From a virus (taxonomy: Duplodnaviria; Heunggongvirae; Uroviricota; Caudoviricetes): a DNA stretch of 43,600 nucleotides. The notes beneath the pieces are model-generated. The model saw nothing but the letters and a program-made list of their open reading frames with translations, ran no database searches and was not told the DNA's origin. Of this stretch, positions 1 through 43,600 are shown one piece after another. The DNA lies in the IMG/VR virus record IMGVR_UViG_3300033143_002710. One strand, 5' to 3'. Within the stretch, counting starts at the first letter, position 1. Every line of letters starts with the position of its first letter. The position numbers were made by a program, and so were the translations under genes.

Positions 1-119
1 TACCCAGGCGTTGCACCCTGGGACTCTTTCTTGCAGCTACTAACCTGTCACCCTGCCATTTGTACTCTGTCCTAGTCGTACTGTCCCCATCCAGGGTCAG
101 ACGCTTCGTCTTCTCATGA

Positions 120-344
120 TTATGCCCTATTCCAGTGGTAGTTGAACAGACCGTGTGCGCGATCCATACAACCTGTCTCGTTGTGAACTTCGTTGGCAAT
201 GCGAAAGGCTGTTGCACCATTCATTCCAGTGGTGAAGTCGCCTCGCAAACCTGTGCGAGCATGAATCTCGCGAGCCACTTGCTTACCTACCATGTTGCGT
301 GGGTCACGAGGCAGGCCAGCATCGTAATGGTCTAGAATCGACAT
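120..344 (-). CDS. hypothetical protein (74 aa)
   Basis: ATG 344 with ACCACAAGAGG leader and own promoter. Confidence 0.7.
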   Translation of the reverse strand: MSILDHYDAGLPRDPRNMVGKQVAREIHARTGLRGDFTTGMNGATAFRIANEVHNETGCMDRAHGLFNYHWNRA

Positions 345-380
345 GAACTTTCCTCTTGTGGTTGTACTCAATGAAATGTC

Positions 381-409
381 AGCGTACACGCAACCGATTG
401 AGCCTACAA
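381..409 (-). promoter_or_regulatory. early-type promoter P1
   Basis: TTGTAG-N17-TACGCT, TG extension. Confidence 0.65.
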
Positions 410-631
410 GCGAAATACCAGTTCCTTCGTCATTAGCCTAAATCGGGAGCGTCGATCTAAGCACAGGAAAAGACCCATTGATATCTATGCTCCAGTGATC
501 GATTAAATCGCCCAGAGACGATCTGGCGCAGTCTGATACACAGGAATGGCCCATATAACGTAGATATAGCCCCATTTGTGAGGCTTGGATCGATATTGGG
601 GCCTGAACCTAGGCGACGAGCTACTCTCAAA

Positions 632-653
632 GGATGGGGCTTTCGCCCCATCC
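632..653 (-). terminator. Rho-independent terminator
   Basis: GGATGGGGC-GAAA-GCCCCATCC then TTT, after ORF 668-838. Confidence 0.65.
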
Positions 654-667
654 CAGGTTGATTTCAG

Positions 668-838
668 CTACTGCCAGATTCGACCTAGCATGTACGATGC
701 CATTGGCAGGGCGACCATTACTCCAGCAGGCAGCCAACCTCCAATGTGGTTAGGGTTGAGTCCAAAGCAAAATAGGTTTGCCAGCACTCCCATGAAGATC
801 AGGATTGAAACTAAGCACAGTGTGTTAGCCTGGTTCAT
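668..838 (-). CDS. small 2-TM membrane protein (56 aa, not in ORF track)
   Basis: MNQANTLCLVSILIFMGVLANLFCFG...RIWQ; GGAGG SD; ATGA overlap with upstream stop. Confidence 0.7.
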   Translation of the reverse strand: MNQANTLCLVSILIFMGVLANLFCFGLNPNHIGGWLPAGVMVALPMASYMLGRIWQ

Positions 839-1026
839 GATGCATTTCCTCCGTGGTCGTATTCGACGCCTGACAACAGACAGTTGAGCAGGTACGCCAT
901 GTCAAAGTAGTGCAGGTTGGTGGGGCTTGCCACAGGGTGCGCTCCATCGCCAAAGGTGTTGATTGCAGCGGCGATGGTCGCTTTCCTCTCACGAGAAATC
1001 TTGTCCCAATTTGCCTTCTCGCTCAT
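835..1026 (-). CDS. hypothetical protein (63 aa)
   Basis: AGGAG SD, ATGA-coupled on both sides. Confidence 0.7.
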   Translation of the reverse strand: MSEKANWDKISRERKATIAAAINTFGDGAHPVASPTNLHYFDMAYLLNCLLSGVEYDHGGNAS

Positions 1027-1169
1027 GATTTGCTCCTTTTTGCTGCGCGAAGTGCTTTACGATCCTGTCGCTCAGTGTTCGAGCGAACTCGTTTAGGCAT
1101 CTTAGCCATTCGCTTGGAGCAGGATGGCGATGGGATTCCATTCGCCAGGTAGCTTCTGAGATTCTTCAT
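1023..1169 (-). CDS. small basic protein (48 aa, not in ORF track)
   Basis: MKNLRSYLANG...RAAKRSKS; leader motif, promoter P2, ATGA coupling. Confidence 0.6.
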   Translation of the reverse strand: MKNLRSYLANGIPSPSCSKRMAKMPKRVRSNTERQDRKALRAAKRSKS

Positions 1170-1204
1170 GTGCTTTCCTTCTGTGGTTGATGAATGTCGA
1201 AACC

Positions 1205-1233
1205 AGTATATCGAAGCCCACTGTGGCCTACCA
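1205..1233 (-). promoter_or_regulatory. early-type promoter P2
   Basis: TGGTAG-N17-TATACT; AGCCCA/TGGGCT dyad around -35. Confidence 0.7.
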
Positions 1234-1251
1234 ATGGGCTGCGTATGCTGC

Positions 1252-1557
1252 CTAGTAAAGCCCCATGTATCTGACGCGACTCAGGCACTCACTGAGTGGG
1301 CTGTCCTTTTCGTTGAACCCGCAATTTTCCAGAGAGATGTAATTGCCTATACTCGAACTCATGTATTCACCGTAAACACCATACCTGGCGATCAGTGATT
1401 TGTCGCTGGGGCAGAAGTACAGGTCATACTTCTCGAAGCGACCCATGAAGACGCAGGTGTCACAATCGTGTTCGTGGCGCGACAACTCCGTTACCGAACT
1501 GCTTGCCAGCAAATGCCCATTTACCAGGATGCTTTCTACTCTCGTTCGTACCGCCAT
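1252..1557 (-). CDS. hypothetical protein (HxCxxC motif)
   Basis: ATG 1557 with ACCACAAGAGG leader; HEHDCDTCVFMG. Confidence 0.7.
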   Translation of the reverse strand: MAVRTRVESILVNGHLLASSSVTELSRHEHDCDTCVFMGRFEKYDLYFCPSDKSLIARYGVYGEYMSSSIGNYISLENCGFNEKDSPLSECLSRVRYMGLY

Positions 1558-1591
1558 GATCTTTCCTCTTGTGGTGCGTGGATTCATTTCT

Positions 1592-1620
1592 ATTGTCTCG
1601 AATGCGGGTGCTGCCTACCA
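1592..1620 (-). promoter_or_regulatory. early-type promoter P3
   Basis: TGGTAG-N17-GACAAT. Confidence 0.6.
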
Positions 1621-1715
1621 CTGTTTTAAGCGGCAATTCGCGATATTGCCTAAATAGCTTTTCCCGCTACTATCAACAGGTTATCTAAGCGGTGCCTAGG
1701 CGAACTATAGATTTT

Positions 1716-1741
1716 AAGAAAGGCCAGGCAAATGCCCGGCC
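1716..1741 (-). terminator. Rho-independent terminator
   Basis: GGCCGGGC-ATTT-GCCTGGCC then TTTCTT. Confidence 0.65.
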
Positions 1742-1793
1742 CTTCCGTGTTTCCCTTTGAGTTCTTAGGTTATCAGTGGTGTATTAGGCTAAT

Positions 1794-2102
1794 TCATGAT
1801 GCCCCCTCTGCCAGATCACTGGCCTGAACGAGTTTTCGAGGTATGAGACTACTGATTGGACGATAAACAGGTTTGTGGCGCACTTCGATATACATGCGCC
1901 TATGGGTAGCGTTGCTTTTGATAGTCGAGTCCTGGTTGGTGCCATATGGTCTGGGGCCTGTAAAGCGTTGGCTCACGCGAAAGTGATCCTCATTGAGCAG
2001 GTAGCGTCGAAACGCCCACCAGACCAGGCGATCAAGCCAATCGTCCGACTGGACTTTGCACAGGAAGTGAGCTTCGCGCTCTAATCGCTTGCCTGTCTTC
2101 AT
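1794..2102 (-). CDS. hypothetical protein (102 aa)
   Basis: Start MKTGK at 2102 by ATGA coupling. Confidence 0.65.
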   Translation of the reverse strand: MKTGKRLEREAHFLCKVQSDDWLDRLVWWAFRRYLLNEDHFRVSQRFTGPRPYGTNQDSTIKSNATHRRMYIEVRHKPVYRPISSLIPRKLVQASDLAEGAS

Positions 2103-2227
2103 AGTCCACATCTGGCGCGTACCCAATACCAGGCGCGTATAGACAGTTCGCTTATGATCAGAAATACCAGGACGGAATTGATCACAAGCAGGAAGTAAAA
2201 CATGTTCAACTCAAAATCAGGATTCAT
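2099..2227 (-). CDS. small single-TM protein (42 aa, not in ORF track)
   Basis: MNPDFELNMFYFLLVINSVLVFLII...; leader motif and promoter P4. Confidence 0.6.
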   Translation of the reverse strand: MNPDFELNMFYFLLVINSVLVFLIISELSIRAWYWVRARCGL

Positions 2228-2262
2228 CTTCTTTCCTTTGTGGTTGGTGGATCGTCAAAACC

Positions 2263-2290
2263 AGTATAAAGCCCCAGCACTATCCTACAA
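2263..2290 (-). promoter_or_regulatory. early-type promoter P4
   Basis: TTGTAG-N16-TATACT; perfect 10-bp dyad 2271-2280/2291-2300. Confidence 0.7.
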
Positions 2291-2308
2291 GTGCTGGGGC
2301 AGGCTACT

Positions 2309-2485
2309 TTACTCGTTCGCGATGCTAATGTCCATCTGAACCTGCTTCAATTCTCCCAGGCCAGTGTGGACTGCTTTGATTCGACAGGCGTGTACGCTAC
2401 CTATCTTGACATCTTTGACCGTGCAGACCAGGGCGTTAATCTCCGCCTCAGTCAATGGCACTGGAAACCTCTTTTCGTCTGGCAT
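2309..2485 (-). CDS. hypothetical protein (58 aa, not in ORF track)
   Basis: MPDEKRFPVPLTEAEINALVC...; AGAGG SD; promoter P5. Confidence 0.6.
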   Translation of the reverse strand: MPDEKRFPVPLTEAEINALVCTVKDVKIGSVHACRIKAVHTGLGELKQVQMDISIANE

Positions 2486-2518
2486 GATATATCCTCTTGG
2501 TTGGTGGATCTCTTATAT

Positions 2519-2547
2519 ATGGTGCTGGAAAATTTTTAGTCCTACAA
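2519..2547 (-). promoter_or_regulatory. early-type promoter P5
   Basis: TTGTAG-N17-CACCAT. Confidence 0.55.
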
Positions 2548-2851
2548 GTGAAATTTTCAGGCAATACGTGAGATTTTTGGTAAACAAGCCTGGAAACTGC
2601 ACCCCCACGCCTAGGTCGCTTTAGATTTGCCTAGGCGCATAGCTAGATTACGCCTATTTCTTTAGGTTAGGACTCAGATGGCCAGGCTAGGAATATACAA
2701 ATCCTTGCCCGTTCCTTTATTCAAAGGCCCCCTTTCCCCTATAGGATTTTGCGGAGCCGTTCTCCTAGGTGAAGGCTCGAGCTAAACCTTCGGGGACGCG
2801 GCTCATGACAGACCGCGCCCCCTTGGGCCTTTTTCTCTCCAACCACAGGAG

Positions 2852-3160
2852 TTAAACTGGTTTCAATTCGTCCTCGAACACTAGGATATAGAGGCGTTCG
2901 TCACCTGGGAATTCTTTGGGTCGTTGTTTACCTAGTGTCTTGAAGAACAAGAGCCATGCGCCGTTTTCTTCGTCAATTCTTCTGGCCTGTTCGATTTTGG
3001 ACAGATGCTTGGTATCGTAGGCCACTAGATAGGCTATCGAGCTACCTACATCTTCAAGGCTTTTGACGACTTCGCCGCCTATTTTATTTAGCAAAGTGAT
3101 TACGGCTCCATTATTGCGATTGCCCACGTTCACCTTGACTCTGGTTCCGTTCTCGATCAT
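2852..3160 (-). CDS. hypothetical protein (102 aa)
   Basis: Start MIENG with AGGA SD. Confidence 0.7.
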   Translation of the reverse strand: MIENGTRVKVNVGNRNNGAVITLLNKIGGEVVKSLEDVGSSIAYLVAYDTKHLSKIEQARRIDEENGAWLLFFKTLGKQRPKEFPGDERLYILVFEDELKPV

Positions 3161-3196
3161 GTGGTTGGTTTCCTGTATGACTGTGGCTGATGGTTC

Positions 3197-3225
3197 ATAC
3201 TGACAGAGCCAACACACTCCTACAA
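3197..3225 (-). promoter_or_regulatory. early-type promoter P6
   Basis: TTGTAG-N17-CAGTAT. Confidence 0.55.
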
Positions 3226-3456
3226 GCGGGATGGTCAGGCGATATCAGTCGTCCGAGTACACACTCGTGTGTACGAGGCGTGTCATGTAGGCCGCTCGAA
3301 GAAAGACTGGTATAGCCTGTGGGTAATCGACTGGTGTCTGGTGTAAGAGGAATTTTATGGAGGGTGATGGAAATGAGACATTGCCGCCCCGCCACGCTCC
3401 CATACAGGAATTCCAACTCTTATACCTGTAAAGACTATCACTCAGTGCTACACCCC

Positions 3457-3510
3457 ACTGTCTACCTATAGCTATACAAACTATCTCTAACTGTCTACCT
3501 ATAGCTATAC
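3457..3510. repeat. 21-bp direct repeat x2
   Basis: ACTGTCTACCTATAGCTATAC at 3457-3477 and 3490-3510. Confidence 0.9.
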
Positions 3511-4203
3511 GCTATCCCGTATACCTCACTCGATGTGGATACCTCAGTGTGCCAGTGATCTATTCCAGGTGTCTTATGTACTGTGCAATTGGTGCACCTA
3601 TTGCTCGATCCATGAGACAGGTTAGATATACTAGGCTATATATTGTTCAGGTGATTATATGCTCTGGTGTATCAAACTTTCCTGTTGGGCTGACTGTCAT
3701 ACGGATTTCCTGATTGTGTTTTGATATAGAATTACCTGGTTTTGGGTGGGATAGCTATGCGATAGCAAATGTGGGTGTCGATCCTGTGTCTTATGCTTCG
3801 TGAGCTTAATTGTGTGCGCAGGTATGGGGTATGGGAGTACGATGGTAGCAGTCTAGCCATTCCTGTGGCTTGTGGGCGATCTGAGAGCTTCTGAGATATC
3901 TTACAGGTGGATAGATTGGTTTTAGATAGGCTATTGTAGTTTTCTCATGCGGGTGAGCCTAGGCCATTGATTTGTAAGAAATTACAGGCTCATGAAATAG
4001 TATCCAATTGAGCCTGTTAAATCTTTAGGTTAGTAAATTGAATTTACCGTAGATTGGTAAGTATTCTGATAGCCCTTTCTAATGTAGGCTTGGTGGGGCG
4101 AATCTAATGTTGCGAATAGCAGCGCAACCTTCTCTGCGACAATCTATCCTACCGTCGCCAGCGGTGGTTGACTGATAGCAGTTGCATTTGAGGTTCATGT
4201 CGC

Positions 4204-4410
4204 TCATTCGATATGACCCTCGCGAATGACTTGGCCTTCCCAGATGCCATCCGAATCGAGAGCGTCACCTATCTCGTCGGCTGCCTGGTCCTCATTATCG
4301 ACATAGGCCATGCGAAAATTACCGGCATCCACAATCTCCAGTTTCTTACCATCTAGATTTGGGCCTGTTGCTGGTTGAACCGTAAAGACGGCGACGTATG
4401 ACATTTTCAT
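4204..4410 (-). CDS. small acidic hypothetical protein
   Basis: ORF with ACCACAAAGAGG leader. Confidence 0.75.
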   Translation of the reverse strand: MKMSYVAVFTVQPATGPNLDGKKLEIVDAGNFRMAYVDNEDQAADEIGDALDSDGIWEGQVIREGHIE

Positions 4411-4429
4411 GGTTGATACCTCTTTGTGG

Positions 4430-4861
4430 TTAGTAGGTTTCTTTAATCTCTCTACCTAGCTGAGCGTCAGCGTCGTACAGGTCATGCTTGATGTGGTGCT
4501 GGTTGACGGCCTGCTCCTTGGACTCTGCGAATTGCCAGACCCAGGCCGCTACTCCATCGCTATTTACAGCCTTCTTTGCTTCATGGTCAGACTCGGAAAA
4601 CGCTTCAATAGTGCCTTCGTATGTCTCTACGGTTAGAAACCGTTTCATGTGTGTAGTCGAGTCCTTGGTGACATCAGCAACGATATCGCTAAGTAGGTCA
4701 TGCAGATTGCTGTGGTCTGCCCTATTGAATTGTCTGGCGACCTCTGCGATTTGCTCCGACGTTATAACGTCGCCGCCAGCCTGGAGATGGGCTATATCTC
4801 TTATTTCTTCTGCCGTATAGCCAATGTGGGCAGGATAGTCCTTGCGAAAGTCCTCACTCAT
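4430..4861 (-). CDS. hypothetical protein (143 aa)
   Basis: Leader motif and promoter P7. Confidence 0.75.
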   Translation of the reverse strand: MSEDFRKDYPAHIGYTAEEIRDIAHLQAGGDVITSEQIAEVARQFNRADHSNLHDLLSDIVADVTKDSTTHMKRFLTVETYEGTIEAFSESDHEAKKAVNSDGVAAWVWQFAESKEQAVNQHHIKHDLYDADAQLGREIKETY

Positions 4862-4894
4862 GATTGGTGCCTCTTTGTGATTGTTTGACGATCC

Positions 4895-4923
4895 ATTCTC
4901 TCAATTGGCGACCGCACCTACAA
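4895..4923 (-). promoter_or_regulatory. early-type promoter P7
   Basis: TTGTAG-N17-GAGAAT, TG extension. Confidence 0.55.
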
Positions 4924-4936
4924 TAGCTAGACTAGG

Positions 4937-5086
4937 CTATTTGATCGTGCCACCGAATAATGTCCAGAAGCAAATGAAGAAGGTCACGATACAGACGGCG
5001 GCCACGTTAGGTTCCGTTGGAAATATAACCGCCCCAACGATGCTAGATATGCCTGCTATTATAAACAGTATTACCTTGAAGATCAT
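4937..5086 (-). CDS. small 2-TM membrane protein
   Basis: Hydrophobic; ATGA coupling at 5083-5086. Confidence 0.6.
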   Translation of the reverse strand: MIFKVILFIIAGISSIVGAVIFPTEPNVAAVCIVTFFICFWTLFGGTIK

Positions 5087-5481
5087 GACGTTAATATCTC
5101 CTCTATGTATACGATCCACGATAGGTGGCCGTTGACTGGAGCAAGCTGTTTGAGGCGTCTTTTCACGACTCTCCTTTTAAGAGATGCCAGTCTGCGTTTG
5201 CCTGCTGTATTGAGCGATTGCTTCCTTGGCATCTTCTGGCCGCAGCATTTGCAGGTGGTCTTTGGGCTGGTATGTGTCCTGTAATAGTGTGTGTGCATCC
5301 AGCAGAGTTTGTCGCAGGTGCCCTTGACGAGCAAGGATCGGGCACTGTTCGACAGTCCACCTCGACACCCAATCGACCTCTTGGCTCGTTCAAAAGTGTA
5401 TGTTCTTCCTCGAGCCTCTTTGGTGGGCCTGGACATGATCTGTCGACGTTCGCTATTGCTTAGTCGATCAAGACCTCTCAC
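5083..5481 (-). CDS. basic Cys/His-containing hypothetical protein
   Basis: GTGA coupling; CKCC motif. Confidence 0.6.
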   Translation of the reverse strand: MRGLDRLSNSERRQIMSRPTKEARGRTYTFERAKRSIGCRGGLSNSARSLLVKGTCDKLCWMHTHYYRTHTSPKTTCKCCGQKMPRKQSLNTAGKRRLASLKRRVVKRRLKQLAPVNGHLSWIVYIEEILTS

Positions 5482-6107
5482 GATCTGATGCGCCTGGGGT
5501 GTTCGCTGAACCGTCTATTTCGCAAATGGATTCGTTTGCCTTCCTTGTAGTATTCACAGGAAGGAGCGTGTTGTCGCCAGTCGGTCTGGGCAATCTCACA
5601 ATTGCACCTACTCCATGCCGCACTCATGTCAGCCCTGTCTTGCTCTCCCTGTGTGACTTTGGGAGGCTTGGGTGCGCTGGCGTTGGCGGTCGAAACGAGA
5701 TCAGCGCCCTCTTTAACCCATCGCATCAGCGTGGTCAGACTGCCTTCGCAGATGTGAGGGTAGGTGGTAGAATCGCACCAGCCACACTTCTCTTCCTCTT
5801 GGCTTGACGGCGTTCTATCCTTGAAGTATTTGATACTCCAGCCTAAAAACAACATTGCCTCGTGCCATGTGGAAACAAACATGCCGTCTATTACATCGTC
5901 GACGGTTAGGAAGCCGGTTTGGTTCATATCTAGCTTTCGACCGTTCTGCGACAATTCCAGGTAGTAGCCGTGACCGTGTAGATTGGTCATGCAATCCTCG
6001 ACCGTGATGATCCACCAGCCATTGACTAGGATTTCAGCGACGACATCACCGACCTGGATTACGCCAATGGCATCATCTCGTAGACCGTGACCTCTTAGCT
6101 TTTCCAT
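5478..6107 (-). CDS. hypothetical protein with Cys/His clusters (209 aa)
   Basis: CGWC..HIC and CNC..HAPSC motifs. Confidence 0.7.
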   Translation of the reverse strand: MEKLRGHGLRDDAIGVIQVGDVVAEILVNGWWIITVEDCMTNLHGHGYYLELSQNGRKLDMNQTGFLTVDDVIDGMFVSTWHEAMLFLGWSIKYFKDRTPSSQEEEKCGWCDSTTYPHICEGSLTTLMRWVKEGADLVSTANASAPKPPKVTQGEQDRADMSAAWSRCNCEIAQTDWRQHAPSCEYYKEGKRIHLRNRRFSEHPRRIRS

Positions 6108-6110
6108 AAT

Positions 6111-6512
6111 TTACCTCGATGCTTTAACAGCTTGAAGGGTGATTGGTTGCCAATACAGGTCTAACTCGAAATCGTATCTGAGCAATTCCTGTATGGGGAC
6201 GTAGCCTAGCTCTGGGAAGCCCATTCCAAGGTCGCACATGCCAAACGCCTGTATCTGCTCTGGCGTGAGATCCTTTTCGATAACGTGGTAGTCGGCAGCG
6301 CCTCTGAAATAGTGAAGATGCACAATGGCATTGTCACCTTGGCCGTCTGTCTCGCCAATCTTAGGCATCTTGTCGATGGTGGCGGCAAGCTCTACCAGCA
6401 TTTTCCTGAAGAAGTCACCTTCTTCGCCATTGCAGGAAGTCGCCATAACTACAAGCTGCTTTCTGCCTATAAAATGTTGCAGCGATGATATCGCAGCCTT
6501 TACGTTTTCCAT
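6111..6512 (-). CDS. DUF2958-like protein
   Basis: QAFGMCDLGMGFPELGYVPIQEL matches the recalled DUF2958 signature. Confidence 0.65.
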   Translation of the reverse strand: MENVKAAISSLQHFIGRKQLVVMATSCNGEEGDFFRKMLVELAATIDKMPKIGETDGQGDNAIVHLHYFRGAADYHVIEKDLTPEQIQAFGMCDLGMGFPELGYVPIQELLRYDFELDLYWQPITLQAVKASR

Positions 6513-6546
6513 AATTTTAGCCTCGCTGTGGTTTATTTCAGTCTCA

Positions 6547-6575
6547 ATGGTAATTCATTCAGCCGAGTCCTACAA
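6547..6575 (-). promoter_or_regulatory. early-type promoter P8
   Basis: TTGTAG-N17-TACCAT. Confidence 0.65.
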
Positions 6576-6724
6576 TTATTCTTGGAGGTGTAAATTCAAT
6601 TAGCCTCTTTGTGGAATTTTTTATTATGCCTGTAAATTCTCCATTGGTTCCTTGGTAAATGCCAGAGGACTAAAATTATCACATATCCAATCACAAGAAC
6701 CAGGCGCAGAGCCAATTTGCCCTA

Positions 6725-7072
6725 TCACGAATCAACAAAGGCCAATCTCACGGCAATATGCTGAATACTGGACTCGTTAGGTAATTTCTCTATCGTTCGC
6801 TCACCAGCCTGGTATCTGCGGTCATACTCGTCATGGTCGAAATCAATGCGGCTGGAAACGATAGTCCCTTGTTTGCTGGCCAGGACCGAATCTTTGAAGT
6901 CGCCGTTTATATGCTTGTGTCGAGCGGCGGTGTTGACGTAGATGTGCGCCCAATATTCACCGTCTGTGGTTCGGTCGACATGAATCTCACCGCCTGGAAA
7001 ACAGATGCGATGCTGTTCAGGCTCTTTCTTCTTGCGCTTGTCGCCGAACACATTGATGATTACAGGCTTCAT
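6725..7072 (-). CDS. hypothetical protein
   Basis: ORF, ATGA coupling. Confidence 0.7.
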   Translation of the reverse strand: MKPVIINVFGDKRKKKEPEQHRICFPGGEIHVDRTTDGEYWAHIYVNTAARHKHINGDFKDSVLASKQGTIVSSRIDFDHDEYDRRYQAGERTIEKLPNESSIQHIAVRLAFVDS

Positions 7073-7410
7073 GATTTATTCCTTAATTCAAGTGTGTCCA
7101 GTTGTTTCTTTTTGACTGCCTCTATCTCATGAGCCTTGCAATTCATTTGCATCCAGCCTTTGTCAGTGTAGGTTGACACGTAATGCGTGTGGCCCTTTTT
7201 CAATGCGAGTGAGTGAGGCGGTTGTTTGCAAACAGTCTGTTTGCCAGGCCATAGCCAGAATAGGCGCTTGATATTCTCGTGAGTCTGGTACAGTTTCGAT
7301 CTGGCCTCATCTTCGCTGTTGGCCTCGATATCCACGTTAAGCCAGGACTGTTCGCTAAATGGTGTGCGTGAGCCTACGACGCAGCCCATGAAACATGCCG
7401 TGTATTTCAC
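7069..7410 (-). CDS. hypothetical protein
   Basis: ORF in coupled chain. Confidence 0.7.
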   Translation of the reverse strand: MKYTACFMGCVVGSRTPFSEQSWLNVDIEANSEDEARSKLYQTHENIKRLFWLWPGKQTVCKQPPHSLALKKGHTHYVSTYTDKGWMQMNCKAHEIEAVKKKQLDTLELRNKS

Positions 7411-7724
7411 TTTGAATTCTCCTTTATGAACTTTTTGGCTGCCGCTTTGAGAGTGCAGACCTTATCTGACAGCGATGTGAATAGGCCGTCTGTTTTGACA
7501 TGCGTCGACCTGTTTGCTTCTGCCACCTGACGCTGCATACCAAACCAAGGCGCATTGTCCCAGATATTTAATGGAATGTCATTCAGGTGTTCATCTGCGC
7601 TTCTCAACAGTCTATCTTTGCCTATATAGTTCGCTACGGCAGCGACAACGTTAGGCGATGAGAATTGACCGTAGTATTCGTCATGAGTGAATTCCCTGTC
7701 CATGTATTGCTTGCGAGTTATCAC
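7407..7724 (-). CDS. hypothetical protein
   Basis: Probable GTG start 7724 overlapping upstream TGA. Confidence 0.65.
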   Translation of the reverse strand: MITRKQYMDREFTHDEYYGQFSSPNVVAAVANYIGKDRLLRSADEHLNDIPLNIWDNAPWFGMQRQVAEANRSTHVKTDGLFTSLSDKVCTLKAAAKKFIKENSK

Positions 7725-8071
7725 CTGATAATCTCGATCTGGACGTACTTGTAGCCTTTGTCGATCCAGTGATTCGCCGTTCTGACGGTTCGCATATACA
7801 GGTTCCATCTTTCGCCGTCGATTCTCAGATAACCAGCCTGGTTGGTTCTTTCGATCTTCACTCTGTTCTTGCCTGGTCGTCGTTTGGGAATCACCTCGAT
7901 AACTTTAGCTTTCGTGACGTTGAAGAATAAATCAAGTTCTTCCGCACAAAGAGCTTGACCTTGACTCCAACCATACTTACAGGATTGATAGTCGCCCTGT
8001 AGAAGATTAAACGTCATGGTAATTGGCCCTATGCCGTCAATCGCCATTCGCCTTGCGTCTGTCATTTTCAT
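7721..8071 (-). CDS. hypothetical protein
   Basis: ORF in coupled chain. Confidence 0.7.
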   Translation of the reverse strand: MKMTDARRMAIDGIGPITMTFNLLQGDYQSCKYGWSQGQALCAEELDLFFNVTKAKVIEVIPKRRPGKNRVKIERTNQAGYLRIDGERWNLYMRTVRTANHWIDKGYKYVQIEIIR

Positions 8072-8301
8072 GGGAATATAGCTCCTATGATTTGTTGAAT
8101 TACAAATAGGCTTACAGCGCCAGACGCTATCAACAATAAGCAGCCTACCGCTGGCATGTCACGTTTAGATGGTTGATGCATTACAGGCACCAAATCGCAA
8201 TATCCGCAATCCTCATCTTCGCAAAGTGGCCTAAGAATTATAGTCTTGCGTCTTTCGCCGCATCTTGGACACTCGTATTCTTGTCTAGGCATTTGAGACA
8301 T
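8068..8301 (-). CDS. Zn-ribbon protein with C-terminal TM helix
   Basis: CPRC...C-x4-CGYC, hydrophobic tail; GGAGG SD. Confidence 0.65.
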   Translation of the reverse strand: MSQMPRQEYECPRCGERRKTIILRPLCEDEDCGYCDLVPVMHQPSKRDMPAVGCLLLIASGAVSLFVIQQIIGAIFP

Positions 8302-8542
8302 GAGTAACCTCCTGCATTTCACCCACCGTCATGTAGGTGATAAAATCCAAGTCCATCGGCTCGACCGATAGACACATGCTGTTATGAACCCTGACCATTT
8401 GGCCTCTGTGATTGTTCCAGTACATCAGATCGCCTACTTCCAAATCAGCGCAGACAATATGACCTGGCACACGATTCACCTTGAATACGGCGTATCGACG
8501 CGGTATACCCGCTATCGCAATATTGAATTGATTTATTTTCAT
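8285..8542 (-). CDS. hypothetical protein
   Basis: ATGA-coupled start MKINQ. Confidence 0.65.
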   Translation of the reverse strand: MKINQFNIAIAGIPRRYAVFKVNRVPGHIVCADLEVGDLMYWNNHRGQMVRVHNSMCLSVEPMDLDFITYMTVGEMQEVTHVSNA

Positions 8543-8769
8543 TGCCTTACTTTCACCCAGCCTCGACGTTCCAGGCATTGGACGGTGAAGTCTCGAAAAA
8601 GAATGGGATTTAGACCGCCTCTACCACTCCAGGCCATTGCTCGTTGTTCTGCGATTATGGCGCACTCGTATTTGTCCTGGTCGATGGATGCTTTGGTAGG
8701 GTGTCGCAGCAATGTCGGTGCGCAGCCTACCAAAAAGAGAGTCACTATTAGAATCACTATTGCCTTCAT
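8539..8769 (-). CDS. small lipoprotein (76 aa)
   Basis: MKAIVILIVTLFLVG|C lipobox; GGAGGA SD. Confidence 0.8.
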   Translation of the reverse strand: MKAIVILIVTLFLVGCAPTLLRHPTKASIDQDKYECAIIAEQRAMAWSGRGGLNPILFRDFTVQCLERRGWVKVRQ

Positions 8770-8770
8770 A

Positions 8771-16139: not shown

Positions 16140-16565
16140 TTGTCCCCGGCTTTTGGTGACAAGGCAGCTTCCAATTGGAAAGCTGGCCGGGGCCTCGAAG
16201 GATTAAGCTGCCATCGCTAGAGGCTGGAACGAATCCATACCTACAAACTCTGACATATCTGCTTCTTCCTCGACAAACTGTTCGTTTGCTTTTACTTTAG
16301 AGGCGGTTACGCCGCTTACGCGAGTCGTCTTCCGTGATTCCGTATACCATGTCGAAACCGATCACCCCCATCAAAAACTGTCTGTCCGGATTTCGGGTCA
16401 ATTGGCAGCGACCCTATCCTGTTGCTGCTTCTATTGCTTCAACCTTGCCAAAGATGAAACTCAAAGTGACTAACTCGACAAACAGCTTATGGTGGAGGTG
16501 GCGGGAATCGAACCCGCGTCCACAATACCTACTAACACAGCCTCAAACGACCATAAGTTTCCAAC
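16140..16565 (-). ncRNA. ssrA: Circularly permuted (two-piece) tmRNA gene
   Basis: Acceptor piece ends GGAC-GCGGG-TTCGATT-CCCGC-CACCTCC-A-CCA at 16490. Coding piece starts GGGGGTG-ATCGGTTTCGAC at 16369, downstream of that CCA. 7-bp acceptor stem with G3.U70; helix-2 pairings CACGG/CTGTG and AGACGAC/GTCGTTT; tag ORF 16289-16203. Outer ends approximate. Confidence 0.93.
16203..16289 (-). other. tmRNA tag reading frame ANEQFVEEEADMSEFVGMDSFQPLAMAA*
   Basis: Resume codon GCA preceded by GTAAAA (UA at -5/-4); starts AN, ends LAMAA-TAA like SsrA degrons. Confidence 0.88.
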
Positions 16566-16571
16566 GAATTC

Positions 16572-16600
16572 ATTCTTACATATTGCGAGTGAGTTTACAA
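16572..16600 (-). promoter_or_regulatory. Candidate tmRNA promoter
   Basis: TTGTAA-N17-AAGAAT with TG at -15/-14; start near 16565 gives a ~76-nt acceptor piece. Confidence 0.5.
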
Positions 16601-16774
16601 CCCACAAGTGTGTTTGTCCTTTCGACGCGCCCCACAGAGAATACAACCGTTGCTTCCAAGGCAACCGCGATTTTCTCTGTTGACGGAGGCTCTCAGCTTT
16701 CGAAGTCTGGTAATTTCACCCGCGTAATATTCCGGATCAATCTTTACCATTTTAATTAGGTCTTTATTTGCCAT
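16595..16774 (-). CDS. small basic protein with C-terminal CxxC
   Basis: Start MANKD; CILCG...HTC. Confidence 0.5.
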   Translation of the reverse strand: MANKDLIKMVKIDPEYYAGEITRLRKLRASVNRENRGCLGSNGCILCGARRKDKHTCGL

Positions 16775-17156
16775 TTGCACCAAACTCCTGCCAATCCTCA
16801 ACCGTCTGCTTGATGTAGGCCGTGTCGTGGTTAGGCATTTGCTTTTGGAATATCAAAAGATGTTTCGCGCACAGAGACATCGCACCTGTCTGACCATGCT
16901 CGTCTGGCTCGACCTCAGTCACTACGAAAACCGGCACGGCCGCGCATCGCACTGACGTATGACATGAGCCGCCAATTGTAAATGGATTGTATTTTTCTAT
17001 ATCCGTTTGGCACTGCTCAATATCAACAGGTTCCAGTGGCGATATCGCATCTTTCGACGGATAGATGTGACCATTCGCACACCTGTCATTTCCATTAGGT
17101 CGTCTTTCTCTGCTGACGCCTTCGGTCTTACAAGTTGGGCATAATCCGTAACTCAT
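16764..17156 (-). CDS. Cys-rich hypothetical protein
   Basis: YGLCPTC...RERRPNGNDRCANGH; AAGGAG SD. Confidence 0.7.
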   Translation of the reverse strand: MSYGLCPTCKTEGVSRERRPNGNDRCANGHIYPSKDAISPLEPVDIEQCQTDIEKYNPFTIGGSCHTSVRCAAVPVFVVTEVEPDEHGQTGAMSLCAKHLLIFQKQMPNHDTAYIKQTVEDWQEFGANGK

Positions 17157-17157
17157 T

Positions 17158-17379
17158 TTACTCTCCTTGATTTGCCGTGCTTTCAACCGTTGTTTCACCG
17201 AATTTTATGATGCCGTGAAACTGTGGTCCGAATCGTCGCCAAAAGCCGAAACGATTGCGACGGACAGTTCTGAAGAATCCAGTGACCCCACCGTCCATAC
17301 GGTTAGCTATCTGGTTTTTATTTAACCATGACGCTTTGCATGGGCCTTCGTGACCTTTCACTTCACTATAGAAAATCAT
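17158..17379 (-). CDS. hypothetical protein
   Basis: ATGA-coupled. Confidence 0.6.
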   Translation of the reverse strand: MIFYSEVKGHEGPCKASWLNKNQIANRMDGGVTGFFRTVRRNRFGFWRRFGPQFHGIIKFGETTVESTANQGE

Positions 17380-17516
17380 CGCTTGACAGCCTTCTTTTCG
17401 CCACACTTTTTACAGACGTAGGTGCTTGACCCCTTTGTGTATCCAAGATAGAAGGCCAGTGCAAGTAGAAAACATATTTGCAGAAGAATTCCAACCATGC
17501 CTGCCGCGTTACTCAT
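17376..17516 (-). CDS. small TM + CxxC protein (46 aa, not in ORF track)
   Basis: MSNAAGMVGILLQICFLLALAFYLG...CKKCG. Confidence 0.6.
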   Translation of the reverse strand: MSNAAGMVGILLQICFLLALAFYLGYTKGSSTYVCKKCGEKKAVKR

Positions 17517-17605
17517 GCCGGTAACCATACGAGCATCGATTCGCCCTCGACAAGATCATCTTCATGCGGCGAGTAGTTGCAAGGCTTGCATACGTAGGTA
17601 GTCAT
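17513..17605 (-). CDS. 30-aa CxxC peptide
   Basis: ATGA coupling on both sides; GGAGG SD. Confidence 0.45.
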   Translation of the reverse strand: MTTYVCKPCNYSPHEDDLVEGESMLVWLPA

Positions 17606-17985
17606 GCATCGCCTCCGGTCGCTCTGCCATTCAAATACATAACCATAGCGTTGGCGAACTTGCCCTTCTTGTAGTCCCAAACATTGTGTGTGCCGTGACC
17701 TTTTGTCTCGTGATATACACAATCTTTGTAGTCCATCCATACGGAATGATCCTTCATATCCTTCATAAACTGAAGAATAAGAAGGTCGTCATTGGCGTCT
17801 ACCCAGGGGTCGAAATTCAATTCGCGTGACCATGATTTCTTCACGGAATTATTTGCGGGAGATATCCAAACAGACTCACCATGAACCGCATCTGGTACGC
17901 CTAGTTCTTGAAGGCCCTCCAGCGTATCTATTTCAACCCAGCCCAAATATTTTGCAAGCCTTCTGCACTCAATTTCCTTAATCAT
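17602..17985 (-). CDS. hypothetical protein
   Basis: ORF; shares FDPxxDxNDD-like motif with 17978-18304. Confidence 0.7.
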   Translation of the reverse strand: MIKEIECRRLAKYLGWVEIDTLEGLQELGVPDAVHGESVWISPANNSVKKSWSRELNFDPWVDANDDLLILQFMKDMKDHSVWMDYKDCVYHETKGHGTHNVWDYKKGKFANAMVMYLNGRATGGDA

Positions 17986-18304
17986 TATCTACGACCTCCA
18001 GATATGCACTCATGTAGTCGCCGGTTTCATACATTCCGAATATGAATGTGTTTCTTTTTGAAAACGAACTTTCTTCAAGCCTGACAGTCCATATTTTATG
18101 AAGAGTCTTGCAGAATTTTCGAAACTGATCTCGCCTCCACTCTTTCGCTCTTCTCAGACAGTAGTAGTCGTCCATTTCGTTATTTGCAGGGTCAAAGATT
18201 GGTATGTCGAAGTTTGGAGCAAAGAAGCCTTCTTCTTTACCTATATGGTGCGCTATATTTCTTCTAGCAGCCTCCATACCCGCTCTTTCAATTAGATTCG
18301 GCAT
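17978..18304 (-). CDS. hypothetical protein
   Basis: GGAGGG SD; FDPANNEMDD motif. Confidence 0.7.
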   Translation of the reverse strand: MPNLIERAGMEAARRNIAHHIGKEEGFFAPNFDIPIFDPANNEMDDYYCLRRAKEWRRDQFRKFCKTLHKIWTVRLEESSFSKRNTFIFGMYETGDYMSAYLEVVDND

Positions 18305-18385
18305 TTTCCCTCCTTTGCTTGAATTTTTTCAACAAAGCAAGTGCGCCTATTACCAGTGCATAGGTCAACTCCGTTGCGCACATAT

Positions 18386-18934
18386 TCACAATGTGTACCA
18401 ACCGTTTGCCAGACCAACCTGGAGACAGCGCATCATTCGATCCGTATCGTATGATGCGGCGTGAGCGGCTTCTGGATCATATGACACACCACAGGCAAAG
18501 CATAGCTCGCCCAGGTTTGGCAACTTGCCAATGGCGGTCGCCCACCTTCCATTCTCCATCGTACAGAACAGTTGCGGTGAGCCTGCAACATCTTTGCTTA
18601 TTCGCTCCAACTCACTTGCGAGAAACGGCCCATCGAATCCCATGTTGTGAGCAACCAAAATATCAGTGCCCTCAATGAACTTCAATATCTCGTCGGCTAT
18701 GTCCTCGAAGTAAGCCTCGTCTTCCAGCATATCGTTTGTGATATGGTGTACAGCCGTTGCGCCAGGTTGTATGGTTCTGCGCGGGTTGACTCTTCTGTCA
18801 TAAATATCCCACGTTGGGCTGACAGGCGTACCCCACTTATCGGTGTCGGCTCTTACCATACTGATCTCGATGATTCGCTCACCCTTTGAATGATCAATGC
18901 CTGTGGTTTCCAGATCGATGCCTGTCAATATCAT
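18386..18934 (-). CDS. DEDDh 3'-5' exonuclease (Pol III epsilon-like)
   Basis: DLETTG, AHNMGFD, HAASYD. Confidence 0.92.
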   Translation of the reverse strand: MILTGIDLETTGIDHSKGERIIEISMVRADTDKWGTPVSPTWDIYDRRVNPRRTIQPGATAVHHITNDMLEDEAYFEDIADEILKFIEGTDILVAHNMGFDGPFLASELERISKDVAGSPQLFCTMENGRWATAIGKLPNLGELCFACGVSYDPEAAHAASYDTDRMMRCLQVGLANGWYTL

Positions 18935-19254
18935 TTCTTGTCTCCCAGAAACCCGGCTAACAAATCTTTTAGATGCTCTGGTACATGACCACCTCTTGCG
19001 TCACGGACCTCCTTTAACATTTCGACCAATATGTGGTTCATCGCTATTGAACGAAAACGCATGACGCCTGTCATCATCGTACTCTGTATTGCGAAGACCA
19101 TCAAAACGATAGGTCCGAAAGCGGTGACTGTCATTATCAGCTTTCCGGATGACACCGCAATATACGACAGCAAACAACCTATACATACGGAAATTACCAC
19201 CCCCAATTTCTCAGTAATTTGTAGATACTGCCACCCTAATCTTAGTGTTTTCAT
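18931..19254 (-). CDS. 2-TM membrane protein
   Basis: Two hydrophobic segments. Confidence 0.7.
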   Translation of the reverse strand: MKTLRLGWQYLQITEKLGVVISVCIGCLLSYIAVSSGKLIMTVTAFGPIVLMVFAIQSTMMTGVMRFRSIAMNHILVEMLKEVRDARGGHVPEHLKDLLAGFLGDKK

Positions 19255-19781
19255 AGTACGTCCGCCTCCTCAAGTCCATCAAGATCATCAACACCTTCTT
19301 CTTCGAGAAAACCGATGTCGTCGCCTGCTCGAATTGTTTTGGGTCTACCTCTGCGTTTACGAGCATCGCTTGTGTCGGCTGATGACGATGCTGTCGAAGA
19401 TTTTTCCTCCGATACAGTCACGCTTGTCTTTTCCAATACAGCCGTTTCGACTGGCCGCAATGGATCGCCAACAAGCCTTCTTGTCCATATTTCGAGAACA
19501 GTGTCTTTGTCGGCTTGACTCAATTCATCGAGGTCAAGTGTGATCTTCGACATAAAGCCGCCGCGCCTCATTATCTCGGTCAAATCAATGGAATAAATTT
19601 CCTTGATCTTGCCAATGAATTCGTAACCAACCTGGGCCAGTCCAACCTCGATGTTGAACATCTGGCTGGCAGATACGCCTAGCTTCTTGGCCATATCTGC
19701 GCCTGTCTGGTCAAAGTCGATGCGAACTTTCGCAAGCGCCCTTCCCAACTCAGTCTTTTTCCTTTTTGGCTTTTTGGACAC
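19251..19781 (-). CDS. XRE-family HTH regulator
   Basis: LGRALAKVR...GADMAKKLGVSASQMFNIEVG. Confidence 0.8.
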   Translation of the reverse strand: MSKKPKRKKTELGRALAKVRIDFDQTGADMAKKLGVSASQMFNIEVGLAQVGYEFIGKIKEIYSIDLTEIMRRGGFMSKITLDLDELSQADKDTVLEIWTRRLVGDPLRPVETAVLEKTSVTVSEEKSSTASSSADTSDARKRRGRPKTIRAGDDIGFLEEEGVDDLDGLEEADVL

Positions 19782-20017
19782 TACTGCCCTCCCTCTATTT
19801 TTAATCCGCTTTCCATCTCTGGCATCTCAGCAGATATTAGCTCAAATACTTCTCGTCCTACAAGTCCACTGACTGTCATAAACAACGCCTGTTGGCCTAT
19901 GAATAGCTGTGCGTCAGTTATCTCTCCAGCCTCGTGCTTTTCCAACAACCATACAGCCGTGTCGAGTGCTTTCCGCTCGATCTCTTCTCGTATGCTTGGG
20001 AACTCAGACTTAGGCAT
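19781..20017 (-). CDS. hypothetical protein
   Basis: Start MPKSE; TAATG/overlap coupling. Confidence 0.65.
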   Translation of the reverse strand: MPKSEFPSIREEIERKALDTAVWLLEKHEAGEITDAQLFIGQQALFMTVSGLVGREVFELISAEMPEMESGLKIEGGQ

Positions 20018-20675
20018 TGATAAAGTCCTTGCCTTTAATCTTTGTGATGACGCGAGAGCCGAATCGATTACGTAACTCCACTTGCGGTCGTGCCACAAAA
20101 CCCTCGAGCGGTAGGCGTGTCGATGACAGCAGAGACTCACAGGCTGGATATTCTTTCAGCTTTTTGTAGCCGTTCATCAACGTGTTCGTGAAGATGACAG
20201 GCACACAAGGAATGCCAAGTTGATGAGCGATATCCTCTACACTAGATCGCTCAAGCCATATTCCTAATGGATGATTCTCGCAAGGCTCCACGAACACATC
20301 GAACAGAATGAACCTTTGCTCGTCGCCATATAGCTTTGACATCTTCTGAATCTTGCCGCCGAACCCTTCGCCAATGAGAGTAATGCTACCAGCACCTTGA
20401 AAGACTGAGCTTAGCCTGGCGTCGGTGAAATGATCCTGCAAGTGTATAAGCAACTGCCCTGGAAGCTGCGCTCTATCACTACGACCGCCAAAGCGAACGC
20501 CATTACCATCCCAGCCGATACGAATGTTTGTACCGTCGACCTTCTCTGTGAAGTCCCACGGAACATTCTGGAGAATTTCGAACGCTGGATCGCTGAACTT
20601 ACCTTCTATAAAGGACTTGTAGTTATTCTCCGGGTCGCGATAAAATATCGACTGGATTTTATGATACGTCTGCAT
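20010..20675 (-). CDS. ATP-dependent RNA ligase (Rnl2-like nucleotidyltransferase)
   Basis: EKVDGTN (I), IGEGFG (III), FILFDV (IIIa), EGFV (IV), KIKGKDF (V). Confidence 0.85.
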   Translation of the reverse strand: MQTYHKIQSIFYRDPENNYKSFIEGKFSDPAFEILQNVPWDFTEKVDGTNIRIGWDGNGVRFGGRSDRAQLPGQLLIHLQDHFTDARLSSVFQGAGSITLIGEGFGGKIQKMSKLYGDEQRFILFDVFVEPCENHPLGIWLERSSVEDIAHQLGIPCVPVIFTNTLMNGYKKLKEYPACESLLSSTRLPLEGFVARPQVELRNRFGSRVITKIKGKDFINA

Positions 20676-20734
20676 GGAATTTTCTCCGATAAAATTATCA
20701 CATTCTTGTGTGAATTATAGCAGAAAAAAAACGC

Positions 20735-21334
20735 TTAATGCTTTAGGGAAGAGGTGTTTTCGTAGGGAGACTCTTCTTCGTATATGTCGAACACAAACCC
20801 TTTTAAGGCGATCATACGCTTGTCCAACTCAACCATGTCTCGACGAACCGTAAACATCTTTGTGTCCGTAGTTTCGTTCACAAGCCTGGTGTGTATCAGA
20901 CCGTTTCCAAGGGCGCTTAGGTGTTCGTTTCTTGCCCCCGCTCTCAAAGGTTGAATGTGCATGATTACGGATAAATATCTCGAACAGATTCTACAGGCTT
21001 CCTCCCATAACTTCTCTGTTCTTTTTTCGTTTTCTTCCGATGGCTCATTGAACCAGGCGTAGTTGGAATAAAGCTCCGACATGATGTCGAGTGGTGTCAT
21101 ATCGGCAACAAACTTACTTTCGGCATTGGCGTATGTAGATTCCAACTGTGCCATAGCAATGTCATACTCCTTCATAACCCCATCGCCGGTTAGCCTTAAG
21201 CGAGTCATTTTGAGAAAATCTCCGATGGAGAATGTCAACAAAGAGCAATCCGTTTCTTTGGAGTAGGCAACAGCAAGATCACTCTTGCCAGTGCAGTCTA
21301 CTCCGCTTATTCCTACCCCCCTCATATTGGACAT
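20735..21334 (-). CDS. P-loop NTPase / nucleotide-kinase-like (AAA_28-like)
   Basis: GVDCTGKS Walker A; FVADMTPLD; start uncertain. Confidence 0.6.
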   Translation of the reverse strand: MSNMRGVGISGVDCTGKSDLAVAYSKETDCSLLTFSIGDFLKMTRLRLTGDGVMKEYDIAMAQLESTYANAESKFVADMTPLDIMSELYSNYAWFNEPSEENEKRTEKLWEEACRICSRYLSVIMHIQPLRAGARNEHLSALGNGLIHTRLVNETTDTKMFTVRRDMVELDKRMIALKGFVFDIYEEESPYENTSSLKH

Positions 21335-23664
21335 GCTCCGGTCGAACACTGTAAGGTTTCCATATCCACATCTTCCGCCAACTCTTCGCTTAAATTAACG
21401 GCTTCCAAGATGCGCTCGTACTCTTCCTTGGTGATGGGCGACTCAGGTAGATACTCGTAGATGTTGGCCGAATCCGGATTCTCAGGCATGATTGTGCAGC
21501 ACTTGATATGCGGCTGATAATGCTTGAGCGTTTCCACATACTCTTCGAACGAAACCTTGCGAGTGTCCAGCTTCAAAGTGTATGAAATTTGATTACCCGT
21601 ACCAGTTTCGCCTAACCAGTATTTCTCCAGCAACCTTATCCATTCGTATTGATCGGCTGGCGTTGCCTCTGGTGCTGTTACAATTTCGTTAGGATCATCA
21701 ACGAGGCGACATATCTCAGGCTTTGTTGGGAAGCCAACGATTGTTGTACCACCATACGTCCTGAGTTCGCGAATTGGATAGCCCATGTCCTTGTACTTTA
21801 AGACAAGAGGGTCTTCGTTTATGAACTGCACCCACCGCATGTACTCTCGCATCGCCGGAAGATGTGCGCCTTCTGTCAGTCCAAATAATTTCGACGTTGT
21901 TCCTGCTGGCTTTATCGTGGTGTTGGTATGTGGAACCTCAACTCCCAACTCAAGCGCATACAGTATAGCCTCGTCATCAACGGCGGCTTTGAATCTGGCA
22001 ATCATGTTCCAGAACTCTGCCGATTTCTCCTCGTCCACCAGATCGTGCCAACCCAGGTTGAACCGCTTGAGTGCGTACTCATGGATACCCGTCATCGAAA
22101 CGCCAATGCGATTCGTTCGATCAACCTCACGCTTGTACAGGCTCTCCATCAGATTGACGCGCATTAAGAATCTCGTTGCCGTTCTGAATGCGTCTTCAGC
22201 CTCATCGTCTGAGTCTGCATGATAGGGCACCACATCTGCAAGCACACAGTATCCGCCCCACATCACCAACGGAATTTCACCGCACGGATTGACTATCATC
22301 TGGTAGTCTTTCTTCATTGCCTTTTGGACAATGCAAGACATCAAGTCCCTCGTTTCAATGTCGACCTGATATTTGGAGCCGTTCAGAACATCACCGTCAA
22401 GATAGACGCTGGAGTCACCCTTTTCTTCCAACTTATCCTGATTGATTAGACCAGGCTCGCCAGTCTTGTCGTTGTATGCGCTCTCTGTCGCAGCATCGAA
22501 TACCATGCGTGGATAGCCACCACGAAAGCCATTCTGAGAGAGCCTCTCCCAGAATTCGCTATCGACTGTTACTGAATTATTTGAAGACCACAGATGACCA
22601 CCTCGTTTGAGTTCTATGAACTCTAGGACACCCTTGTCTTTCCACGACTTAGTTGACATACGTGCCGCTCGACGAGCGCCTCCAACCAGTACACATTCTG
22701 ATAGGTAGTGATCGATAAACATTGTCGAGCGCCAAGGTCGCATGCCGCTGGCTCTGATCGCGGCCATCTTCTTAATAGCACCCATTAGAGGTCCAGGCCC
22801 AGACGCTGGTCGATGTTGCATTCCAGCGATTGCAGACCCTCGTGGCCTGACATCACTGAAATCAATAATCAAAACCTCATCTTGCTTCTTATTCCAGGCC
22901 ATGATTTCGATCTTCTCGATTGCTTTGGCCCAGCCTTCTCGAGTGTCAGGAACTTTGAAGTAAGTCTTTTCTGCGAACTTGTATAGATGCTCAGCCTCAG
23001 ACTTGGTGAGTTCGCTAATCTCTCCGCTCTCTGCGTCCTTATGATCGTGTTCAATAACGGGCACAACGATTGGCATTTTCGACCAGTCAACGACCATTAT
23101 GTCATCGTCGTATGACCTGCCAACTCCACTGCCGTTAAGTAGAAGATAGAAGGTTACGAAACTGGCGGCCGACGTAGAGCAATTTGTGAAGACCTCCATG
23201 TTTCTGTCTTTCTGAGTTTTGTCGCCGTGTTGCAAGTGTCGACCGCTGGTTAGAATCGTCGCCTTGCTGATGTGGTTTCTGACTCGCGCAAGCTCCTTCT
23301 TCTTGATCGCAGCGCCTGTCTTTTTTGAGAAAGCGGGCCGTCTGTCGAGGATTCCGACATTTCCAATAGCGACTCGCTCAGCGACTTCCGCCCAGGTTTC
23401 TTTCCTAATTCTTGCAGTAGCCTTGATGATGACATCGACCTTACCCCTTTCAACAGAACCTTCAACAGTGAATGACTCGTAAATATAGCCCTTTGATTTT
23501 GCCCACTCAGCAACAGCCTTATCCATGTCGTGATCGGAGTCCCAATCAATCGTGGCCTTTATGTTTTGCTTTCGTATGTACGGAGTGGTGATGTCCCTGT
23601 TTATCGTTCTGTTGGCTACCGCTTCGCCAATTCCTGGTGCGTATGATCTAGCTTCCTGAATCAC
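21322..23664 (-). CDS. nrdJ: class II (adenosylcobalamin-dependent) ribonucleotide reductase
   Basis: FTNCS, NPCGEI, GYCVL, TTIKPAGT, C-terminal CSTGACPI; no beta subunit in window. Confidence 0.88.
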   Translation of the reverse strand: MIQEARSYAPGIGEAVANRTINRDITTPYIRKQNIKATIDWDSDHDMDKAVAEWAKSKGYIYESFTVEGSVERGKVDVIIKATARIRKETWAEVAERVAIGNVGILDRRPAFSKKTGAAIKKKELARVRNHISKATILTSGRHLQHGDKTQKDRNMEVFTNCSTSAASFVTFYLLLNGSGVGRSYDDDIMVVDWSKMPIVVPVIEHDHKDAESGEISELTKSEAEHLYKFAEKTYFKVPDTREGWAKAIEKIEIMAWNKKQDEVLIIDFSDVRPRGSAIAGMQHRPASGPGPLMGAIKKMAAIRASGMRPWRSTMFIDHYLSECVLVGGARRAARMSTKSWKDKGVLEFIELKRGGHLWSSNNSVTVDSEFWERLSQNGFRGGYPRMVFDAATESAYNDKTGEPGLINQDKLEEKGDSSVYLDGDVLNGSKYQVDIETRDLMSCIVQKAMKKDYQMIVNPCGEIPLVMWGGYCVLADVVPYHADSDDEAEDAFRTATRFLMRVNLMESLYKREVDRTNRIGVSMTGIHEYALKRFNLGWHDLVDEEKSAEFWNMIARFKAAVDDEAILYALELGVEVPHTNTTIKPAGTTSKLFGLTEGAHLPAMREYMRWVQFINEDPLVLKYKDMGYPIRELRTYGGTTIVGFPTKPEICRLVDDPNEIVTAPEATPADQYEWIRLLEKYWLGETGTGNQISYTLKLDTRKVSFEEYVETLKHYQPHIKCCTIMPENPDSANIYEYLPESPITKEEYERILEAVNLSEELAEDVDMETLQCSTGACPI

Positions 23665-23674
23665 GTTTCTTGTC

Positions 23675-23703
23675 CTTATAGTTGTAATCGAAAAGACCTA
23701 CCA
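23675..23703 (-). promoter_or_regulatory. candidate nrdJ promoter (early-type -35)
   Basis: TGGTAG-N17-TATAAG. Confidence 0.4.
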
Positions 23704-23718
23704 GTCTATCAGAGTGAG

Positions 23719-24537
23719 TCATGCGAATGATCCCCAATCCTCATAAATCTCTTCCTGAGTTGGTGGCGGAATGTAAGTGTTTGGTTCTGGTGGTTTATCA
23801 CCTCCAATAGAAATTATGTTTCCGTGTTGACCTCTTACCGCCTCTCTCGTTGGTGTCTTTGTTGCGCTGATTGGTCGCTCAGTCATTACGCCGAACGGTT
23901 GCACATATTTTTTCGGAAAATACTTTTTCATGTAAGGCGTTGGATTGCAGATAATACTGGAGTGATCCATATTTTCTTGGTACGGCTGAATGTGTTGCGT
24001 AATGTAATCGGCCCTTGCTTGGTTGAAGGTTTCAAATTCTGGTTCACTCTTTAACCATGCGATAGGTTCGTCAAGCGAATCGGCATTACTTACGAAGTTT
24101 ATTGTCTCCGTCATTTCGTGCAGAATGGAGGCGTTCTCGTCAGCCTGTTCTTTGAACTTCTGATTAATATATTCGACGTAACTAGGTTTCTTGAGCATTG
24201 TCTCTATGCTATCGGAACCTATTCTATCCTCTTCTAATTCAAAACGACCTATTGAAAATGAACTTGAGATTAACTGCTCACCTAACTTTCGTGGAATCCC
24301 AAGGTCTTTTAGATACGTCTTGCCTGGCTCACCGCCATCTGGACAAACTGAACCGAGCATGGTCATTCTTTCACATCGAGCGGTTATCTTGACTACTGTT
24401 TCGTCTTTTTCAGGATTTTGATCTACACTTACGAATTTTTTTGCATGAGGACAATCAACACAAGACGGAGCTATTATATTGTTTATTCCTCTGATCGTTG
24501 AGTCGGTCTTGTACTCTATTTTTCCAGTTAATTTCAT
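23719..24537 (-). CDS. hypothetical protein (N-terminal Cys cluster)
   Basis: CVDC...C...C; ends YEDWGSFA. Confidence 0.75.
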   Translation of the reverse strand: MKLTGKIEYKTDSTIRGINNIIAPSCVDCPHAKKFVSVDQNPEKDETVVKITARCERMTMLGSVCPDGGEPGKTYLKDLGIPRKLGEQLISSSFSIGRFELEEDRIGSDSIETMLKKPSYVEYINQKFKEQADENASILHEMTETINFVSNADSLDEPIAWLKSEPEFETFNQARADYITQHIQPYQENMDHSSIICNPTPYMKKYFPKKYVQPFGVMTERPISATKTPTREAVRGQHGNIISIGGDKPPEPNTYIPPPTQEEIYEDWGSFA

Positions 24538-24544
24538 GCTGGAA

Positions 24545-25093
24545 TTATAGCAAGTTTCTAATGACCTCCCATTCAGGGGTTACAAGTCCGGCATGGATAA
24601 CACCACATGCGTCGGCCAGATGCTCGTTAGCGTTCATGATGCGACCGACAGTGCTTCTCTGCCAGGGTGCATCGGGGTATAAACCTACAGCCCACTCGAT
24701 CATCTCGCCTTTGGTGGCTGTACGAACGCCTACGCTTTGCAACTTGGTTTGCTGCGGTGTAACCTCGATTGGCTTCGGCTGCATCGTGGCCATAATACCT
24801 AACGTGATGCCTAACGCAAACGAGGCTCTGGAAGACTGAGTTCCGGACGGTATTTCCGCAAAAACAACCTTTGGATCGTATTCATGAACGACCCTTCTGA
24901 TTGTCGCTGATATTACACTCGCAGCCTCAAAGTCAGCACTGGACTTTCGCTGGCTCTTTGGGCCTGGTTGGGTTCGAGCAAGAACGAGATTTATAATTCG
25001 CTCGATCTTGTTTTCTTCCGTATCGACAAATGCGACCGCGATACCCGTGTTTCTTAAAGACGGGTCAATACCCATCACTGTTACTATGCCCAT
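24545..25093 (-). CDS. ruvC: Holliday junction resolvase
   Basis: MGIDPSLRNTG, FAEIP, ATKGEM, EHLADA. Confidence 0.9.
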   Translation of the reverse strand: MGIVTVMGIDPSLRNTGIAVAFVDTEENKIERIINLVLARTQPGPKSQRKSSADFEAASVISATIRRVVHEYDPKVVFAEIPSGTQSSRASFALGITLGIMATMQPKPIEVTPQQTKLQSVGVRTATKGEMIEWAVGLYPDAPWQRSTVGRIMNANEHLADACGVIHAGLVTPEWEVIRNLL

Positions 25094-26139
25094 GATCCAA
25101 AACTCTCCCCGTAAGCCTCTGACTTACGTTCAATGTCTTTCTTTAATTGTGCGGCGATTGCCAGTCTCGTTCTTTCCTTTGCTTCATTCGCTGCCGTCAC
25201 TATGTTCGACTTGCCTGCGAATTCCAAAAGTTCGTCAATTATCACCTTTCTGTTTGCTGGATTTGATTCGTTTCCTTCCAATATAGCGGACACCATCTTT
25301 TTACCAAAGGCTTTGATCGTTGTGTCGACCATCATCTCCTCATCAAGACCAACGATATTGCCCGTAGTCCATTTGATGCAGATACCGTCTCTCTTGCCTA
25401 TGACGACGCTATGGTAGTGAAGAATCTCACCGCCCAATGCGGATACGCTCTTCCACTTGCCCGATTCAACACTTTGTGCTGCCAGGGTCATTGGCTCTAT
25501 GACTTGCCAATCTTTACCGCGAGCCTGAAAGAATTCATCGAACAGCGGAATGATCAACGCCTCTACCGCCATTGCCATATCTTTATTGTCAGGATAGAGA
25601 GCATCGTTTAGCGTGGTGTTACCTTCAATTTGTTCCGTGGTTGAAAATAGAATATTACCAAACATTTCGCCACTGTAATTGGCCTTACGCGAGTCGGTTC
25701 GCGCTTTCTTTTTCTTCGGTATTTTTTTCTTTCGTGCCATATCGCCCTCGTCTAATAACTCCATCGCCTTTCTTAATTTATCTGCCGTCAGCGTTGTCGT
25801 CTCTTCCGTTTTTTCAGATAATGCAGCGAAGCTTCCTTCCAAAGTCTCTACTGAATGCTTCTCCTTTGTCTTCGCGTATTCGCTAACTAGATCGGCCTTC
25901 CAAGTATCTTTATCAACCTCCGATATCTCATCAAAAACTACAAAATCAATCTCGCGACCGTTAAATTTTGGTTCAACTGGCACTATTATATCTGAACCAC
26001 TTCTTGCCTTGTAGTCCCAATGTCTATCAACCTCTTTTGGCCCCCTACTTAAACTTGCGATCATAGGCATTGGCTTCATCATTCTATCGACAAAATCTTT
26101 TGAAGATTTTAACCGATCAAAAGCGGGCGAATTAGACAC
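25084..26139 (-). CDS. hypothetical protein (351 aa)
   Basis: Long ORF; ends YGESFGSWA. Confidence 0.75.
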   Translation of the reverse strand: MSNSPAFDRLKSSKDFVDRMMKPMPMIASLSRGPKEVDRHWDYKARSGSDIIVPVEPKFNGREIDFVVFDEISEVDKDTWKADLVSEYAKTKEKHSVETLEGSFAALSEKTEETTTLTADKLRKAMELLDEGDMARKKKIPKKKKARTDSRKANYSGEMFGNILFSTTEQIEGNTTLNDALYPDNKDMAMAVEALIIPLFDEFFQARGKDWQVIEPMTLAAQSVESGKWKSVSALGGEILHYHSVVIGKRDGICIKWTTGNIVGLDEEMMVDTTIKAFGKKMVSAILEGNESNPANRKVIIDELLEFAGKSNIVTAANEAKERTRLAIAAQLKKDIERKSEAYGESFGSWA

Positions 26140-28072
26140 TAAGTGCGCCAGATATTGTAGCTACCCCACCCTCCTTTCTGACTAGAGCAACTTCACGAAT
26201 CCAATCACTGAGGCTTCTGTGGCTGATCACCAAGACCGTTCCACGTTCGCGAGCCTTCTCTTCCAGCAGACCCATTAAGCGTTCCAGTCCTGCATCGTCC
26301 AGGGCGTCGTCGATCTCGTCTGCCATGAACAACTCGATAGGCTTGGTTGCTCGACCAGACACAACGTCCTGCAATGCCATCGCACATGACAGTCTGACCT
26401 TTCTCTTCTCGCCGCCAGACAGCAGTCCAAATTTCTTGCCGCCAGTCATGTTGGTTACCTGGATGCTGAACTTCTCTCGCATCTCGCCCTTCTTGGTGAA
26501 CGATAGCGTTGACCACTCAGCAGATAGATTACCGTCTGACATTGCAGATAGATAGTGAGCCGTTCTTGAATTCAGAAACGGCGTAACATGATCCAGAATG
26601 TGAGCGCGAACACCCGCTGGCGAGTAGACCTCCATCGTTGCAATTGCGGTTCTGACTATATCGACTTGTTCACCTAATTCTTTCTGGGCCACCTTTTGAT
26701 TCGCCTTTGCCTTCTTCAAATTCGCATTGACAACCTCCAGATGGGCGTCGTATGGATTGTCTATGGAAGTGGCCTCCGCTACATGATTAGCCGCAACCTC
26801 CCACGCATTCTCGAAGCCCTTCGCTTCGGCTCGAACCGTTTCTATCTTCGCAAGAACAAGGTTGCACTTGTTCAGACGGTCACTCGTCTCAGTGTAGTCT
26901 GGCATGGCCTTTTCATATTCGTCCGCTCGACCCGCGCACAGTTCAAGAACGTCTTGCTCCTTTTCCCATAATTTACTGGCGGTTGCAAGATTCTTGTTCA
27001 TTTGCACCACTACCATTTCAGCGCCTTTCTTAACCGTTTCCAGATCGATCTCTTCGATTGGCTTGCCACATTCCGAACAGTCAGTTCCTATCCGACCAGA
27101 TATTCCGGCCAGCTTCTTTTCACTCTCTGTGACCGCTCTCTGTGACTGCTCGAACTTACTTTGAGCGAGCCTGGTTGTCGTTGACTGTTCATGCTCCGTG
27201 TCGCGAAGATCGCTTAATACGGAGTCACAACCTGTTTTTTCCTCAAGTACGGTTTTGTGATTGGCGATGGAGGCGTTAATCTTTGGAATGTTTGTCTCCG
27301 CCTTGGCCAACTTCTCGTCGGCGGTCTTCTTGCTAATCAAAGAGGATTCCTCGAGTGCTTTGGCCGCTGCTACTTTTTCTGCATTCTCGCGATCCCACTC
27401 TACGATCCTAAGCTTCACCTCTTCAACGTCTGACTTAGCCTGCTCAGTTGCGTTAATCGTTTGCGTGAATTCGGCGTCAAGCCTATCGAGAAGCTTCTCC
27501 TTTTCGTTTTTCTCGAATAGCGCGATCTTGTAGCAATCCTCGAGGACGCTGATGCCAGCGGCTTGCTCGATCAGATTCTTGATCTGCTTGTCGGTCATGT
27601 TTGGCATGTCTGGGATGCATTCCTGGCCCTGGTAGATGGCGGCGTTGAACACATCGACATCACAGCCTACGATCTGATTGATTCTGAGTTGCGTTTCCTT
27701 GTCGCTACCCAAGGTTAAATCCACCGTTGCTGTTTCACTAACCTTCTCAAGAATCACATGGTTTTTGTATTTCTTGTCCTTGCGATATCTGGAAACGCGG
27801 TAAATAGAGTCGTCGTCTATTAATTCAGTAACGACGCTTGCCGTTTTACGAGTGGTGTTAATGATGTCATCGCCAGACTCTCCTCTTGCTGTGACACCGT
27901 ACAGACACCACGACAGCGCGTCAGGTATCGTTGACTTACCAGAGCCATTCGACTTCGCGGAAGCGTCGTCGAGATTTTCTCCCTGTATAAGAACGAGTCC
28001 GCGATCTGTTAGCCCCAATACCGCAGAACCAATTGCCATAAAGCCCTCTATATTTACGTTTCCGATTTTCAT
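26132..28072 (-). CDS. sbcC: SbcC/gp46-like SMC ATPase
   Basis: NGSGKST, coiled coil with CSEC zinc hook, LSGGE signature, MADE Walker B, ISH. Confidence 0.92.
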   Translation of the reverse strand: MKIGNVNIEGFMAIGSAVLGLTDRGLVLIQGENLDDASAKSNGSGKSTIPDALSWCLYGVTARGESGDDIINTTRKTASVVTELIDDDSIYRVSRYRKDKKYKNHVILEKVSETATVDLTLGSDKETQLRINQIVGCDVDVFNAAIYQGQECIPDMPNMTDKQIKNLIEQAAGISVLEDCYKIALFEKNEKEKLLDRLDAEFTQTINATEQAKSDVEEVKLRIVEWDRENAEKVAAAKALEESSLISKKTADEKLAKAETNIPKINASIANHKTVLEEKTGCDSVLSDLRDTEHEQSTTTRLAQSKFEQSQRAVTESEKKLAGISGRIGTDCSECGKPIEEIDLETVKKGAEMVVVQMNKNLATASKLWEKEQDVLELCAGRADEYEKAMPDYTETSDRLNKCNLVLAKIETVRAEAKGFENAWEVAANHVAEATSIDNPYDAHLEVVNANLKKAKANQKVAQKELGEQVDIVRTAIATMEVYSPAGVRAHILDHVTPFLNSRTAHYLSAMSDGNLSAEWSTLSFTKKGEMREKFSIQVTNMTGGKKFGLLSGGEKRKVRLSCAMALQDVVSGRATKPIELFMADEIDDALDDAGLERLMGLLEEKARERGTVLVISHRSLSDWIREVALVRKEGGVATISGALSV

Positions 28073-29127
28073 TCCTTTCGTGCCTCCTCAAGAATTCTTA
28101 CGCACTCGGCGGCTACATGCTTGCTGTGTTTCTCCACCGCAAACTTCGCTATCGAATCATCCAAACTATCCACGGCAGAGACGGTCTCGCCACCGTCTCT
28201 TGTTGATTCTTTCTTGTTGACCAGGGTTCTAACCGTCACACCAGCAGCACCGAAACTCATGACGTACTCGCGCAAGGCGATGATCTTCTCTGGCGTAGGG
28301 TCTTCGATGTCTGCTCGAATGAAGTGACCGTCACACTCAATCATATCCTCTGGGTCGTAAACGACTGGCAAAGCAACGAACTGAGGTTGCTTGCTTGCGT
28401 GGAACTCAACTCTATCATCATACACAAGGCACCAGCCAGCCTGGGTGCCTGGGTCGTTCCATGTTTGATGTCCTGTAGCACCGATAGACTGAACGCGGTC
28501 GGATAGTTGCTTATGACTGTGGTAGTGGCCTGCGAACACTCGATTGAAATTCATACCTTCAAATTCAGAGGCATTCAGTCCAACGTTAGGAATGTTAATC
28601 AGGACATCATTCATTGGCGCGTGGATAATCAAATCCGTAGGAACATCTGGTGATTGACCATCGCTCAAAGCCTTAATTTCCTTGCGTAACTCGCCCAGAT
28701 CGGATCGCCACGGAATCATATAGATTTTTGGATTATCCGACACCTGACAGGCTTTGTTGATTGCCAGTGTCGTATCTGACTGAATCACAGATACGGCGCT
28801 CGTTAGTGGGTCTGCATCGCTACCTTCAAGATCGTGGTTGCCAGACAGTATTACCGTCTCGATGTCGAGACCGTCTTGCTTGCGAAAAAAGTCGCGAACA
28901 GGATTTGTGACGCTGGGTGCCAATTTACCGCGAACATGAAACAGGTCGCCAGCACAAACTGCCAGGTTGCCACCCGCTTTTCTCAGCGCATCATAGGCTC
29001 GATCAAGCTCATCAATTTGATATTGCAGTCGAGAGTTTATACCCTCCTCGTTTATGTACGAGAAGGCATTCCAATTGTGAAAGTGTACGTCACTGAATAG
29101 AAGGTATGGTGGTTTGGATTCTGGCAT
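28069..29127 (-). CDS. sbcD: SbcD/Mre11/gp47-like nuclease
   Basis: SDVH, GDLFH, GNHD, GHYH. Confidence 0.92.
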   Translation of the reverse strand: MPESKPPYLLFSDVHFHNWNAFSYINEEGINSRLQYQIDELDRAYDALRKAGGNLAVCAGDLFHVRGKLAPSVTNPVRDFFRKQDGLDIETVILSGNHDLEGSDADPLTSAVSVIQSDTTLAINKACQVSDNPKIYMIPWRSDLGELRKEIKALSDGQSPDVPTDLIIHAPMNDVLINIPNVGLNASEFEGMNFNRVFAGHYHSHKQLSDRVQSIGATGHQTWNDPGTQAGWCLVYDDRVEFHASKQPQFVALPVVYDPEDMIECDGHFIRADIEDPTPEKIIALREYVMSFGAAGVTVRTLVNKKESTRDGGETVSAVDSLDDSIAKFAVEKHSKHVAAECVRILEEARKE

Positions 29128-29184
29128 TTTAGCCTCCGCTGTCTTGTCTCTTGTGTGATTATATCAGAGTGCGATCACTATGGT

Positions 29185-29793
29185 TTAGGAGATACGCTCC
29201 AAATTAATGACGGTGCAAATGGAATTCTTTCTGTGTTCCAAGATGTGACCGTAAGCCTGTCTCATAGCCTCTTCCATCTTACCCGATGCTGTTTCTTGAT
29301 CAACACCAAGAAACAGGTGGTTTTTGTAGGCGTGGTCATAACACATCTCGCTCATGTCGCCGTTGTAAGTCGCTGTGACTACCGCTTTGCCAAATATCTT
29401 CTTTTTACCGGCATCATACAGGGCGCAGATGATTCCAGGAGATACTCTGTTGTACCATGTCGAGCCGAGTCTGAACGTGTTGAACTCGTCTTTGAACCCG
29501 TCTTCCATTTTCTTGGTAAGGCGAAACGTAAGTATCGGCTGGTACGTGTCGCAGGTTCTTACGAGTATGCCAACACCTTTCTTTTCGTAGCGAAGAAAGG
29601 CACTGTGCTTGATGCACTTTGGAAGTGAGTCGTGAGGGTCACGCCACCCGCAGAAATTGCAGAGCAAGTTATCCTTTTCCTGCTCTGCTGCGGTTTCCAA
29701 GGTGAACCTCAGTCCCTTCTCACCCGGCACCCTCTTAAGTCGGCGCATGTTGATGTTGATGTCTTTAGGTGCTTTACTCACCTGGCGATTCAC
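29185..29793 (-). CDS. CxxC + putative ASCH/PUA-like protein
   Basis: CNFC...C...C then FNTFRLG...FGKAVV pattern; fold call tentative. Confidence 0.45.
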   Translation of the reverse strand: MNRQVSKAPKDININMRRLKRVPGEKGLRFTLETAAEQEKDNLLCNFCGWRDPHDSLPKCIKHSAFLRYEKKGVGILVRTCDTYQPILTFRLTKKMEDGFKDEFNTFRLGSTWYNRVSPGIICALYDAGKKKIFGKAVVTATYNGDMSEMCYDHAYKNHLFLGVDQETASGKMEEAMRQAYGHILEHRKNSICTVINLERIS

Positions 29794-30799
29794 TCGCGAT
29801 CAGGGCGGCAGTCAGGTATTCTGGAGTAAGTTCTTCACGCCAGTCCTTCTTGTACTTACTCTTTCCGTCGAACTTGATCCAAGCACCAGCCTTTTCCATG
29901 ATGCCAACAGAACAGGCTTCTTCGATCAGCCCACCCATGATGTCGAAATGACCCGACCCATCTGGATTGAATTTGAACTGCCAACCAGCCTGTTGAAATG
30001 GCGCGGTAAGTTTCGTCTTGATGACCTGTGCGAAGACGTTTGACCCAAGATCAGGTCTGGCCTTGCCATCTGGCTTATCTCCCTCTCGCATTGTGTTCGC
30101 TCGTAACTTGATACGAACATCGGCGTAGAATGCCGGAGCTTTGCCGCCAGGTGTTCGAGTGTTGTCGCCCATCGTCTGGCCTGGGTTCTCCCGAATCTGG
30201 TTCAGAACCATCGCACAAATATTGTCCTTTTCACAGCGAATCTTGAGTACGGGGAACGTAGTGCTTGTCGCCTTTGCAAGTGCAAGTGAATCGGCCATCG
30301 TCATCATGTCCAACTCTTTGGACATCTTCGATTGCGGCACCATTGCTGCCAGACTATCGAATACACAGATGATGGGCTTATCTTCTGGTATGAGACCCTT
30401 GTCACGAACCTGTCTTGCCGTATTCAAGGCTATCATAAATGATTCTTCGAGCGTGTCCGGTTTGAGATGCACGAAGCGACCTGAATCTACGTCAAGACCG
30501 ATGCCGTCTCGAGCCAGGCCAATGTCAAAGCTCCGCTCGTGATCGTGGAACATGGCAAAGCCGCCTTCATCGACGGCAGCTTTCATAGCCAACGTTGCGA
30601 GTGCCGTCTTACCACACATAGACGGGCCAAATATCTCGATGATGCGACCCTGCGGATAGCCATTAGGATATGACCCTGATATTCGTTTGTTTAGAGGAGC
30701 ATAGCCACTGTCGATGAATCGAGTGACTTCAAATTCAGCAGATGCTGTTGCTCCGAGTACGCCTGAGAGTTCTTCCAAAATTGATTTCGCTTTAGACAT
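29774..30799 (-). CDS. recA: RecA/UvsX-like recombinase
   Basis: GRIIEIFGPSMCGKT, VFDSLAAM, NQIR, TPGGKAPAFYADVRI. Confidence 0.93.
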   Translation of the reverse strand: MSKAKSILEELSGVLGATASAEFEVTRFIDSGYAPLNKRISGSYPNGYPQGRIIEIFGPSMCGKTALATLAMKAAVDEGGFAMFHDHERSFDIGLARDGIGLDVDSGRFVHLKPDTLEESFMIALNTARQVRDKGLIPEDKPIICVFDSLAAMVPQSKMSKELDMMTMADSLALAKATSTTFPVLKIRCEKDNICAMVLNQIRENPGQTMGDNTRTPGGKAPAFYADVRIKLRANTMREGDKPDGKARPDLGSNVFAQVIKTKLTAPFQQAGWQFKFNPDGSGHFDIMGGLIEEACSVGIMEKAGAWIKFDGKSKYKKDWREELTPEYLTAALIASESPGE

Positions 30800-30825
30800 G
30801 GCCGTTCCTAATATGTGATGTGGAT

Positions 30826-30853
30826 ATTATAGATCGAAAATTGACGCCTAGAA
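30826..30853 (-). promoter_or_regulatory. candidate recA promoter
   Basis: TTCTAG(G)-N16-TATAAT. Confidence 0.55.
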
Positions 30854-31738
30854 TCTGTCGAAAGGCACAAGCCAATCATCAATCTTAGCGGTGATTGAAA
30901 AGAAGGCCAGTTCATGACACAGCTTCTCAAAGGAGTCCGGACTCCAATTGCCTTTGGTAATGATGCGATCTTTGATTGTTGGATGCTTACCGTTCAAGTT
31001 CATAAGGAGCATGTTCGTTTCGTACTTTGTCGGATCATCATACAGTCGTCGCCACGCTGCTTTCATTTTTGATTCTGGGTCTGCTTCAAGCAGGAAATTT
31101 GGCACACTGCCCCACTCGGTCAACAACTCTTTCGCACCCTTTGCTCCGATACCACCAACACCTTTGATGTTGTCGGAAGTATCGCCAACCAGACACTTCT
31201 CGTCCAGAAATTGCTCGACGTTCGGATAGTCTGTGAAGCTCTCGAAGGTCATGATGTCAACTTGACGGTCACGAACTGGATCATTCCAGGTCACGCTTGG
31301 TGTGACTAATTGCAGCCAATCCTTATCGCCCGTTACCAACTCAACCAAATGACCGCCAGATTCCAGAAGTCTCGCGTAAGCGCCTGCGAGATCGTCTGCC
31401 TCACACGTTGGCGAAACCATCTGATCGATGCCGAGATTTGTGATGGCCTGTCTTATGAATGGCACCTGGGTGCTGTACTCATCTTTGACGGCAATCTTCT
31501 TTGGGTCGCTGCGTCTATTTGCTTTGTACTCTGGACACAATTCTTTGCGCCATGCTGCATTACCATCCCACAGAACGATAGGAATGCGTTCGTTGCTGTT
31601 GGGCATAGCTACTTTGCGAAGAGCCAGTAGAAAGCCATAGATTGCGTGTGTGGCTTGGTCACCTGTACTGAGTCTGGTCATACCCAATTGCTGAGCATAA
31701 CCTATGGCGTTGCCATCTATAAGGATGAATTGCTTCAC
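30848..31738 (-). CDS. 5'-3' exonuclease / flap endonuclease
   Basis: LIDGN, EADD, TGDKD, GDTSDNIKGVGGIG. Confidence 0.93.
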   Translation of the reverse strand: MKQFILIDGNAIGYAQQLGMTRLSTGDQATHAIYGFLLALRKVAMPNSNERIPIVLWDGNAAWRKELCPEYKANRRSDPKKIAVKDEYSTQVPFIRQAITNLGIDQMVSPTCEADDLAGAYARLLESGGHLVELVTGDKDWLQLVTPSVTWNDPVRDRQVDIMTFESFTDYPNVEQFLDEKCLVGDTSDNIKGVGGIGAKGAKELLTEWGSVPNFLLEADPESKMKAAWRRLYDDPTKYETNMLLMNLNGKHPTIKDRIITKGNWSPDSFEKLCHELAFFSITAKIDDWLVPFDRF

Positions 31739-31899
31739 GACTTAAATGCTATGTTGTTTACGGTAAGAAGCGTGTTGTTCTCAGCTACTTCAACGGAGTG
31801 CTTTATATCAGGCTTCTCTCCACGCATCTGCCGAAAATCCAACTCACGTTGCAGGTGCATTACGAACAAACTTTCTCTCAAACTTTTTGTCACTTTCAT
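31735..31899 (-). CDS. small hypothetical protein (54 aa)
   Basis: TAATG/ATGA coupling. Confidence 0.55.
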   Translation of the reverse strand: MKVTKSLRESLFVMHLQRELDFRQMRGEKPDIKHSVEVAENNTLLTVNNIAFKS

Positions 31900-32189
31900 T
31901 AGATCATCACCTTTATGTTTTGTGGAATCAGTTTTGGTCGAGTGTATTTCCAGGCCAATATAGCCCACACTAGATTGCATACCGACATTGCTAGGCCACC
32001 CCAAAAACTCCATACGTGATCGTAGTAGCCGTAAAAATATATATTCCACAGACCCCACGACAGGAAGAAAAACTTGGCTGGCCAATAGACGCCCTTCACT
32101 TCTTTGTCTTTGATCAGCATTTTGATGTCCATGCCGAGAGCTATTGACCCTGCGAACTCAAACAAGCCGTTTACTAAATCAGGATTCAT
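31899..32189 (-). CDS. PQ-loop/SemiSWEET-like 3-TM membrane protein
   Basis: TM1-KDKEVKGV-TM2-TM3 layout, WGLWN. Confidence 0.6.
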   Translation of the reverse strand: MNPDLVNGLFEFAGSIALGMDIKMLIKDKEVKGVYWPAKFFFLSWGLWNIYFYGYYDHVWSFWGGLAMSVCNLVWAILAWKYTRPKLIPQNIKVMI

Positions 32190-32758
32190 CTGGCAGACCC
32201 TGTACGAGTACAGTCGCAGCGGTGAATGATGTACGTATCGAAGTCGCCATACGGAACATGCCACTCGCCAAATCCCCCGCATCTAACGCAGCCTCTTTTT
32301 GCAAGACTTTGGTAACTAAAAGAGATTCCACTCTCGTTACCAGAAGGAGCGTATTTACCGTCGTAGTCGTCTGCGTTTCGTTCGGCAATTATCTCTTTTT
32401 CTATTCTCAAAAACGAACGATCATCTTGCCTGATTTTGGACTCAAGAATTTTTCTCTTTCGATCCATCTTTATATACAGCCGTCTCCAAAATTTCGTCGC
32501 GCTTTGAAGATCATTAATTATCTCGAGCCTGTCACCCATAATCTTGATCAGGACACTCATTGCATCCTCGTGAGCGATGGAGTCTTTCAATCTAGCGGCA
32601 TTCAGATTTTCAATCTCGATTGCCTTCTTGACGTTATCGGCAACGGTCCAGTCAATGCGCTTTGACTGCATCTCGTTATCCTTCTTCAATTGACTAATCT
32701 CAATCGACAAATACAATTTTTCGGCAATAAATTCAATTAGTTGTTTAGACATTACCAT
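32186..32758 (-). CDS. coiled-coil protein with C-terminal CxxC/HxC
   Basis: ORF. Confidence 0.65.
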   Translation of the reverse strand: MVMSKQLIEFIAEKLYLSIEISQLKKDNEMQSKRIDWTVADNVKKAIEIENLNAARLKDSIAHEDAMSVLIKIMGDRLEIINDLQSATKFWRRLYIKMDRKRKILESKIRQDDRSFLRIEKEIIAERNADDYDGKYAPSGNESGISFSYQSLAKRGCVRCGGFGEWHVPYGDFDTYIIHRCDCTRTGSAR

Positions 32759-33117
32759 AAGTCCTCAGAATGCAGAGCCGTCAACGACAGCATCTGGTGG
32801 TCAGACACAATGATCTGTTTATTCTGTCGAGCCAGAATCATAGCCTCTTCGCGATTGTAGAATCTACCGAATTGATCTACAAAGCCTTGCTCTATTTCAG
32901 TCCCAAACATTGGCTGCGGTCGACCCTGGAAAAATCTTACTGCCTTATCCCAGAGCTTTTTGCTGTGTGCTTTCTCGCCGTATATTGCCTGGAACTGCTT
33001 TCGCATTTGAGTGTCCCAATGCCGAATGCCTAATAAAAGACGGCCATTCGGCAATTGGTTTGCGGAACACACAATCACTGGCTTAGTTGTAGGCTCCCAA
33101 GAGTCGTCGGCTTCCAT
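32752..33117 (-). CDS. conserved phage hypothetical protein
   Basis: IVCSAN...QGFVDQFGRFYNREEA...SEDLW. Confidence 0.75.
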   Translation of the reverse strand: MEADDSWEPTTKPVIVCSANQLPNGRLLLGIRHWDTQMRKQFQAIYGEKAHSKKLWDKAVRFFQGRPQPMFGTEIEQGFVDQFGRFYNREEAMILARQNKQIIVSDHQMLSLTALHSEDLW

Positions 33118-33365
33118 CAGTATCTTACCGCAAAGTATTGATCGAGAACTTTCTGTCGTTTCGCACCTTTCAGCGCCTTCTTCCCTTTGACAGCAAGCAT
33201 CGCTCTCAAATCTCCTCGAGCCTTCATAAAGGCCCTACTCTTGACGACGTAGTTCATCCACATCATGAAAACCTGTGTGACACCCTTCTTTTTCGTTTCG
33301 ACCATGACTCTGTTTTGCTTCCAGCCGTGGTGTCTGCCCTTATAATTATTGATTCTTTTGCTCAT
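33117..33365 (-). CDS. small basic protein
   Basis: AGGAG SD; TGATG coupling. Confidence 0.6.
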   Translation of the reverse strand: MSKRINNYKGRHHGWKQNRVMVETKKKGVTQVFMMWMNYVVKSRAFMKARGDLRAMLAVKGKKALKGAKRQKVLDQYFAVRY

Positions 33366-33498
33366 TTCTCAGGCTCCTTTTGCTAACTTGCTTTCTCGCT
33401 ATGGCGTCACGAGTGCGCCTCTCTTTTCTGTTGATAGCTACGGGTATTCCATTTGGCTCAGAAAACAGCCTTAAGAATTTAGTCCATAGCTTTTTCAT
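33346..33498 (-). CDS. small basic protein (50 aa, not in ORF track)
   Basis: MKKLWTKFLRLF...; ATGA coupling. Confidence 0.5.
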   Translation of the reverse strand: MKKLWTKFLRLFSEPNGIPVAINRKERRTRDAIARKQVSKRSLRNEQKNQ

Positions 33499-33800
33499 TC
33501 TTCCTTTCTCTCGACCAGATTGGTCTTGCCAGTGCCGTTCATCTCCACATCGAAGGTGATCTCTTCGTCGTCATCAAGAATGTGGCCGGGAATGTCGATA
33601 TCCAAACCCTCTATACTTTCCAGAGAGATTACCGCTTCGTAATCCTCTTTTGTCAGCAGATTGCTGCCGCACTCTGGGCAAGGCTTATCGACGTACTCAG
33701 GATAGTTATCACGGTTCACACTGTCATCGCGATAATCACACTTTGGATTGTCGCACTTGATGCCTGAAATATGGATCGCCATTAGATTTACCTTGGTCAT
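33495..33800 (-). CDS. Zn-finger hypothetical protein
   Basis: CDNPKC...CPECG. Confidence 0.7.
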   Translation of the reverse strand: MTKVNLMAIHISGIKCDNPKCDYRDDSVNRDNYPEYVDKPCPECGSNLLTKEDYEAVISLESIEGLDIDIPGHILDDDEEITFDVEMNGTGKTNLVERKEE

Positions 33801-34237
33801 ACTTTTTGCCCATCCTCGATTGTGTATTGATGCGGAGTTTCATCCCCATACAAATCCTGGAGATGCTTAACATGCACCGCAAGACTGTCCAACAGTGCGG
33901 ACACTGGTGCGCGGGGCGGTCGATCATCGTTTAACTTGCCGACCAGATTAGCGTCAAGGATTATGGCGCAGCAAGCCATTACGGATGCAAGATGGGGAAC
34001 TTTCGTAACTAAATCTACGTCCTCCCCGTTCTTGTACTTCTCCATGTGCCGTTCCATCGCATCCAGATAAATGCTTGCCCGTACCCCGGCGATGCGCCAA
34101 TTGTACTTGCCGTATTTCAGTGCGCCCTCAAGAAAGCCCATCGCAAGATACGCCTTCGCTGAACCAGGCGTCAGATGCAATGGAACTTTCGTGACACCAA
34201 TGGCATCCTTTGGATTGGTCATCTTCTTTCCGCTCAC
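33797..34237 (-). CDS. dATP/dGTP diphosphohydrolase (DUF5664-like)
   Basis: NPKDAIGVTKVPL, GALKYGKYNWR, HLASVMAC. Confidence 0.85.
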   Translation of the reverse strand: MSGKKMTNPKDAIGVTKVPLHLTPGSAKAYLAMGFLEGALKYGKYNWRIAGVRASIYLDAMERHMEKYKNGEDVDLVTKVPHLASVMACCAIILDANLVGKLNDDRPPRAPVSALLDSLAVHVKHLQDLYGDETPHQYTIEDGQKV

Positions 34238-34875
34238 TGTGTCAACTCATTGAAGCGGGTGATGAACGCGTTTCTAGCGTCAAGATGGGGAAGACCCTTG
34301 ATTTCATGAGCCGGGCAAACACTCAGGTCGTAATGCTTAACCCAATCTGGGACGACCTTGGCCAGCACAGACGCTTCGACCGCGCAGATGTGCGTGTCGA
34401 TATAGGCCACATCTTCTGGTACGTCGAGTGGCAGACCGTACAGACCGCAGACATTCGACATAACCTTGAATTCGAATTCATCATGACCAGTGATGGAGGC
34501 TTTGAATGGTCTTGGCACATCACTGATGAACGCCTCTGCGTAGTCATGAAGAAGACCGTAGAGTGCATTCTCCGGCGACACAAGTCTCGACACCAGAACG
34601 CAATGCTCCGCTACCGAATAGTGTCTGGAGATGTGGCCGTTGAATCGACAGTTTAACGCCAGTGCATTGGCGACATCTACTATAGGAATGTCCTGAACAT
34701 TGCACTCGTCGACAAAAAACTTTGCGCCAGAGTAGGTCGAAATCCACGATCCACGATCATCGCCCTGCTCGAACACGCCTTTATCATTCAGGTTGGCGTG
34801 TTCGCCCATTGCTATTTCATCTTCACTCATTTCTGTGGCCTTATTGCCATCTCTTATCTTGTCCAAAATACTCAT
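34234..34875 (-). CDS. HD-domain 5'-deoxynucleotidase / dNTP hydrolase
   Basis: RFNGH, YSVAEHC, LLHDYAEAFISD; start 34875 with AAGAGG SD. Confidence 0.88.
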   Translation of the reverse strand: MSILDKIRDGNKATEMSEDEIAMGEHANLNDKGVFEQGDDRGSWISTYSGAKFFVDECNVQDIPIVDVANALALNCRFNGHISRHYSVAEHCVLVSRLVSPENALYGLLHDYAEAFISDVPRPFKASITGHDEFEFKVMSNVCGLYGLPLDVPEDVAYIDTHICAVEASVLAKVVPDWVKHYDLSVCPAHEIKGLPHLDARNAFITRFNELTQ

Positions 34876-34969
34876 GTTGGTTCCTCTTGTGCGAGATTCT
34901 TTCAACGTGGCCCTTGATATAAACCCATCATAGGAACAAGGATGATGCCTCGCGCCAAAGACCACTGTG

Positions 34970-34993
34970 AAAGAATTGGCCCCGAAGGGCCAA
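34970..34993 (-). terminator. Rho-independent terminator after SSB gene
   Basis: TTGGCCC-TTCG-GGGCCAA then TTCTTT. Confidence 0.75.
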
Positions 34994-35006
34994 CTCAATT
35001 TGACGC

Positions 35007-35960
35007 TTAGGTTACGTCTTCCAGATCGGCCAGGTCGAGATTCTCAAGATCGACATCTTCGAGAGAATCTGCTGCTGGTGTTGCAGCGCCTACATCTGCC
35101 ACTGGTGCGGCTGCCACTGGTGCGGCTGCCACTGGTGCGGCTGCCACTGGTGCGGCTGCCACTGGTGCGGCTGCCGTTGGCGATGGAGCGGCAACTGCTG
35201 CTGGCAATGTTGGTTCTGGAGCGACGAGCGTCGGTCTCTTCGGTCCACCAAGTGCCGCCATTGCTTTAGCTCTCTTCTCTTCCGTGATTTGATTCACGAA
35301 GGCGTCGAGATCGACTGCTTGAGTCAGCAAATCAGGGTTCGCAACACTCGAAGTCGGTGCCGCTTGCACCGTGTACTTGGTGTTTCGACCAGTACCCGAA
35401 CGAGTGATGATGATATCAAACCCTGTTGCCAGATCGAATACGTTGATTCCTTCGCCTAGAAAGGACTCAACAATCAGTACGAACTGCTCGAATGCAGTCA
35501 TAGGCAGAGCCAACTGCTTGACTTCTCCGAGAGTGCCACCCGGCGTTCCATCGATATTCTTCGTCCAAGGCGCTGCATTCACGATATGCTTCTGTGCCGA
35601 TTTCGCTTCGCCAATTACTTCGGCTTCTGCGTCTCGACCAGCGGCAATCATTTGCGCCTTGACTGTCAGAATCTGATCGCAGACGTCACACTGCTTTCCA
35701 TAGGTCTTAGCGGAACACGCAACGACAGCGAGCGTTTCTTTGGTTGTCGGGTCTTTGATAAAGTGCTGGCCAAAATCTGCAACCGGCAGCTTATCGAGAT
35801 CACCATCAAATGATGGCATGATGCGCCAGCGAGAATTCCCTGGCGGTGGTACGATAGCAAAATCGCGTTGCCGCTTGGACTCCATGTCCTTTTGCTTGAC
35901 TTTTAGTGCGTCGAGTAAACTCATGTTATATGTTCCTTCAAGTAAATGGCCTTTCGGCAA
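35007..35960 (-). CDS. ssDNA-binding protein (gp32-like)
   Basis: WRIMP, QHF, C...CDVC metal site, TKYTV, acidic C-tail; start may be MSLLD. Confidence 0.7.
   Translation of the reverse strand: MPKGHLLEGTYNMSLLDALKVKQKDMESKRQRDFAIVPPPGNSRWRIMPSFDGDLDKLPVADFGQHFIKDPTTKETLAVVACSAKTYGKQCDVCDQILTVKAQMIAAGRDAEAEVIGEAKSAQKHIVNAAPWTKNIDGTPGGTLGEVKQLALPMTAFEQFVLIVESFLGEGINVFDLATGFDIIITRSGTGRNTKYTVQAAPTSSVANPDLLTQAVDLDAFVNQITEEKRAKAMAALGGPKRPTLVAPEPTLPAAVAAPSPTAAAPVAAAPVAAAPVAAAPVAAAPVADVGAATPAADSLEDVDLENLDLADLEDVT
35096..35175. repeat. 15-bp coding tandem repeat, 5.3 copies
   Basis: (ACTGGTGCGGCTGCC)x5 perfect; encodes AAAPV repeats. Confidence 0.97.
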
Positions 35961-36021
35961 ATGGTCATAGTGACTTACATATTATAGCGTGAAAATCACA
36001 TGGTTTAAGGTTTCCCGATAT

Positions 36022-36672
36022 TTACACGCAATCAGAAATATCAGGTGGAGGCTCTACCACTTCTGTCACCGCAGCGATGGGCGTACCAAACAAACTATCT
36101 GCCGGTAAAATCTCTACAGATGATATCGCATCGACAGGTTGCTCTGTTGATTGCGAGTCGGCTGCTGGTGGTGCCTGTATATTTGGTATGACTGGTGATG
36201 ACAGTCTTTGCCCTGCCTGTAGATTCTTGTTAATCTGCACCAGCATATCGCGCTTGACCTTCACGGCATCACGAGCTTCCGTACATGCCGCAAGCACAGC
36301 GGCCGCCTCGTTAAGTGACAACTCCGCTTCGACCATACCTCTGTTGCCAGTGACCTTTGCTGCGACCTGTGGATTGGTTGGCTTTTCTTCTGCCTCAATC
36401 GCTTCGTCGCGAATCTTCTTCTCCAATAAAGCCGCCAGAAGATTTCGTCTGCTCTTGAACCCATCTCGTTGAATTCTTGCCTTCGCTACCAACAAACCGT
36501 AACGAGCGAAGATTGACGACAGGCCCAACAGTTCGTTCATCACGTTGTTAGGATTGATGATCGTGTCTTTTGTCACCTGCTCGATGCTGATGAATTGTCT
36601 GACTAAAGGCGCAGTCTCGATATCCATCGGAACTCTCGCGTCATCAAGTAAATCGGTATTTTCTTCACTCAT
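36022..36672 (-). CDS. putative UvsY-like recombination mediator / coiled-coil protein
   Basis: Helical heptads, KRDML motif, lies between DnaE and SSB. Confidence 0.45.
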   Translation of the reverse strand: MSEENTDLLDDARVPMDIETAPLVRQFISIEQVTKDTIINPNNVMNELLGLSSIFARYGLLVAKARIQRDGFKSRRNLLAALLEKKIRDEAIEAEEKPTNPQVAAKVTGNRGMVEAELSLNEAAAVLAACTEARDAVKVKRDMLVQINKNLQAGQRLSSPVIPNIQAPPAADSQSTEQPVDAISSVEILPADSLFGTPIAAVTEVVEPPPDISDCV

Positions 36673-39600
36673 GCTATTGCCTCCGCAACTTGTGCAAATA
36701 GATCGTTGAGAATGTCTTGCTTGTTATCATCGAACGTTATAGCTGCGGGATTGAAGCCGACAAACATACTGCACTCCCGCTCTGGGTCGTATATGATCTT
36801 ACCAACTGAGTCTGCACCTGGTTTGATGCTTGGTGTTAATTCTCTTATGACTGAGTTGCCGAGCATAATGATAATTGGAGGCTTCAGTATTTCCATCTCC
36901 AAATCCAAAAACTGTTTGCAGCCGTTAATCTGTTCATTGGACAGTAGGGTGTCGAGTTTCTTGGCCTTCACTAGACTGGTAAAATAACCCTGTCCAACTT
37001 CCAGCCCCGCTTTTGATATTGCTTCGCGCACATAGTTTGAAGCCTTACCGCTGAGCATCTTATTGTCATTCTCCTCAGAGAAGTTCGGACAGTCAGTGAT
37101 AACCATAAAGCTGGCCTTGCCACCCAATCGTGGTATCGGATGAACCAGTCCAGAGAGGTCGCACTTGTCACATGTCTCGCATGGCTTGATGACCTCAGTT
37201 ATTAAGCGACCCTTCGCTTTAACCCCCTGATTAATGGTTCGGTCGGACTTCACCACTGATATCATCAGACCAGGCATGAGTTCCAGTTGCTTCGGCAGTC
37301 TGCTTGTGTCGAGCGGGCTAATCTCATCGTCTTCGATCAGGGTTAGTGCGCCAACGTCACGCAAGTTTGCCTTGTGTCGCTTGTTAAAGGTTCGACCGGT
37401 AGTTCGTTCTTCAAGATCATCAAAATTCTTAAATGGCCCTCCAGCTTCTCTGACCTCGATCAGATGATTGGCGGTCTTGTCTGATATCTGTTTGACGCGA
37501 TTGAACGGTGAGATTAGAACCGGCCCACCTTCAGTATCGAATATCTCAAAGCGATTGGTCGATGTGTTGATCTCAGGTGGCAATACTTTGATGCCGTTCT
37601 TTATCGCCGCTCTGACTAGATTTTCCAGCTTCTCCTCTTTCAGAATCGACAGTGTTGCGGCATAGAATGCCTCTGGATAATGAACCTTCAGATACATCGT
37701 CCAGAATGAAATGATTGTGTACTCGACCGCGTGGCTCTTGTTGAAGGCGTAACCCGCGAACATCTCAATTTGATTGAACAGTTTCTCGGCCGCCTTTCTG
37801 GGAAATCCAGACGTTGTTTCTGCGCCGTCCACAAATCTATCCCGCCATTTTGCCATAGCGACAGGATCTTTCTTGCCCATCGCCTTTCTGATGTGATCGG
37901 CATCAGCACCACTAAATCCGCAGAGTGACTTACAGACTTTCGACACTTGCTCCTGATAGATGATAACACCGTCGGTTGCCTTAAGTGCAGACTCCAAACA
38001 GGGGTGCGCATACGTGGGCATCTTGAGACCCTGTTGAATAGCGACGTAATCATCCAAAAGACCGGACTCTTTCGGGCCAGGTCGATACAGTGATGTCGTC
38101 GCAGTAAGGTGGTCGAACGTCAGTGTGCCAACGCCCAAAGAGAGGTCGCTAAGCAACTTACGCATACCCGGAGACTCGAACTGGAACACCCCTGCTGTGT
38201 CAGCTTTTGAGAACGCTTCTAACGTAGCCTTGTCGTCCAATCTGATGTCGTACAAGTCTATCTCTTTTCCTTTGCGCTCGTGGATATACTGGAGTGCTAA
38301 CTGTAGAACATCGAGATTGGATAGCCCAAGAATGTCCATCTTAACCAGGCCCATGTCTTCGACTGTTCGCTTGTCGAAGCCTACCGCTGGTTCGTCTTTT
38401 GAATAATCTACAACCGCTCTGTTGACTAGCGGTTCACCAGCCACAACAATTCCTGCTGCATGGCGTCCGAGTGTTCTGTTAGTACCCTGTAGTGCGACTG
38501 CATTTTCCCATACTTCCGGGAACTTATCGGCAAAGCTCTCCAAGCCTGGAACAGCTTCTTTAGCGTCTTGCAGCGATACAGACTTACCTCCAGCTTCGTC
38601 CGGCACAAGTTTCGATACGAACATGATCTTTTGCGGAACCTCGAACACTCGTCCAACGTCACGCAACGCACCTTTAGATGCTATGGTGTTGAAGTTGACG
38701 ATACCCGCCACACATTCTTGGCCGTACTTCTCTTTCAAATACTCGCCAATCTCGTGTCGCCGTGACGATTGAAAATCGAGGTCGGCATCTGGTAAGTCGA
38801 TTCTATCTGGATTGATGAACCGCTCAAAGAGCAGGCCATGTCTGATTGGGTCAACGTCTGTAATTCCCAAGAGATAGGCAACGAGTGAACCACCAACTGA
38901 ACCACGCCCTGGCCCGACTAAAATGCCAGCATTGCGCGACCATGTAACCAAGTCCTCAACCAGCAGAAAGTACCGCTCGAAATTCATAGACTCAATGGTG
39001 CCGAGTTCCATTCGTAATCGCTGCAAGTATTCCGTCTTCTGGGAGTTACTAGGTTTGTAGCCCATCATATCTCGATGCAGCCTGCTAGACCATCCAGCGA
39101 GACATTTCTCCTTGAGCATTTGCATCTCAGTCTTACCACCTTCTGACATGTCGGGCAGTGAAGCCTCTAGCGGTTCGAATTTGTAATTTGCTTCTGCAAG
39201 AAAAGTCTCTAGAGCTTTGTCTTCTGGCGACCCGCCATCTGGAAATCCCTCTTGAACCTCTGTTGGTGTCAGCACATGCAGATCGTCATACCAAAGTTCC
39301 GTTCGCCAGGGCTTGGTGATTGTCGTGTGGTTGATGATCGCCGCCATCGTGTCAAACGCTTTCACTTTGCCTTCTGGATACAGCACTGGTCGCGTACACA
39401 GATACTTGTGCCATGTTCCGTCTGATAACGCAACGTTGATTCCTCTGAAGTACGGCCCTGAATGCGCTTGATTCTGGTACAGAAAATTCTCTCCAAGCTC
39501 CTTTCTACCAGCCTTCAACCACGCCGGATTTTCAGCCACCGATTTTACGTCACCGGTCGTTACTATCACGTTGCCTGTGCAAGCGTGATCTAACAGTTCC

Positions 39601-39959
39601 GCCCATGATACTCGCGGCTTATAGTAGAAGTGATCTGCGTCAGTCGCCAAAGTCAGCATGTAAAGAAGCTCCTCCCAACCCTTTTGATTCTTCGGCCAAA
39701 CCATAGGGTAGTATTCTGGGATTTTCTTTTCACGTAGGCTCGAGTCTTCGACGCATCGAATTCGACAGCCGATTACCGGTCTGATCTCATGAGTCTTACA
39801 CGCCTTCACGAACGATGGCATTGAGGATACTGTCATCGTATCTGCCAGACCAAGAACCTTGTGTCCATATCCGGCAGCAGTCGCTACGTAATCCGACACG
39901 CTAATAATCCCCTCGCCAAACGAGAAGTCGGATCGTGCTATCAGCAAGGCGCTATTCAT
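36669..39959 (-). CDS. dnaE: DNA polymerase III alpha-like with C-terminal UDG-like domain
   Basis: PHP region, GPGRGSVGGSLVAY, PDADLDF, KMDILGL, YAFNKSH; start MNSALL at 39959 (GAGGTG SD, ATGA coupling). Confidence 0.95.
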   Translation of the reverse strand: MNSALLIARSDFSFGEGIISVSDYVATAAGYGHKVLGLADTMTVSSMPSFVKACKTHEIRPVIGCRIRCVEDSSLREKKIPEYYPMVWPKNQKGWEELLYMLTLATDADHFYYKPRVSWAELLDHACTGNVIVTTGDVKSVAENPAWLKAGRKELGENFLYQNQAHSGPYFRGINVALSDGTWHKYLCTRPVLYPEGKVKAFDTMAAIINHTTITKPWRTELWYDDLHVLTPTEVQEGFPDGGSPEDKALETFLAEANYKFEPLEASLPDMSEGGKTEMQMLKEKCLAGWSSRLHRDMMGYKPSNSQKTEYLQRLRMELGTIESMNFERYFLLVEDLVTWSRNAGILVGPGRGSVGGSLVAYLLGITDVDPIRHGLLFERFINPDRIDLPDADLDFQSSRRHEIGEYLKEKYGQECVAGIVNFNTIASKGALRDVGRVFEVPQKIMFVSKLVPDEAGGKSVSLQDAKEAVPGLESFADKFPEVWENAVALQGTNRTLGRHAAGIVVAGEPLVNRAVVDYSKDEPAVGFDKRTVEDMGLVKMDILGLSNLDVLQLALQYIHERKGKEIDLYDIRLDDKATLEAFSKADTAGVFQFESPGMRKLLSDLSLGVGTLTFDHLTATTSLYRPGPKESGLLDDYVAIQQGLKMPTYAHPCLESALKATDGVIIYQEQVSKVCKSLCGFSGADADHIRKAMGKKDPVAMAKWRDRFVDGAETTSGFPRKAAEKLFNQIEMFAGYAFNKSHAVEYTIISFWTMYLKVHYPEAFYAATLSILKEEKLENLVRAAIKNGIKVLPPEINTSTNRFEIFDTEGGPVLISPFNRVKQISDKTANHLIEVREAGGPFKNFDDLEERTTGRTFNKRHKANLRDVGALTLIEDDEISPLDTSRLPKQLELMPGLMISVVKSDRTINQGVKAKGRLITEVIKPCETCDKCDLSGLVHPIPRLGGKASFMVITDCPNFSEENDNKMLSGKASNYVREAISKAGLEVGQGYFTSLVKAKKLDTLLSNEQINGCKQFLDLEMEILKPPIIIMLGNSVIRELTPSIKPGADSVGKIIYDPERECSMFVGFNPAAITFDDNKQDILNDLFAQVAEAIA

Positions 39960-40123
39960 TGCCACCTCTCGTTGTCGTCCAGAAATTTGCCGACTATCCA
40001 CTGAGCATACCATATGCCAAAATCAATCTCGATTTCCTCACGAGCGGTCAGTTCACTCTTCGACTGCCAAGTGCTGCGACTGTCCGCTACATCATATAAT
40101 TCTTCTTGAATTTGAGGAGTCAT
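39956..40123 (-). CDS. small acidic protein (55 aa, not in ORF track)
   Basis: MTPQIQEELY...ERWQ; ATGA-coupled on both sides. Confidence 0.6.
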   Translation of the reverse strand: MTPQIQEELYDVADSRSTWQSKSELTAREEIEIDFGIWYAQWIVGKFLDDNERWQ

Positions 40124-40674
40124 TTTGGCATCTCCGGTTCGTAGATTTTGTTTTGCCAGATATACTCTACGTTATCCCAATCACAGCCGCCGAAGCAGTC
40201 GCTACCGTATGGTTCGCCAGTCTCCTCATCGATTCCTTTTATGCTGAACAAGCCTCGATATGATGGAAAATCATACAGCATGGAACCGGCTTCGCCTGGT
40301 TCGGAGTCACCCTCGTAAACCACCCAATACAAACCAGGCTCGAGTGCGTCGAACTGATGTTTGTCATCATGATCGACCTCAATCCAATTGTCCGACGCTT
40401 CAATTTCATCTGGCATAAATCTCTCCTTCAACGTGTCGACCTCGACAAACTCTACCGTGTCGAGTCGTTGTGCGATTTGTCCCGCTTGGAACTCGTCTTT
40501 ATGAGCCTCCCAAAAACCACGGCAACAAACATCGTCGCTATGGTGGCAGATGCGATGACCCTTAAAGCCTATGTGCGGGTCTCGCACATCTTCCTCTAAA
40601 AGCTCCAAATCAAGATTTGAATCTGGCCTGTAAATACAGGTCGAACACATTCTTTTTTGTACTTTGAATCCCAT
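40120..40674 (-). CDS. two-part hypothetical protein (Cys/His domain + acidic domain)
   Basis: CSTC...CHH...CC then acidic half with internal SD. Confidence 0.7.
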   Translation of the reverse strand: MGFKVQKRMCSTCIYRPDSNLDLELLEEDVRDPHIGFKGHRICHHSDDVCCRGFWEAHKDEFQAGQIAQRLDTVEFVEVDTLKERFMPDEIEASDNWIEVDHDDKHQFDALEPGLYWVVYEGDSEPGEAGSMLYDFPSYRGLFSIKGIDEETGEPYGSDCFGGCDWDNVEYIWQNKIYEPEMPK

Positions 40675-41222
40675 TATAGCTCAATCGTTTTGACCGTTTG
40701 CCCATCGACCTTCACCAGATTGAGAGCGGCGAAGATTGATGTGCATATTCCTACGTGTGAGTTGGCCGTACCACGGGTCCATTTGAATTCCAAACAGAAC
40801 TTTTCAGCCAGGTCACGTTTCTTGTACCCGCCCTTCAAAACTTGATCGAATGCGAAGGCTAAGAACTTTGGCTTATCCTGAAGCGGATTGAACAGTCCCA
40901 TTAAACCCGCTTTCAAATCAATGCCGCGTTTCTCCACACTTCCGTATGTTTCTCTTGCTTTGACGGTCATTATTCCTCTTTTTGTCTCTGATACACCAGA
41001 CATGTGCGACACAACAGCACTCTGCCTGGTCGTTGGCTTCGTCAGTCGCTCTGTAACAGCAGGTTTCTGCTTGGATAGCTCAACGCTAACCCCAAGTTTA
41101 CGAAGTCGCTGAGCGCGATCTGACACGCTCTCGCTACAAGCCGCACTGTCATTGCACGACTGGCATATCTGACTGTCAGGATTGTGCGTGACTATGTGTC
41201 CAAAGCAGCCTTTAATTCCCAT
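40674..41222 (-). CDS. Zn-finger + putative winged-helix protein
   Basis: CF...CQSC...C; WTRGTANSHV. Confidence 0.65.
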   Translation of the reverse strand: MGIKGCFGHIVTHNPDSQICQSCNDSAACSESVSDRAQRLRKLGVSVELSKQKPAVTERLTKPTTRQSAVVSHMSGVSETKRGIMTVKARETYGSVEKRGIDLKAGLMGLFNPLQDKPKFLAFAFDQVLKGGYKKRDLAEKFCLEFKWTRGTANSHVGICTSIFAALNLVKVDGQTVKTIEL

Positions 41223-41877
41223 ATTGGATTCTCCAGAGTTCCGTCTTGATACTCTTGAACTCGTACTCTCCTATACCCCAGATGACTCTCGCGATCTCGG
41301 CTATGACAATAATGTCAGGTGGTGCATTTCCAGCGGGTCTGATATTCATTTCTCGTCTCAGTTTGGCCTGTTCTTTTGCGGCGTCAAACTCTTCTCGTAA
41401 CCAATCTGGCGGCGCAAGCATGAGTCGATAGATTATTCTTGCCTTTGGGCTGAGTGATTCCATTCTGGCGTCAACGTCCTCTTGCATCTCAAGCAACACA
41501 TCAGGCTCATACATCGCCCCTATATCCAGAACCTCTTCCAACGTCTTTGTTATACCCTCTTCATTGCTCACCGGCTGATTGATGCTGTCCATTCTAGCCG
41601 ACACACCATGTTTAATATTGCCGTTGTTGTGGACGTATCTATTCAAATTGGTAAGAACCGCTCGATGCAAGTAGGTTGTAAACTTGACGCCATATTGAGG
41701 ATCAAACTTCTCGCAAGATTGCATCCAAGTCATGGCTCCCTCTTGTATCAAGTCCTCGATTGATATGCGATGTTCGAGCCTGGCGGCCATGACTCGACCA
41801 AAAACCTTATGAGCTATTCCGCACACCATCTTCTCGATTGAGGGCCACTTTCGAAACTTGTCATCGTCGACTAGCAT
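41212..41877 (-). CDS. sigma70-family-like phage transcription factor
   Basis: Region 2 match EDLIQEG...EKFDPQYGVKFTTY; region-4-like LSPKARII. Confidence 0.75.
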   Translation of the reverse strand: MLVDDDKFRKWPSIEKMVCGIAHKVFGRVMAARLEHRISIEDLIQEGAMTWMQSCEKFDPQYGVKFTTYLHRAVLTNLNRYVHNNGNIKHGVSARMDSINQPVSNEEGITKTLEEVLDIGAMYEPDVLLEMQEDVDARMESLSPKARIIYRLMLAPPDWLREEFDAAKEQAKLRREMNIRPAGNAPPDIIVIAEIARVIWGIGEYEFKSIKTELWRIQYGN

Positions 41878-41878
41878 C

Positions 41879-43018
41879 CTATGCGAATATCCGTTGCGCT
41901 AGCTGCCTCGCTACTTCGCGGTCAATGGTTGATAATCTATTGACGTACGCCAGTTCCAGGCCCTTGATGAAATCCCCTCGCATCGTACCAATCTTACCGG
42001 CATGAATGAGAGCGCGTGGTGATACGGGCATTGACATCTCGCTTGCGTCCACCAACTTTCGAATTTTGTTGCCGAACTTCACCAGTAAATCCGCATCCTT
42101 CTTGTGAAGATTCGCCTGAGACTGCAAAATCAGGGTCTCGATCTTTGCGTCCATGTAGTTGACCTTCTCTACGATTGCGAATCTCTCGTAGTTGGCGGCG
42201 TTCTGTAATTGGGTGCCCTGATATAGACCGGACTCATCGCCAACTCCGTTGGTATTGCCAGTCGCTACAAACCTGAAGTTCGGATGCGGCTTGACTACGC
42301 GCCATTCACCCTCTGCTTCTTTGATGACTAGCGGCTTGCCTTCCAACACTGGTTGGTAAACGGAAAGAACATGTGGAACGCCGAAGTCGTATTCGTCAGC
42401 TAGATATATCCAGCCGTGCTTCATCGCCAATGGTAAAGGCCCTGGCTTAAACATCGTCTCGTTTCCTCGCAAGACCATGTGGCCGAGAATATTTGATTCC
42501 TCTGTGTTGAGGGTGTGTTGTACTCGAAGAACGGGTCGATTGATTCGAGCAGCCACTTGCTCGTGTGCGGAAGTTTTACCGGTTCCAGCATGACCCCAAA
42601 GATAGACGGGCATCGATTCTGACAGGCCCATAAGAATGATCTTGGTGAGGGCAATATTGTAGACGTAATTGCGATCAATCTCAGGCACCATATCTTGATG
42701 ATCGTGCTTACCTAATATGGCGATATTTATCGGCGCACCAGATGGTGTCATTGCCTCTGGTGCTGTGCCTAGTTCGAATACTTCGTGGAATGGCGCACGA
42801 GAGTCTTTGTCGCCTAGCTCACGAGCTTTGTATATCTTTTCCGCCGCCTTATCATCGAGAATTCTCTTAACCCTGTCAGATATGACGGGTGCATCTGGAT
42901 ACTTCTTTTTGTACTTCTCAAGGCTCCAGCCCTCATCTTTGTGCGCCGTCACGAGATGCTTTTTGATCGCGTGAACCTCTGCGCTACAAATTTGACATAC
43001 TATCTTTTCCTCACCCAT
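41879..43018 (-). CDS. MoxR-type AAA+ ATPase (CobS/CbbQ-like) with N-terminal C2H2-like finger
   Basis: GHAGTGKTS, LADEYD, ATGNT, YERF; CQIC...HLVTAH. Confidence 0.9.
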   Translation of the reverse strand: MGEEKIVCQICSAEVHAIKKHLVTAHKDEGWSLEKYKKKYPDAPVISDRVKRILDDKAAEKIYKARELGDKDSRAPFHEVFELGTAPEAMTPSGAPINIAILGKHDHQDMVPEIDRNYVYNIALTKIILMGLSESMPVYLWGHAGTGKTSAHEQVAARINRPVLRVQHTLNTEESNILGHMVLRGNETMFKPGPLPLAMKHGWIYLADEYDFGVPHVLSVYQPVLEGKPLVIKEAEGEWRVVKPHPNFRFVATGNTNGVGDESGLYQGTQLQNAANYERFAIVEKVNYMDAKIETLILQSQANLHKKDADLLVKFGNKIRKLVDASEMSMPVSPRALIHAGKIGTMRGDFIKGLELAYVNRLSTIDREVARQLAQRIFA

Positions 43019-43100
43019 GTTGCTACCTCACTTGTTAGATGTTTGCAGTTGATTTGCCAATCTTACAGCAATGGTATAAGAACGCAAATTCTCCCGTAGG

Positions 43101-43600
43101 CTATAATGATCCCCTCATTAGCATAGCCTCAAGAACTCCCATGACCGTCGTTAGTACCTCATCCATATGCTTGATCACCACGGCGTTCTTGTAGAATCGC
43201 TTTACGCTTTCATCCATAATTCCTAGTCCGAACACTTCAACGCCAGACGCTTCTAGTCGTTTCACTACCCGTCTAAGATGAACGGCTTGCTCACGATAAT
43301 CTCCACGCGCAGATGGACACCCGTCACTCAAAACAATCATTAGTTTTCTAGCGCCTGGCTGCGCCCACAACATTCTTCCGGCATACTCTATGCTCTCGCC
43401 GTCAACATTGTTTCTCAGACGAACATCTTTAGCCGCCATAATGACTGCCGACTGTCTGTCTGCTGTGAAATTCTGATTCCAATCCTTTAGAATTGGCATA
43501 TAGATCGGCTCATATCTGGATGGCGCTCTACCGTCTTGTCGCTCGATGATCTCAGTGTGATGAGTTACTAGATTCATATCCTTAGTTGTGAATCCGACAA
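43101..43600 (-). CDS. CobT-like vWA domain protein, C-terminal part (5' end beyond window)
   Basis: NVDGE, MIVLSDG, FGLGI; adjacent to MoxR ATPase. Confidence 0.8.
   Translation of the reverse strand, partial: VGFTTKDMNLVTHHTEIIERQDGRAPSRYEPIYMPILKDWNQNFTADRQSAVIMAAKDVRLRNNVDGESIEYAGRMLWAQPGARKLMIVLSDGCPSARGDYREQAVHLRRVVKRLEASGVEVFGLGIMDESVKRFYKNAVVIKHMDEVLTTVMGVLEAMLMRGSL

Follow-up and report, generated by a model that had tools for sequence, protein, structure and literature searches.

A circularly permuted, two-piece tmRNA gene in an uncultivated large tailed phage

Positions 16140-16565 of the DNA analysed here hold, on the minus strand, a circularly permuted, two-piece tmRNA gene (ssrA), an assignment that was confirmed by the analysis below. 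The whole stretch, referred to as the window, comprises 43,600 nucleotides of a tailed virus (Caudoviricetes; IMG/VR record IMGVR_UViG_3300033143_002710). tmRNA is the RNA that rescues stalled ribosomes. Read 5' to 3' along the minus strand, the features of the locus follow one another in this order:

16572-16600, minus: putative sigma-70-type promoter, with a -10-like element at a conserved column
16490-16565, minus: acceptor piece, about 76 nt (ARAGORN, RF04321; 5' end predicted from the promoter), comprising the next five features
16565-16553, minus: leader, holding part of the invariant TTCGTTGG
16552-16521, minus: 5' strands of the three P2 helices (P2a, P2b, P2c)
16517-16501, minus: T-arm
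16500-16494, minus: acceptor 3' strand, CACCTCC
16493-16490, minus: ACCA
16370-16489, minus: intervening segment (spacer), 120 nt, whose closing helix covaries
16140-16369, minus: coding piece, about 230 nt (ARAGORN, RF04321, conservation; 3' end predicted near 16140), comprising the remaining features
16369-16363, minus: acceptor 5' strand, GGGGGTG
16362-16352, minus: D-loop analogue
16351-16323, minus: 3' strands of the three P2 helices
16322-16303, minus: pk1 region, with a small hairpin that covaries
16203-16289, minus: tag reading frame (ARAGORN; homologous tags)
16144-16197, minus: GC-rich post-tag 3' domain, with compensatory changes

The gene was called by ARAGORN as a permuted 'tmRNA*' at 16582-16112 (minus strand) with the tag ANEQFVEEEADMSEFVGMDSFQPLAMAA, and the Rfam family tmRNA_permuted (RF04321) aligned over its full length (model positions 1-213) with 110.4 bits (gathering score 47; E = 7.7e-21). 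RF04321 was the sole Rfam family to reach its gathering score anywhere in the window, where neither an RF00023 match nor a standard ARAGORN call for a one-piece tmRNA was obtained. The permuted order is directly visible: the encoded CCA (16492-16490), which ends the segment of T-arm, acceptor 3' strand and ACCA at 16521-16490, precedes G1 (16369) on the minus strand. The seven base pairs of the acceptor stem join GGGGGTG (G1-G7, 16369-16363) to CACCTCC (16500-16494), with the G3.U70 wobble at 16367/16496 and A16493 as discriminator A73. This alanine identity set, namely a 7-bp stem with G3.U70, A73, an encoded CCA and a T-arm, is invariant in nine sequences. The P2 pairings are 16552-16548/16327-16323, 16540-16536/16336-16332 and 16528-16521/16351-16344, as in the Rfam model. 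On re-reading of the sequence, the coordinates given in the initial annotation all hold on the minus strand; its pairings and the G3.U70 wobble are correct, its P2 helices agree with RF04321, and its estimates of about 76 and 230 nt for the two pieces are judged reasonable. The match to a permuted model that it had proposed as a check was obtained from RF04321 and from ARAGORN alike. It had also noticed no second CCA end after the tag frame, and indeed no second tRNA-like end (T-arm, acceptor strand and CCA) was found 3' of the tag in the sequence, by ARAGORN or by Rfam.

Nearly all long open reading frames (ORFs) of the window lie on the minus strand. They encode a DnaE-type polymerase, an epsilon-like exonuclease, SbcCD, a UvsX-like recombinase, a class II-like ribonucleotide reductase, SSB, an RNA ligase, a phosphoesterase, CobS/CobT-like proteins and a sigma-70 region-2 protein. 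With the polymerases of Pseudomonas, Rhizobium and Stenotrophomonas phages of 108-122 kb, that of the window shares about 41% identity, and the exonuclease matches IMG/VR records of 100-112 kb, three of which have terminal repeats. From this gene content and these relatives, the window is taken to be a section of the genome, exceeding 100 kb, of an uncultivated tailed phage. A bacterial chromosome or island, bearing the permuted ssrA of the cell itself, would be an extremely improbable source: in its favour, a single related IMG/VR record carries a provirus classification; against it, the genes share one strand and form a phage replication module, the best relatives are 100-120-kb phages with terminal repeats, and the tmRNA gene keeps its neighbourhood on phage contigs that reach 111 kb.

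Several other genes of this phage deserve mention. The ORF at 33797-34237 (minus) carries the N-terminal domain of a dATP/dGTP diphosphohydrolase (PF18909, E = 4e-23); MazZ/DatZ-type enzymes are associated with the remodelling of phage nucleotide pools (2-aminoadenine genomes). The sigma-70 region 2 protein lies at 41212-41877 (minus; PF04542, E = 7e-10). At 41879-43577 (minus), a CobS-like AAA ATPase (phrog_249) adjoins a CobT-like VWA protein (PF11775), a pair often met in large phages. The RNA ligase-like protein (phrog_548) at 20010-20675 and the phosphoesterase (phrog_547) at 13195-13782 (both minus) belong to the same module. The phage seems to carry a broad kit for translation maintenance and RNA repair.

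Relatives of the locus were first found through homologues of the protein encoded just upstream (16764-17198), and every long-enough contig with such a homologue carries a permuted tmRNA in the same position. Further contigs were found by using a spurious ORF called over the tmRNA as a search handle. In all, eight distinct syntenic versions are available, the window and seven from metagenome contigs (L135, L136, L137, L139, L143, L150 and L148), one variant being present on at least 24 contigs, the longest of 111 kb. The relatives score 103-118 bits with RF04321. In the contig L136, a radical SAM gene (L136:949-1869), absent from the window, is inserted between the exonuclease gene and the tmRNA neighbourhood. 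No near relative was found in the phage collection by megablast with 14 kb around the gene; distant blastn against the same collection matched the tmRNA only in its generic 35-base T-arm/acceptor end, and pattern scans of viral contigs (CCA-spacer-G1; a P2/T-arm 22-mer) gave no match. The gene is sporadic in the broader group, being absent from four complete or near-complete IMG/VR relatives and from five cultured relatives, and these nine related phages without it indicate that the tmRNA is dispensable. Related contigs, some with other spacers, occur in marine, sediment and cold-seep DNA runs, as contigs only and in small shares; the habitat is probably marine sediment or cold seep.

Covariation among related phages, chosen beforehand as a test of the assignment, was found. 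The structure tested consisted of the pairs of the Rfam alignment and our own reading of the 3' domain, 52 pairs in nine sequences. Standard pairs occupied 99.1% of the 447 cells, and 12 of the 52 pairs were changed on both sides, a number reached by none of 500 shuffles; control structures slid by one to three columns gave at most three such pairs. The compensatory changes fall in P2a and P2b (two double-sided pairs each), the pk1 hairpin, the outer stem and inner hairpin of the 3' domain and one pair of a candidate pseudoknot. P2c is 100% paired; like the acceptor stem and the T-arm it is invariant, so that covariation neither supports nor contradicts these three elements. RNAalifold, run blind on the same alignment, gave the same helices. 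Single-sequence minimum free energy (MFE) folding returned 7 of the 24 expected pairs between the pieces, and MFE and cofold recovered only the acceptor and spacer stems. Such poor recovery from single sequences is usual for tmRNA and lends the structure no support.

The spacer between the pieces and its counterparts in the relatives are 60-130 nt long and unalignable, yet all of them close with a covarying helix of about 11 bp, which in the window joins 16488-16477 to 16375-16386. In every sequence, base k after the CCA pairs with base k+4 before G1. In this register 104 of 126 cells are paired, and single columns show as many as four pair types; sliding it lowers the count to 51-67. Before G1, facing ACCA, a stretch of four to five bases, UGAU in most cases, stays unpaired. 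No conserved ORF was found in the spacers of the window and its relatives, the longest in that of the window having 16 codons with a TTG start. The fixed register and the covariation of the closing helix therefore suggest that both halves are made as one precursor, which would be cut into RNAs of about 76 and 230 nt. These alignments give comparative evidence, though only of an indirect kind, for a spacer that would form a rod stacked beyond the acceptor stem in a single precursor. A precursor of this form is what one would expect RNase P to act on from one side and 3' trimming from the other, presumably with host enzymes.

Upstream of the acceptor piece, the putative promoter consists of a -35-like TTGTAA (16600-16595), which overlaps the stop codon of a small upstream ORF, a TG at 16580-16579 and a -10-like AAGAAT at 16577-16572 (minus). 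In seven full-length sequences the -10 element occupies the same alignment columns (TATAAT in four; TAACAT, GATAAG and, in the window, AAGAAT in one each), and the beta_tmRNA model places its own promoter-like 5' part over this site, which in the window scores just below the threshold of a consensus promoter scan. Transcription is predicted to start near G16565; it is the conserved position of the -10 element that places the start there and gives the acceptor piece its length of about 76 nt. The octamer TTCGTTGG (16568-16561, minus) begins three bases after the -10 element, spans the predicted start and is invariant in all seven full-length sequences; it could act as the promoter discriminator, as a signal for processing or as a partner of the 3'-domain loop. 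The small upstream ORF, Cys-rich and of about 59 codons (16595-16774, minus), ends exactly at the -35-like element, and a small ORF holds the same position in L135, L136 and L137.

In the coding piece, the pk1 region contains a hairpin (16315-16312 with 16306-16303) around an invariant CGUAA loop, and its stem covaries from GCGG/CCGC to ACAG/CUGU and GCAG/CUGC. A second stem, 16322-16321/16311-16310, would possibly give a compact pseudoknot; its two to three pairs are invariant and hence silent on covariation. After the tag, the outer stem 16192-16186/16150-16144 shows compensatory changes (G-C to C-G in six of nine sequences), as do the inner hairpin 16185-16181/16169-16165 in four pairs and the candidate pseudoknot stem 16197-16193/16164-16160 in one pair, while a conserved A-rich loop occupies 16159-16151. 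These elements form a single structured domain, probably pseudoknotted, which resembles the 3' end of the alpha_tmRNA consensus. The suggestion that the coding piece leaves no room for pk2-4 is accordingly only partly right, because this conserved and covarying structured domain, at 16197-16144, comes after the tag. Conservation ends after GGGGA (16147-16143) and the ribosome binding site and ATG of the next gene follow at 16131-16119, so that the coding piece is estimated at about 230 nt. No clean intrinsic terminator was found downstream of the tmRNA. Two further pairings were rejected: an H-type pseudoknot between the end of the tag and 16170-16163 was dropped because a local hairpin covaries instead, and a pairing of TTCGTT with the AACGAA of the tag start is broken in L150 without compensation. 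A third pairs UUGGUAA of the leader with UUACCAA in the 3'-domain loop; it comprises nine of nine pairs in two relatives and seven to eight in two more, against only four to six in the window and two others. By joining the acceptor-piece leader to the A-rich loop, such a helix would, hypothetically, re-close the permuted RNA.

The tag frame starts with the resume codon GCA (Ala, 16289-16287), runs for 84 nt (28 residues) and ends with the TAA stop at 16205-16203. The tags of the eight distinct versions are homologous, acidic and 28-30 residues long, with a consensus of roughly ANEEFVED...FQP.AMAA; their conserved parts are the start AN-E/D-x-F-V-E-D/E, the middle D-M/L-S-x-L-M-G-x-D, F-Q-P and the end AMAA. 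Length differences between them consist of whole codons only. Nonsynonymous change is suppressed: 27 of the 28 pairs have a pN/pS below one, and variation is highest at the third codon position (23 of 33 columns variable, as opposed to 14 and 10 for the other two). The exception is the closest pair, the window and L135, with eight non-synonymous changes, all conservative, to one synonymous. Purifying selection together with whole-codon indels thus argues that the frame is translated and constrained beyond its C-terminus. The tag may be bipartite in makeup: an alpha-like start for adaptor binding (ANEEFVED) would be combined with an additional conserved module (D-M/L-S-x-L-M-G-x-D...F-Q-P) and with AMAA as a ClpX-type end. 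That it is a phage-specialised signal rather than a plain degron, one by which tagged products, of host or nonstop origin, would meet another fate than under the host tmRNA, is a speculative and rather unlikely proposal. In addition, two IMG/VR viral contigs carry an alpha-type permuted tmRNA with a 25-residue tag, ANKKALGFADVTFMLPGKTELRLAA (L130:6557-6934 and L133:6369-6746), and long tags thus recur among phage two-piece tmRNAs.

These features bear on whether the RNA still rescues ribosomes. It might instead be a decoy titrating host SmpB, or a fragment of a host ssrA left at an attachment site. Phages do carry ssrA fragments and genes for the tRNA-like domain alone, and the RNA of the latter kind in mycobacteriophage DS6A was proposed as an SmpB-titrating decoy (PMC4131195). 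The lack of a nearby smpB would fit as well: as the initial annotation had noted, none is found, here among the minus-strand ORFs of at least 120 residues in the 43.6 kb examined, the whole genome being larger than 100 kb. On the other hand, the two halves, the context of the resume codon, the tag frame and its stop are all conserved in intact form, purifying selection acts on the tag peptide, P2, pk1 and the 3' domain covary, and no integrase family was found among the ORFs scanned with PHROG and Pfam. A decoy or remnant is hence very unlikely.

A functional rescue RNA can be pictured as follows. A promoter just upstream would yield one precursor, in which the tRNA-like halves would pair through the acceptor stem and the three P2 helices while the spacer folds back in its closing helix. 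Host RNase P would cut before G16369 and host 3'-processing nucleases would trim to the encoded CCA at 16490; with the spacer removed, an acceptor RNA of about 76 nt would stay paired to a coding RNA of about 230 nt. Host alanyl-tRNA synthetase (AlaRS) would charge this RNA through G3.U70 and A73, and it would reach stalled ribosomes with the host's SmpB and EF-Tu, provided that SmpB, AlaRS and ClpX of the host are compatible with it, as we assume. Translation would then resume on GCA at 16289 and add the 28-residue acidic tag ending in AMAA, a putative ClpXP-type C-terminal degron. The likely benefit would be that ribosomes keep recycling while infection yields broken mRNAs. Taken as a whole, we consider it probable that the locus is a functional permuted ssrA and an accessory gene of a clade of large DnaE-type phages, that its precursor is cut by host enzymes, and that the gene was probably captured in an already permuted state.

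Concerning origin, the best model of the Rfam clan is beta_tmRNA (RF01850), with 66.4 bits for the window and 75.7-82.6 bits for L135, L136 and L137, all four below its gathering score of 84; in each of them alpha_tmRNA (RF01849) ranked below it and dropped out in clan competition. L005, a phage of the same broad group but less closely related, carries a beta-type gene that passes the beta_tmRNA gathering score (102.7 bits) and has an ordinary 12-residue tag. The subtype models cross-hit: with the alpha model L005 still scores 73 bits, and with the beta model the alpha-type gene of the viral contig L130 scores 62. A beta origin is therefore soft, given the score below threshold and this strong cross-hitting. 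The features are mixed too, with a beta-like tRNA-like domain and P2 beside an alpha-like tag start and 3' domain, and the gene is assigned to permuted tmRNA but to no subtype. More than 120 one-piece tmRNA genes on genome contigs, nearly all of Actinomycetota, contain the 19 bases with which the coding piece starts (GGGGGTGATCGGTTTCGAC) without a single change, so that the 5' tRNA-like domain cannot serve to mark a lineage.

The initial annotation had left two origins side by side, capture from a host with a permuted gene and an independent permutation in a phage; the former is now favoured, though not proven, and the latter less so. An independent permutation of a captured one-piece tmRNA within the phage lineage could be read from subtype scores that are below or near threshold throughout the clade, from the mixture of beta-like and alpha-like features, from the 19 bases shared with Actinomycetota one-piece genes and from spacers far longer than the bacterial consensus. 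Nevertheless, it appears improbable: the position of the break matches that of the bacterial permuted lineages, RF04321 and RF01850 align over their full length, promoter-proximal part included, a related phage carries a bona fide beta-type gene, and the shared 19-mer merely reflects the conserved tRNA-like domain. A bacterial gene that was permuted before its capture is the more economical origin, and a likely one.

With the present gene, two-piece tmRNAs occur in another phage lineage and, probably, in another habitat, marine sediment or cold seep. Eight natural variants, a structure backed by covariation, a spacer helix that would show how the precursor meets its processing enzymes and a long tag under selection make the clade a well-defined case for the role of phage tmRNAs, and it bears on the question of whether these RNAs merely boost ribosome rescue or re-target the tagged proteins. 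The general picture of tmRNA biology is unchanged, because standard tools find the gene and phage examples have already been published.

Among bacterial systems, a two-piece alphaproteobacterial tmRNA was reportedly described in Caulobacter by Keiler, Shapiro and Williams in 2000. The start of the window tag, AN(D/E)xF.EE/D.F, resembles that of the Caulobacter tag, which we take to be ANDNFAEEF. As proposed here for the phage gene, the alphaproteobacterial type (RF01849) has one precursor cut to an acceptor RNA and a coding RNA; the T-loop of the window, however, is the ordinary GGUUCGAUUCC and not the alpha form. The betaproteobacterial two-piece tmRNA (Sharkady and Williams, 2004, as cited in PMC9004378 and PMC11915505; RF01850) equals the phage gene in gene order, tRNA-like domain, P2 layout and promoter-proximal start. 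It differs in that the phage spacer of 60-130 nt far exceeds the model consensus, the phage tag is about three times longer and the 3' domain is of another kind.

The initial annotation, for which phage tmRNAs are mostly one-piece, overstated the novelty of the locus, as two-piece forms have been published and are found in cultured phages. Buchholz et al. (2022) described a two-piece tmRNA in the OM43 phage Melnitz, found it in 17 of 47 Melnitz-like contigs and counted 53 two-piece genes among 133 unique phage tmRNAs; such genes also occur in pelagimyophages such as Mosig and in some cyanophages (PMC9004378). A tmRNA database of 2025 holds 79 phage sequences. Like the window, the Melnitz and pelagimyophage cases have a permuted ssrA in a lytic-type large phage, called as tmRNA* by ARAGORN and with no phage smpB reported, and in the Melnitz group too the gene is accessory, being present in only some members. 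The carriers of the Melnitz type are T4-like myophages, whereas the window belongs to a DnaE-type phage of about 100 kb; it also differs from that type in lacking a glutamine riboswitch match (Rfam, window), in its best subtype, which is beta and not alpha, and in its tag of 28-30 residues.

Permuted calls were also made by ARAGORN in Stenotrophomonas phage Marzo and its relatives (Menderavirus), where a tmRNA is annotated at exactly ARAGORN's coordinates in Marzo, in Alcaligenes phage vB_Af_QDWS595, where it is unannotated, and in further IMG/VR contigs. The Marzo group and vB_Af_QDWS595 have a near-identical 35-37-base T-arm/acceptor end in common with the window; their tags are short (VAANDDSYTVRIAA and ANDNVYAAAA, respectively), and their genes lie inside tRNA clusters of phages unrelated to that of the window. 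In vB_Af_QDWS595 (OK149171.2; L168:641-1061), the permuted tmRNA with the tag ANDNVYAAAA is directly followed by a tRNA with the anticodon UUA, of ochre-suppressor type. The one-piece tmRNAs of the mycobacteriophage Bxz1 group and Bacillus phage G resemble the window in having ssrA without smpB, and differ from its permuted gene in their standard gene order (PMC4131195). The two-piece phage tmRNA is therefore a known kind, of which the window provides a clean further example; its clade stands apart by its phage lineage, by a conserved tag about three times as long as usual, by the well-supported helix of the spacer and by a habitat that is probably sediment or cold seep.

What the first reader, a model, noticed from the sequence alone, without database searches (positions are those of the whole stretch)
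16203..16289. Unusually long, acidic 28-residue tmRNA tag
SEEN: ANEQFVEEEADMSEFVGMDSFQPLAMAA. KNOWN: E. coli encodes ANDENYALAA (10 aa) and Caulobacter ANDNFAEEFAVAA; the C-terminal AA is the ClpX degron and the N-terminal part binds SspB. INFERENCE: both ends are kept but an acidic, Met-rich spacer of about 17 residues is inserted. This could change adaptor (SspB) dependence or protease choice (ClpXP/ClpAP/Lon), letting the phage retune the fate of rescued proteins.
Basis: partly seen in the sequence, partly recalled or inferred. Interest (0 to 1): 0.75.

Follow-up and report, generated by a model that had tools for sequence, protein, structure and literature searches.

The report
Phage two-piece tmRNA, long acidic tag
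An uncultivated ~108-kb phage carries its own ribosome-rescue RNA (tmRNA), and the tail it adds to unfinished proteins is about 2.5 times the usual length, very acidic and conserved in related phages, so it is real and under selection, but similar long acidic tags are already on record in other phages and its function is untested.

Summary
ARAGORN and Rfam (RF04321, 110 bits against a cut-off of 47) call a circularly permuted, two-piece tmRNA on the minus strand at about 16140-16552. Its tag frame is exactly 16289-16203: 28 codons plus TAA.

The frame is not chance. Nine related metagenomic phage contigs carry the same tmRNA at the same position. Together with the window they give seven distinct tags of 28-30 residues. 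All indels are multiples of three. dN/dS is below 1 in 20 of 21 pairs. Differences by codon position are 127:51:222. There is no Lys or Arg, and net charge is -6 or -7.

The RNA helices are 96.7% paired, with 12 pairs showing compensatory change.

The tag ends resemble short alphaproteobacterial tags (ANDNF...AP-x-A-x-AA).

"Unusually long" needs qualifying. Published tags span 8-35 residues. Some small-genome Alphaproteobacteria I sampled have 22-33-residue tags, but those are not acidic. Mycobacteriophage Bxz1 has a 25-residue tag with charge -7. This scan has already noted several other phage tmRNAs with long acidic tags on other DNA.

I call it a new variant of a known kind, the first two-piece case I am aware of. 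The proposed effect on adaptor or protease choice is plausible but untested.

The parts
16490..16552 (-). Acceptor piece of the two-piece tmRNA: 3' strands of helix P2, T-arm, 3' acceptor strand CACCUCC (16500-16494), discriminator A (16493), encoded CCA (16492-16490)
   Evidence: Rfam RF04321 alignment. P2 and acceptor pairs counted on 5 homologues. The acceptor stem keeps the G3.U pair in all of them.
16370..16489 (-). Intervening segment between acceptor and coding pieces, presumably removed during processing; length and sequence vary between homologues
   Evidence: Treated as an insertion in the Rfam alignment. Poorly conserved, with large indels, in alignments A1/A2.
16301..16369 (-). 5' part of the coding piece: 5' acceptor strand GGGGGUG (16369-16363), 5' strands of P2, and the PK1-region hairpin GCGG/CCGC (16315-16303)
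   Evidence: The hairpin has 2 of 4 pairs with compensatory change. P2a has 2 of 5.
16290..16300 (-). Conserved single-stranded leader AAAGUAA-NN before the resume codon, with U at -5 (16294) and A at -4 (16293)
   Evidence: Invariant AAAGTAA in 7 homologues. It matches the position of U85/A86 in E. coli tmRNA, which set the reading frame (PMC2481249).
16203..16289 (-). Tag reading frame: resume codon GCA (16289-16287), 28 codons, stop TAA (16205-16203)
16144..16197 (-). Pseudoknot PK2 after the tag: S1 CGAGG (16197-16193) with CCUUG (16164-16160); S2 CCCCGGC (16192-16186) with GCCGGGG (16150-16144); nested hairpin 16185-16165
   Evidence: My own structure, counted on alignment A2. S1 and S2 are 100% paired and each has one compensatory pair. 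The hairpin has 5 of 6 pairs with compensatory change.

Best explanation
The stretch is the tag template of a functional two-piece (circularly permuted) tmRNA carried by the phage.

Shown here:
- The RNA has every sequence and structure element of a working tmRNA.
- It sits among the replication and nucleotide-metabolism genes of a DnaE-encoding phage of about 108 kb.
- It is kept at the same locus in a clade of related uncultivated phages.
- The 28-30-codon tag frame evolves like a translated sequence under purifying selection.

Inferred mechanism:
1. In infected cells the precursor is processed into two pieces.
2. The host AlaRS charges it with alanine, and host SmpB and EF-Tu deliver it to stalled ribosomes. 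No smpB is present in the window.
3. Translation resumes at GCA 16289.
4. The nascent chain receives Ala plus 28 residues.

The invariant C-terminal AMAA would act as a ClpX-type degron. The conserved N-terminal AAN-E-x-F would act as an alphaproteobacterial-type SspB adaptor site. The conserved acidic, Met/Phe-rich 16-18-residue insert (a D-M/L-S motif, an invariant Gly, an F-Q/D motif) most likely adds a further binding element or spacer. That element would change how, or by which factor, rescued chains are handled. Which factor it is remains unknown.
For: The tmRNA is real:
- ARAGORN calls it, and RF04321 scores 110.4 bits against a cut-off of 47.
- It has G3.U, discriminator A and CCA.
- Forty-nine pairs are 96.7% paired across 5 homologues, with 12 pairs changed on both sides. 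None of 500 shuffles reaches this, and slid controls give 36-54% paired.

It is phage-borne:
- Flanking genes hit phage families: DnaE-type polymerase, SbcCD, UvsX-like, RNR, CobS. DnaE is 41% identical to Pseudomonas and Rhizobium phages.
- L035 is syntenic over 16 kb, with RNR 81% identical at the protein level.

The tag is conserved:
- Tags of 28-30 aa occur in L035, L036, L037/L038, L039/L040, L250 and L251/L252.
- dN/dS is below 1 in 20 of 21 pairs. Differences by codon position are 127:51:222.
- The invariant Gly uses 4 different codons, and all indels are in-frame.
- The resume context AAAGUAA-NN-GCAAACGAA is invariant and matches the E. coli U85/A86 rule.

The ends resemble alphaproteobacterial tags, including one ending PMAMAA.

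The composition is unusual: net charge is -6 or -7, against -4 to +8 in 64 other distinct tags. Only Bxz1, at -7, is comparable.
Against: - There are no expression, processing or tagging data, and the host is unknown.
- No smpB, clp, lon or sspB gene is in the window, so any link to a protease or adaptor is inference only.
- The closest pair (window against L036) has dN/dS 1.9, though on only 9 differences.
- PK1 could not be resolved as a true pseudoknot.
- The consensus scan found no sigma-70-type promoter.
- In E. coli, ribosome release rather than the tag is what matters for viability and for phage growth (PMC8012679; PMC2481249). A tag-specific function is therefore not required for the gene to be useful.
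Confidence: 0.55

Rival explanations
1. The tag is translated and selected, but the insert redirects rescued chains away from the normal SspB/ClpXP route. It might hand them to another protease such as Lon. It might make them poor substrates that clog or titrate host proteases. Or it might add a non-degradative function, an acidic tail that inactivates or relocates the tagged proteins.
For: The composition is unlike all 64 other tags compared. Long Mollicutes tags are read by Lon, not ClpXP (PMC9382460). Independent phage lineages also carry long acidic tags: Bxz1, plus unverified earlier notes of this scan. That pattern suggests a phage-specific use.
Against: The C-terminal AMAA and the N-terminal AN-E-x-F are the most conserved parts. 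That fits retained ClpX and adaptor recognition. No phage protease or adaptor gene is nearby. No amphipathic-helix signal was found in the insert.
Confidence: 0.25
2. The phage needs only the ribosome-rescue activity. The long tag is a tolerated expansion with no specific function, kept open merely so that translation terminates properly.
For: Tag identity is dispensable for viability and for phage plating in E. coli (PMC8012679; PMC2481249). The middle of the tag is the most variable part.
Against: dN/dS of 0.06-0.68 in 20 of 21 pairs. Third-position changes dominate. Length stays at 28-30 residues across phages whose proteins are only 45-80% identical. Internal Gly, Phe and D-M/L-S positions are conserved.
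Confidence: 0.12
3. It is not a phage gene product at all. It would be a host ssrA fragment at a prophage attachment site, or an ordinary small protein gene miscalled as a tag.
For: tmRNA genes are common integration sites (PMC4383910, listed). Gene callers did call ORFs of 56-76 aa ending at the tag stop in L036 and L039/L040.
Against: The gene is complete (both pieces) and lies inside the replication module. No integrase is in the window. It is syntenic in six further phage contigs and shows RNA covariation. The upstream in-frame stretch has no conserved start codon or upstream Ala codon.
Confidence: 0.03

Closest known systems
Two-piece (circularly permuted) tmRNA of Alphaproteobacteria, e.g. 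Caulobacter (Keiler, Shapiro and Williams 2000; Rfam RF01849/RF04321)
   Same: Gene order is acceptor piece, intervening segment, coding piece. The coding piece has a PK1 region, the tag and PK2 only, as described for two-piece tmRNAs (PMC3985003). The tag ends are similar (AN-D/E-x-F at the start, A-x-AA at the end).
   Different: It is phage-borne. The tag is 28-30 aa, against a median of 12 in my alphaproteobacterial sample, and its net charge is -6 or -7. The clade-specific Rfam models are at or below threshold: RF01850 scores 66 bits against 84 for the window, and RF01849 scores 50.3 against 50 for L251. nhmmer scores against 50 alphaproteobacterial tmRNAs are below 20 bits.
Phage-borne permuted tmRNAs with short tags (OM43 phage Melnitz and pelagiphages, PMC9004378; Stenotrophomonas phage Marzo, Acinetobacter phage BUCT628, Alcaligenes phage QDWS595; IMG/VR contigs L010, L004)
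   Same: These are two-piece tmRNA genes inside lytic-type phage genomes. L010 and L004 are the nearest relatives outside the family by profile score (88 and 78 bits). L010 is flanked by PhoH, nuclease and cell-wall hydrolase genes.
   Different: Their tags are 10-15 residues with charge -1 to -3. Only the window's clade carries the insert.
tmRNA of mycobacteriophage Bxz1 and other cluster C phages (tmRNA Website; PMC4131195)
   Same: It is phage-encoded, with a long tag (25 aa, L238:1596-1673) of net charge -7, no Lys or Arg, and acidic/aromatic runs.
   Different: It is a one-piece, actinobacterial-type tmRNA sitting in a tRNA array. The tag ends in ALV, not AMAA. There is no sequence similarity to the tag studied here.
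Long ssrA tags of Mollicutes (Mesoplasma florum) read by Lon, and engineered DAS+4 tags (PMC9382460)
   Same: They are precedents that tag length, and the spacing between the adaptor site and the ClpX site, change protease or adaptor dependence.
   Different: These are bacterial or synthetic tags, are not acidic, and end differently (NYAFA; ADAS). Nothing equivalent has been tested for this tag.

Membership tests
tmRNA, permuted form (Rfam RF04321) | Score at or above the curated gathering threshold | tested here: met
   110.4 bits against 47. Homologues score 95-118 bits.
tmRNA, permuted form (Rfam RF04321) | Alanine-tRNA-like domain: acceptor stem with G3.U70, discriminator A, CCA, T-arm | tested here: met
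   GGGGGUG/CACCUCC has a U-G pair at the third position in all 5 sequences, followed by A and CCA. The T-arm GCGGG/CCCGC has a UUCGAUU loop.
tmRNA, permuted form (Rfam RF04321) | Acceptor piece encoded upstream of the coding piece | tested here: met
   ARAGORN reports 'tmRNA*'. CCA lies at 16492-16490, upstream of G1 at 16369 on the minus strand.
tmRNA, permuted form (Rfam RF04321) | Tag frame beginning at an Ala resume codon with the conserved upstream U/A, and ending in hydrophobic-Ala-Ala-stop | tested here: met
   GCA is preceded by U(-5)A(-4) and is invariant in 7 homologues. All tags end AMAA-stop. The upstream rule comes from PMC2481249.
tmRNA, permuted form (Rfam RF04321) | Pseudoknots flanking the tag (PK1 before, PK2 after) | tested here: inconclusive
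   PK2 is supported by covariation in both stems. For PK1, only a 4-bp hairpin with 2 compensatory pairs could be defined.
tmRNA, permuted form (Rfam RF04321) | Expression, processing into two pieces, alanylation, SmpB-dependent tagging | not testable with these tools
   There are no transcript or proteome data. No SmpB family hit was found among the window ORFs scanned.
Betaproteobacterial two-piece tmRNA (RF01850) | Score at or above the gathering threshold (84 bits) | tested here: not met
   The window scores 66.4 bits and homologues 67-83. Genuine members score 169-296 bits.
Alphaproteobacterial two-piece tmRNA (RF01849) | Score at or above the gathering threshold (50 bits) | tested here: inconclusive
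   It was reported only for L251, at 50.3 bits. For the window it lost the clan competition to RF01850, so its score was not shown.
ClpXP/SspB-directed ssrA degradation tag | C-terminal Ala-Ala-COOH preceded by a hydrophobic residue (ClpX site) | tested here: met
   AMAA is invariant. An AMAA ending also occurs in bacterial tags in my sample.
ClpXP/SspB-directed ssrA degradation tag | N-terminal adaptor (SspB) motif AAND-x-x-Y, or the alpha-type AANDNF | tested here: inconclusive
   The motif here is (A)ANE-x-F, with Glu in place of Asp. It is conserved in all 7 tags. Binding was not tested, and the details of the motif rest on my own knowledge.
ClpXP/SspB-directed ssrA degradation tag | Tagged proteins are degraded by ClpXP, enhanced by SspB | not testable with these tools
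   Needs experiments, and the host is unknown.

The most novel reading that the evidence does not exclude
Long, strongly acidic tags would be a convergent, phage-specific adaptation of tmRNA. Independent phage lineages would each have expanded a short host-type degron into a 25-40-residue acidic module: this two-piece family, the one-piece Bxz1 group, and the crAss-like, T4-like and soil phages noted earlier in this scan. Phages would then use trans-translation to attach a functional peptide that host tmRNAs do not attach, for example to route, neutralise or titrate proteins during infection.
Probability: 0.3. Interest if true: 0.7.

Novelty: new variant of a known kind. Interest (0 to 1): 0.45.

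Why it matters
tmRNA tags are the textbook bacterial degron, yet no phage tmRNA tag has been studied functionally. This one is kept at 28-30 residues and under purifying selection across a clade of phages. It retains host-like ends around an acidic insert. That shows the peptide matters to the phage, not only ribosome release.

Together with Bxz1 and the other long-tag phage tmRNAs seen in this scan, it makes a concrete question testable: do phages reprogramme the fate of rescued nascent chains? It may also supply new orthogonal degradation tags for synthetic biology. As a single instance it is an incremental addition to a known kind.

Tried and rejected
Searches for relatives that found nothing:
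- IMG/VR scans with two family-specific tmRNA patterns gave 0 hits.
- The 144-aa neighbour and the RNR protein gave no relatives in IMG/VR.
- The 82-aa neighbour found only itself in the protein search.

More distant relatives without the gene:
- Phages whose exonuclease is 45-49% identical, four of them complete genomes, have no permuted tmRNA.
- L253, a 105-kb relative, has none at the locus.

Attempts to find a bacterial donor or host:
- The P2/T-arm pattern gave 0 hits in 185,579 species genomes.
Most lie in Oscillospiraceae, and ARAGORN calls none of them a tmRNA. This search is inconclusive.
- BLAST of the tmRNA against 301 Alphaproteobacteria matched only the T-arm.
- The NCBI MAG holding L251 is not held here, and neither is the window's genome.

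Other tests:
- Sub-typing as alpha or beta by Rfam was ambiguous.
- An amphipathic-helix test of the insert did no better than shuffles.
- The consensus promoter scan found none. A TTGTAA-17-AAGAAT match at 16600-16572 is only suggestive.
- ARAGORN's longer tag for L036 (five extra residues) was rejected, because the upstream Ala codon is not conserved in L035 and L037.
- Lessner et al. 2007, on the alphaproteobacterial SspB, is not held.
- Complex prediction was not used. The host adaptor and protease are unknown, and the window's tag is under 30 residues.

Genomes G050 and G336 are flagged unpublished.

Full report
**Observation**

ARAGORN finds a single RNA gene in the window. It is a permuted tmRNA on the minus strand at 16112-16582, and its tag is letter for letter the 28 residues reported. 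Rfam's permuted-tmRNA model RF04321 matches 16552-16203 at 110.4 bits against a gathering score of 47. It aligns from the first helix of the acceptor piece to the TAA stop.

Reading the strand gives these positions:
- Encoded CCA at 16492-16490.
- An intervening segment of about 120 nt.
- The 5' end of the coding piece (GGGGGUG) at 16369.
- The resume codon GCA at 16289-16287.
- The stop at 16205-16203.

The finding's coordinates are therefore exact.

**Context**

The window is phage DNA. Its large ORFs hit phage families for a DnaE-type polymerase, SbcC/SbcD, a UvsX-like recombinase, ribonucleotide reductase and a CobS-like ATPase. The polymerase is about 41% identical to those of Pseudomonas phages (nickie, ZY21) and Rhizobium phages (RHEph10 and others) of 110-120 kb.

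No whole genome is held. The window's own proteins are recorded on a contig of 107,600 bases. No integrase, SmpB, Clp, Lon or SspB family was found among the ORFs scanned.

**Relatives**

Homologues of two neighbouring proteins led to nine metagenomic contigs that carry a permuted tmRNA at the same position: L035, L036, L037, L038, L039, L040, L250, L251 and L252.

L035 is syntenic with the window over 16 kb, with protein identities of 45-81%. L251 lies on a 109-kb contig.

The tag frames are at:

| Locus | Tag frame |
|---|---|
| L035 | 8856-8948 |
| L036 | 2475-2561 |
| L037 | 1609-1698 |
| L039 | 845-934 |
| L250 | 4790-4879 |
| L251 | 4729-4821 |

More distant relatives lack the gene. These are four complete 100-112-kb genomes whose exonuclease is 45-49% identical and the 105-kb contig L253. 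The tmRNA is therefore an accessory gene of one clade.

**Is the frame translated?**

With the window, there are seven distinct tags of 28, 28, 29, 29, 29, 30 and 30 residues. The evidence for translation is as follows:
- All length differences are whole codons.
- The sequence GCAAACGAA at the resume site and the leader AAAGUAA before it are invariant.
- Every tag ends AMAA-stop.
- Nei-Gojobori dN/dS is below 1 in 20 of 21 pairs (0.06-0.68). The exception is window against L036, with only 9 differences.
- Summed differences fall 127:51:222 on codon positions 1, 2 and 3.
- The invariant Gly uses four codons, and the conserved Ala before the Met uses three.
- The +1 frame has stops in every homologue and the +2 frame in most.

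ARAGORN's longer call for L036 uses an upstream Ala codon that is not conserved, so I rejected it. U at -5 and A at -4 match the positions of U85/A86, which set the frame in E. coli (PMC2481249).

None of them is met.

**Is the RNA intact?**

I wrote a structure for the family and counted it on five sequences. It comprises three P2 helices joining the two pieces, the T-arm, the acceptor stem, a PK1-region hairpin, and a pseudoknot PK2 with a nested hairpin after the tag.
- 96.7% of cells pair, against 36-54% when the partners are slid.
- Twelve pairs change on both sides.
- None of 500 shuffles reaches the observed values.
- One T-arm column was mis-set by me and explains the only all-unpaired pair.
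- The acceptor stem keeps G3.U in all sequences.

A coding piece with only PK1 and PK2 around the tag is the published layout of two-piece tmRNAs (PMC3985003).

**Which lineage?**

The clade-specific Rfam models are at or below threshold. The beta model gives 66 bits for the window (cut-off 84), whereas genuine betaproteobacterial members give 169-296 bits. The alpha model gives 50.3 bits (cut-off 50) for L251 only.

A profile of the family scores below 20 bits on 50 alphaproteobacterial tmRNAs. It scores 88 and 78 bits on two IMG/VR contigs, L010 and L004, whose tags are 14-15 residues long. L010 is flanked by PhoH, nuclease and cell-wall hydrolase genes.

Cultured phages of Stenotrophomonas, Acinetobacter and Alcaligenes also carry permuted tmRNAs, with 10-14-residue tags. 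The permuted form therefore does not identify the host. The nearest relatives are other phage-borne genes with short tags. This fits, but does not prove, an expansion within a phage lineage.

**How unusual is the tag?**

Reviews give a range of 8-35 residues (PMC8012679), and the tmRNA database gives 10 as the commonest length (PMC11915505).

In my samples:
- Twenty-nine alphaproteobacterial tags from the best-scoring genomes are 10-20 residues, most often 12.
- Eighteen tags from the genomes with the longest Rfam matches include seven of 22-33 residues, all from genomes of 0.8-2 Mb.

Length alone is therefore inside the natural range. The charge is not. The family has net charge -6 or -7 and no Lys or Arg. 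The 64 other distinct tags compared run from -4 to +8. The only equal is mycobacteriophage Bxz1, a one-piece tmRNA with a 25-residue tag of charge -7. Bxz1 has been listed on the tmRNA Website since at least 2014 (PMC4131195).

Earlier notes of this scan describe further phage tmRNAs with long, often acidic, lineage-conserved tags of 21-39 residues, in crAss-like, T4-like and soil phages. I did not check these. I found no paper in the held library that discusses the pattern.

**Anatomy of the tag**

Conserved features:
- A-N-E at positions 1-3.
- F-V-E-(D/E) after one or two variable residues.
- D-(M/L)-S in six of the seven tags. L035 has V-M-P at these positions.
- A hydrophobic pair followed by an invariant Gly.
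- F-(Q/D) near the end.
- A-M-A-A at the C-terminus.

The ends match short alphaproteobacterial tags of the form ANDNF-AP-x-A-x-AA. One Sulfitobacter MAG tag ends PMAMAA, identical to the last six residues of the tags in L036 and L039. The insert shows no amphipathic-helix signal.

**Mechanism**

Shown: this is a structurally intact, phage-borne tmRNA whose long tag frame is under purifying selection.

Inferred:
- The host charges the RNA and delivers it to stalled ribosomes.
- Tagging starts at 16289.
- AMAA serves as a ClpX-type degron.
- The N-terminal motif serves as an adaptor site.
- The insert acts as an extra binding element or spacer.

Two precedents show that tag length and spacing can change adaptor or protease dependence (PMC9382460). 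The engineered DAS+4 tag has four extra residues and is degraded effectively by ClpXP when SspB is induced. The long Mollicutes tags are read by Lon.

None of this has been tested for any phage tag. In E. coli, ribosome release rather than tag identity is what matters for growth and for phage plating (PMC8012679, PMC2481249). A neutral-spacer reading therefore cannot be excluded, although the selection pattern argues against it.

**Verdict**

This is a new variant (two-piece, alpha-like ends) of something already on record: phage tmRNAs with long acidic tags. The same theme has been seen before in this scan on other DNA. Interest is moderate.

Noticed in passing
window 15387-15477 (minus strand); L035:9821-9939, L037:2344-2464, L039:1262-1380, L250:5194-5312, L251:5323-5443: The structured RNA element flagged by another finding (an anti-Shine-Dalgarno loop) lies 0.2-0.9 kb downstream of the tmRNA in all five family contigs that extend far enough. 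blastn does not detect it in L253, the relative that also lacks the tmRNA. The two RNAs may form one translation-directed module.
   Followed up: partly
L254 (Stenotrophomonas phage Marzo), L255 (Acinetobacter phage BUCT628), L256 (Alcaligenes phage QDWS595): ARAGORN calls permuted (two-piece) tmRNAs in cultured phages of Stenotrophomonas, Acinetobacter and Alcaligenes. BUCT628 and QDWS595 have no tmRNA annotation at these sites.
   Followed up: partly
L036:2331-2561, L039:764-934, L040:506-679: Metagenome gene callers annotated protein genes of 56-76 aa that run through the tmRNA coding piece and end at the tag stop codon. These are miscalls caused by the long open tag frame.
   Followed up: yes
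window, ORFs among 120-43577 (minus strand): Pfam hits among the window's other ORFs include a sigma-70 region 2 protein, an RNA ligase, gp32-like SSB, a dATP/dGTP diphosphohydrolase N-domain, Nmad5 and a CobT-type VWA protein. This suggests phage-directed transcription and possible nucleotide or DNA modification.
   Followed up: no
L043-L162 (genome contigs): A frame ending ...APSNTGV-x-x-FQP-x-ALAA-stop recurs in about a hundred Oscillospiraceae and other Clostridia genomes. ARAGORN does not call it a tmRNA. It is probably an alternative frame of a conserved gene or RNA.
   Followed up: no
L224, L225, L232, L233, L234, L235, L222 (small-genome Alphaproteobacteria): ARAGORN predicts tags of 22-33 residues, Asn/Lys/Arg-rich, in permuted tmRNAs of alphaproteobacterial genomes of 0.8-2 Mb. 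The resume codons were not verified.
   Followed up: no
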